Below are positions 1 through 64,000 of a stretch of 64,000 nucleotides of DNA, one piece after another. The translations under genes and the position numbers were made by a program. Location of the stretch: positions 248,001 through 312,000 of the forward strand of contig MU063057.1 of assembly GCA_013265495.1 (NCBI GenBank). The letters run 5' to 3'. A model generated the notes under the pieces. It ran no database searches and was not told the DNA's origin. It worked only from the letters and a program-made list of their open reading frames with translations. Source of the DNA: Vicugna vicugna (Eukaryota). Position 1 is the first letter of the stretch; every line of letters starts with the position of its first letter.

Positions 1-117
1 CTTGAGGTCCTTGTGCCTGTATCCCCAGCCCCTGAATTGTTGGGCGTTAGGGGCAAACGCAGCACCCCGGGGACGTGGGAGATTTCTCTATAGCCTCGAT
101 CCCCTCCACACCCCCAG

Positions 118-921
<804 letters not shown>

Positions 922-1162
922 CCGGCCCGGGTGACTCACTGGGCGTTACTTGGTTACTTGAAGAGGCTGCCCCTTGAAGGCAACTCGTCATGGCTGAGGG
1001 CTGCTCATCCAGAGTGTGGGTTCTACCCAGTTGACTGCCTGGGCTGCCTGACTTGCAGACATGAAGGAGCTAATCCCAGGGTGGTCAGGGTCTCATGTGC
1101 CTCCCTCAAGGTCCTCGTCCTATCCCCATCCCATCAAAACCAGTAAGCCCCGCCCCAATCCA

Positions 1163-1168
1163 AATAAA
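1163..1168 (+). terminator. CRACR2B: CRACR2B polyadenylation signal AATAAA
   Basis: Canonical hexamer about 240 nt after the TGA, followed by GT-containing sequence. Confidence 0.7.
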
Positions 1169-1899
1169 GTCCACTGACTTCACCTCCTCGGCCTCCTGTG
1201 TGCGAACCACAGCATTTGTGACATACACCTAGGTGTCCACGGTATATGCGTCTCCCTGGTCGTCTCCCTGAGCCCTCACCGTCTGTCAGAGCTGAAGCCC
1301 CACCCCACAAGCACTCTGTAGGGACAAAGGGACTGAGGCCACTGTCTCCCAGAAAGCAGCGGATGGGGTTTCCTCCCTGCTCCCAGCCTCAGTCAGCCGC
1401 CCCCACCCCATGTCCTCACAGGGCCCTGGGTGGGCTAGCTAAGCCCGCTGGAGTCCTGAGTGGAGCCGCCTGGGGTAGGCCTGGAGCTGCCCCCCCCCAC
1501 CCGTGCCCCTCCTCCTGCCTGGGGAGCTGGCAGCTGCCAGCCCGAGCCACCGGCAGGGAGCTGGGGGTGAGCGCTGCCCACTGTCCATGGAGAGCCGCTC
1601 CAGCCCACTGTGCAGACTCAGACACGCCTGGGACTCCCCTTCCCCTCCCTACTCCCACTCTCAGCTTCCCAGTTCGGCATGTCAGCAGGCGCCGCCCTTT
1701 CTCCCTCACATCTTCCCACCACTCCCAGGCGGATGCCCTCCAGACTGGACTACCTCTCACATTGACCCTAAGCCTCCCCTCCAGGCCGTCCTCCAAACTA
1801 CGCCCAGAGGACTCCTCTCTGCATCTGACCATACCTCCAGACCCTCCCCTCATCTGCTCTGCCGACCCCTGCAGACTCCGGGTCTTGGACACAGCCCAG

Positions 1900-2800
1900 G
1901 GCCTCGCTGGCCTGACCGCCTTCCCCCCCGCCCCTTCCCGCCACAAGCGCAGCTCCCCCCGAGGGGGCTGGCCCTGGCTGGGCTGTGGGCACCCCCGGGC
2001 TGCAACTCTCCCGGCCTCGGCAGCCTCGGGTGGACCCCAGCGCCTGCACCAGGCGGTGTCCCACCGGCTTGAGCGCGCGCGCGCGCGCGCGTCGAGCTTT
2101 GCTCAGACCTGCCGGGCGTCGGCGGCCGTGGCCGCGGCCTGCGGGGCTGGGGCGGGGCCCTGGGCGTCCCGGCGCGTCTCGCTCGCAGCCTCGCGGCCGG
2201 CCGCGCATTCTCCGCGCTCGGAGCCGCCGCCGCCGCCGACGGCCCGACTCCAACGCGTGGCTGGTGAGTGCGCCGCCTGGCCCGGCCGACCGGGAAAAGC
2301 TGCGCGCCCCGCGGCCCTGCTGGCCCTTTCCGGAGGGAGAAGGGCGCCGGGAGGCGGGGCGCGCGGAGGGTCCACAGAGCGAGGGCAAGGCGCCTCCCGG
2401 GTCCTCGATCAGGCCTGGCGGCCCCCTCGGGCCAGCGGTTCCACCTGAGCACCGCACTCGCTGTGCGTGGACACTGGTCCCCTTCCCTCCGCCCGGTGCA
2501 AGTGGGCGGTCCGTGTGCTGCGCCCGGGCGTGGGGGGCGGCGGCGGCCGCGGTGACTTCATCGCGGTGACGCGCGAATTCCTCACCGGGCCTGGCTGGAG
2601 CGGAGCGCGGAGTCCCCCGCCTTGGGGCGCGGGCCGCCGACGGGCCCTGTTGAGCGGCGGGGGCTGGGGGCGGGACAGCTCTGTCCCAGGCCGCAGGAAC
2701 TATTTTTGGCCGGCCCTTTCCCGGGAGGATCGTCTCCACCAGATACTCCCGGAAAGAGCAGCCCCTCCTCGGCCGGCCTCCGGTGGGCGGGCCGTGGGGG
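1900..2800. promoter_or_regulatory. CD151: CpG island / CD151 promoter with non-coding exon 1 ending at 2263 (CTG|GTGAGT)
   Basis: Dense CpG, GGGGCGGGG GC box near 2148, (GCC)n leader and consensus donor GTGAGT at 2264-2269. Island edges are approximate. Confidence 0.75.
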
Positions 2801-3204
2801 CCGGATCTGTTTCTGGGAGCAGCCTCCCCAGAAGGCCTAGGGCCTCAGAGCAGGCTCCCGCACCCCGCAGCTCTGTGGTAGGGGTCTGCGCCTTCTTTTC
2901 TTCCCAGGTTGCTGCTACTGTTGCTCGGTGGGGGAAGGGGCAGTGACAGTTCTGGTGCTGAGGCCAGAGTGGGGTGCATGGAGGAGGCGCGTGGTCCCTC
3001 CCAGGGTCGGACTGTCCAGAAATATCCTCTGCCCTGCCCTGCCCCTCCCTAGCCCAGACCAAAATACGCAGCCTGGCCGCTCCCCTCTCAGCCTGCTCTG
3101 GAAGCCCAGCTCCGGTCCACTGCCTGGGTGGGCCACAGAGAGGGGTGGCAGGATCCCGCCCATCTGGGTTGAGTCAGACCTGCGACCTGTCCCTGCTCTT
3201 CTAG

Positions 3205-3261
3205 CGGAGCCTTCTCAGGAACGTCTGTCCATCTGCCTTACAGAGCAGCCCCCCTAGCCAG
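3205..3261 (+). other. CD151: CD151 non-coding 5'UTR exon 2 (57 nt)
   Basis: CTCTTCTAG acceptor ending at 3204 and CAG|GTGAGT donor at 3262. Lies between exon 1 and the ATG exon and resembles the recalled human optional UTR exon. Confidence 0.6.
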
Positions 3262-4042
3262 GTGAGTGTAGGGTAGGGTGGGTCAGAGTCCAGCTCTGTT
3301 GGCTCTTTGCCTGTCTGGAAATATGGCCCTGGTGCTCAGCCGCTGTCTGTGCCCCACAGCCCTCCTCCCACTCTCCCCAGTGCAGACACCCCGGAACAGA
3401 GTGGGCAGGGGAGGAGAACAGGGTGCCTCGAATAGGTGTCTCGGGGGAGGAGCACTGCCTGGAGCTGCACTTATCCCTGGGGTCGGTGTGGCTGTCCGGG
3501 TTCCAGGGATGAGGGCAGCACTGAAAGCCCGCAGCTCCATCTGCCTCGCACCTTTCCTTTCCCCTGAGGCCGCAGGACTAGGTTAGAAAGGGGCAGGTCA
3601 GTCCCCTCCAGCAGCCGGTAGGTTCCTGCCAGCTCGTGACATGGGGTCCGGGGAATGCTGGGTGGGGTGGGGAGCCTGCATGAGCTCACTCGGAGGTGCC
3701 TGCTGGGGCTTCCTACCCTGGCTGCCAGCAGAGGTGAGTCAGCCGCCGATGGCTGTGGGTCCTTCATGCTCCCACTGCTGGGCTCTGGGCAGGGAAGCCA
3801 GGCCCTCTGTCCTTTAGCTGGGCTCTGGGCGCCAGGGGTCTGCCCTCACTACGGGAGGACTGGGGGCTCTTGAGCTGCCCTCCCAGGAAATGTCCTGGTT
3901 CCCATGGACACTGTCTCAGAGCCCCTGTCTAGGGCAGGACCCAGCCTGGGGCTGGCCTGGACACTTGTGTCCCCTCCCTCCATCCTCACTGGTGGCTGGT
4001 GGTTCTCCCAGGCAGGCCCTGCCCCACCTCCCTGCCGCTAGG

Positions 4043-6169
<2,127 letters not shown>

Positions 6170-6435
6170 CCTGTCCGCGGGCCGCCGGCCTCGCCGTGCT
6201 GCTGCTTCTCACTGATGCGTAGACTACTGAGCTGACGCTCCGGGCGGCTGGCCGGGGAGCCGCGGGCCCGGGATGCGGCCCCTTCCCCTCCCACTTTGGC
6301 AGGGAGATCTTGTCCTCAGGCCTGGGCCCCCGCCGCCGTGCCATCACCAAGACCTCTGGGGACCCCCAGTCCCAGAGGGAGCTTCAAGTGCCTTTAGCTG
6401 CACACCAAAGTCCTAAGGCCTGAGGCAGGGCTCCT

Positions 6436-6463
6436 CCTGTCTGCCTGTCTGCCTGTCTGCCTG
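6436..6463 (+). repeat. (CCTGTCTG)3.5 tandem repeat in the CD151 3'UTR
   Basis: cctgtctg cctgtctg cctgtctg cctg read directly. Confidence 0.85.
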
Positions 6464-6507
6464 CCGGGGTGGGTGGAGCTGATGGGATGTGGGGATTGAG
6501 TTCTGAT

Positions 6508-6513
6508 AATAAA
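6508..6513 (+). terminator. CD151: CD151 proximal polyadenylation signal AATAAA
   Basis: Canonical hexamer about 340 nt after the stop. Confidence 0.45.
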
Positions 6514-6836
6514 GCCCCCCTTCGCTGAGGCCACCTCCTTTGGGGTGGGATCCTGGGTCCTTGGGTTGCTCCCTGATGCGTATTCAGTTAGAGGGACCAG
6601 TTTGATGGACAGAAATGGCTGGCCCACCCAGGGTGCTCCCTGTCCCCTGGATAGTGGTCATGGGCAGCACCAGGAAGGGCAGGGCTGGTGAGAGTCGGTG
6701 TAGGGGGATGGCAGGCAGCGGCAGGTGAGGCGCCCCATGTGCCCACCCCCAGAGCCCCCAGGTATTGGGGGCCTCTGGTTAAGCCACCTCCACCCCTCTG
6801 GGGAAGCCAAGCAAGAGCCCTCTCCCAGGTCACTGT

Positions 6837-6936
6837 TGTCTCCCCTTCCCTGGAGGCAGCTCTGTGGGCTTTATTCACTGCTGTCTGACCACGCCTAGGA
6901 CTGCTCCTGCTGTGTACTGGGTGCTCAATAAACGCC
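6837..6936 (+). mobile_element. L2 LINE 3'-end remnant (sense), containing distal CD151 AATAAA at 6927-6932
   Basis: ttattcactgctgtctgaccacgcctaggactgctcctgctgtgtactgggtgctcaataaa aligns by eye to the recalled L2 terminus ttgttcactgctgtatccccagcgcctagaacagtgcctggcacatagtaggcgctcaataaa. Confidence 0.7.
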
Positions 6937-8093
6937 TGTGGACCCGATCGGGGAACTCTACGTTAATGATGGAGATGGTTCTGGTCCTCAAGGCCTTCAT
7001 GTCTTGCAGGGTGGACAGGACTACCCACCTCGTGCCACAGAAAAGAAGTGCAGAGGCCCAGGCGTGAGCTGAGAGCTGGGGATGCAAGGGAGAGGAGGCC
7101 AGTGGCAGGGATGAGCACAGGCTCTGGTGCAGAGCCCTGGCTGTCCGTGGACCCAGTGACGGGTATGGCCAAGGCCCCACGGAGGAAGTGGACGTGGACC
7201 TCAAGTGGCTCAGGCCGCTTGTGGTTCCAGAGGTCCTTCTGGCCACTGTGCAGGGACCAGGTGCAGGAGAAGGTAGAAGAGAGGTGGGGGAGGGGAGTGG
7301 AGGTGTTTCAAGAGTGAGTTGGGGTCCGGAAGGACACATGCTAGTGCTGGGCCCAGAGGGGCCATCACAGGCAGACTCCATCTTCCCCTTGAACCGGTTT
7401 CCTCATCTGTGGTCAGAGGACCACTTCAGGCATCTGGGCCGGCCCTGAGCAAGATACCCTCTGCCTGCTGGAGGGAGTGGGCCTGCCTCACCCCTCCCAT
7501 CCCTGCTGCAAGGCAGCTTCTGGCCACTTCTTCGCATGGAGTGTTAATGCCTGGGACAGTGGGAGCTCATCCAGCCCCTCCTCTGGGCACCTGCAGCCCA
7601 CGGCGGGGTCTACAGGCAGCCTGTGGAGGTTGTGCAGCACTTGCTCGCTGTGGAGGGGAGAGGCCTGCTGGGCTCCGGCAGAGCCTGGAAGCTTCTGACA
7701 GCAGTGCCCTCCAGAGGGGCCCCTGTAACCACAGCAGGCACTCTGTTCAGGGCTCAGAGAATCTGGTTCTTTAGATTTAGATCCTGGGGGAGAGGATGTG
7801 AGGACCTCTGTCCTCAGCTTACGGAGCACCCAGAGCACTGATGTGGGGATGCCATCAGCCCTTGGCCCACAACCCAACCACTCACAGTCTATGCTTTTCG
7901 TGGGGCTGAGTGCAGCCTCCACAGGAAAGCTAGCCCGGCAGAGCATGGCCGTGTGGATGGGGGCCCTGTGCATATTTCTCCCTCCTCCTGGGCAGTGAGG
8001 GCCGAAATCACCTCCGCTGGCCTCACGCACAAGGCAGGACACAGGAACAAAGCTAGGCCAACTCTTAGGACCTCCAGGTAGCCCTCAAAAACC

Positions 8094-8099
8094 TTTATC
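8094..8099 (-). terminator. POLR2L: Candidate POLR2L variant poly(A) signal GATAAA
   Basis: About 120 nt after the TAA; a GU/U-rich element (CTTTGTTCCTGTGTCC, minus strand) lies about 40-55 nt further downstream. Confidence 0.5.
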
Positions 8100-8217
8100 G
8101 GATGGTTCTTTCCAGAGAGGGAGATGCAAGCTGACAGGGCTGTGGGCAGGCATGGCTTCCAGGTCCCCACACCAGGGGGGACGAGCTGTGGGCAGGATGC
8201 TGTCTGTTGGGCCCACA

Positions 8218-10150
<1,933 letters not shown>

Positions 10151-10214
10151 GCACCCGTCCCAGGCCAGGCGGTGCTGGGTGGGTCGCCTGCGATCTGGGA
10201 GGTCGGACCTCTGA

Positions 10215-10700
10215 GAACCGGGATAGTCGTGGAAGAGGTGTCTTTCAAGCTGAACCTTGAAGAGAGATCCCGAGTGTGTGTGAGAGCAGGACAGATCCTG
10301 GCAAAGGGAACCCTTGGGCAGAGGCCTGCAGGCTGTACCTGGAGCTGGAGGAGGTGATGGGGCAGGAGCCATGAAGGATTTAAAGGGAGGGGAATCTGTG
10401 TCTCTGGAAAAGAGGTGGGGTGAAGCCCCTGATCCTATGGCTAGGGGTAGTGGAGAGGGCTGTATACAGTGAGAAGCAGGGAAGGCTCCCTGGAGGAGAT
10501 AAGCTTTGGACTGGGGAGGGTGGATGTGTCGCACAGTGGCACCTGTGACTTAGGCACCTATGCAGGCTTTGGGCAGTTCGCTGGCCTGAGGAGTCTGGAT
10601 CTCACTTTGGGGTGGGTGGGGCCTGTCTTGGGTCCCAGGCATCAACTAACTGCCCTCTCAGGGTAGATGATGGACCCTGGCCTTAGTTGAGAGGCAAGGA
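10215..10700 (-). mobile_element. L2 LINE fragment (antisense)
   Basis: ggaagaggtgtctttcaagctgaaccttgaag...ggcaaagggaaccc...aggagccatgaaggatttaaaggg resembles reverse-complement L2 words (gaggaggtgacatttgagctg; ggagccatggaaggattttaag). Confidence 0.55.
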
Positions 10701-11748
10701 GATGGAGGTCCAGGCGGGAGATGGAGAGGCTGACCAGAGCTGCTGCCTGCCTGAAGTTTGAGCCCCCACCTTTGCCTGGGCCCTGGATGGCCTCCCCAGT
10801 GGTGTTTGCCATCCCCCATCCTGCCACGTGCGGAGCCACGAGCTGGAGGCCACTTCCCTGCCCTGCCCCCCTTCCCAGGCTGACTGGACGCACATCCTGT
10901 CCCCAGCCAGAGAGGCGGGAAAGGGACCTTGAGTCATAGGGGCCTGGGGTCATAGCCAGGCTCAGCTGTAGAGGCTGCTGCGTCTGTGGAGGTGAGGGAG
11001 ACGGGGGAGGGATCTGGGATGTCATCTGGGTGGGCCTCTGGGAGCACGGGGGAAGCTGGGGCAGAAGGCTTCCTGGAGGAGAGGCTGCCTCGCCCAGCTC
11101 CTGCCCCGTAGTTGTTTACTCCCAGAGAGGGAGGGGACGGAGTGCCAAATTGACATTCCTGGAATTCTGAGAGCTCTGTGTGGATTTGGGGGTGGAAGCG
11201 GTGGCGGCCTCCTCCTCTCCAGCTCCCTGATTTCCAGGGGGAGGCTGCGGGGAGCAGTGTGCAGGGCCCCAACGCTCATGTGCACTTGGTCCTCCGTCTC
11301 CACTCTGCCCTGGCTCAGTCCCAGCCAGCTAGACCAGAGGACAGGGGAGCCTCAGAGATCAGCCCTGCCCTCCTGCCCGGCCAGCCCTGAGTGGCCATGT
11401 CCTGCTAGGTGTGTTGGGGGGAGCAGGCCAGGGTGTGGGCAGGCTCTCCTCAGGGTGGGCAGGGGCAGGAGGGAGGCCCCAGGGACCAGAGCATGGGTAA
11501 GGGTGAGGGTGGAGGGGAGTGTGGGCAGGGGAGGGAGGGCTGTGCTCACACGTGGTCTGAAACCCGTGAGCCCTGCTTCCTGCTCGAGAAGGGTCACTTC
11601 AGGGCAGGCAGGGGACAAGGGGCAATTAGCGATTGAAGTTTCAGCTGCTGGGACCCTCTGGCCCTGAGTGTTCTGGAAACAGGCTGAGCCCAGGGAGAAC
11701 CCTGCCTGGGAGTCGGCTGACCCACCCCCTCGGCCTAGGTCCCAGCCT

Positions 11749-11776
11749 CCGCTTCACCGCTTCACCGCTTCACCGC
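11749..11776 (+). repeat. (CCGCTTCA)3.5 tandem repeat
   Basis: ccgcttca ccgcttca ccgcttca ccgc read directly. Confidence 0.85.
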
Positions 11777-14254
11777 CCGAAAGTGTGGGTGGAACCAGAA
11801 GCTGCCCAGCTGGAGGGTCCAATTGGGGCTACGTGGGCCTGGGGTCCCGGGCTCAGCCCCTGGCCCTGATTGCTATGGGTAGGCTTATGCTCACACAGGG
11901 GTGATGCAGGGCACCCGGATGCCGCCCCAGGGGCAGAGGGGCTGCCCATCTGCTACTCCCACGGGAGCCCTCCCAGCCCCAGGGCTGGGGAGTTGGGTGT
12001 GGTGGTTTGCCGGTGTGCTTGAAGCTGAACTGGCCCTAACATAGAGACCCCTGGACACGCCTGGGCCGCACTGGGCTTCCTGAGGGCGCTGCTCTGGAGG
12101 GGTCTGGGCAGCCCAGGGGTGGGGGTGGGTGTCGGGGCTGAGGTTGGGGAACATACCTGGTGGGCACCTGAGAAGGGTGCTCCCAGGGCCTGTGGTGGGT
12201 GGAAGGAGAGGGTGGTGGGGGAAGGCCCTGAGTTTGGGGTGGGACCCAGGGGGCCCAGGAACAGACTGGGGCCTCCACCCCTGGAGGGGGTGTCTCCCAG
12301 CCCCGGAGGCTCCAGTTTGGGCTAGGGGATGTGGCTCCTCCCAGGGAGGGTGTGCCAGCCTGGGGGTTTGCCTGCCCCTCCCCCAGGGTGGGGGCCTACG
12401 GAGGGCTGAAGCAGCAGCAGGAAGGCTGACACCACAGGCCTGTTTGTCTTGGCGGGGCCCTCCTGGCTCCTCAAAGCCGCCTCAGAGCTGGGGGCCTGGG
12501 TGGGCGGGCCGGCTCCGCTCTCCACCCTGAGCTGCCCCCACTGGGGTGCATGCTCCCAGGCCAGGCCCCTGCCGCTGCCCTGCTGAGAACCGCAGGTCTG
12601 CCCCAGGCCTCCGAGTCTGCCGTGGGCAAGCCCTGCTTCGGTGTTTGGGGAGGTCCTTCTTCGAGTGGGACCTTGATCTAGCCGGGTAGGTGCCCACGGC
12701 CTCTGTGTGGCTCATGCTGCCCCAGGGCCCCCACCCCAGGGTCCTGGAGGGTCTAGAAGGCCCAGGCCTGGGCTGGCAGGCTGTGGGAGGGGTGTCTTGG
12801 TGTTCTCGTTCAGCCCTATTCCTGCTGCCTGCTGTGTGTGCTGTACTGGGAGACGCAGGCCTGTCCCACTCTGAGCTCAAAGGAAGCCCAGAGCAGGGAA
12901 TGGGGCAGGGAGGCTTCCTGGAAGAGGAGGCTGGGCCTGGGTTGGGGAGCGAGCCACCCCTGGTCCTGTCCGGCCCTGCTCCCATTCCCTGACTGCACGG
13001 TTGTGTCTGAGTTGTCTGAGATGGGGGTGGGGGCCCTGGATTCATGGAGAGGCATGGTGGGGACCAGAAGGTGCCGGGATCATTCATGGAGGGTCCAGGG
13101 GCTGCCTTGGGGGTTGGGTTGGGAATGTGGCCAGGTAGTGGTGTTGGCCACAGGTCCTCCTCACATGTGGGGGCCCAGGAGGGTTGTGGGCCATGCCAGG
13201 TGCTGCTGGAGCTGCCCTTTAGGGCCTGACTGGGTGGCCCCATCCCCTGATGCCCAGGTCCTGGGGGGTAGGGTGCACAGACGCAGCCTTAGGCCTGGAT
13301 GGATGCATGGTTTTTAGCTTCAGCAGTGTTGCTGTGGGCTTTGGGCCCCTCAGCTCCCGGTCTGTCAAAGAACATGGGGCGTGTCCCTCCCACCCTTCAT
13401 ACTTCGCTGGGCCTGAAAGCCCTCCGTGGATGCTTCATCCCTGGGCACAGCGACTGCTCTCCCTGTGTGGTAGGTGCACTGGGGTTTCAGAGGGGCTAGG
13501 TCTCGGGTTGTCGGGGCCTCGACCGGCTCAGTGGCTTCACGTCTGTCCCAGGTGTGGGTCTGAGTGGACCGGCTGGCAGTGGGCTGCCCCTGAGGGGATG
13601 AACATGAGGAGATGGGCACGTGCCAGTGTGGCGTCTGAGCCTCTGCTGCCCCTCCTTGCCCTTGGGCTGCTGGGAAGACCGGCTGCCCCACCCCCCAGGC
13701 TGCCAGGAGCCCTGGTCTGAGGGGTGAAGTGTGCATGCGTGGCCAGGATGCTGTCGCAACCCCTATGTGAGCTTGGGACCCCTCCCCACAATCCCTGGCT
13801 CTCAGGGGAGGACCCCCGTGAGCACTAACGGCAGATCAGTGGGCCTCGTGAGTCATCACTGGCTGGCTCCTGGGGAGAGCTTAGGCCTGTGGCTTGGCGT
13901 GTCTGTCTGCTAGCCCCAGATGAGCCCAGGAGGATGTCGTGGGGGAGGGGGACACTGCAGGCTAGTCTCCGGGGCCCAGGACCGCCTGGGACTGGGACGG
14001 CCCTCAGCCTGTGTGTGTGTCCTCGTCTCTGGACGTGTGTGTTCTCTGGTTGCACGTCCCCACTTGAGCAGCCGGGTGTCTCCCTGGGCGTCTTGGAAGG
14101 CCATGCGAAGGGTGGGTGGGGGTGCAGCCCGCAGGTCTGAGCACACCCCTAGCTGCCCCCCAGCTGCCCCCCTGCCGCGGGAGGGACCTGGTCCTGAGTG
14201 GAGGGCTGTTCCTCATCCCCTTGGAGAGCCTCCATTCTGCAGTCGTTCCTACAG

Positions 14255-14334
14255 GGAGCTCCAGCTTGCCTGCTGGCTGCCCAGCCTCCAGGGGCACTGG
14301 GCACAGCCTGCCCTCTTTCCTGTGGCCAGCCCAG
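14255..14334 (+). other. TSPAN4: TSPAN4 non-coding 5'UTR exon (alternative acceptor could start it at 14243)
   Basis: Ends ctctttcctgtggccagcccag|GTACGT, matching the recalled human TSPAN4 mRNA just before the ATG exon. Acceptors are TTCCTACAG (14254) or ATTCTGCAG (14242). Confidence 0.65.
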
Positions 14335-16929
14335 GTACGTCCCGGCCTGGCGGGGCAGGGACGCAGCACTGGGCTGCCTTCTGGTCTCACCCACACCCAG
14401 CCCGAGGGCCTTGATGGCTGGCCACCCTCCTGGTCCTGGGACAAACCGGGGCTGAGCCAACCAGACGTCACCTCCTCAGTGTGTCTCACTGGGGTCCCAC
14501 CTGCTGAAGGAAAGGCTTGACTGTGGGGACAGGGTCCCTGGGGCTGGCTGGGAAGCGCTCCACCTGGCAGCCTGGATGTACTCCTGTCCTCGCTCCAACT
14601 GGCCCCGGGACCCTTGGTTGAGTTTTCTGGTTTAATCTCAGCTCAGTCTCACCTGCTCACCTGAGTGATGGGTGCAGGGTTTAGAGACGGGACAGGGGTT
14701 AGCAGGAGTTTTAGGGGCTGTAGGAATGCTATTGGCTGAGTGAGGTGGGGAAGGGGGGGTCCTGGGTGCTGGGCCCAGTGTGGGAACCCAGGCCAGACTT
14801 CCCCTTCCCCACCCCGCCCTGAGCTCCAGTGTGATGAAGGAGTGGAGGGCCGAGCCCACGGCTCCCCAGGTGGGTGGCCCCACCCTGGTCCTCGGAGGCC
14901 CTGCCCTGGGAGCCAGGCTGGGGAGATAGACATGCCCTTCCGTCCTCCTTAGCCTGCCTGTTCCCACAAGTGTGCACAGAGCACACACCCTCTCATGTGC
15001 TGGGACTCTTGGGGCCCCGAGTGTCCATCCCTGGCTTGGGCGTGTGGGGCTGGCTGAGTTGGGCCAAGGGAATGGTGGCTGGAGGCTGCTGGGGATCCCC
15101 AGAGTCTCCAGGGGTCACCGGCAGCCACTTGCTCCCTGGGCAGAGCTGCAGACAGTGGTCTCTGCAGGGCCTGGATGGGGGCTTCCAAGGCCTGCTTCTC
15201 CACCGGGCCCCTGGTGTGTGGTCACTGTTGTGTCCCATTCCAGGAGCCCAGGCACACCAAAGAATCCTTGGGGGAGGAAGGATAGAAGGACCTGGGAAGC
15301 CTTGGCAGGCCCCCAGTTTGGGCAGGGTAGGGACACTGGGGTTCTCCTGTTCCTACTCCCTGCTAGCCAGAACCAGCTCAGCTCAGAGAGGACAGCATAA
15401 AGACACTGCCCCTGGGGCTTGAGCTGCAGTTCTCCTCAGAGCCCTCCGGCAGCACAGGCCTGGGGCAGTGGTCCTCAGAGCACAGCAGGGCTGCCAGACC
15501 TCACTGGGCCCCCCGCCCAGCAGACATCTCCCAGACTTGCCACCGCAGGCACCACTTAGTTTCAATCTATCACTTTGTCAGCACCACTGATGGGTCCCCC
15601 TCCCTCCTCCTCCTTGTCCCCCCATTTCTTTTCCTTCCTTGCACCATCTCCCCATCCCCATTCCTCCCACTCCTCTCCCCTCTGAGTTCTGCGGACCTTG
15701 GGTGAGTCCTTCCCTCCATTTCTGGGACCATCCAATGGGATGGACGCTGTCCATGGGCGGCCTTGGGGATAGGGTAGACCCAGTCCAGGGCTCAGGGCTC
15801 ATCTATGCCTGTGGTGGCCACCCTCCCCCAGGCCTGGCTCTTCTGTCTGTGCAGACAGGAGGAGCTCAACCCCTCCTGGGCCGCAGGCAAAGGGCAGACA
15901 GGGAGGGGGCATCTGGGACAAATGCTGGTGTCTTCCCAGCACACTCTAGGGTCCCCGCCAGTGGGGTGGGCTGTGGGGGTACAGCACCTGTGGTGGTGGT
16001 GCATGTGCCTGCCCCTCTGGGCTGTTCCTGGTGCGTGTCTCTGCTCATCAGCCCTTGGGCACACCACACCCCCGGCACAAGAGGCTTTGGAGCAACACGT
16101 GTGCGTGCCACCTGTGATCCGCAAGCCTGGTGTGAACCCACATCCAGCTGAGTGTGTGGATGTGTCTGGGAGGGGCTGGTGCAAAATGAAAGTCAGAGCC
16201 CCTTGGTCAAAAATTATGGAGAATTTCAAGACAGTGGCTGCAGAGCATCAAAACCAGGAAGGGGTCCTGTGTGACTGCACATGTCATGTGCCAGTGAAGC
16301 CAGCCATGCTCCCTTGGCTGGGTGAAGCAGGGTGCCGCCAGGGTTGAGCGCTGAGTGGGCCTGGGGTGGGCCGCCAGCTTTGCATGGGGTCTGTCTCCCA
16401 GGCTGACCCCTGTCCCGTGTGAGCTGCGCAAGCTTCGGGGTCCTGGCGCAGCCCTTGTCCAGCACAGGGTGGGCTGCTCGGAGAGTGTGCACCCGCTGTG
16501 TGTTCCGGCTGTAGTCCCCGAGCTCCCTCATCTGGGCCAGAGGTCTGGGCCGGAGCTGCCCCAAGTCGCCACCAGACGGCAACTGGGTCACCCCTCATTT
16601 GCATAATGCTTTGCATTTTGCGTGGGTCAGAGGTCTCTGAGCCCAGCTTGGGGGCAAGGACGGGGACGTCGTGCCCGGGACTGAGCGCTGCCTGGGGCCC
16701 CTGCCCTCAGCCCCCAGCCCCCGCCATCGCTTCCCGGGCTGGGCGGGCAGGGGAAGTGGAAGGCCGAGGGGCGCCGGCGCGGGCGGAGGGCCGGGGGCGG
16801 GGGCGCCGTCCCGGGGCTGCGATTGGCCCGCGCAGGGCGGCGCGGTCGGATTTGCGAGGCGGCGCGGCGAGGGGTGGCCGGGGCGGGGGTCTTCGCGGGG
16901 GCGGGGCTGGTGCGGATTGGCCAGCGGGC

Positions 16930-16949
16930 NNNNNNNNNNNNNNNNNNNN
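16930..16949. other. Assembly gap (20 N)
   Basis: Run of N characters inside the GC-rich island. Confidence 1.
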
Positions 16950-17029
16950 CGGGTCCGAGAGGGGCGGCGCGCCCGGTGCCACCGCGGCCCGGGGCGCGGG
17001 GGCTGGGGCGGCCCCGGCGGCCCCGCGCG

Positions 17030-17311
17030 ATGCGCCGCTCAAGCACAGACGAGTCCACGTACCGGCGCAGCCCGTCGCCGCCGGGCAAGGAGCCGGGCTT
17101 CGCGCGCGGCGGCGCCTTCTTCGGCCTGCACGCCAATCCCGGCCCCAAGGCGGCCCAGGCGCGCTACACGTCGCCCAAGGGTAACAAGTACGTGGTCTTC
17201 TACCTGGACCTCTCCTTCATCTTCCTCCTAGAGCTGAAGCGCTGCAGCATGGCGCGCGGCTGCCTCCAGGGCGTCAAGTACCTCATGTTCGCCTTCAACC
17301 TGCTCTTCTGG
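17030..17311 (+). CDS. TSPAN4: Putative long first coding exon of an N-terminally extended TSPAN4 isoform (73 extra aa; 311 aa total)
   Basis: ATG 17030 is 219 nt upstream of and in frame with canonical ATG 17249, with no stop; 68 of 73 codons end in G/C. Confidence 0.55.
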
Positions 17312-20300
17312 GTGAGTGGCCGCGGGATGTCGGGGATCCGGGGTCGCCGCTTCGGCAGGGGTACGTGGGGGACACCCGGGACGTGGACTGGGAGGCGTGC
17401 CTGGGGGTCGCCGCTCCCTCTGCGGGCCAGGGCTGGATCGGCCCCTGGGGAGGGTTTCCGGTACCTCTGGGGTCCGCCCCGGCCTCTGCACTCTGGGCGG
17501 CCGCCCCGCATCCTCTCCCTGCTCCGTCTCTTCCTGAGACCAGGCGCGTCCCGCACCTGCCGCAGGATCGCCTCAGGCCCCGCGCCTGGCCTCTGCCGGG
17601 TTTAAGTCCCTGTCGGTGCGCGGGGCCGCGGGTGCCTTCCCTCCGTCCCCTTCCTCCCTCTTCGTGGCTGCAGTGCTCGTCTCTTCTTGCCTCCCCTCCT
17701 CAGCAGACTGGCCTACCGGGCCCCAGGGACCACACTTAGGGAGGGGCTGAGGAGGGGAGCGCGGTGGGGCGGGAGAGGAGGGTGTGTGGGTGATTGCGCT
17801 GGTTGGGCCCGAGCCTGAGCAGGATGGTGGGCCAGCAGGAGAGGGGGCTGGCCTGTGCTGCCTCATCCAACGTGGGGGGGGGCATCCATAACTTTTGCAG
17901 AGTTGGGTTGGGTTTGCTCAGATGAGGTGCCTGTGTTCAGGGTCAGAGGTGTTGGCGCTGCAGGGTTGTCCCCTCCCTGCAAGATTGAGAACAGAGGGTC
18001 CACCCGGTCCCGTAAGGGCAGAGAGGGTGCTGGGCTGGGGCTGGGGCAGGTGTCACACTTGGCTCCACTGGTCGCGCTGGGAGAAGGTTGGTGGAGACAT
18101 GATGCCAAGGTCACACTCCCTGCTCAGTTGTTAATTCGTGATCGGACCCTCCTTCCACAACTGGGAGTAAGGGGGTGTGGCTTTAGCTCCTGCCTGGGCT
18201 CTGGGCCCCAGAAGAAGGCTGTCATTTGTAAGCTCATTTGCATGAGGTCCAGTTAAGGCCAAATGCTCAGAAAGCCCGTCTGCCTTTCTGCACCTCCCTT
18301 CCATCCTGGGCGCTGGCTTTCCTCTCCTCAGTTTGTTAAGGGGGGGGTGTCCCTGGGAGGGGTGGCCAGCCTGGGAGGCTCCTGCCCTGATGCCCGTCTC
18401 CAGAAGGGGTCACCCGCAGGTTTTCTTCTCTGCAGGGGGCTCCTGGGAGGGGCAGGCCCCAGGCCAGAGTGGAGGGGTACGCGGGAGGCCAAGAGCCAGC
18501 AGCAGAGGCGGTGTGCAGCTGGAGCTCTGCCCAGGCATGAGAAGAGGGGACTGTCTTCTCTTGGTGGGGGACGTTGACCAAACGTAGGGGCACCAGTGTG
18601 GTTAGCACTGAGCGGCTGGCAGGGTAAGCATGCCCTTGGCAGTGTGACAGGAGAAGGCTGCAGGTGACAGTGTGACCAGAGCTGGCAGCCATGGGTGTGA
18701 GGGAGGTGAGCCGTGTTTGTGGCAGAGTGACAGGGGAATGGGCTGAGGGTGTGAGGGATGGTCCTACGTGGTGGCAGCACCTGCTTCTCCCCTTCCCTTC
18801 CCTCCTCAGTGACCTCTGCTTGCATGGAGGAGAAGGGGTCCCTCAACGTGGCCTGTGCTCTGAGAGAAGCCCACCCCAATGGGCTGTCTTTGCCCTGTGC
18901 ACCCGCAGGAGCCCCCTGCCAGCTGCAGGGTGGACACGCTCCACTGATCCCCATTGTGGATGCCGTCCTCAGCCTAGGGAAGAAAAGTCAGGAAGCCCTC
19001 TGGGACTCTCCCCTGAGGAGAAAATCCAATTCTCTTTCATTATCCAATTAAATTTCCCAGCCAAGCCAACCGGGCCCCTGTACCAGCCTTGGCCCCTCCA
19101 CGCCCCAGCTTCATGTCAGGGGAGTGCAGAGGCCTGGCAGTCAGAAAGTGGACCCATGGGAGATGTGCTGAGGCCAGGGGTGGGGAGAATGGCTGCAGGC
19201 TGGGCGCGACACTCACCCTGCTTTGTCCCTGTGCAGGTGCCAGCTGAGCCCTTCCTGCTGGGGACCAAGGCTGCAGGCAACAGGGTGGCGGCTAGAACAT
19301 GCCTTCCCAGGGACGCTGGCTCCTTTGCTGCCTGGGGGCACTGGGTCCCCACAGGAGTGGTAGTTTTTGCCCCCAACTCCATTTCTCCCCGAGAGTGTCC
19401 TGCCTCAGCCTCCCCACTGTGTTTTTTAAGTAACCCCGTTATTGAAATTTATGTGGTATTTATTCACATACCACACAATTAACCCATTTGAAATGTGCAG
19501 TTCAGTGCTATTCACAGAGTTGTGCAACCATCACCAAAATAAATTTTAGGACATTTGATTCGAGTCATGAAAGGTTCACCATGGGCTCCGAGGTGGTGGT
19601 GGGGGAGCCAGTGGGCTGGAGACCCTCTCCCCCTCACCTGTGTCAGTCCTGACTCCACCCTCCAGGGATGGGCCGGCTCTGGCCATAATTGACTCCTCGT
19701 GCTCTGTTGGACAGGTCTCCCTGGGGGCTCCTGGCTGGAGTCCTGAGGGCAGGGCTGAGGCCTCCAGCCTTGGGTCCCAGTGGGGCCGGGAAATGTCAGT
19801 ACCCATCTGTCCCAGGGTTGCTCTGCCCGTTCCTGGGTGGCCGGTGGGTCATGGACCCATCTCGGGAGGAACCAGGCCTGCTTGTTGTCACCAGTGCTTG
19901 GAGCTGGGGTGCCCTGAGAAGGGGAGCCAGGAGGGCGCAGGCGGGTGGCAGGGTCACTGGGGGAGGAGAGGCCCAGAGGGGCCGGCGCTGGGGTCTCTCC
20001 GAGCTCAGAGTGGCCAACTCCCAGAACTGCACCTGCCATCCTGCAGCGGACGGGCCCTCACAGGCAAGGGGCAGCCCCCCTGGGGGTGCAGCCTCCCTTC
20101 TCTGAGGTGTGCACAGGGGGTCAGCAGCTTAGGGCCAGGGTCCCTGGGGCAGGGTGTCTCCTGGGAGCCCCATGCTGGTGATTAGGGCTCTGTGCGGGGC
20201 CCAGGAGTGAGGGCCAGGGGCTGAGCAGCCCCTGGGAAGCGGCCGGGGTTGGGCAGAGGAGGGAGGCGCCTCCCTGCCCCTTCCTTGCTCTGGGTCAGGT

Positions 20301-23300
20301 GTTCAGGGCTCCCCCAGGGACAGTTACCGCAGCCCCAGATGTAGTCTGGTTGGTCTGGGGATGGTCCTGGGTGGAGGCAAGGCTGGGTTCAGAAACGGTG
20401 AGGGTACTTCTGGGGCTCTCCTGTTGCCAGGTGCCATGCCCAGCCCTAGCCATGCAGCCCAGGTCCTCCTGAATTTGGATGAGCCAGGGTGGGTGGGCAG
20501 CTGTGAAGGGAGGGGGGTCCCTGACCACCCTGGTCCAGGCAGGGGTCAGGATGCCACAGGACAGCTGTTCTGCATGAGTTCTGTCCTTGGGGCCAGCAGC
20601 TGGCTGACTGGACAGATGGGGACTCTGGGGCCTGGGGATGTAACCCCTCTGTGGTGGCAGCACTGGGACCCCTCCCCTGTTCCCCTCCCACCGTGCCCAG
20701 CCGTTGCCCTGCTGCAGTGCGGATGGCAGGGAAACAGTCCATTTCCCAATAATCAACTCCTATTAGGAGGTTGGTGGCTCCCCGGATGGGTTGGGGGTGG
20801 CAGGGGCTGGTCAGGGGGCTGTGGGCTCCGGCTGGCTCTGGTGCAGTCCTGGGTGGCCGTGTTTGGCCTGTCCACCCAGTGACCCAGACGGGCTCCGTGG
20901 GGCCCCTGTGTCAACCTGCTGGGAGGGAGGGTGAGGGGAGAGTCATGGCCTCTGTATGGGCAGAACCTTCCAGACACAAAGCGGAGGCAGAGAGAGCTGC
21001 AGGCAGGGTGGGAGTTCTGTCTGGGGCAGAGAGGGGACAGGGAGCAGTGCAGAGGCCAGAAGGCCTGAGTGGGCAGAGGGGGCCGGGGTCCCAGCCCCAC
21101 CCCCCACCCTAGGCCCTGTCCCCCGTTCAGTTCCCCAGCCCCTGTGCAGGGCAGACCTGGTTTCTGGTGCAGGGGACACATTCTGCCGTGCATGAGCTTC
21201 GTGACCATGGGCCCCCTCCCTGCCCCCGTGCCTGCTCTTGGCTGGGAGTGGGGTGTTGCCCGCCGTGCCTAGCCCCACCCTGAGGCTGCGTTGGCTGCCG
21301 GGTGCTGGGCTGCTGGACACAAGCTTGGCCCCTGTGGGCACGCAGCCCTCCACCCCCTTGCAAGGACATGGCCAGCTGCCCGGCCATCTGCCACACTGAG
21401 CCATGTGGCCGGAGGGGCAGCAGTAGAGCACCGGCTGGCATCCACCTGCCATGGGCCTGGAGGGGGACAGCATCACTAGCCTAGTGGTCCCCAACTGCCC
21501 TAGGCCAACCTGAAAAATACCTGGGCAAGGAAAGAGATGTCAGGAAGTGAGGAACACGCGCCAGGTGCTGGGCTGGGGCTGGGGGCAGGCGAGGGCAGTG
21601 GAGGACAGGGTGTGCCCTCAAGGTGTGTGCCAGGGAGACAGGCCACAGCTGACTGTGGGACTAGGGTGGGAGACCCCAGTGAGGGGGCTGGCTCCTCTCC
21701 CAGGCTGTCGTGGGGTCGAGGTCTTCTTCTTGGCCCCACCTGGGCTTCTGTCTGGCCCAGGCAGTGATGAGTGGGGCTGGGGAGGTGCAGGGTAGGCATC
21801 ATCAGGGTGGGGTGGGACCCCGGCCCCCCGGCCCCCCACTGCTGATGCCCTGGCCACCTGTCCTGGGAGAGACCTCGACCCTGCTTGTCCTGCGTTGACG
21901 TGCCGTCTAACGTGGCCCACTTTCTCCTGTACTTGGAGGCTGTAATTTTCTTGCCAAAATGTTTTAAAAGCTGCGTACACAGAAACGTCTTCAAAACTAC
22001 GGATAATTGTGTTAACCATGTGCGCATCTCAGCACGTCTGTGTGGATGTGCCTGAAAGTGGCGGGGCCTGGGGGGTTTGGGGCATGTCTGTGACGTGTGT
22101 CCGTGTGGTGGGTGACACTGTGTGATGCTTAAGGGCGTCTGACAGCCTGGGCTGTGTGCCGCGTCCCAGTGTGTCATGGCACGCACCTGGGTGACAGCCA
22201 GTGGATGTCTCTCCTGCCACTTCGGGGTGGAGGTGAGTGTGTTTCCTGGAGTGTTAAATAAAGAAATGTTTCCACCAGGGCTGGGGGTGGGGCCCGGCCC
22301 CTCCAGGCCCCCCGACCCCTACAGCCACTCCGCCTGCAGTGTCCTCCCTGTGCACTTCCGTGCATCCCCACGGGGCGAGGGAGCTCAGAGGGGCTCACTT
22401 TCCTGCTGAAAGGAGCCATCCGCCTCTGTCCTTGAAGGCAGAGCCAGATGGGCAGGCTGTTGGGGTTTTAAGTAACAGTTCTCCCCGCTGCACCAGCATC
22501 TTCCCGCTGCTCAGGGGCAGCCCCACCCACCCCACCGTGGCCCCAGCCTAGATGTAACCTGGAGATGTAACCCTCCCAGGATGGCTCCCAGCGCCAGCCT
22601 TTCCCAGCATCCTTGGAGATCCCATGAGACCTGGGACAGCCCCTTGGCTCCTGGTTTCTCACCTGCAGGTTGGTGGGGAGAGGGCTGAATAAGCCAGCGC
22701 CTGTCCCAGCCTCTTTTATGCCCCATGGTCCACACCCCCTGGGCGGACATGGGGTGTCCAGAGGCACTGGTGGCCCAGCCTTGCTCCCTCTTGGCGGCCA
22801 TGCCTGCAGTCAGCACTGTGGACAGCGCTGTCCCTGGCACCACGGGTGGGGCCTGCCCCACAGGGGGTAACGCCACCCCACAGGTGGGGGCACACACGTC
22901 TCCTGGCAGCACACACGTGCCCTGTCCTGGGGCTGTGCCAAGCCCAGCTCTGGTGAGGACGGACCCTCCTGGCACATCGCCTGCTGTCAGTGCCCTGGCT
23001 GGCCCCTGGCTTTCACACTCTGGCACACACCAGGCACACGTGCCCCCCACGCCCTTCACGGACCCGCAGGCCCCTACCCTGCTTTGCCCCGGGGAGGGGC
23101 TCAGACGGGCAGGATGAACAGGCCAGGGCAGGAGCCTCCGTGGGGGGCCTGGCGCAGCCTCAGCCAGCAGCAGCCAGAACAGGTGTGGCGTATAATTTTT
23201 AGACAGAAGCTCTCGTGTTTTGTGGACAGCACAAGGAGGGATAAGGTGGGGGACGGAGAGGAGCTGAGCTAACTGGCCCCCCATGGGGTAGGTGTGGGCA

Positions 23301-26300
23301 TTCTAGCCTGGAGCTCTCCTGTCCACCTCAGCCAGCCCTGGGCAAGGCCGAGAGGGACCTCGGACACCAGCAGCAGACTTGGGCCAGAGCCCCTGGTGCC
23401 TGCCCACACCCCTGGGATCCTGAGGCTGCTCCTGCTCTTGGGCTGGGAGCTGTACCGCCCCCACCCCGTAACTGCAGTCTTCCGCCAGCCTGGCTTAATG
23501 CATGTGTGCTCCCCAGGGACTTAGTGAGAGTGGAGCAGCGGCCCCCACCCCTACCCCTGCAGCCAGGGCTGAACTGCTGGTGTGGGCAGGGCGAGTGAGT
23601 ACATGTGCGGAGGGAGAAGCCCTCCTTAGGCAGGGGTTTCAGGGCCCATCAGGCCTGCCTAAGTCATGGGGTATCTACCAGGGTCCAGGCCAGCCTCAAG
23701 GAGGCTTCTGGGCCCCCGGGGTGCAGGGCCCCATGTCCTGTCCAGTCGGCGAGTGGTGTGGAGCCCCCAGGGCTGCCTGGCCTCCCCCGAGCCTGTCAGC
23801 CATCCGCCTCCAGCTGGTCTCTCAAAGCCTGGGTTGCCTCAGGACCCAGAACCGGCTAGCATTTGTAGGGAGCTGCCTGCCCCTAGCCTGTGCCCTGGAC
23901 ACCTTCTCCCGTTTTATCTCGGGATGACTCAGAGACCTCAGAGTCCTGGGGGGCCAGAGCCGCAGCCCCTCAGCTGCCCTGGCTCCACCCTGCTCCCCAC
24001 CCCTAGGAGGTGGGCATCCCTTCCTCACGGAAGGCCGAGAGCCCGCCTTGGATTCACCACCGCCTGGCCTTCTCCCCTTCCTCATTTTAATTGATTTTTG
24101 TAGTAACAAGCAATTATGGAGCTCAATAAAAGCTGCAGTGGTGAAGGAGAGGTGGTGGCAAGGGCACGTGGGGGCTGCACTTCAGAAGGGATGGTTAGGG
24201 GAGGGCGTGTGGGGGCCCAGCCGGGGTGACGGGACAAGACGGGGAGTTCGGGGGGCCGCCCGGGACCTGGCGGGACGCTCACCTGCTACTCTGCCGTCCC
24301 TCTCTCCCCGCCTGGGTCCCAGCTGGGAGGCTGCGGCATCCTGGGCGTTGGCATCTGGCTGGCCGCCACGCAGGGGAACTTCGCCACCCTGTCCTCCTCC
24401 TTCCCGTCCCTGTCGGCCGCCAACCTGCTCATTGTCACCGGCACCTTTGTGATGGCCATTGGCTTTGTGGGCTGCATCGGGGCCATCAAGGAGAACAGAT
24501 GCCTCCTGCTCACTGTGAGTCAGGGCGGGGCGCTGGGGCCGGGCCGGGCGGGGCCCCCCTTCACAGGACACAGACACACAGGTGCCCGCACACCCACACG
24601 CATGCCAGGCAGGGCCCCTTCAGCCGGTACCGGGCCCATGCTCTCTGACACCACCTCTCCCATGACCCCTCCCGGCTCCTGCCCCTGCCCTCTTGGCTCC
24701 CCAGGACCCTCTGTTCAGAGCTCCCAGCCCTCGCCTCAGCTTCGGAGGTGGATTTACAGGCAGGATGTTTCCATCCTGGGGAACATAAATCACAGGAGAA
24801 GGATAAAGGACCCCTGGGCCAGGCTATGCCTATTAGTATGCCTGGCAGCGGCCTCTGGCGGCTGACTCAAGCCTGAAATCACCTGCTTCATCTGGGGCCT
24901 CTGTCTGAGGAGCCCTTGCTGGGGAGGGGCCTCCCAGAGGGTGCGTCCCCTGTCTGTGCAGCTACCCAACGTGTCCAGTATATGCCCCAGATGTTCCCTT
25001 CAGGGCGGCGGGTAGGGGTGGAGCTGAGGCCCCCAACCCTGACCTTTCCCACGGGGTGACTTGGAGGTCAGAGGCTAGTGCTCCACTGCTCAGCCCGGCC
25101 AGGGCACCTGGGCTGAGGTCAAGGCTGTGACTTGAGGTACCACCACCCAGTGGGCCACTGTGCGGTCACAGGTGGGGGCTTCTCTAACTTGTTCCTGCCT
25201 GAGTGGGCAGTGGCCACCCCTGGCTGTCCTGAGGGATGGGACCTGGGGGTTGGGGGTCACTGCAGTCAGACCCACTCCCTGCAGGGGCCCCCTTGGGCAT
25301 CGCTGCACCTGCCCGCCCAGCACAAGGACACGGGTCCGGAGCACACGTGTGTGCTCGAAGACGTGAGGCTGTGCCCAGAGGCCGGGCAAGACCCGACAGC
25401 CCCTGGCACAGAGACTGGAGGGCTCCGAGGGAGGTGGGGCAGCACGAGTGGGGCCTGCAGACCTGGATTGGGGGCTCGGGCTGAGGCTCGCGCCCCACCC
25501 TCTGGGGGCAGCTGGGGGCTGGGTCGCTGAGGCCGCCGGGTCCTCGCCCGCAGTTCTTCGTGCTGCTGCTGCTGGTGTTCCTGCTGGAGGCCACCGTCGC
25601 CATCCTCTTCTTCGCCTACACTGACAAGGTGCGGCTCCCCCACTTCGGGTGTGGGGGCTCCATCCTCACCACCATGAGGGCCACGGTGCACAGGCGACGA
25701 GGGGGCAGGGGCCCTAGCACGGCGTGGACCAACAATGGGACCCGGCCGTGCATCTAATTTTAACCGCAACCATTGGAGGCCGGGCCTGGAGGGAAACGCT
25801 GGGGCCCTGGAGGGCAGAGCAGTGTGAGCTCCCAGGTGGCCCCCAGGCTCGGCCCCCTGCTCCTGCTGACTTCAGCTGTGTATCAGTTGGATGGGGAAAA
25901 TCTATCCCCCATGGATTTATTTCATTACTTATACCAGTGAGGGCTCATTTACAATGTTCTGAGTTACACACTCCAGGACTGTTTTTCTTGCTCGTCTGTC
26001 TTAGTTTTGGTGGCGAGGAGCGCTCACTTGCTCCTGAGTGGAGGTGCACTGAAGGGGGTGCACCTCCTCTCTGGGGAGTCCCTGCCCCAGCCCTGGACTC
26101 GGCCATTTCTCCAAGGAGCCTGGTTCCTTTCCTGGAGGATGGTCTTAGGAACGAGGACCTCGGCCCTCTTGGCCGACAGCGGGGAGACGTGCGGGTCCTG
26201 ACGGGTGTGGGCAGACGCAGCTGAGGGTTTCTGTACTGTCTCCCTCTGAACATAACTGACGGAGGTCGTGCTGATGTGTCTGACTCGAACCCCGGGCTCA

Positions 26301-27427
26301 GCACCACGGGTGGCCCAGGGAGACCAAGGGGCAAAGGCCTGAGCCTGCTGAGGGCTTCTGGGAGGGGGTGACTCCAGGAAGGGGGACAGAAGGCACGGGG
26401 TGGGGGCCTGGGCAGAGGTGGGGTCTGGACGAGGTAGGTGGAGCTGGCTGCAGGGTGGCCCCGCTGTCCTGCAGATCGACAGGTACGCGCAGCGGGACCT
26501 GAAGAGGGGCCTGCACCTATACGGCACCCCGGGCAACGTGGGCCTCACCAACGCCTGGAGCATCATCCAGACAGACGTGAGTCGGGGCGTGGCAGTGCCG
26601 GGCGTGGGCGGTGCCAGGGCGCGGCCAGGGGACAGTCCCAGCCCGCACTTCTTCCGCAGTTCCGCTGCTGCGGGGTCTCCAACTACACCGACTGGTTCGA
26701 AGTCTACAACGCCACGCGCGTGCCTGACTCCTGCTGTTTGGAGTTCAGCGAGAGCTGCGGGCTGCACGCGCCCGGCACCTGGTGGAAAGCGGTGAGGCTG
26801 TGCCCTTCCCCCGGCTCTGGCCCCGGGGACTTGAGGGTGGAGCGCCGGCCTCGCAGCCCCCTGTGACGCCTGCTTTTCCTCCAGCCCTGTTACGAGACGG
26901 TGAAGATGTGGCTCCAGGAGAACCTGCTGGCCGTGGGTGTCTTCGGACTGTGCACAGCTCTGGTGCAGGTAGGGGGTGGGGCTGCCACCAGAACCGCTGG
27001 ACCCACCCCAGCCCCCGCCTTCTTCCCCATGGCAAGTCCTGAATGTGGCAGCATCAGGGAAACCCATCTCCGGGGTGCAGACGGGGGTTGCAGCCAGAGC
27101 GGGCGGACAGCACCAAAGGTGCTGATTGCAGTTGGACTAACGGGCAGAGAGCGGCTGCTGGGGCCAGGCCCCTGGGCCCTGACACCACCCGTGGAGGCCA
27201 GGGTGGGTGGCCAAACCTGAGGGGAAGGGGTCTGGGCTGAGCCCTAGGGTTACAGGCCATCCAGGCAATGGGGTAGGGTCAGGGTGCCTACTGCGGCAGG
27301 ACCTCTCTGGGCTGTCATCCCTGGAGCAGCCCTGCCCAGCTGCCACCTGTCCCCACAGATCCTGGGGCTGACCTTCGCCATGACCATGTACTGCCAGGTG
27401 GTGAAGGCGGACACCTACCGTGCGTAG
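17249..27427 (+). CDS. TSPAN4: Tetraspanin-4, 238 aa: join(17249..17311,24323..24514,25554..25628,26475..26576,26660..26791,26885..26968,27359..27427)
   Basis: Seven phase-0 GT-AG exons, 21+64+25+34+44+28+22 = 238 aa: MARGCLQGVKYLMFAFNLLFW-LGGCG...FRCCGVSNYTDWFEVYNATRVPDSCC...VVKADTYRA*. The ATG exon acceptor CCTCCTAG ends at 17231. Confidence 0.98.
19422..19556 (-). mobile_element. Old L1M 3'-region fragment (antisense)
   Basis: AT-rich ttattgaaatttatgtggtatttattcacataccacacaattaacccatttgaaatgtgcagttcagtg...gttgtgcaaccatcacc is typical reverse-strand L1M 3'UTR sequence. Confidence 0.7.
25890..26010 (-). mobile_element. Degraded L1ME-like fragment (antisense)
   Basis: AT-rich patch aaaatctatcccccatggatttatttcattacttataccagtgaggg resembles reverse-strand L1 (aaaatggtatctcattgtggttttaatttgcatt...actagtgagg). 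Confidence 0.4.
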
Positions 27428-27851
27428 GCTGCGTGCTGCCTGCCATCCCTGCTTCGCTGCCAAAGGATGTTGCCCACTGGGGAGAGGACCACGTCCCCAC
27501 CTGCCTCTCCCGTTGCAGGACTTCTCACCAGCTTGGGCATCAGGAGGGGAGGAGCAGGCAGCCAGACCCCCCCCAGGACTCCTAGCCAGGCCTGTGAACG
27601 TGATGCTGGATGGGGTGGCCGAGTCCTGGCCTGGGGCTGGGGTCGGGAGGGGCTTCTGGCACTTTTTACACCCAAGTATTCACCAGAGTAGTGTTTTCCC
27701 CAACAAACCCTGTCCAGGGCAGGCGGTTGGGGCCATGCACGGGTTGGGGTGGGAGGTGAGGGCTGACCGCTGGTCCTGGTGCTCGAGGCGGGGCCACAGC
27801 CCCGCCATCCACATTCCACAGCGGGGCCAGGGTAGGCTCTGGGTGCATCTT

Positions 27852-27857
27852 AATAAA
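27852..27857 (+). terminator. TSPAN4: TSPAN4 polyadenylation signal AATAAA (a second one at 28200-28205)
   Basis: Canonical hexamer about 425 nt after the TAG, followed by GTATGTG. Confidence 0.7.
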
Positions 27858-30271
27858 GTATGTGGGCAGCAGCCCCCGACCCGTGTCTGTCACTGCCCAG
27901 ACCCCTGTTACGGGCCTGGTGCCTGGAGTGGGGGTCCTGGACGTGGGTGGGCCTGGGGAGCTGCCCGGGCTGGACGGACGGGGGCTCCTGTGCCCGCAGA
28001 GGACGGCAGGAAAACCTTAGTGAGAGGAATCCAAGCAGTCAGAGAGGAGCCCTGAGCCTCCCTGACATCCCACTCCCCCGCCTTGGGGCCTCGCCCTCCC
28101 CCAGGGCTGTCCTCACCGAAGGGAGTTCAGCTCCATCTTTCCTGTAACTTCCTGTTCCTAGGGACTTGGCCCTGTGAGTGCTCCTCTCAAGATTTTGCAA
28201 ATAAAGTAGGCTGTCGGGAGCGGAGCAGTCGTCACAGCCCAGTTAGAGAAGTGGGTAAGCTACGTCAAACCACCTCAGGCGGGATGAGGCTTCCTGAGGT
28301 CAGGACTGAGGGGGAGTGCAGAGGCCAATAGGTGTGGGGGCCCCTCCCACGGGCCTCACTAGCTGTGGGGCATCTGACCCCCAAAACTGCACCCATAATC
28401 TGTTTCCAGCCCCTACTCCTGCTCGCCCCGCGGCCCCACCTGCTCGGTCACCCCGACCCCCTCTGCATCACTGCTGTTGTGCAGCGACCTGCCTGGTGAT
28501 GCCCAGCCAAGTACCAACCAAGGCACCACCCAGCCCACCAGGACACCTGGCCCCTCCTGGCTCTTGGCCTCCTGTTGGCATCACACTCATCCCACTGACT
28601 CCACCTGTCCTCGTTCCACGGAAGCCACCAGAGGTCACACAGGGACTTAGGCTGACGTGGGCCCTCAATCCAGCCCTGACTCAGCTCCCCTCAGCCCCTG
28701 AGCTGCCTTGGTCCCGCTGGGACGTGCAGGGCCTGTTTCCTCCAGGGCCAGCCCTGCTGCCTGCTGCGATGTGTCCTGGCCCAGGCTCCCCCTTTGCTGG
28801 TCCTCCATGTCTTCCGAACCCCAGGCCGGGGAGCCTCACGTGCGCCTGGCACGCCTCTCGCTCCATGTCCACTGACACTGACTCACGCTGTGGCCCCACT
28901 GCTGACTTTCCTCCCCCGTGTCCCCACTCCTGAGCAGACCTCCAGACACACCAGGTCCCAGCACTCACTCCCAGTGCAATGGCCTCTGCGCTCCCCTCCC
29001 ACTCGGAGGGAACCAGCCCATGCTTTCAGCCCCGCCCTCTAGCCCACAGCCGGTGGGGGGGTGCCAAGGTGGGGTCTTGGGGAGATGGGCTGTGGCCCCA
29101 CGTGCCAGTCGGCACACCAGCACACAGACCCCCATGCACACACAGGAACGCACACACCCACTCACAGCAGCTTCTGAGAGCCCCACTTCACCCCTCCTTC
29201 CATTCAAGCCCAACCCCACCTCACACGCCAGATCTGGGGGGCCAGGCCTGTCTCCCAGAACCAACAGGCCACCCTACCAACCCCAGCAGCAGGCCTAGGT
29301 GGGGACAGCCCTGGGGGGCCGCTGTGTGGGTCGGGAGAGGGCCCCATCGGACGTACCAGCCCGTGTACTCATCTGAAGCCCACACCGGCAGAAGCTTGGT
29401 GCCCAGGTGGGCTGCCTTCCCAGACAGACTGGTTTCTGCTGTGGAGCTGCGAGGTCAGACTTCCCGTCCACACCACGCGAGCAGCTCCTCGGGGCAACTC
29501 CTGAGGGCCCGGCCAGTCCTCGACCCCAGGGACAGCTGTGTGTCCCCTAAAGCCCTCCCCAAATTACGCCCCGTAGCAGTAGTGACTGTGGCCCCACGTG
29601 CTTCAGCTGTGCCCGAGCTCACGCCCGGCATCTGAGCAGCGAGCCCACAGGCGCAGTCAGCACGACCACAGGGGTTCATCTGCTGGGAACCAGTGGGCTC
29701 ACTGAGGTTCCTCACTGGGGAGGGGTGAGGGCAGGCTCAGCTGCCCTTTGGCTCCAGGCAATCCCAGATTTTTTCCCAGGGTGTCCCCCTGGGAGCATGG
29801 CTGCACCTGTGGGCAGCGGGCCTGCAGCAAGCTGTCACTCCACAGCGACCACACAGCTCATGGGCACCAATGGGCTCCCAGAGGGCCCGGGTCCCCTGGG
29901 GCAGAGCCGGCCCCCACGCACTCTACTTGTGGGGCCTGTCAGGCTCCTCTGCAGGCAGGCCAAGCCAGAGCCTGCAATGGGAGGCGGGCCCCTCTGCACT
30001 GCCCTGAGGAGATGCCCAAAGTCGGAGAGATGTGAACAGAGGCCTGGAGTCCTGGTGTGGGGGACCCTGGGATTGTCCTGGAGTCTCCAAACTCACAGCA
30101 AACTGCAGGCCAGTGGGACCCCCGGCCACCCTATGTGGTGGGGGCTCTGCTTCCTGCCCTCACCTGGCCGGGACTGCCCGCTCCACGTCACTGAAGGGGA
30201 GGCTGGGTCCCAGGACCTCTGTCCCCACCCGACGCCCACAGCATACAGAGCATGGAGAATGGAGAAGAGTC

Positions 30272-30277
30272 TGTATT
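30272..30277 (-). terminator. CHID1: Candidate CHID1 variant poly(A) signal AATACA
   Basis: About 55 nt past the stop on the minus strand (GCAAAATACAGAC). By eye I found no minus-strand AATAAA/ATTAAA between here and the TSPAN4 3' end. Confidence 0.45.
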
Positions 30278-30332
30278 TTGCACACCAGTCCTTCTGTCTC
30301 TTGGGAAAGCGCAGGTCGGCTCCAGACTGGGC

Positions 30333-33300
30333 CTACAGCAGGTCGTAGAAGTAGTCCAGGCCCTGGCCCAGCTCCCAGATGGACACCCCAACACCCAGCT
30401 CCCTGGCCAGCTCCAGCCGCACCTGCAAGGACTGAGGCAGAGGAAGCTCAGTCCCACCCCTTGTCCCTAGGCTGCCCCGGCCCCACCCGGCCCCGAAATG
30501 TGCCCAGGTCCGAGCCCACGCTGACCCCTGCTGCCCACCCCAGCCTGGCTGAGGCCAAGGCTGTCAGGGGAGGGGTGGTGCCGGCTGCCCGCACCCCCAA
30601 CGTGAAGGCCGGGCCCACACCCACCTTTAGTGTAGGGTAGAAGACGACGTGCCTCCCACCACGGCTTCTGCAAGAGAGCAGGACCCTTTGTCTGGCCGGC
30701 CTGATTCCCACCTGCCTCCCCTTCTCCCAGGCCCTCCTCCCCATCCAGCCAAGGTCGCAGGTCTGGCTAGAAAAGGCCCTCCCTGGTGCTACTCCTCAGG
30801 CCAGGCTGGCCCTGGGGGCAGAGGGGCTTGCGGCCTGGGACTCCCGGCTGGCCCACGCCTCACCCGGGCCCTCCTCCGGGACACTCACTTCTTGTACTCG
30901 AAGAAGTGCTCAGCGGCCTGGCTGTCCCACACGATCCGGGGCCTGTGCTCCTTCAGCAGCTGGATGTACCTGGGGGGGGGGGCGTGTGGGTGCTGGAGCC
31001 CTTCCTGCCCGCCCCAACACCCAGACAGGGAGGAGGTGGCCTCTCCCGTCGCCAGCGGGGTGAGGCCGCCCAAGGGCAGCGGCACGTGGGGTGCTGGACG
31101 TCGATGGCCTATGGAGTGCCAGCAGCCGGTGGGAGGGCCACGTGTGCGGCCTGGACACGAGGAAATGCCAAGGAGCAGGGCCACGTGGGTCCTCGCTGGG
31201 GTAGGGGGAAGACAAAGACCCTGACAGATGGCCCCTGAGACACAAGCAGAGGCCGAGGCTGCGTTTCCAGGCTCACTGCCGTCCTGTGACTTGGCTGCAC
31301 TAGAGCACCACGTGTGACGTGAGTCTCACCGCAGCACCTCCGCCCCACGCGGGCAGAGCGCGGGTGCCCGTGCTGCGGGCGCGGTGCCTGCTGGAGGGAG
31401 GGGGCTGCTTGCTGCTGCAGGAGAAGCAGCAACTTCTGAAACTGGTGGGGGGGTTGGGGGCAGGTGCAGGCCTCGAGGGTGAACGAGGCCTGGGGGCAGC
31501 TTCCTGAGGCCCCTTGGCACCCCGCACCCTAGCCCGTCTGGGGACAGCTGTCCAGGGCAGTGGTTTCCGGGCCCTTCCAGAGGCCAGGCTGCCCTGGGCC
31601 GGCCTTCCCTACTGGGGACACAGCTGCCCCAAGCCTGCAGTAGGCCTGGTCTTACTGCCAGGAGCCAAGGGTTCAAGAACACCCTGCCCTCAAACACACA
31701 GAGGGCTGGCTGGCTCCCAAGGTGCCCCACCGCCAGACAGCCAAGGTCCCTAGCGACGAGCTTCACTGAGCTCACCCAGGACCCCGAGCCCTGCTTTGCT
31801 GATGGGTGGTTGAGATTCCTGCCTCCACCAGGCTGTGCTGGGTGGAGGGGGGACACACAGCCCACTGGGCAGCTCCACTGGGCGAGTGGGTGGCTGGGCG
31901 GCTGTCCTGAGAGCCCACCCAGGCTCCTCTCAGAGCCCCTGCAGTTTGCAGCCAGGCCCAGGCACCAGGCCCAGCACAGGCCTCCCCTGGGCTTCAGTTT
32001 CTGTGGCGAGGGCTCTGACTCCCACCTTGCTGGGCCAGGGTGTGGCCCGCCCTCCCTGTGGCCGGCAGAGGGGGGACAGACGGGCCAGCCCTGCCAGGGG
32101 CATGGGAGGAAGTGGGTTTGGGAGGAGCAGCTGCAGCAGGCCGGGGGCCTTCCAGGAGGGGACATTCTCCTCTGCTGCTGCCCGCAGGGTCTCTGCGGCC
32201 TGCACTGGGGAGACCCAGGCGCCCCACCCGCTGCCCGTGGCCCCAGCATCCCCTAAACACCCTACTGCCTCGAACCTGCAGCCCAAGAGGCCTGGGAGAC
32301 GTCAGCCGTCCTCAGCAGGGCCGGCTGGGCAGAGGCCGCGGAGGGTTCTGGAGGGAGCCCCAGAGAGCCCACAAGGCCCAGACCGGCCAGACCCTGGCCT
32401 GTGATGAGGGCCTGAGGGTGAGGGGGCAGCCCCTTCAACCACGGTACGGGACAGCCGCACCTTTGATGAAAAAGGACACCGGCTGGGCCACACCGTAGCT
32501 GGAGGAGAGGGGAGACACTGACCCCGGGACAGAGCGTGGGGATGGGGACCAGAAGTCAGTGAGGGGCCGACGGAAAGCGTGGGGGTGCAGCCAATGACCA
32601 GGTGGGCTCACCTGCACCCCAGTCCAAAACCCCTGACCTCCCACTGGCCAGCGGAGCAGACTGGCCAGGCCTGACACTGTGTGGGACCCACGCAGCCAGT
32701 GGCCTCTCCTTCCTGTTTTTGCTGCAACCCGAGCCCCCTCACACCAAGCCCCAATCCAAGGCCCCTCCGGCAGGCGGTGGGCCCTGCCTGCAGCACCCCT
32801 GCAGCCTGTGTCCAGGGCTCCGTGTCCCCTTGGTGCTGGCCTTCCCAGATTGGGCCCGCAAAGGGCATGTGGAGGGGGCAGGGCCTTAGGCCCACACGGG
32901 GAGTCCAGTGGGCACCTCTGGGTGACGTGAGGAGGTGGCCCCCTTGGTGACCCTGGCTCACAAGTCCCCACCTGCTGGCAGCGGGACTCATCCTGAGCTG
33001 CACCTCAAGGAAAGCCTCCAACACAGGAGCAAGCAGACACCGCAGCAGAGGGTGTGCCAGGAAACCGTGCAGGGGCAGAGGACACCTGGAAGCCAACCTG
33101 GCACATGGGGACCCTGGGCCTGAGAAACCGGGGCAGGATGCTGGGAGAAGGCCCAGGGAAGGCTCAGGGATCAGACAGCAGAGCCCATACCCAGTAGAAG
33201 GAATGGAAGGCCACAGAGGAGGCCCAGAGGCATAGGAGCAGTCAGGCCGCAGTCCTGGGGCCAGTGCCTGCTTCAGCCGCTTCAAGGCAGAGAGACCACG

Positions 33301-36300
33301 GTGCAGGACGGCGGTGCTGGTAGAGCTTCCCCATGCCCGTGTGCCCTTGACCCCTGGAGTCCTGGCCCACCAAGAGGCTTCCGGGGGGTGGGGATGGTCT
33401 GCCAGGCACCGCCCACCCTTGGGGACCCATCTGGCTGAGTTCTGCTGGGCCTGGCTCTCACCGAGATCCCCAGGGAGGCCCCCTGGACTGGGGCAGGAGA
33501 GGCCAGGCGAGGTGGGGAGTGTGGACCCCAAAGGTGCAGGAGAGCAAGTGCCCACCTGGATTGAGGGCCCTCTTGGGGCTGGGCAGAGCATCCTGGCAGC
33601 CTCTCCGAAGAGGGGGCTTTGCAGCCACAGAACCCATGGATCAGCACCCAGACTTGCTCCACAGGGAACATGAGCCTGCAGGCTGCGGTGCCCCGGCCCC
33701 TCCTGGGGTGTTTCACAGTTGCCCAGACTCCTCAAAGTCAGAGAGCGACCAGGCCATGCACGCAGGAGCCTGGCTGTGGTCATGATGGGGTCTGCACGTC
33801 ACCCAGGGTGGGTGAGCAGAGGCCGGTGGGAAGGGGGGACCTAGAACGTGTACAAACGACCTCTGAAGACCGACCCCACCGAGGCAGGCACAGACGGCCG
33901 GCCTCCTGCCCCCGCCTTCGGGCCCTGGCTCTGTGTGCTGGGGAGCAGACGGCGTGGTGGCTGAGGGGCTGGGACACCTGCCACAGAAGGCCCAGGTCTC
34001 CGCGCTGGAGAAGCTGAGAGAGAGGGCAGGTAAGCCTGGGCCAGGCTGGGCGGAGCCTCTGTCAGTGGCGAGCCCAAGCGGCCATGCAGTCATCAGCCCA
34101 GTCCCCTGCCCAGGGGACAGAGGCCATGCAGGGGGCTCCGTCCAGAAGTGGGGGAGCTGGACCTGGGTGACTGCGCCCACACCCTGTAGAGGCAGCCTGC
34201 CCCTCCCCTGGCAAACAGGTACCATCTGCAGGCAGCCTTGCTAAAGTCTTCCATTCGGTCCACCAGATCAAAAGAACCTGGCCCTGAGAGGGGAGGTTCT
34301 GCTGCCCAGCCATGCGAGAAGGCCCCTAACCATGACGCCCAGGGTCCCTGAGCCCCAACACCCTGAGCACGTGTGTCAACTCCCCTGTGCGCCAGGGGGA
34401 TGGTCTAGAAGTCAGGCTGCAGGCAAAGGAGGTCAAATGCAACCCAAAGGGGCCAGCCGTGGGCCCTGCCTGCGGGGTTGCTCCAGTCCCCTGCCTGAGG
34501 CACACGCAAGGGGCTGGTAGCAGGCGACAGATGGCAGACCAGGGCCCTGGAAGGAAGCGGCAGGGGTGGGGGCACTCGGGACAATGAAGCCTCAGAGTGA
34601 GCTCACGCTGGCGCCCTCCACCCCACTCTGTGTCCCCTCTGTGTGACAGATAACTGTCGATCAATGAGGCCTCTTCTCTGCCTGCAGCCCTTGCCCAGGG
34701 ACAGTCCTGGGGGGATGTGACCCCTCCCTGGGCTCACGTCCCCACTTGCAGGGGACCGTTATCTCTGATCCCCCATGAGAGTGGGGTGGGGGCACCTCGG
34801 CCATGTGCGCCCCTGCAGGTGTGTCGGCGCTTCTACTGTCACACACCCGGGGAGGCACAGCGGGGGAGTCTGTGCTCTGCCTGCCCTCTCTTTAGCAGAG
34901 ACCCTAAATGTGAATCAGGTCTTGTGGGGACCATGGGGGTGACCACACTGAGGGCCACGTGTGTGCCCCACACCTCCTCTGGTGCTCAAGCTTGACCCTC
35001 CTAGTAGGAGCAGCAGCCCTGCCTGCAGAGCCAGGACTTGGATGCCAGCCCCTGAGGCACCCCACCCCACACTGCGGGCACCCAGATGCCCCTGCGCCCT
35101 GGAGGACGACCTCCTCCTGCCCACTGAGGTTAGGGAGCTGAGGAGTCCTGGGGGAGATCAAACCAGGCAGGAGGAGGGCCCTCAGAGGCACCTGCTCCTC
35201 CCCTGCACCTCTCTGCCCCCTCCTCAAAAGCCCCTGCGGAGCGGCGGGGCCTCTGACAGGACCACACAAGCTGGGTTAGGGGCTGCAACAACTCCACTTC
35301 ATGAGCTACTGCTGGACCCACGTTTAGTGAGTGAATTACAGCTCTTCACTTCTCAGATACTGTTGGAGATGAATTCTGTCCCCTGATACCATACATTGGG
35401 GTCGTAACCCCAGGAACCTCAAAATGTGACTCTATTTGAAGCTGAGCCTTTAAAGAAGTGATTAGTGTAAAATGACTGAGGTGCCCTGGGGTGGGTCCTA
35501 ATCCCACAGGACTGGTGTCCTTACAAGAAGAGATCAGGACACAGACACACGCAGGCGGACGACCACGTGAGGACGCGGGAGAAGACGGCCGTCTCCACGC
35601 CGAGCAGAGAGGCCCCGGGTGGAGCCGGCCCTGCCCACCCCTGGACCTGGGACTCCGGCCTCTGGGACTGGGGACAACACGCTTCTGCGGCTCGAGCCCG
35701 GCTACGGCCCTGGTGGGGCAGCCTGAGCTGAACAGGTGGTACCCAGGCCAACCCTCCTGCTCTCTCCGCAGGGCTCCCAGGCTTGCTTAGACCCAGACCC
35801 AGACCAGCTGGTGCACAGGGGGCACGACTGGCCCTGAGGTCCCACCTCTGAGGCCCTGTCCAGCAGTGGTCACAGCTCCCTGGGGGCATCCCACCTTGTT
35901 TTGGAGGCTCTGCCCTTAGAGCCCTTAGAGCAGGAGGGAGCCAGAGGAAACAGGGGAGCCCCCTCTGCACTCAATGGTGAGTGGGTCTGGGAACAGCTCC
36001 CCAGAACCCATGAGTCCAGCCAAGGGCCATCCTCTGTGCCTGCCCCAGGGCAGACCTGAGGGGGTCACGGGACCATTGGTGGGCAGCAGACATTCAGCCA
36101 GGGTGGACGCCCAACCCCCTGCCTGGGCAGATGCGCTGTGCCCCTGCGGTGAGCAGGCCTGCAGGCTCAGCTCACGGCTCCCGGACCGTCCCCAGCGACA
36201 GGACCAGGGACTTGAGAGAAACGGCTGACTCTGTTTCCAGGGGAAGGGACGGCACCAAGAACAAGAGTGGAGGCTCAGGATCACTGAAGTGCCCAGCGCC

Positions 36301-39300
36301 TGGCCAGGCGAAACGCACAGCGCCTGGAGTCCCGCCCAGAGCAGAGGCCCGCGGAGAGCCGGCTGGACAGGACCGCGGTGGGAGAGACCGCGCCGACCGC
36401 CCCCAGCATGATCTGGACGGAGCAGCAGGCGGGGTGCCAGGCAGCCACCCTCAACCTGCGCAGGGGACGTGCAGTGGCGAAGCCCCAGGACAAACTGCCG
36501 GACGAGAGAACTAGGCCGCGGCAGAAGCAGCACAGACAGACAAACGGAGGACTCGACGCGCAGAGAAACAGCCTGTGAGCCGCAAGACAGCAGCAGAACC
36601 AAACAAAGGGAAACACAGGGACGAAGGCCAAAAAGACAAGACGAGTGCCAGTGGGGGGCGGAGTCGCCCGAGGGCCCGGAAGGGGAGGGAGAAAGGGAAG
36701 GACGGGAGAGTACCTGAAGAGAGCGGCTGCAGCCTCCCCAGAGGCGGTGAGAAGCGTAAAGCCAGACCTAAGCGGCTCAGCGAGAACCAGGCGCCGAAAC
36801 GAACTACGCGAACGCACCCGGGACCAGCACAGCAGGAGGGACGCGGCCGGCGAGGGTCTCGTGGCCGAAGCGCAGCGGACGGGGGGAGAAGCAGCACCTT
36901 TAAGGTTCTGGGAATGGTGGGCAACCGAGACCCCACACCAAAACGTCCTCCAAAAACCGAAACCACGCAGCGCGGAGGGGAACGCACACAGCCCGGCACA
37001 GAGCCCCCAGCAGCGCCCGCACAGGCACTCTACAGGCTGAAGGGAAGGATGTTGCCAGGCAGCTCCCGCTTCTGCTGGGAAGCAGGCCCGCATGCCCGGC
37101 CCCCGACAGAGGGGAAGGCGGCGCTGGGATGGGCTACCAGGGTCCGCGTGCGGGTCAGTCCTGCACAGTGGGTGCTTACCTCGTCCCGATGACGGGCTCG
37201 CGGGCGTCCCTGGAGGCCGAGTGGTCCATGCCATAGAGGTTGAGCCCCAGGAGGATCTTGCTCCGCCACCTGGACTTGGGGTCCAGGACCTGGACACAGG
37301 CTCGCACCCAGGACAGTGGCGCATTGGGGCCGGGCCTGTGGGGCCAGGGAGGAGTGGGTTTCAGCGGCAGGCAGAGGCTTAGTTCGTCCCCAGTGGGTGC
37401 CCCAGTCCGGGGCTGGGGTCAGTGCACACAGTGGGAAGAACAGTGTGATTCCCCCAGTGCCTTCTGGCCAGACTTGGGACCTAATCTGTGCCTGCATCTG
37501 CTCACCCAGACCCCCTGCAGAGACCAGAGCGGCCCCAGTGAAGGCCGAGGTGGACTGAGACACTGTCCCCGCCCCAGGATCCCCTGGGGCAGCCACCCTG
37601 CCCACAGGAGTCCTTCTCCTCAGCAACAGGGCAGGCCTAGCACCACAGCCACCATGTGGTGGCCAGGGTCGGGGAGGCGTGGACAGACACCCCAGGATGG
37701 CATTCCCATGGGGGTCGCTGCTGCCCTATGACCCGTGACCCGAGTGAGCAGGCTGCCCATTGCAGGGCCGACTGTGGGCTCCGGGGAAAAGACCCGGCCC
37801 TTCGTGCTCCTGGAGCCACATCCCCTAGGCAGGCCGGCGGGATGTGTTCCAAGTGCCCAGCGTCCAGGCAGAGGGCCAGGCTGGGGCCCCGGGCCCTGCG
37901 GCGCCCACACTCACTGCTGCGCTGCGGGGTAGTCGTAGGTCATCAGACTGAAGCCGTCCAGCACGGGGGCCAGCTGCTCAAACTCCTTCTGCGTGAACAG
38001 GCCCAGCTGGTCGGTCCTGCGGTGAGGCGGCAAGGTCAGCGCGGCCATCCCGCCTGCCCTGCCAGCTGTCGCCTGGGCTCAGCCCAGCGCACGCCCTGCT
38101 CTGGGAGACACCTCCAGGCACATTCCCGGGAAAGTCACTTGGCACTCAGTGATAGCAGATGGCCCCTGGCTGGGTCAGGGACACTCCAGAGCCAGGGCGG
38201 GGCTGTGAGGGCCAGCAGAGACACAGCCCCCCCCCACATCAGAGCACGTGGTCAGTCCAGCTCCGGGCAGCCTACCCCTGCGGTGGGCTCCCCTCATCTC
38301 AGCCCCGAGAACGGTGTTGCAGGCAGAGTGCCCTTCATTCCAGGGCCTCAGGCCTGAGGCCGGCAGGAGCCCAGGCGGCCCGTCTGCTGGACACACCTGG
38401 TCTGCTAGCCCACCGGCTCGGCCATGTCCCGAGCCAGGGAGGGGCTCTCTGCTTCCCCCACAACATGAACAGAGACAGGACCCCTCCTCTCAGCTGACGC
38501 CCCCATCCCTGGGCAGGAGTGGCCCACTGCACGGACCCCAGACATGGTCACTGATTCCACGGGGTCTTGGCCACCCTGCGATACCCCATCTCAAGCCTGC
38601 CCAACTCTAGCCGAACAAAGCTGCCCAGGAGAGTCGCCTTCGCTGGGACCAGCCAGGAGGCCAGGCCCAGACCCCTGGGGACATCAGGCACCTGTGGGAC
38701 CTGAGGACAAGCAGCACCAACAGTGACCCCACAAGCGGGACAAGGCAGGACTCAGCAATGGGTGCCGGCCACTGCCGGAGCTCGGGAACGCACCTGGGGA
38801 GCAGTGACTGACACAATGCCTGTGGCCACACCCCAGACGGGCCCCCTAAAGTCAGCTAGAGACACCAGGCCCTGGCCACCACAAAACGGCAGATGCCATC
38901 AGCTCCAGGAAGACGTTTCCACGTTTCGCAAGCCCACCCACCCCCAGGTGGACATTCGCTCAGGAACCCATGAACGTCCAGACCCCACTGTTTCTGGGTT
39001 TGATGGCTCACAAGGGAAGACAGGGCTGCGAGCTGAACAGTGCAGAGGGACCCCAGCAGAGGGGTGTGCTCCCAAGTCTTATGCTCTGGTCACTGCAGCA
39101 GCCGAGGCCTTCCAGGAGGGATATGGGGCCTGGCACTGTCCCCAGTCAGCTGGGAGGAGGAGCCCACCCCCAGGGTCCTGGAAGTGCTGGGACCAGGTGT
39201 GAAAGGGAGGGCTCAGGCAGGCAGAAGGGAGGGGGAAGTGAACCGGGGTGGGGGGGGGCCCAGGAGGCCTGCTACCCTGAGGGCCTCACTCACCCCATAA

Positions 39301-42300
39301 ACAGAAACCCTTCTGCTCAAACCCACGCAGCACGGCCAACGGCCTTGCTGTCACTGGCTGATCAGCCTTCAGAACAGATGCTCGAAACAAAGGCCACAGG
39401 GGTCAGGCAGACGGAGTTTCCCAGGGCTCTGCCATCCGGGAGGGGCGCGCCACACGCATGTCACAACTCCTGAGACCCCTCCTCTGCTGGTTTCTGCGCA
39501 GCCTCGTCGGAGGCAGACTGTGCTCTGTAACAGCTGCCTGCAGGGCCGGTCCTGGGAGGGAAGCCGGTCCTCCTGCGTCTGAGGTCAGCCCCCAGAGCCC
39601 TTTCCTCAGGCGAAGGGGGTCCACATGTTCTGCCCCTGACAGCAGGCCAAGCAGATGACCAGGACCAAACCGTGCCCGCAGGAGCAGGGCTCAAGGTCAG
39701 GACAGCACCTGTGCCAGCAGCCCCCGCGGGCGGGCCCCAGACACCGGGTGGCAAAGGCGCCCCTGCCCCGGGCCACACAGACTCCCTCTCGGAGCTGCTG
39801 TTCCCACGGGCGGTGGCACAGCCTTCGTGAGATGACTGATGTTGCAGAAAAAGCCAGAAAAACCATTAAGAGTTTATCGTCTTCTCCGTGGGGGCCGCCA
39901 GCAAGTATGAGAAGAGAAGGGGGATCAAAGCCAACGATGATGAGACAAACTCCTGGGGCCACCAGAGCCTCTGCTGTAAGCGGGGTCTGCTCGCCAGCTT
40001 CAGGGCGCCATCCAGATCCGTGCCCATGAAACCCACCCCCGGCTGCCAGGCTGGGCCCCCCCACCCGTGCTCGGCAGTGCCCAGGACCCCTGCCCTCAGC
40101 CTCCGCCACGCTGGCCATGGTCCCTTCCCTCCCGTCATCTGCTTGGATCCACGCGGAGAGAGTCTCTTGCCCTGGTCGTTGCGGGGTGAGGGCCTAGCTC
40201 ACGCCGCCCGCTCCCTCCCAGGGGCCAGGAGCTCAGGGCGGACCTCTTGGCCGAGAGAGCACCAGCTGGACAGCTGCCCCCTCCTGCCCTCCTCCCCACC
40301 GGGCCCAGAGACCAGGCCTGCAGGGGTGTCCGCCCCCACTCCCGCCCTCCCAGTCAGGCCCAGAGACCAAGTCTGCAGGGCCGTCCGCCCACCCACTCCC
40401 CAACCTCTGAGGCCGCCCCCGTACCTGTCCCAAGCTGTGAAGCTCTGTGGGACTGATGACTGCACGCAGCAGGGAGGGGCTACAGTGGTCCCGGCTCCAG
40501 CTGCATGACCAGGCATCCCCCTTCACCCCTACACAACCCTGAGGAGCTCGCCACCACCATAGCCCCCCTGCATTCATCCCACAGATGGCCTTTGACCTCA
40601 AAGGGCAACTGGGGTTCCACTGGCCACAGCTGACCCCAAAGCAGACCAGAAACCAGGAGGCCCTGGAAATGGGAGCCGCACCTGCGGCCAAGCCCACAGG
40701 CTGCTTGAGTGTCTTGTCTCCCCTGGCCCTTCCAGAAGGCCAGCTCCTTCCTTACCACCCCTGGAAGCCACAGGCCCCCATCCTGGGAGCCCCCGCTGTT
40801 GCCGGTCCTGCACATGTGTGTACTGTACATGAGCACGTGTGTGGCTGAGGGCCCAGGAGGGTGGGGGAGGAGCACAGGACAGGAGGCTGCCACCCAGGGC
40901 CCAAGCCCCCGTGTGCTGGGCCTGGAAGACCACAGCCCCGAGTGACGCGCTCAGCCTCGGCCTCTGGTGACATGTGGGGGGCTCTGCGGGGCAAGTGAGC
41001 GCCAAGCACAGAAGAGCAGCTGGCCAGGAAGCGAAGCCAGCATACCTGCCGCAGCAGCGTGGCCCACGGGCTCTTTCGTGTGAGGCCACTGGCCTGTAAG
41101 CGTCCAGCCACCAGACACTGTTCAACCTGATCCCATTAACTGGCCCTGCTCGAGTGAGCCGATGGCCATGGGGTGACAAGACAGTGTCTCCCCCCAGAGC
41201 AGGGGGCTGCGGGTGCAGGCAGCACCCTAGGGCCTCTGTGTGCCCCCCGCCTGCCAGTGCCCCACCCTGGGCCCCCCGTCTGCCCTCAGTCCTCACGCCG
41301 TGGTCCAGCCTCCTATGCCCAACACAGGGTGGACAGGGGAGTCAGAATGCGCGGCTCCAACAACCGGTGCCAGGTGCCCCACCCCCACCCCAGGGGGTCT
41401 GGAGGAGCCGCCTCACATGGCTGGGGAAGGCGAGCAGCCAGGCCAAGTGGTGGGAGCCATGACCACACAGCTCTGACCCCCCAAGGCCTCAAGCGTCCTG
41501 GTGGAGGGACTCAGCCTTGACCTGCTGAGCCGTGAGGACCTGCCAAGTCCACTCAGGTGTCCCGAGTGCACCGGCTCGGGTCCCAAGACCCTCCCTGGGC
41601 CAACACGTGCAGTGGCCCCGGGGGAATCTGGACGGGGCTGGGTGGTGACCAGGAAGAGCCTCTCTGCCCGAGCCTGCAGGGCACTCACCCGGGGCTGACG
41701 GCAGGCGGGATGACCAGGATGGCCAGAAGCCTGGCCTGGTGCAGCGCCTCGGCCACATGGGTCAGCATGTGAATGAGGCCCCTGCAAAGAACGAAGAAAA
41801 GGTCAGGAGTGGCTTGGCCGAGACGCACTTGGGCAGGCGCCCCTTCACAGCCCTTCCTGCCCGGGAGGCGCAGGCTCTGGGTTGGCCCCACTCGAGCACC
41901 AGGGCAGCCCTGGACCTTGGGGGCCGCCCTCTACCCTAGCCAGCCTGCCCCGGCCCCGCCCCTCCTCACACTCAGGGTCCCTCTAAGAGCAGCAGGGGTC
42001 CGTGCAGCGCCCCATCACCTCTGGACCCTCCCAGAGCAGAGCCAGGCAGGGATGAGGAGGGATCCCTGTGGACCAAGTGCACTGGCCTGCCGGGGGCTGA
42101 GTCAGCCAGGCGGTGTGACACTGGAGGTGCCTCGGTATGAGGGGGGCATGGGGGCTGCTCCACCAAGGTGGCCTTGTGCTGACGGGACCCTAACCTCACC
42201 CCCAGGACGACTGCCTCACCTGTCCAGCCCCCCAGCTCAGATGCCAGGACACGGAGCTCTGCCTGCTTGACCCCAGGCAGGGGCGTGAGGAGGGAGCCCT

Positions 42301-45300
42301 GGCACATCGTGTGCCCAGACATAGGGGAGGAGCGTCCCTGTGGGCAGTGGGCCACCAGTGAGGGGACAGGGAGGGAGACGGCATCAGACTCCTCTGGCCC
42401 CTTGGCCTGTGGGAGGTGGCGGCAGGCCCAGTAGGAGCCCCTGTCAGGACACCACTGGCAGTACGTGGGCTGTGGAGGGGCTGGTGCTGATGAGCCTCAG
42501 CCCTGCAGGTCCCAGGCTGGCTCTGAGCTGTGTGTGTCCACTCTAGCCTGGCCCCTCCATCACTGCTGGGAGGCCCTGGGCCCAGTGGCTGACCCTCAGG
42601 AGCCACCTCCCTCTGGAGAAGAGGCGGCCAGTCCCACCCCCTCATGCGCAGGCGGGTCAGAGCGGCTGAGGGGCCGAACGTACGTGCAGCACCTCCCAGG
42701 TGGGCTGACGCAGAGCCCGTGGGCCTGGGCACGAGTCTTGTCCCAGAGGACTCCGCTGCTGTCTGCCGTGGCCCTGCAAGGCCACCTCTTCTCAAAGTCC
42801 CCAGGAAGGCTCCGTCATGCCACCCACCCAGCTAGACACCCCCCACAGCTGCTCCAGGGGTTCACGGAGCCACTCGCTGACTTTCTTGGAGTTCTCTCCC
42901 CACCCATGGGTGCAGACGTGGGAATAAGGCCCTCCTCTCAAACGGGCCACCGAACCCTCCTCTAGCCTCTTCCTGCCACCTGGGAGCCAGGAAGGGCGGA
43001 GGGCAGCCCGCCCGTCAGCCACCCAGAGCCCACTCACATGTGCTTCTGGCTCAGCAGCTGGCTCCAGACCTCCACCACGAAGCCGTCGAAGTGCTGGCTC
43101 TGAAAGGAGAGGGCACAGGTAAGAAGAGTCCCGGCAGCGCAGAGGGGCTGGGCTCCCACACACCCCATCCGCTAGCATGTCCCAGGGGGCACTCTCCTCC
43201 CTGCAGCCCAGCACCAGCGAGCTAGGGTGGGCACCCTCCCAGGAGGGTGGCAGACGGCTCACCCAGGGAAGGCCCTGCCCTAGAGACTCCCGTGGTCACA
43301 AAGGAGCCTGGAGCAGCCTGTGCCGGACCTGCCAGCGCCGGGCGTCACCTTGGCCACCTGCACGATGCTCCTGCCAAGCTCTTCTATCTCATCCTCGCTG
43401 TCCAGGGTGTCCCGGAAGTCCTCGGGAGTCCAGTCCTCAAACAGCAGCCGAGGCACTGGGAACAGAGCGGCCCAGAGGTAACCCTCCTGGGCTCGGCCCT
43501 GCCCACAGCGTGGCCCTGCGCCTCCAGGGCACAGTGACCACAGCTGAGCACCCAGTGTGGTCCTCCCAGTGCCACGTGGCCTGGCAAGGGAGAGCACTGG
43601 GGGGCGCTGGGAGAGGACAGACACTGACCCTTTGTTTCCTGCACATGCCAGGCCTCCGAGTGCCCAGACCCTGCTCCTCCAGCTCCCCCTCAACGCTCCC
43701 TGCGGGCCCCCTCCCAGCTCCTCCTGCTCAACGGTTACATGCTCCCCAGAGCCCCTCTCCCCTCTCCGCAGTCACACATTCAACAGCCCTGTGCGACGGG
43801 CCCCTCTCTCACCAGCCATTGGCTCCAGGAAGGGGCTGGGCAGGGTGAGCGTCAGCCCCAGTAAGTGCTCGTGGGTGAGTGAGGAGATGGGAGGGCAAAG
43901 GCCACGGGGAGAGGCCCCCAGGGCTCCAGCTGGCCTGAGGGCCATGGATGCTGGCTCGGGCTGGCCACATTTCTGAGCGGTTGGGAGTGACCCCCGTGAG
44001 AGGCAGCACAGCCTGGGTCACAGGCCCATGGGGAGGCCCAGGCCCCCTAGCCCGTAGTGCACGGCCTAGAGGCCGAGGACCCCGACCACCCGGGCCCACC
44101 GGACTCACCGATGTGTAAGCCCCTGCTCTGCTTCCTGACGGCCCGCAGCCACCCTGCGGGACGTGGAGAGGACAGTCAACATGGGGACACAGCCCCTCGC
44201 CTGTGTGATGACCCAGCCTGCTCCCGAGGAGAAAATGCGGCCCCTCCGCCTCTGCTACGGGAGCACAGCAGGGGGGCGGCAGGAGAGAACATGCGCCCCC
44301 CTCCCCACAGAGCAGCTGGGACCAGTGGACCAGCGGCCGCCCCAGGTGCCATGACTCCGCAGGGCCTGAGACTGTTCTGAGCTGAGGGCGTCAGAGGCCG
44401 GGCCCTGCGACGCCCAGCCGTGTCCTCTGACACATGGCCCATCAGCATCAGAACCCACTCCAGATCCGGGAACTCGACAACCAACTAACACACTCTCTCT
44501 CTGAACCCCCAAGGGGGCACATCTGTGTCAACTCGGGTGCATGCCCCCAAACATGGCTGTCAGGACACCCAGGCCTCACCTTCTCCTGGACACTCTGTCC
44601 CAGAACCTCCCCCCAGACGCCTCTGCCCTGGACACCCAGCCCTGACACCACCTCCTTGGACACCGTGTACAAACCACCAAGGGAAACGGGTGCGGGTCAA
44701 AGTGGGCAGTGACCACACTCACACACACTCAGACACGCTCACACACCTTCCCCCCCACCCCACGTCCACTCACACCCCCCTGGGCCCTCGGGACGAGTGC
44801 GAGCAAGCAGCAGGGTGAGAACCTTGGTCCACGCCGTCAAGGCCCGTGACCTCGAACATTTCGCGGCCGCGCCTCCGCAGCTGCAGCCACACAGGGGAGA
44901 TCTGGGTGAATTTGCCCCCGAAGATCTTGGCGACATCGTAGCCATGGCTGTTCCACTGGCAGAGGGCAGAGAGTGGTCAGCCCGTCTGCAGCTGGGGCCA
45001 GAGGGCCTGAGAGCCGCCCCTGGGCTGGGGCACCATGGGGTCGCCCTGCCATGTAGACCGAGACCCTGGGGCAATTCTGGCTACTCCTCTGGGCAGCATC
45101 GCTCCCACTGCACCCCTCCCCCGGATGGCCTGGGGAGGTGAGGACACAGACCCAGTGGCCACCTTGCCCTTGGTACCACCCTGCCCACCTCAGGGCCCAG
45201 CTTACTGGAGTGACGTAGCCCAGGACCTCCCCAGCAAAGTGCCTCCTCCGGGCTTTGGCCGAACAGTAGCTGCGATGCTCAAGAACCACGTCCTCAGCTC

Positions 45301-46029
45301 TGAGGTCGGTCACCACCAGCCCCCGCTCCTGGACCGGCTTATCTGAAAACTGAGTCTAAAGAACGAGGAACAGGGAGAAAACTGTCGGCATCCAGCCCCA
45401 GGCAGAGGCCCAGGGACGGCAGCCGGCCCCTCAGTCAGCAGGGACTGTGTCCTGGGATCAACACGGAGCTGCTGACTGCGAGCCCACAGGGAGAGGCCCA
45501 CATGTGAGGAGCTGACAGTCCCCGAAGACCCACTCTGCCTCCCTGGGGCCGTCCCCGGAAAACAGCACAAAGACACAGCCTAGCCTGGCGTGGCTCCTGT
45601 CCGATTTGCTCGACTGCCTCGAACACTACAGCTCAATGAAGCAGGAAAGGGCGCAGGTGGGGAGAGACACAGAAGGCAGGGTAGGAGCGGAAATGTGGAC
45701 ACAGCCATAGGAGACAGCCCGGTGGGGCAGGCGCACCCTTAGGCCCCAGCCCCAGGAGCTGCTGCCCCTAAGGCCCCTGCAGAGCCCCGGGCGGCACAGA
45801 GCTGGCTGCCCACAGTGGCCAAGCGCCCAGCTCTCAGCTCCCAGGCCACATCACAGGCCCTGGTGGGCAAGAAGGCACAATGGGGCAGCCCTTCGGCCAG
45901 CCCCCGGACCATCCCTACCTTCTCCAGCAGTGTCTTCGAGGCAGCCTTTTTGGCATCTGACTTTGACAGGGTGGTGTGCACAGAGCCACAGGCCAGGGCC
46001 AGCCAGAGTGTGCTGAGCAGCGCCCACAT
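30333..46029 (-). CDS. CHID1: Chitinase domain-containing protein 1 (SI-CLP; GH18-fold pseudo-enzyme), 393 aa: complement(join(30333..30431,30625..30667,30889..30969,37180..37335,37915..38016,41689..41781,43038..43099,43349..43455,44109..44153,44823..44955,45206..45355,45919..46029))
   Basis: Twelve GT-AG exons total 1182 nt = 393 aa + stop: signal peptide [15 protein letters not shown]..., [11 protein letters not shown] (degenerate GH18 DxxDxDxE site), [10 protein letters not shown] and C-terminal [18 protein letters not shown]. Confidence 0.97.
35361..35734 (+). mobile_element. MLT1A-type (ERVL-MaLR) solo LTR in CHID1 intron 10
   Basis: TG start; gaattctgtcccc...cctcaaaatgtgactctatttg...tttaaagaagtgatta...ggtgggtcctaatcc...gactggtgtccttacaagaagag...gagaagacggcc are MLT1A/B hallmark words. 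Confidence 0.8.
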
Positions 46030-46539
46030 GCTGGGGGTGTCAGAGCAGGCTCCAATGTCGGAGTCCTGGGGGCTGCAGAGAGAGCAGAGGATATGAAGTT
46101 CACCAGCAGACGGGGTGTCCCCTCTGCCTCCTGGAGCACGTGTCCTAATGGAGCCTGGGTCCTCCCAGACACCCAGAAAGAGCCCGCTGTGCGGCAGGCC
46201 AGAGGGCCCTCCCCCACTGCCTCAGGGCCACCCGAACTTTGGCCCCCAATTAGCAAAACATAGGCTCCCCACCTCCTCAAACCCAAGAAATGTGGCTACC
46301 AGCTACCAGCTTCAGTGCAAAATAACAGAGCCACGGAAAGGACTTGAAGAGAACATGGTTACCGGTGCGTTTAAATGTGGGGGTGGGGGCGGGTTTTTCA
46401 CCTGTGTCGGCCACAGTGTAGCTTACAAAGCAAAGCGTTAGAAGAGTTTACTACTTAAAACTGAGAGACTTTCCCTTAGGAAGCAAGACGTTGATTGGAA
46501 CAAATAAACAAAACAGGAAAACACTTACAACGTACTTGA

Positions 46540-46960
46540 CAGTAAGCTTCTATCTGCCTTGTACCTGTAACACGCAAAGGACTCTTAAAAACTGATTACA
46601 AAAGACACTCCAGTAAGAAACACCCCACTGCAGAAATAAGGAAGAGTCGTGAAGAGGTGTAGGACAGAAACCCCGTGACTCGCCCATGCCTCATCACAGA
46701 CACCCCGAGCCCCAGAGAGAGCACCTGGCTTCCAGCGATCACAGGAACGGACACTGACGGGAGACGGTGTGTCCACCCAGCACTGGCGAGGACGCTGCCT
46801 CGAGGACCCAGGGCAGCAATAACTCTCACAGCTGTCCCTGGGAATTCAAGCTGATGACACTTTTGCCAGTGACAACCTGATAGTGAATATTACACTCTCC
46901 GATGCGTGTTTCCACTTGTTTGCAAATTCCACTATGGGGGCTGTCACGCCTATTAGACCC
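46540..46960 (+). mobile_element. Degraded L1ME-like fragment
   Basis: A-rich tract with ctcacagctgtccctgggaattcaag...gcaaattccactatggg resembling L1 ctcatacactgctggtgggaatg...gcaattccactcctagg. Confidence 0.4.
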
Positions 46961-49479
46961 CGCACGAGGCCCCCACAGAGAGAGGGACGGATGGACAGAC
47001 GGACGGGGGAAGTAAACAAGCAGGCCCTCTGGACCGCTGGCTGCTCTGTCTTCCCTTTGGCTTTGTCTGCTTCCTGGCATTCCCGTGCGGGACGTTCTTT
47101 GGCTGGCAGGGCATTTCACGGTCCGGGGCCCCACCTCTCCCCCGTGATCCTGCCTCCTTGTCTTTCTCTCTTGGGGCAGCTGAGCAAAGAGTCGGCTCAG
47201 GCGGGCCGTGGTCCCTGATGAGGCTTGAAGACACGCAGATAAGGCTTGGACTTTTATTTTCAGTTTATAAGACAAGCCTGTCGGTCAATGATCTCATTGT
47301 CCCAGCAGCATGCTCCCCCTCAGCCCAGCCAAGGGGTCGCTGGTCCAGAGGAGACCCTGGACCCCTACGCTACTAGGAGTTGGAGGCTGACCCAGCCCCC
47401 TGCCCAGGGGCGGGCACCCTGGGGACCCTCCTGGGCACCTGTCCCTCCACCACAACCACTTCCTGGCCAGAAGCTTGTTTTCTCAGCCTGCCTCTCTGCG
47501 CAGAGCAGCACATGCCCCTGCTTGGAGCTGTCGCCCCCACCCTCCCCACCCCTGTGAGATGGGCGCTCCTGGTGCAGACTGCCCCGGGCAGCAAGTTTCC
47601 ACACTGGGGCACCTGATACACCCACTGCATACCTGCGTGGGGCCTTGGGAGAATGGGGCCCTGGGGCTCCCTCCCCAAAAACAAGGAGGCACAATGGCAG
47701 GACCAGATACCTCCGAAGGGGTGTGGGGGATACGAGGACGCAGGCCAAGTGTGCCCTCCCTGCCAGCCCCTCTCCCTGGTAACACTGCCCAGCGTCAGAT
47801 TCACCCAGAACAGCAGCCTCTGCCACCCCAGGCCAACCCTGGCATCTCACCACCACAGCTGTGGGACCTGAGCTCCTTGGCCACAGCCCAGGGCTCGGAA
47901 GGGCCCTGTGGGAGAGGGACACTGGACATGGCAGGGATGGGCGGCCCAGAATCACCCAGCACTCCCCCGGCCAGTCTGAGACTGTGGCTACTAAGCTGTG
48001 AGGACCAACCCCAAGCAGCCTGGCCACCACAAGGCCGGAAAAACACCTAGGCAAACATGCTTCTGGAGTGAGGGCTCACATGAGTGGCTGCAGAGCTGAC
48101 ACGCCGGGCACCAGAGGGACACCTGCCCCTGCCAGGGGTGGGGCCTACTCTGCCAGGACCCCATCTTCAACCCCGGCCCCCTCGGGCCTCTCTGTGGTTG
48201 CTGGCTCCGCTCCGGCTCCAGGGTGGAGGTCTGGGTCACTGAGGATGGAAAGGGATGAGAAATCAAGCAGGAGCTGGCCCTCTTGAAGCCGTCCAGCAGG
48301 GATTTGGGGGTGCTCCCAGAGAGCCCTCTGCCTGACCCCTGACCTGTGATTTCACAGCACAGGAAAGAACAAAGAGGAAAGGGTGGTGATGGGACTGCTC
48401 TGGAGGAAGGGAGGCAGGCCTCCCGCTGGCTCCCCTGCCCTGTGGAAGGGCAACGGGAGAAGCGGACCAAGTGCGAGGACCTGGGCTGGCACTGCCCTGA
48501 GTGCCCAAAAACAGTGGGCCAGCCCTAGGGCGCAGCTCGGCAGCATCAGGGGGAGTGCTGGGCTGCTCCTGGAACGGCCATGGAACTTTCTAGACCTACT
48601 GTCTGCACCTCAGTGGCAGGGACATGTCAGCTGTGCTGTGCGGGTGCTTAGGCCATGACAAGGCCCCACCCGGGTGGCTCCCAGGACCCCCCACTGTGCA
48701 TTTTGGTGAGGTGTCTGCTGGCCCCTCCACCCTGAGGCCTGAGGGCAAACTCTCCATCAAGCTCTTCAAAGAGCCGACTTCTGGGCTCACACACTGTTTC
48801 TGCCCAAAACGTGTTCCTTCCCTGCACACTAGTAACTCTTTGGGCAGAGCGGCCTCTGCAGTGTGGTGTGCAGTGGCTGGTTCACACTCATGGTCACACG
48901 GGGGGGTCATCACAAACACAGACCAGAGGGCCCTTGGAGGTGGGGTCTCAGACCTGCTGCCTGACTCGCTAGTGACCAAAAGCCCCGCTTCCCCAGGGCT
49001 CCAAGGTTTTGGGAGGATGCTTCAGCAGTGTCGGCTGAAGCACGGCAAAACGCCTTTCATCAAGACCCACGGTAAGAAAAAGTTTGTGGTAACCAGGTAT
49101 GCACACGCATGTTGTGGGTGTGCACGTGTGTCATATGTATGCATAGACTGAGAGGAGATGATCAGAGCTAACCCTGCTGAGACGTACTCTGACATTTTCT
49201 ACTTCATCTTTAATAAGCTGGTTTTTATCCATCGTATCTGTTTCACTCCTCAGTGACATGCAATTTAAGAGACGCTGCTGGACACGCCTGGGTGTGCGTC
49301 ACCCACACCTGGTGGGACCCCTGAGCCAAGTGCCTCATGAACAGAATGCTCCCGTTCCCACAGCACGTGCTATTCTCACCTGTGAGCACAAATTTTGGAG
49401 CCCACTGTGCTCCCGCCGGGAGAGGCGAGGTGGGAAGAGAAGAGAGTGAAAGAGGTGGGACGACCACAGCCTGGCTGAC

Positions 49480-50760
49480 TTTATCAGCCCCGTGCTGCGT
49501 TAACCGCGGGTCTGTTCAGACCCCGGGAGCAGGCACTGCGTCGTTCCCTCCACAAATGAGGCCGAGGAAGCCGCCCCGAGGCAGCCCTGGTGGGCGGTGA
49601 GCGGCCGCCGGGCGACCCCAGCTCCACAGGCGGCGGAAGCGAGATGGGATGGAGGTCGGGGTCGGCCGCCCAACCGCGGTCCCCCGACTGCTGCGGGCTC
49701 ATGCCTAGGAGCCCCTCCCCAGTGTGGAAGATCTGCAGCCTTCAGCGTCTGGGACTGAGGCGAAGAGGGAGTCAGCCTAGCGCGCCCCAAAGCGCATCGG
49801 GGTCACCCGCCCCCGCGCTGGCCCGCCCTGCCCGCAGCCACGCTCGCTGCCGCCCACACAGGCTCGCGCCTCCCGCTCCTCCCGCTGCCCACGCCTCGTC
49901 CTCTCGTGCGCACCCGCTGTCACACCGCCTCCCGTCCACGCCCGCCGCCCCTCCTGCCCGCACACGCAACCCCGCGCGCCCACTCCGCGGAGGGGAACTG
50001 AGGCCCTGGGAGCCGGGGAAGCAGGCGCCGGAACTCGGGGCGCGAACGCCACCCCGGCGGGCCGCCGCGGGGCTCACCTGCATGTCGCAGGGCTCACCTG
50101 CATGTCCCGGAGGGCCACCGGACCCCCCTCGCGCGTGGCCGGAAGACGCTCGCTAACGCCGCCGGAAGTCCCGCCCCAGGATGCCCGCGCGCCGCCGCCG
50201 CGCACAGCACGCTGGGGGGGGGTCCCGGCTACGGGCCGAGGGGCGGGGCCTGGAGGACAGAACCCGGGGGAGGATCGATCTCGGGGCGGAGCGAGGCCGA
50301 GGGGCGAGACCGGGCCGGGGGCGGGGCGCTGGGCGGGGCGGGGCTGACGCTGGGGGCGGGGCGAATCCGAGGGGCTGGGCCAGGGGCGGAGCCGACCCAG
50401 AGGAGGAGCCCGGCGGGGACTCGGCGGGGTCCAGACTCGGGCACCCGAACTGAGAGCCCGCGCGCGCCGACCCCGGCCTTCCGTGGGCCCTGGCCTCTGA
50501 TGGGAACCAAACGCCCTCTCTCGAGAGCTGGCGCGGAGGTCTGGGTTCCAAGGGGCGCGCAGTCCCCTCTCCTCCCCAGCGCACGCTCTGTGGAAGGCCC
50601 GGCTCCGGGTGCGATGTCTGCGCTGCGACCACCTGGGTGACCACCAGGGCGCGCCGCGGGCTCCAAGGCCTTTGCCCAGCCGGGCAGGGGGCCGAGGGGA
50701 CCTCGCAGGACCGACCTCCCGCACTTCCACGTTCTCTCTTGGACCCAGGAATCGCCTCTC
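49480..50760 (-). promoter_or_regulatory. CHID1: CHID1 CpG-island promoter; exon 1 ends at 50098 or 50078; ETS motifs CCGGAAG 50139-50145 and CCGGAAGT 50162-50169; GC boxes
   Basis: Dense CpG, tandem ETS/GABP-type motifs next to CCGCCCC, a G-rich Sp1/G4 array at about 50312-50362, and two CAG|GTGAGC donors on the minus strand. Exon 2 acceptor begins at 46072. Confidence 0.75.
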
Positions 50761-52294
50761 CAGGCTTTCCTCCTACCGCCTAGGGGCTGCCCCCCAGCCT
50801 AGCGCTCCTCCGTCATCCCCCAGGTCTCCCTGGATGAGCCTTTGTCAGTCCTTGGCTTTGGTCACTATCCAGGGGCCAGTGGTACCCAGCACGGTGTCTG
50901 GAGCAAGGAATCGTGCTCCAGGCCCTCTGAATGGCCCTTGGACATCAAAAATCCCACGTATCTTAGACTCAGCGCGCCCTCTGTCCTCACCTCCAGGAAC
51001 GCTGGCACATTTCACCTGCAGATCTCACAGCTGGAACCTTCCAGAGGCCAATAGTACCACCCCCACCCCACCACCATCTCAGCCCCCAGCAAGAGGAGTC
51101 AGTGAGCCTCTGGGATGGACTGGATGCAAAGTGGCCAGTAGTTTAAATCACAAGGCATTTTACACCTCATACAAGCTGACAGATCCCTAGCGTTCCCAGC
51201 AGTTTCCTGCAGAAAACCGCACAGCCCGTCCCCACCCCAGCCCTACTCAGCCAGCCCCAGGACCCACTGCACAGCTGTTTCCCCATTTCTGCTGCTCATG
51301 AGGCTCCTCCCTGAGCTGAACTTTGTTCTCTTTCTTCCTACTCATGTTTCCTTCTTTCTCTTCCCCATATTTCCTGCCAGCTAACCCCCACCCCCAAGTC
51401 TTCCCAGGGCCTGGGGTTTGGTGTGTGTCCTGAGGCATGGCACATACCAATGCAACAGCTCTGCATTCCCCGCACTCAGCTCAGCCCTGAGGCCAGACAT
51501 TTGGGGTAGTAGCGCCAGGTCAGGCAGAGCTCTGGAGAGGGCCTGAAGGCTACGCTGGATGCAGCCCTAGGAACACCAAGGAGACCCCAGCAAGGCCAAA
51601 GTTCTCTTGGTAAAGCATTTAGTCACCTTAGGATCCCACTGAGTGCAGAGGTCTTTGGAGCTAAAGAATTGTGAAATCACTGTGTTCAGTCTGAGCCAGC
51701 ACTGCATCCTCCAAGAGCAGGCAGGAAGGAGGGGCAGGGAGCCCCACACCAGCTCCCCCTGCAGAGATCCCACTGTGCAGGGTTTGGGGGTTCTGTGGGG
51801 TTGTGAGCACAAGCTGTCAGCCTCCCAGCTGGCATAGCTGGTGCCAAGGGGCCCCAGAACCCAGATTGAAAACTGACTGCTTTGAATGATAGCTATCAGC
51901 CAGCCATAGGGAGATTTAGAATAAGGCATAGAAAGGGTTAAGAGAATCAGAACCACGCCGTTAGCACTTACATATTAAGTGAAACCTGAACACATTTGCT
52001 ATTTCAGGTTTCTGGAACATTTCAGACAACTTGGGGCTCACCATTTTGAATATTTAATCTACTGAGTATATGAGCACTTGGAGCACCAGAGGTTTTGCTG
52101 CCAATTCAGACAAGCTAAAGCACATAAGAAGGGAATAAAATATATTTAACTCATAAATTCAGTTCAAAATCTTAAAAATGCTTAATTACCAGAAAAGTAA
52201 ATAAAGTATATATTTAAAAAAAAAGCTTAAATAACTGAGTTTGTAGGTGGAACCAAATATTATGCAGAGGGCCCTTAAAAATGACTATAAAATT

Positions 52295-52377
52295 GAGGGG
52301 TGGGTATAGCTCAGTGGTAGAACATATGCTTAGCGTGCATTAAGCCCTGGGTTCAATCCCCAGTACCTCCATTAAAA
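52295..52377 (+). mobile_element. tRNA-Ala(AGC)-derived SINE / retroposed tRNA copy with 17-bp TSD (52277-52293 and 52378-52394)
   Basis: GGGTATAGCTCAGTGGTAGAACATATGCTTAGCGTGCATTAAGCCCTGGGTTCAATCCCCAGTACCTCCA with A box, B box and anticodon arm ATGC-TTAGCGT-GCAT; short A tail; flanked by identical AAAAATGACTATAAAAT at a TT|AAAA L1 endonuclease site. Confidence 0.88.
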
Positions 52378-53678
52378 AAAAATGACTATAAAATCTGCCA
52401 GGCTTATAAATGGAATAATAGAGTTTATAAAATTGAAGAACTTAGCACATTAAAAAAATTAGATTTTGAATTTATAACTTCAATAAATTGAATCCTAATT
52501 GTTTAAATTTAATGTAAATCTGAGTGTAAACCCCTTGTTCAGGCTCTAAACCCACCCCTCAGCCCCGCTCCAGGCCCTCTTCCTGGAGAAGCCGCCTGCC
52601 CTGCCAGGTCCAGGCTTTGAACTGTGAGCCTAGGTCAAGCCCACCCTTGCCCCTTTCTCCTCCTGGCCCCCCACCTGTCTGCAGTGGGCACTAGAGGACG
52701 CACAAGGGCAGATCCAGGCCCTGTGGAGCAAGAGGGCCTTCAGAGACATGCCCTCCTGCTGTTCCTGAACCCTTTCCCCCATGTCCTGTGGACACCCACA
52801 GGGCTGGAGTGCCCTACTTCAGGGGCCCCCGTCTGAGGCTGCCTCTCCAGGACAGCTTTGAGGGCCTCCCTGAGTTACTATAGGGAGTCCATTATGTTGC
52901 TGACACCCCAAGAGCACTTCCATCTGGTTGCTGGAGGTGCCTGGTGGTTGTGGGGCTTCTGGAGGCCAGGCTTGTACCTTCCCTGGGGTAGGGTGGGGGT
53001 GGGGCCCCTGTCCTTGCAGTCAGCCGTGAGCCTCTTTGCATTTGCCGAGTCAGCACAAGGTAAGGCCTTTCCTGGCAGAGGCCACCCGTGACTTGTCCTA
53101 TTTTAATGGGGAGGCCTTGGCTGGGGGTCACCCCAAGGCCAGGGCCCAAACACTATCACCAATCACGTCTTGTCACTCCTGGGCTTGCAAACGTTCAGGA
53201 AGAGGAATGTAGATCAGGATTTCCTGCTGCCTAGCCCTCCGCCTGGTTGTGGATGGGGACATCCTCCCAGTGTGCTGGGAGGAGCAAAGTCCAGAGCAAG
53301 AAGGGAGAGGGAGCAGGCATGTCACGTGCAGCAGAAGCTTTGAGACATGGCTCCAGAGCCAGCGCAGCAGATCTGTCTGTGTTCCACACATGTGGGGGTC
53401 CCATGAGCCCGTCTGGCCTGGGCCAGGCTGACTGCTGTGACCGGGGCGTCACATGCTTTTTGGCACATCACTGTCCAGGCAGTGGCAGGGCAGTCGCTGA
53501 GCGCCAAGGTGGGCTTTGGTGACGGGCAGGTGGCCCTGCACAGGGTGTTGCGTTCTGTGGTATCAGTCATGGGTTTTGTGTTTCTCACTATCCCACAGCC
53601 AACTTTAAAATACTCTGTAACCAAGGAGGGGTGGGGTGTGTGTCACTGAAGCCAAATGAAACGGCATTTCTTGGTGGC

Positions 53679-54130
53679 TGCGGTGGGGCGAGTTGAGTGG
53701 CGGACTCCAGAAGGTTATCCATGTCTCAACGTCCAGCACCTGTGAACTTATTTGGAAACAGAGTCTCTGCAGATGTGATTAAGGATCTCAGGAGGAGGTC
53801 ATCCTGGATTTAGGGTGAGACCTCAACCCAGTTTCTGGGATCCTTGCAAGAGGAGAGAGGAAGGTTTGAGACACAGACACAGGGGAGGAGGCCACAGGAT
53901 GAGGGAGGCAGAGATAGGGGTCACACGGCCCCCAGCCAAGGCTGCTGGCAGCTACCAGAAACCAGAAGAGGCGGGGAATGGAGTCAGCTAAAAACCTCCA
54001 GGGCGAACCACCCCTGCACACACCTTGACCTTGGACTTCTGGCCTCTACAATCGTGGAGAATCCATTTCTGCTCTTCCTAAAGCATCAGTTTGTGGTTAT
54101 CTGTCATAGCAGCCCCACGAGACAACCACA
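53679..54130 (+). mobile_element. MLT1C/D-type solo LTR
   Basis: acctgtgaacttatttggaaacagagtctctgcagatgtgattaagg...ccagccaagg...caccttgaccttggacttctggcctc...tttgtggttatctgtcatagcagcccc, ending CA. Confidence 0.8.
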
Positions 54131-54918
54131 GCGGTGCCCGAGGCCTGAGATGGCATGCTCACTTCTGTTTTCCTTCCTAAAGCTGCTCTTCTCAGGCCAG
54201 TCTTCCATCAGCTCATCCTGGCTGGGCCTTTAGAGCAAGGAGCTGCAGTGGGTGAGTGTCGGCCTGAGTTGGACGCCCTTGCCACAAAATATGCCAAAAC
54301 AGGAAGCCGTTTGGGGATGGACGGCTGGCTGGCTATCGGTGTGGCTGGTCTGGCCTTTAAAGTCAAGGGGTGTATTTTCAACAGGTACCTTAGGGAGACT
54401 GGAGGCCATGGGTCCCTACTCTGGGGGTGAACAGGGTGACTGATCTGGCAGCATCCTGGCGGGGCAGGATTTTCATGGCCACCTCCTTCACCCCTCCCCT
54501 GGTTGCATTGCCCCTGCAACCGTTTACTGATGATTGACAGTGCTTGTGTGGTCCCTTCAAGCCCAAGGGGAATAGCTGTGAAACGGTCTCGATGACAAGC
54601 CACAGGGCAGGATGAGGGGGACATCCTGATACGGCCCAGGGCCTCAGGCCCCCAGAACCCCAGGAGCCCCAGTGACACAGCACCCTCGGGCATGGGAACA
54701 GGTATTCATGAGCGTCTGGGTTTGGCTGGGTGTAGCAGGGCCCCCACCACGGGCATAAACACGGCGGCTGGAGGGCTAGCGTGGTGGAGGGGGTGGCTCT
54801 CACCCCTACAGCCCCAAGCAGAGCTCCAGCTACAAAACCGTGTTCCCAGTCGGCATGAGGAAAAGACTGCGGCGCAGGGACTCAAAGTCATGTGCCCAAA
54901 TGTGCTCACATCACTGTC

Positions 54919-55270
54919 TGTTCTGGGTTGAACTATGTACCCTGAAAGTTCACATGTTGAAGTCCTCAGCCCCAGTGCCTCAGAATGGGACCCTCATATG
55001 GGTCCTTGAGGTGTAATTAACTAAGATGACTTCACACTGGGGTGAGGCGGGCCTCCAATCCAAGACAGCTAGTGCCTTTGTAAAAGGGGGGCATTTGAAC
55101 TGGGAGCGAGACATGCAGAGAGGGAATACGGCGTGAAGAGACACGGGGTGAAGACGGCCATCTATAAGCTGAGGACAGAGGTCTGGGCTAGATCCTGTCA
55201 CAGTCTCAGAAGGACCAGTGCTGCTGACACCTTGATCAAAGACTTTCAGAACTGGAATAAACCTCTGAAT
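54919..55270 (+). mobile_element. MLT1B-type solo LTR
   Basis: tgttctgggttgaactatgtaccc...catgttgaagtcctcagccccagtgcctcagaatg...gaagacggccatctataagc...ctgctgacaccttgatc...aataaacctctg. Confidence 0.8.
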
Positions 55271-57531
55271 TCCTTTCCCTACATTATATACAGGAGTTTA
55301 TGGCCTCTCAACCCTGTTTTAACACGGGCCACCGAGTCCAGCCTCCAGGTGGTCAGCTGGCCAGGCAGACTCAGCTGAGCCAGATCACTGGGTGCCCCAC
55401 AGGCCAGGTCTGCTAGCCATGCCTGCTCTCTGAATCCATCCCATACACACTCTGCAGAGTTCTGCCGACACAGACTCAGCCTCCTGCAGTTCTCCTGGTA
55501 GCGAAGCCTTCCGCATCTGGCTGTGACTTTTGCCTTGGGAGACCTGCTTCTCCCAGGTCTCAGGATGGGGCCAGGCCGGGGGGCTTTGAGGGGAACTGAC
55601 TTCTCTCTTACAAAGTAACTCTTTCAGGGGATGTCATTACAGGGTCTTCCAGTGTGGGGACAACTTTGTCCAATGAGGGGAAAGGGGCCATGGAGAGCAG
55701 TGGGGGCGCTTGGAAAGTAGAATTGGGGTCCCCTCGGCTGCCCCATCCCCCAGCTCCCCTTCTTTGGGCCGCACCAGTGCTCCAGCTGTCCCTGAACGCA
55801 GCTGGGGAGGCCACAGACTCACCTTCTGTGTCTCTTTTGAAACAATCCGTATCCAGCTGTGTACGGTTTTGGACTCAGTTTTAGGGCAGTGAGAGTGAGA
55901 GCTGGTCACAGGCGGGTCCTGCTGCCCTAACGTCCACGAGCAGCTCGGGGCTTGAGCTCATCGCTGATCTTCTACAGGTGGTCAAGCTTCCTTGGATCCC
56001 CCCACCCACCACAGACTTCTCCAGTTCCTTGTGCTCTGTACACTTCCCATGCCAGGGGATGGGTTCAGTCCCCAGAGCCTGGCCAAGCACGTTATTCCTG
56101 CAGAGTACAGGTAGCCACTGGGGGCCAAGGACTGCTCGGCTGAACACGCTTGGCTGCTTGGTTCCTCTAGCTATGCTTGGACCAGGCTGTTAACCCCGAT
56201 TTTCTGGAAGGGTTGTTGTCTGCAACTCCAGAGATTAGGGAAGGGAACTGGGTCACTCACGAAGTGGAAAGGCCCAGGTAGGAGCCAAGACACCGCCTGT
56301 TAGCACTGCAGGCCCGCGGCACCGTGGCTGTGCCATCAACCCTGGGCTCCCTTCAGAATGCAAGGGTGGGGGCCCTGCCCTCCCACTGGCCACGGAAGGA
56401 AGAGAGGCCGGGAACAGTGCTGTGACCACCGATGGCCAGAACGGGACACATGTCCAGTTCACGCAACCCAAGAAAGCCCTGCACATGGCAAAGTGGCCGG
56501 TCGCTTGCTGAGGAATGATTGTGTTCAGGGAGGGCTGTATCGACTCAGGCCAGAAGCCTGGTGACTAAGTGATCCGAAGGGCCTGTGAAGGCACCGCAGA
56601 AGGCCAGGGTCTTTCGCACAGCCACCTGTGTGTCTCATCAGGCTCTGGGACTGCCCCCAACACACACCTGCGGGAATCTGAGGACGCTTGGGAAGCCCAG
56701 AGTCAGCACTGAGAGGAGGTGGGATGCCTGCGCATCTCCAAGTCCCTCCTCCGAGAAGCCCCTCCTAATCTCACCCAGCCGGGTCTGGGCCAGTTCCAGG
56801 TACAGGGCCAGGTAACCTCAGATGAGGAAGGGTCCTCTTTAGAGCCATCCCTCTTCATAAAGGAGAGCCCAGTAGGGCCACCAGCTCTCCAAACTCCCCG
56901 GTGGTCTGTGCCCACCAAGGCCCCAGGCTGCAGAATCGGGTGGTGGCAACGGTGGTCATTGAGGAGTCGATTCAAGATTGGGCCCTGGTCAGCTGGTGCT
57001 GTCGGGGTGGGGGTGCGCAGTTTTCGGGCCTCAGTCTCCTCCTTCCTGAAGGAAGGAACTGGCTCTGGACAGCCTTGGCGATGCGCAGCAGGCCCTCGGA
57101 GCTCCGGGTAGAGACTGGTCCCCCAAGGCCGGCAGCAAGCTGCCTCAGGGCCCGGGCTGGGCAGGGCGGTGGGGGTCTCCGGTGCCGGCAAGGGTGGTGA
57201 GGGGTCTCGGGTGGTAGGTGGGGTCAGCGGTGTGGGTGTGGGTCAGCCTGGGGCGCCGTCACGCGCTGGAGGACCAGGGGACGCAAACCCGCAGCTTTTG
57301 CGCGCCCGCCGCCGCCGTGCTCGTCCCCGCGCCCCGCGAGCGAGCGGAGCGTGCGCGTGCGTGCTGCTGCGAGCGTGCGTGCGTGCGCGCACGCGGAGGC
57401 GGCGGCCCCGAAGCGGCGCTGGAGCCTGAGGCGGCTGGGCTGAGGCGGCTCCTCCCCGCTCCCGCTGCCCGCTGCCCGCTGCCCGCTCCTCCCCTGGGCC
57501 CGCCAGCCCAGGCCGCTCCCCGGGCCCGAAG

Positions 57532-57598
57532 ATGCCGGCCGTGTCGAAGGGGGACGGGATGCGGGGCCTGGCGGTCTTCATCTCAGACATCCGCAACT
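57532..57598 (+). CDS. AP2A2: AP-2 complex subunit alpha-2, coding exon 1 only (3'-partial)
   Basis: GAAGATGC start context; [22 protein letters not shown](C) is the invariant alpha-adaptin N-terminus; donor GTGAGT at 57599. I found no exon 2 in the window. Synteny with CHID1 indicates A2 rather than A1. Confidence 0.96.
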
Positions 57599-57697
57599 GT
57601 GAGTGGCCGGGCGCGGACCCGGCCTGCGCGGGGCGGGGGCGGGGTGAGGGGGCGCAGGCCGGCGTGGGGGCTGGCAGGCGGGCGGGGGCCTTTGGGA

Positions 57698-57997
57698 GCT
57701 GGGTTCCCGGGCGCGGACCTGGCGGGCGGGGGCCCGGCGGCGCGGGGCTGGGGTCCCCGGCGCTGACCTGGCGGGCAGGGGCCCCCGGCGCTGACCTGGC
57801 GGGCAGGGGCCCGGCGGCGCGGGACTGGGGTCCCGGGCGCGGACCTGGCGGGCAGGGGTCCGGGAGCGCGGGGCTGGGGTCCCGGGCGCGAATCTGACGC
57901 GCTGGGGTGCTGGAGCGCGGGGCCGGAGTCCCGGACGCGGACTTAGCGGGCAGGGGTGTTCGGGATTGGGGTCCCGGGCACGGACCTGGCGGGTGGG
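57698..57997 (+). repeat. GC-rich degenerate minisatellite (about 45-50 bp unit, about 6 copies) in AP2A2 intron 1
   Basis: Recurring GGGTCCCGGGCGCGGACCTGGCGGGCAGGGG(T/C)CC...GCGCGGGGCTG units, with one internal partial duplication (cggcgctgacctggcgggcagggg twice). Confidence 0.8.
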
Positions 57998-59122
57998 CTA
58001 GAGGCCACTGGGGAGCCAGCTGAGGTCCTGGCAGTGTGGACAGGGGTCCGGGGTGTGGGGTGTGCGAGGCGCATCCTCCACCTGCGTGGGGGCTGTGGCA
58101 TCGCTGAGGGGTGTCTGGCGAAGACGCCCCTCCCCAACATGATGTCATCTTGAGCAGTCTGCCCGTCTTTCTAGTAATGGTGCATTTAACCCAGCATTTT
58201 CCAAAATAGCGTGGATTTTCACTGGGAGTGGAAATAGCAGCACCCGTGTCTTGCTGTGAAAGCAGCTCTGACCCGGGTTCTGGCGGGTTATTAGGCCCTG
58301 GTTAAAATGACTCCTTCCTCAGGGAATCTGGACAGGCAGTGGGGTGTGGGTGGGATGGCTGTGGGGGAGCTGCTCTACCTGCTGTCTGATCAGGGACAGC
58401 GTTCTTAGGGACACATGTCCTCTCAGAGTGGAAAAATCCACACCAAAAGGTGAAACGGGCTGGGAGGCCAGTGGGTGCATGGGTCCACCAGTAGATTTGG
58501 CTTTGGTGTGCAGAAACTCCCGTTGGTTGTCAAGGAACGTTCTCTTTATTTAGTTACAAAAAATAAACACAAAGCTGGTTTGTTGGTCGATTTCATTTTT
58601 TGTTATCCACCAGGTATTTGACTGGGGGTTTGCTGCGTGTTTTGGAAGGATGATTGTAACTTCACCTCCTGGTAAATGCTACTTGTGCTGAACCCTCCCG
58701 TGACCTCCTCAGCTCCTCACACGGCTGTGGAGGACACAGACTGTGGAAGGGAGCTTGGGTCCCTTCCCTTCCTCAGCAAGAAATTGGTGTGGAAGCACTG
58801 CCTGAGGTCTGTGCTTCTGCAAGTAGGGCAGTAGCCTCGTTTTTCTCTTCCTTTGCTGTGTAATGTAATTTCCAAGACAGTAACCTTCATGATTATAACG
58901 CATCTTGTAGAGATGAGTGTGTGTGTGTGCTGCCAATTCAGGGCACCCCTGGGCTGAGGCTTAGCAGCCTTACACTAGCTGTGACGTCTGTCCTTCCGTT
59001 TTGGTAGCTCACTGAGATTGAAATCCATTTTCTCTGACGACTGGTCACCTGCGTGCTGGACGCGTGTTCTGTGCTGGGTCTGCCACATAGCTAGGCCCTG
59101 GCTTGTTGACTGACTGTGCAGA

Positions 59123-59310
59123 CAGGCTTTCTCCACCCCTGCACTGTGACATTAGGCGCCAGTCACATGTTGTGTGGAGCTGTCCTGTGCTTCTTAGCTT
59201 CCCTGGCCTCCCTCTGGCTTCTGAATGCTTCAGCTGTGACAACCAAAAATGTTTCCAGCCGCTGCCCTGCAGGGCAAAGTTACCTCCCCCTCCCCCTTTG
59301 AGAGCTACTG
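59123..59310 (-). mobile_element. MER20 (hAT-Charlie) DNA transposon
   Basis: caggctttctccacc...gctgtcctgtgc...ccctggcctc...gtgacaaccaaaaatgtttccag...gggcaaag...ttgagagctactg matches the recalled reverse-complement MER20 with terminal inverted repeats. Confidence 0.8.
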
Positions 59311-60130
59311 GTGTAGATCAGTGAATGAGACAATTTCTTCCCTGAAGGAAGATTTGCCTAATCCTTGGGGCGGGGGGGGCATTGCAGGGGGGACGGGGAG
59401 AGGGCACGTCAATATTTAGCATGGCCCCTTCTCAGAAACAGCTTTCCCACCTTGCCGTCCTGTGAGCCCCTTCCTTCAGAGCTGGGTCGGCAGTTTGTGC
59501 GCCGGGAGCTGTCCGCGGTGGGGGCCACGCCTGCCGTGTCACCCCTCCCCTGCTAGAGACCTCACCTGGAGAGGCTGCTGGGGCCGCCTGCTACAGGGCC
59601 TTGGTGTGTGCGGGGCGGCGGGCGCCACCGTCACATTCTTACCCTGCTGTGGGCTGGTGGCTGGATGTGAGCTTGGAAGGCAAACCCAGGTCAGAGCTGG
59701 TCTGAGCTTGACCCCTGGCGGCAGGGAGGGGCCCTTGCTTCCCCAACCCCTGCCCGCCTCTGATTTTATGTGCTGGCTGTGCTCCTGTTGTGATGGTGGT
59801 CAATGTAGCTGGACTGTGTGGGGAGAGGGCACCAAGCTGGCCGCAGGGGCTCGGACCCTCTGCCTCTCACCGGCCCCGTGACCGACTGGAAACCACGGCC
59901 CCAAGCCTCAGTCTTGTCACCTGACAGAGGGGTGGGCTTTGAGCTGACGTGTCACTGGAGTCTGGTCGGCCCCATGCCTTTCTGCGCTGCAGTCCCTGCA
60001 GCCCCCTCCGTGCCTGAGCTCTGCTGCTCTCTGCCCTTCCCGTCAGGGTCTTGACTGGGGACCTGACCCCTCAGCGCTGGCACTGGCACCGAGTGTGTGC
60101 CCGGGTTCCAGAGGGCCTTGTGCTCCTGCT

Positions 60131-60169
60131 CCGTGTGCCACAGGGGCCCGTGTGCCACAGGGGCCCGTG
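60131..60169 (+). repeat. 17-bp tandem duplication (CCGTGTGCCACAGGGGC)2.3
   Basis: Read directly at 60131-60147 and 60148-60164. Confidence 0.85.
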
Positions 60170-60314
60170 CGGCTGCTGGGGCCCGGGTACTGAAGCAGTG
60201 CAGAGCCTCGGAAGATTAGCTTGATCCTTTTTGCTTGATCTCAGCCTGGGGGCCCCGAATTTGGCTGATATGAGTTCAGTGTGTGGGACTTCATTAACTG
60301 TTCCTTGTGCTCTT

Positions 60315-60810
60315 TTTCAATTTTATTTAGTCCCAGTTTTAAAATAATTCTTCATTTTGAAATAAATTTAGATTTATAGGAATTTGCGAAGAAATGGATT
60401 GGAGATCCCAGCGTTCCTTACCCGCCTCCTCAAAGGTGGGCAAGCAGGACATTCCAATGCTAGGAAACTGACACTGGTGCAGTATGCCAGGCGTGGTCAC
60501 CTTTCTCCAGTTTTATGTACACTGGTGTCTGGTGTGTGTGTGTAGGTTTGTGTACTCGGGTCACATACAGCATCACGTAACCCCCATCCTGAGTCAGGAT
60601 ACAGAATTATTCCACCATCACAAGGCCTTCTTGTGCTGCACTTTATTGCCCTCCCCTCCTCCCCCCACCATGTGCCTCAGCCACTAATCTGTCCTCCATC
60701 TCTGCATAACCTCTTGACGATGTTGTGTGAATGAAATTGTGCGGTATGTGACCTGCTGAGATTGGCTTTTTTTACTCAGCACACTTGCTGGAGGTCCATC
60801 TAGGCTCTTG
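60315..60810 (-). mobile_element. L1MC-like 3' fragment (antisense)
   Basis: ttttgaaataaatttagatttatagga...aggaaactgacactggt...agtcaggatacagaattattccaccatcacaagg...ccactaatctgtcctccatctct...ttttactcagca are typical reverse-strand L1MC words. Confidence 0.7.
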
Positions 60811-62614
60811 CATTGACTGACATTAAAATATTCAAGCAGTTGAGTCAAAGAAAATGAAAGAACTGCTGAAATTGGGGAAATAATAATCACTGGCTATTTA
60901 TTCAGTTGTTTGGCACTCTTGTTTGCTTTTACACACGTGGTAATATCAGTGGAGGGGCTTGACGCTCTGCCATTGACACGTCAATACTAGACTGTTGTTG
61001 AGAACGTCAGACTCAGAGTTGACTGCAGAACCGTCAGGCTGCACTGAAGGGGAGAAGTGATAGGTCTTTATTCTTGTGGGACCGGTCACGCTGCCAGTGG
61101 GCAGGAAGTTGCCATTTATTCCTCTGTGCACGTGGCAGCGGGGGCTGCACAGATGGGTTAAGACACTTCCATCGTGCTTGGAGGCATTTTATTTAATCCC
61201 TCAGGCACTCACTCAAATGAAGGGAATCAAGTGGAGAGATGTAATTAGCCATTTGGCAAAAAACGAATTTCCCATGTTCTTGGAGAAAACACGCAATTTT
61301 GCTGCAGGCACAATGATAAACGAGCAGGGTCCCCCTCAGTGCTCTGCTGCTTGTGGTCGTCACCCAACTTGGTCCCCTCCGCTTCTGTTAACTGTTGAAA
61401 TTCGGCACGCCTTTGTGTTAGGTTTTAGAATGACTAAAGTTTAAAACATTTTACTTGTTTGTCAGATTCCATTTGTTATGAGTCATAAATTGGACATGGA
61501 GAAACTGAACATAAAATTTTAAATTCAGCTTGAACTTCAGTGTGAAAATGAAACACAAAGTTGGCACTTGATTTTCCTGCGCAGTAATAAAGGTTGGAAT
61601 CAGAGTTTGTCAGTCTGCTTTTAACTTTAAAAGTTTTTTAAACAACTTGAGGTTCATCTTAGTCTCGACTGTCCATTTAAAAAATGCTGGCCTTTTGAAA
61701 AGTAAGTGCTGTTCTTGCATATTTTCTCTTGCACTCTTACGCGTAGTTTGTATTCCTTAGAAACTGATTAGGAAGTGTGTGCTGAGGCTGAGGGGAGGGA
61801 CAGACCACCAAGCTGGAGGAGGAAGGAAGTCTTTGGCCTGGCTGAATTTTCTGCCGAGGTTGGTGGTTGCTGCTTCTGGGAAATAGCTGTGTGTTCTTCC
61901 CTGTGTCTTCCTCTGGCTGCTCTCGGGGGTCACTCTGTTTCTTCTACGAGATGTTGAAGTGCCCTGGTGATAAGCGTGTTCTCAGGCCAGGTACTTAGTG
62001 TTGCTTCTCTTTCCTCTCACAGTGATTGTCACTGCTGTTTCTGGCATCAGCATGTGTCAGGATTCTGTCGCTGTGGAATTATTGAAAACGCTGTCTTTGT
62101 GGGATTAAATGGCATTTCTTGGCTTTACAAAGATCAGAGAGAGTCCGGCATGAGCGTAGGACTCAGGAGGCGATAGGAAAAGGCACTTGTGTTGCTGGAT
62201 GGAGAGTGGGCTCTGCATTCCTCCAGTGTCACCTGCAGGTTCTTGGGTGTGAGGCCGTCCTGCCTTAGCTCAAATCTCCAAACTTATAAGGCTCCGTAAT
62301 TGAAAGTCTTTTTGTAGGTCTGTGGTCAACTTGTTTGGCACTGCGCTGCAAGGAAGCTGTGTGTGGTCCCCTGCCTGAGAGTGTGGGCTTCAGGAGGCTG
62401 TGGCGGGGCCCGGGGTCCACGGCCGTGTGCTGTGCTTCCTCCCATAGGCCGAGCAGTTCTGAGTTCTTGGACCAGTTGGGCCTGAGGTTTTGGATAAGGG
62501 ATGGCATCTGGGCCTCTTGTGCGAAATACTGTGTGGGATTCAGAGAAATGTAGCCCGCGGTCCTGACCCCGATCTGCTGGTGGACACACGGGGAGATGAG
62601 TTCTGCCAGTGCCC

Positions 62615-62780
62615 TGGTCCTCACTGAGCACCTCCTGTGTCGGAACTCCTGCACGCAGAGCGTGGGGAATAGGAGGACGGCAGGTGGGTGAGGTGGGTCC
62701 TTGCCCTGAGGGAGCCCCCCAGTTTGGGGGGCAGAGGGAACATTAGAGGGACACAGGTGCTTGGGAGTCTTGAGAGGTAG
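62615..62780 (-). mobile_element. Degraded L2 3'-end fragment (antisense)
   Basis: cactgagcacctcctgtgtcgg...tccttgccctgagggagccccc agtttgggg resembles the reverse L2 terminus (attgagcacctactatgtgccagg...tccctgccctcaaggagcttacagtctag). Confidence 0.4.
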
Positions 62781-64000
62781 TTCTGAGCCTGCTGCTGGAA
62801 CACTTCATGTTTGCTCCGGCCTTGTCGAGCACTCTGTTTCCTTTAGTGTGTCTGGTCCCCACTCCCCACCCTTGTCCAGGGTGATGAAATGAACGTAAGA
62901 CGCAGAGGAATGGCACCTCCCATCCTGCCCCCACTCTGGTCAGCACAGGTTCTGGCCTGATGTTTGATGTGGACACCACGTTGTGAGTCAAAGTTGATGG
63001 CTTTTGTCAGGTTCTGGTGCAGTGGGGCGTAAGTTAAATAACTTTGCCCCGAGTCTAACAAAATAAATTAAATGATACCAGAAAACAGAAATGAACAATT
63101 TTCACCAGGTCACATGATGTCTTAAGATGTCAGATTACAAAACTATGTTTACAGGTTTTGGCATTTGCCTTCTTCAGAATCTTCCCAACTTTGGTGTGAA
63201 AGTTGACACAGCTGAAATGTCATGAAAAGCAGTGTGTGTCGTTTTATTGGGAGAAGAGTTTCAGAGCGGACAGTCTGGTGGGCATTCCCTTGGATAGGTG
63301 GGCGTCGAGCTGTGTGGTAAGATTAGCTCTTGTCCTCTGCTGCAGAGAGGGTTGTACGGGTGTGGCCAAGATACATAGAGTAAATGGCACGTGAGGAAGG
63401 AGTGGCCGGGTTTTAAAGTGATGCTCTGAAGATGGGTCCGGGAAGGGGTTCAGGAGTGGGGGGACGCCGGGAAGGGAGGCAAATTCCCACCTCTCTGGAA
63501 GTGTTGCCCTTCAGACACAGTCTCTGCTGCTTACCTTTGCTCATGCTTCTCCCTTCAGCACTGATGGCAGAGAGAAGCAAGGCTCGGCTCACAGTCCCCT
63601 GACAAGGAGGGCGTGGGAGGCTGTTGAGGGAGCTGCCAGCTGGGAGGTGGGGTGGGCCCGCGGGTTCGAGGAGGGCATGAGGTGCCTGCATCTGCCCTGT
63701 GCCCCAGAGAGAGACGATGGTCTTTGTGGGGAGGCCAAGACCCCCTTCCCTGGCTAGGCTCTGGCCCCACGTAGCTCCCTTGGGAGACAGGGAGTTGAGT
63801 GGCTGACTCTGCTGGATGTGTTCTTTTAGGACAAAAACTTCTGGCCAGTGGTTTTGGTCAGATCCTGATTTTGTTCCCTTTTCTTTCTTGGTTTTGCAAC
63901 TTGTGGCCCTGTAGAGCCCAGAGTCTTCCTTTTTGCCCGAAATTTAAACCCAGTGAGAGGTGATTGGTTTTGTCTTCATCCTCTCCTTCAGGATAATTCC

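What the first reader, a model, noticed from the sequence alone, without database searches (positions are those of the whole stretch)
17030..17311. Hidden 73-aa N-terminal extension of TSPAN4 whose last codons double as the canonical splice acceptor
Seen: ATG 17030 (G at -3) runs in frame without stops into the canonical ATG 17249, adding MRRSSTDESTYRRSPSPPGKEPGFARGGAFFGLHANPGPKAAQARYTSPKGNKYVVFYLDLSFIFLLELKRCS. 68 of 73 codons end in G/C, including A/T-rich codons (AAG, TAC, TTC, AAC), which is the 3-periodic pattern of real coding sequence rather than plain CpG-island DNA. Nucleotides 17030-17231 are intronic in the distal-promoter transcript, and the polypyrimidine tract CTCTCCTTCATCTTCCTCCTAG encodes LSFIFLLE, so the same DNA is both splice signal and codons. 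Known: tetraspanins normally have very short cytoplasmic N-termini, and TSPAN4 is a migrasome organiser. Inference: promoter choice yields a 311-aa tetraspanin with an RRxS/SP-rich phospho-type tail and an extra hydrophobic segment (YVVFYLDLSFIFLL) that could alter topology or trafficking. Automated gene models may already predict it; I cannot check that.
Basis: partly seen in the sequence, partly recalled or inferred. Interest (0 to 1): 0.78.

Follow-up and report, generated by a model that had tools for sequence, protein, structure and literature searches.

The report
Conserved long N-terminal form of TSPAN4
The stretch just upstream of the camel TSPAN4 start codon is real protein-coding sequence, kept from sharks to mammals and shared with the sister gene TSPAN9; it gives a longer tetraspanin that gene-prediction pipelines already list but that no paper I could find has studied.

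Summary
ATG 17030 runs without a stop into the TSPAN4 start at 17249, and 68 of 73 codons end in G/C (GC1/2/3 = 0.58/0.53/0.93). The open frame alone proves nothing in this GC-rich island; the periodicity and cross-species evidence do.

- Relatives: the same extension precedes TSPAN4 in mammals, birds, reptiles, amphibians, ray-finned fishes, sharks and rays. It also precedes TSPAN9 and a frog TSPAN4-like gene.
- Selection: strongly purifying (camel/murid 18 synonymous vs 6 non-synonymous changes, omega about 0.09; bird/turtle 21 vs 1).
- Dual use: the Leu codon before the acceptor is CTA or TTA in all 8 sequences, keeping ...YYYTAG|AG in every lineage.
- Not hidden: the exact 311-aa product is already a predicted record (XP_010954243.1, XP_064348038.1, KAB1251407.1). 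All records listed are automatic; no paper was found.
- Transcripts: a spliced murid RNA contig carries the extension.
- Structure: the hydrophobic segment does not score as a transmembrane helix, and the tail is predicted disordered.

Most likely this is a hybrid first/internal exon whose proximal promoter gives a tailed TSPAN4 with a cytosolic regulatory N-terminus. No earlier scan note covers it.

The parts
16601..17400 (.). CpG island around the extension; candidate proximal promoter of the long-isoform transcript (contains an N gap at 16930-16949)
   Evidence: GC>0.6 and CpG obs/exp>0.75; GC 0.70-0.78. ATTGG motifs at 16822-16826 and 16916-16920 and GGGGCGGGG boxes were read; these are consensus matches only, and promoter activity was not tested.
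17030..17248 (+). 73-codon N-terminal extension of TSPAN4 (M1-S73), coding only in transcripts that start upstream of it
   Evidence: homologues; alignment A1; omega 0.01-0.09; identical to residues 1-73 of P0186.
17030..17032 (+). Upstream start codon, G at -3, C at +4
   Evidence: M1 is invariant in 23 vertebrate TSPAN4 sequences. There is a purine at -3 in all 9 loci plus the window, and GCCACCATG in the bird. Protein-level conservation begins at the ATG (upstream in-frame sequence is unrelated even between bird and turtle); nucleotide similarity starts about 10 nt before it.
17107..17108 (+). Site of the cetartiodactyl in-frame loss of a block of about 25 codons (...FRRYSSxYG...) that other vertebrates have
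   Evidence: Alignments. Camel, deer, goat and toothed-whale proteins all lack it.
17189..17236 (+). Codons for the near-invariant hydrophobic segment Y54-L69 (YVVFYLDLSFIFLLEL)
   Evidence: Invariant or nearly invariant columns in A1. Crude insertion sum is +8.6, against -3.2 to 0 for TM1-TM4. In AF2 the helix runs from L61 on into TM1, at pLDDT 53-78.
17210..17231 (+). Polypyrimidine tract (17210-17229) plus acceptor AG (17230-17231), used when upstream non-coding exons are spliced in; the same bases encode L61-L67 and the first base of the E68 codon
   Evidence: 84% pyrimidines in the 25 nt before the AG. The Leu codon is CTA (7) or TTA (1) in 8/8 sequences, including TSPAN9 and the frog paralogue. 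Mouse P0172 and stoat P0177 splice in frame onto |ELKRC.
17232..17311 (+). The exon in its internal form (short 5'UTR, then canonical ATG 17249 and 21 codons), ending at donor GT 17312-17313
   Evidence: FW|GTGAGT is conserved in every genomic locus.
24323..24514 (+). TSPAN4 coding exon 2
   Evidence: Exact mapping of P0186 with AG/GT splice sites.
25554..25628 (+). TSPAN4 coding exon 3
26475..26576 (+). TSPAN4 coding exon 4
26660..26791 (+). TSPAN4 coding exon 5
26885..26968 (+). TSPAN4 coding exon 6
27359..27427 (+). TSPAN4 last coding exon, stop codon included
8901..10100 (.). Distal CpG island next to POLR2L (minus strand, coding 8221-9379); presumed distal TSPAN4 promoter whose transcripts use the acceptor at 17231
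   Evidence: CpG island. Use of this island as the TSPAN4 promoter is inferred from my recollection of the human locus and was not tested.

Best explanation
Positions 17030-17311 are a hybrid first/internal exon of TSPAN4.

Two ways of using the exon:
- Distal start: when transcription starts at a distal promoter, upstream non-coding exons are spliced to the acceptor at 17231|17232. Translation then starts at ATG 17249 and gives the textbook 238-aa tetraspanin.
- Proximal start: when transcription starts inside the proximal CpG island (about 16950-17020), the acceptor has no upstream donor to pair with. The tract is read as codons, and translation from ATG 17030 gives a 311-aa protein with 73 extra N-terminal residues (90-97 in most other vertebrates). 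Leaky scanning past the weaker upstream ATG (+4 C) could still give some short form.

The extension is an ancient module. It occurs in TSPAN4 across jawed vertebrates, in TSPAN9 of rays, teleosts and a mammal-like contig, and in a frog TSPAN4-like gene, so it most likely predates the TSPAN4/TSPAN9 duplication. It has two parts:
- a disordered Ser-rich tail with conserved short motifs (SS[ST][DE][DE]S, RSPS, FFG-H-PGPK);
- a near-invariant juxtamembrane block, KYVVFYLDLSF[IV]FLLE[LF]K[KR]C, directly ahead of TM1.

Inferred, not shown: the whole extension stays cytosolic. The hydrophobic block extends the TM1 helix or lies on the inner leaflet, possibly anchored by the extra invariant Cys72. The tail is a phospho-regulated docking or sorting region that changes trafficking or microdomain behaviour of the tailed isoform.
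For: SHOWN
- ORF, periodicity and coordinates.
- 279 proteins matched at E<=0.01. The named ones among the 120 listed run from mammals to sharks and rays, with 100% coverage and 57-98% identity.
- In 23 TSPAN4 sequences M1, R13-S16 and most of Y54-C72 are invariant, and all indels are in frame.
- Conservation starts at the ATG. Upstream in-frame sequence is unrelated even between bird and turtle, while downstream they agree at 110/111 residues.
- Nei-Gojobori counts on the extension only: camel/murid sd 18, nd 6, omega 0.086; bird/turtle sd 21, nd 1, omega 0.010; camel/bird pS 0.72 (saturated) with pN 0.17.
- Synonymous drift is visible at conserved residues: Gly51 is GGT/GGC/GGA/GGG and Ser4 is TCA/TCC/TCT/TCG.
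- The same module sits in proteins their sources name tetraspanin-9, and in a frog tetraspanin-4-like gene.
- The exact 311-aa protein P0186 maps to seven AG/GT-bounded exons.
- Acceptor use: mouse and stoat models are spliced in frame onto |ELKRC; CTA/TTA is present in 8/8 sequences and the tract is 80-84% pyrimidine.
- First-exon use: the murid-like Logan contig L001 has a 230-nt leader, an in-frame stop 13 codons before the ATG, the unspliced tract, and then exons 2-3 spliced on. P0218 runs on through exon 5.

INDIRECT, CAMEL
- Small RNA-type runs hold 0.79 of the sampled words of 16951-17134. That is the highest share any listed run reached for that probe, including the runs of unknown type.
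- They hold only 0.45-0.56 of 16951-17700, where the runs of unknown type X15 and X16 hold 0.95. So they hold the exon but little of the downstream intron.

INFERRED TOPOLOGY
- The hydrophobic block sums to +8.6 on a crude insertion scale, against -3.2 to 0 for TM1-TM4. It is 16 residues long with a central Asp and basic flanks on both sides.
- AF2 gives residues 1-60 as disordered and a helix from 61 to 111 continuous with TM1.
Against: - There is no direct evidence of translation: no Ribo-seq or peptide data were available.
- All database records listed are automatic predictions (XP_, TrEMBL, assembly submitters). These pipelines tend to take the longest ORF of a transcript model, so the records are not independent proof.
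- The middle block is lost in cetartiodactyls, and the extension is more degraded in the armadillo and shrew models. Constraint is therefore uneven in mammals. Camel against another mammal gives omega 0.27 on only 11 differences.
- Part of the invariance of LSFIFLL may come from the splice signal, because these residues are the ones with pyrimidine-rich codons. The protein role of that stretch is confounded.
- The AF2 model is weak (mean pLDDT 58.8, 43-sequence alignment).
Confidence: 0.8

Rival explanations
1. The conservation is nucleotide-level (promoter, CpG island, 5'UTR element, splice signals) and the open frame is incidental; no extended protein matters.
For: The region lies in a CpG island, where stop-free runs of this length are the rule (98% of shuffles). 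It does contain a conserved splice acceptor and polypyrimidine tract. No translation data are available.
Against: Synonymous sites are saturated between camel and bird (pS 0.72) while pN is 0.17. Bird/turtle shows 21 synonymous against 1 non-synonymous change. Third positions drift freely at conserved residues. All indels are multiples of three, the ATG is invariant, and conservation begins at it. The same peptide is kept in paralogous genes with different nucleotide composition, GC3 from 0.46 to 0.97.
Confidence: 0.04
2. Only the N-terminal tail (about M1-K53) is selected as protein. The invariance of the hydrophobic block, and its hydrophobic character, is mainly a by-product of having to encode a polypyrimidine tract and AG acceptor in frame.
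For: L, S, F, I, F, L, L are the residues whose codons are pyrimidine-rich. Third positions in the tract are nearly always C or T. The CTA/TTA codon is fixed by the acceptor.
Against: The equally invariant KYVVFYLD just upstream uses purine-containing codons and is not explained by the tract. ELKRC downstream of the acceptor is also conserved. Synonymous variability in the tract (1.1 extra codons per site) equals the rest (1.15). No conserved branch-point-like motif was found; GGTAAC is camel-specific.
Confidence: 0.12
3. The hydrophobic segment is a fifth transmembrane helix or signal anchor (TM0) that puts the N-tail outside the cell and changes tetraspanin topology.
For: It is a 16-residue hydrophobic run directly before TM1, separated from it by a short basic loop.
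Against: The crude insertion sum is +8.6, against -3.2 to 0 for the four real helices, and Kyte-Doolittle is 1.26 against 1.96-2.86. The segment has a central Asp and a Glu. Both flanks are strongly basic, and the tail has roughly twice as many basic as acidic residues, which by the positive-inside rule argues for a cytosolic tail (sequence reading). AF2 draws it as a continuation of the TM1 helix, not a hairpin, though at low confidence.
Confidence: 0.06
4. The upstream ATG acts chiefly as a translational throttle on the canonical start (uORF-like), and the long product is a tolerated by-product.
For: The upstream ATG has a weaker +4 base (C) than the canonical one (AGCATGG) in most loci, so both starts could be used on one mRNA.
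Against: A throttle needs no amino-acid conservation, yet omega is 0.01-0.09 over 72-89 codons and the peptide is shared by paralogues. The ORF is in frame and never terminated, so the long protein is necessarily made whenever the ATG is used.
Confidence: 0.03

Closest known systems
Predicted TSPAN4 long isoforms in RefSeq/UniProt (camelid XP_010954243.1, XP_064348038.1, KAB1251407.1, UniRef A0A5N4BXT5; goat XP_017901126.1; chicken XP_040529014.1; zebrafish tspan4a XP_009292176.1)
   Same: Identical protein: P0186, 311 aa, maps residue for residue onto the window. The orthologues carry the same extension.
   Different: Nothing differs in sequence. These are automatic models without experimental annotation. 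None of the cluster members listed carries a curated NP_ accession, and I found no paper on them.
TSPAN9 long isoforms (tetraspanin-9-like isoform X1 of rays, 329 aa; tetraspanin-9 isoform X2 of teleosts)
   Same: The same module sits upstream of, and in frame with, the canonical start. The RSPS motif, KYVVFYLDLSFVFLLEFKKC, and the same CTA-GAA acceptor arrangement are all present.
   Different: It is a paralogous gene. The tail is more diverged (starts MEKSSS, longer Gly/Ala-rich middle), and pN against TSPAN4 is about 0.3.
Hybrid first/internal exons (Sci Adv 2022, PMC8769537; Nucleic Acids Res 2024, PMC11797052)
   Same: One exon is used as an internal exon through its 3' splice site and as a first exon from a start site just upstream. 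The sequence before the acceptor is exonic in one form and intronic in the other.
   Different: Here the extra 5' part is not just UTR. It is a 73-97-codon coding module under strong purifying selection, so the polypyrimidine tract and AG are also codons, and the arrangement has been held in two paralogues for the whole history of jawed vertebrates. I read only the abstracts listed and did not check whether TSPAN4 is in their lists.
Canonical tetraspanins (Pfam PF00335) with short cytosolic N-termini; palmitoylated juxtamembrane cysteines (established knowledge of the family)
   Same: The remaining 238 residues are a standard tetraspanin: four hydrophobic helices and the CCG motif.
   Different: The long form has a cytosolic N-terminus of roughly 80 residues (the 73 added ones plus the canonical ~10) instead of about 10, with an extra invariant Cys (C72) and a hydrophobic block ahead of TM1.
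Other predicted TSPAN4 N-terminal variants (mouse XP_006536287.1/EDL18110.1, 271 aa; stoat XP_032214277.1, 256 aa)
   Same: They also lengthen the N-terminus and share ELKRCS-M, because they splice into the same acceptor in frame.
   Different: Their added residues come from other upstream exons and are unrelated to each other and to the conserved module. They look like incidental ORFs.

Membership tests
Tetraspanin family (PF00335) | Pfam tetraspanin domain above the gathering score | tested here: met
   The orthologous long isoform P0023 scores 192.9 bits (cut-off 32.1) over residues 104-324. The window's own product P0186 is 93-97% identical to its mammalian orthologues in A2.
Tetraspanin family (PF00335) | Four transmembrane helices and the CCG motif in the large extracellular loop | tested here: met
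   Four hydrophobic minima at 91-109, 129-147, 159-178 and 275-293. FRCCGVSNY is present in P0186. C220, C221 and G222 are invariant in A2.
TSPAN4 orthologue | Best identity to proteins named tetraspanin-4, and exact mapping of a named TSPAN4 record | tested here: met
   P0186 'tetraspanin-4 isoform X2 [Camelus bactrianus]' maps exactly to seven exons.
TSPAN4 orthologue | Conserved neighbourhood (POLR2L upstream, CHID1 downstream) | tested here: inconclusive
CHID1 at about 50070 is known only from an unchecked scan note.
Functional N-terminal extension (alternative proteoform from an upstream in-frame AUG) | In-frame AUG with no intervening stop, conserved across species | tested here: met
Functional N-terminal extension (alternative proteoform from an upstream in-frame AUG) | Purifying selection on the added codons (omega well below 1) | tested here: met
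   Omega 0.086 (camel/murid), 0.010 (bird/turtle), 0.07-0.12 (mammal/sauropsid).
Functional N-terminal extension (alternative proteoform from an upstream in-frame AUG) | A mature mRNA that contains the upstream AUG | tested here: met
   Met in a murid-like species: spliced Logan contig L001 and product P0218.
Functional N-terminal extension (alternative proteoform from an upstream in-frame AUG) | Translation initiation at the upstream AUG, or detected peptides | not testable with these tools
   No Ribo-seq or proteome data were available. The peptide strings occur in no searchable paper text.
Hybrid first/internal exon | Used as an internal exon through a 3' splice site | tested here: met
   Mouse P0172 and stoat P0177 join other exons in frame at |ELKRC. 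The AG and pyrimidine tract are conserved in 8/8 sequences. This was shown in other species; the camel has the same signals.
Hybrid first/internal exon | Used as a first exon from a start site just upstream of the acceptor | tested here: inconclusive
   The murid mRNA contig has a 230-nt leader that shares a short block just upstream of the ATG with another mammal's genomic sequence, but contig ends are not mapped start sites. A camel start site was not observed.
2A-like ribosome-skipping peptide (D[VI]ExNPGP) | The D-x-E-x-N-P-G-P motif, conserved | tested here: not met
   The camel has GLHANPGPK without D-x-E. The Asn is S or A in deer, pangolin, gar and eel, and TSPAN9 has no NPGP.
Extra transmembrane helix or signal anchor | A hydrophobic stretch of about 19 or more residues with favourable insertion energy | tested here: not met
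   Sum +8.6 against -3.2 to 0 for TM1-TM4, with 16 apolar-rich residues interrupted by Asp and Glu.

The most novel reading that the evidence does not exclude
TSPAN4 and TSPAN9, textbook 'short-tailed' tetraspanins, each have an unstudied tailed isoform whose 73-97-residue cytosolic N-terminal module is older than their duplication and more constrained than much of the core protein. Promoter choice at a hybrid exon toggles the tail on or off. The tail (RSPS and acidic Ser cluster, plus the invariant KYVVFYLDLSFIFLLELKRC block) acts as a phospho-regulated sorting or assembly switch for tetraspanin microdomains, and so possibly for TSPAN4-driven migrasome formation. The splice acceptor and the protein block have co-constrained each other for more than 400 million years.
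Probability: 0.4. Interest if true: 0.65.

Novelty: already known. Interest (0 to 1): 0.45.

Why it matters
TSPAN4 is the standard marker and organiser of migrasomes, and TSPAN9 is a platelet and endosomal tetraspanin. As far as I know, experiments use the 238/239-aa forms. If a tailed isoform is made, three things follow:
- Constructs, antibodies and knock-outs that consider only the canonical start miss or mix two proteins with very different cytosolic faces.
- The tail offers a concrete, testable handle on how these tetraspanins are regulated or sorted, through conserved Ser motifs, an extra juxtamembrane Cys and an invariant hydrophobic block.
- The locus is a clean natural example of codons and a 3' splice signal constraining each other over the whole history of jawed vertebrates.

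For genome annotation it is ordinary. The isoform is already in automatic gene sets, and the mechanism (alternative promoter at a hybrid exon) is well known.

Tried and rejected
I did not resend those positions, so there is no read-level camel evidence.
- ORF length as evidence: rejected, because 98% of shuffles of the island give open runs as long.
- Pfam on the 73 aa: no family.
- ESM Atlas look-alikes for the tail: only weak scores (0.49 or lower), all tetraspanin clusters; nothing usable.
- Literature: searches for TSPAN4/TSPAN9 with isoform, extension, alternative promoter, long isoform or PhyloCSF, and for five peptide strings from the extension, found nothing on it. PMC4433240 and PMC12536144 mention TSPAN4 only in other contexts.
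- 2A-like NPGP: rejected, since it is neither the full motif nor conserved.
- Extra transmembrane helix: rejected on crude hydropathy.
- GGTAAC at 17180-17185 as a conserved branch point or cryptic donor explaining the GGT codon: rejected, because other species use GGC, GGA or GGG.
- DNA for the newt and stingray loci could not be fetched (file too large; gene range too long), so the codon test has no amphibian TSPAN4 or cartilaginous-fish sequence.
- Collinearity of the murid mRNA leader with the camel island: the alignment upstream of about -10 is GC-rich noise. Only the comparison with another mammal's genomic sequence is convincing.
- Earlier scan notes: none on this locus.
Full report
WHAT IS THERE. 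ATG 17030 (G at -3) is in frame with the TSPAN4 start at 17249. There is no stop between them, and the exon ends at the donor after 17311. In that frame G+C by codon position is 0.58/0.53/0.93 (42, 39 and 68 of 73; chi-square p = 1.1e-7). The periodicity begins at about 17040-17060 and is absent from the CpG island upstream. The open frame itself is not evidence: 98% of shuffles of the island give stop-free runs of at least 94 codons, and the frame stays open upstream to the N gap at 16930-16949. The five codons that do not end in G/C are TCA, ACA, AAT, GGT and CTA.

IT IS CODING SEQUENCE.
- Homologues. A search scored on residues 1-94 found 279 proteins at E<=0.01, of which 120 were listed. 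A 100% match is named Camelus bactrianus tetraspanin-4. The named hits cover the whole extension in cetartiodactyls (97-98% identity), rodents, primates, pangolin and sea lion (74-77%), birds, lizards and turtles (65-66%), frogs and a newt, sturgeon, paddlefish, bichir, gar and teleosts (56-66%), and sharks and rays (61-66%).
- Alignment. In 23 of these sequences M1, R13-S16 and most of Y54-C72 are invariant, and every indel is in frame.
- Where conservation starts. In orthologous DNA from a murid-like rodent, another mammal, a bird, the green turtle and an electric eel, conservation starts at the ATG. The upstream in-frame sequence is unrelated even between bird and turtle, while downstream they agree at 110 of 111 residues. 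Every genomic locus ends at FW|GTGAGT.
- Selection. Nei-Gojobori counts on the extension alone give camel/murid 18 synonymous against 6 non-synonymous differences (omega 0.086) and bird/turtle 21 against 1 (omega 0.010). Camel/bird has saturated synonymous sites (pS 0.72) with pN 0.17.
- Synonymous drift. Conserved residues drift at third positions: Gly51 is GGT, GGC, GGA or GGG, and Ser4 is TCA, TCC, TCT or TCG.
This is protein-level purifying selection, not promoter or CpG-island conservation.

IT IS OLDER THAN TSPAN4. A second set of hits has the same module (MEKSSS..HRSPS..KYVVFYLDLSFVFLLEFKKC) in front of MARGCLCCLKY. Their sources name them tetraspanin-9 or tetraspanin-9-like isoform X1/X2 (rays 329 aa, teleosts 276-279 aa). 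A more diverged copy belongs to an anuran tetraspanin-4-like gene with 317-aa isoforms. TSPAN4 and TSPAN9 are close relatives, co-orthologues of C. elegans TSP-21 (PMC4433240). The module therefore most likely predates their duplication. I did not test cyclostomes or invertebrates.

THE DUAL USE IS REAL.
- Acceptor use in other species. Mouse (271 aa) and stoat (256 aa) isoform models join unrelated upstream exons in frame onto |ELKRC.MARG. That places the acceptor exactly at 17231|17232.
- Fixed codon. In all eight nucleotide sequences, including TSPAN9 and the frog paralogue, the Leu codon before Glu is CTA (seven) or TTA (one). With the G of GAR this makes the AG. The other conserved Leu codons rarely end in A. 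The 25 nt upstream are 80-84% pyrimidine.
- Consequence. CTA, one of the five non-GC3 codons in the camel, is explained by the splice site. By contrast GGT at 17180 is not conserved at the nucleotide level, so GGTAAC is not a conserved branch point or donor.
- Confound. L, S, F and I are the residues with pyrimidine-rich codons, so part of the invariance of LSFIFLL may be imposed by the tract. The equally invariant KYVVFYLD and ELKRC are not explained that way.

IT IS NOT HIDDEN. The exact 311-aa product is a database protein (P0186: XP_010954243.1, XP_064348038.1 'tetraspanin-4 isoform X2 [Camelus bactrianus]', KAB1251407.1 from C. dromedarius, UniRef A0A5N4BXT5). It maps residue for residue onto 17030-17311, 24323-24514, 25554-25628, 26475-26576, 26660-26791, 26885-26968 and 27359-27427, all with AG/GT. 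Equivalent records exist for many species. All accessions listed are automatic (XP_, TrEMBL, assembly submitters). Pfam has no model for the extension. Full-text searches for the genes with isoform or extension terms, and for peptide strings, found no paper. The searchable library is limited to CC-licensed PMC and bioRxiv, and I could not query GENCODE or curated human and mouse sets.

TRANSCRIPTS.
- Murid-like species. Logan contig L001 (SRR28256956, 1036 nt) is a spliced RNA. It has a 230-nt leader, an in-frame stop 13 codons before the ATG, the whole extension with the tract unspliced, and then exons 2 and 3. A sister product (P0218) runs on through exon 5.
Indirectly, many small runs typed as RNA (46-576 million letters, too small for DNA coverage of a mammalian genome to assemble one locus repeatedly) hold 0.79 of the sampled words of 16951-17134. 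That was the highest share any listed run reached for that probe. They hold only 0.45-0.56 of 16951-17700, where the two runs of unknown type X15 and X16 hold 0.95. This fits contigs covering the long exon and little of the downstream intron, but it is an inference.
- Promoter features. The extension lies in a CpG island (16601-17400) with ATTGG and GC-box motifs. A second island at 8901-10100 abuts POLR2L on the other strand.

WHAT THE EXTENSION LOOKS LIKE.
- AlphaFold2 on P0186 with 43 sequences is weak (mean pLDDT 58.8). Residues 1-60 are disordered (pLDDT about 35), and one helix runs from L61 through TM1 to residue 111 (pLDDT 53-78).
- On a crude insertion scale Y54-C72 sums to +8.6, against -3.2 to 0 for the four real helices. 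The segment is 16 residues long with a central Asp, and both flanks are basic. A fifth transmembrane helix is therefore unlikely, and the tail is most likely cytosolic.
- Motifs shared by TSPAN4 and TSPAN9 are an acidic Ser cluster (SS[ST][DE][DE]S), RSPS, an aromatic/Gly stretch, [ST]PKG.K, the hydrophobic block, and an extra Cys (C72) next to the canonical juxtamembrane Cys.
- The leading RR is not shared by sharks or TSPAN9.
- Cetartiodactyls, the camel included, lack an in-frame block of about 25 residues (FRRYSSxYG...) at 17107|17108. The armadillo and shrew models are more eroded.
- NPGP is not a 2A motif: there is no D-x-E and the Asn is not conserved.

MECHANISM, WITH ODDS.
- That the extension is genuine coding sequence under selection: about 0.95.
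- That it is produced from a proximal start site using a hybrid first/internal exon (the class described in PMC8769537 and PMC11797052): about 0.8.
- That the tail is cytosolic and acts as a phospho-regulated docking or sorting region, with the hydrophobic block extending TM1 or lying on the inner leaflet: about 0.4. This last step is inferred only.

VERDICT. The feature is already in automatic gene sets, so it is not new as a sequence. What appears unstudied is the biology: a deeply conserved tailed isoform shared by TSPAN4 and TSPAN9, with a splice acceptor written in its codons.

Noticed in passing
window 17107-17108: Cetartiodactyls (camel, deer, goat, toothed whales) share an in-frame loss of a block of about 25 codons (...GGPFRRYSSLYGR...) that is conserved from sharks to other mammals. 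The frame and the flanking motifs are kept.
   Followed up: partly
window 8221-9379 (minus strand) and 8901-10100: POLR2L-like coding exons with a CpG island at their 5' end, about 7 kb upstream of the TSPAN4 start exon. This is probably the bidirectional distal promoter.
   Followed up: partly
window 5476-5793: Weak tetraspanin similarity on the plus strand (27-32% identity to the TSPAN4 large loop). It may be the 3' exons of a neighbouring tetraspanin gene; CD151 is my guess from memory of the human locus.
   Followed up: no
window 16930-16949: A 20-base N run sits inside the proximal CpG island, 80 bases upstream of the long-isoform ATG, between an ATTGG motif and the likely start-site zone.
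   Followed up: no
P0001 (XP_045373240.1, isoform X6, 263 aa) against window exons: This camel model carries the extension but skips exon 3 (25554-25628) and part of the large loop, and it contains an intron-derived insert before the last helix. It looks like an aberrant or minor transcript model rather than a functional tetraspanin.
   Followed up: partly
P0172 (mouse, 271 aa) and P0177 (stoat, 256 aa): Other upstream exons spliced to the same acceptor happen to be in frame and give unrelated, unconserved N-terminal extensions. These are probably incidental ORFs of distal-promoter transcripts.
   Followed up: partly
L009 and P0154, P0221-P0225: Frogs have a second, faster-evolving tetraspanin-4-like gene that keeps a diverged copy of the module (VIVLYLDLSFLLLLELKK) and the same CTA-GAA acceptor. 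Its GC3 is only 0.46.
   Followed up: partly
window 17132-17143: The NPGP tetrapeptide (the core of viral 2A skipping sites) occurs in the tail. It lacks the D-x-E context and the Asn is not conserved, so it is almost certainly coincidental.
   Followed up: yes
window about 50070-50106: An earlier scan note places CHID1 exon 1 there, which would fit the expected TSPAN4-CHID1 neighbourhood. I did not check it.
   Followed up: no
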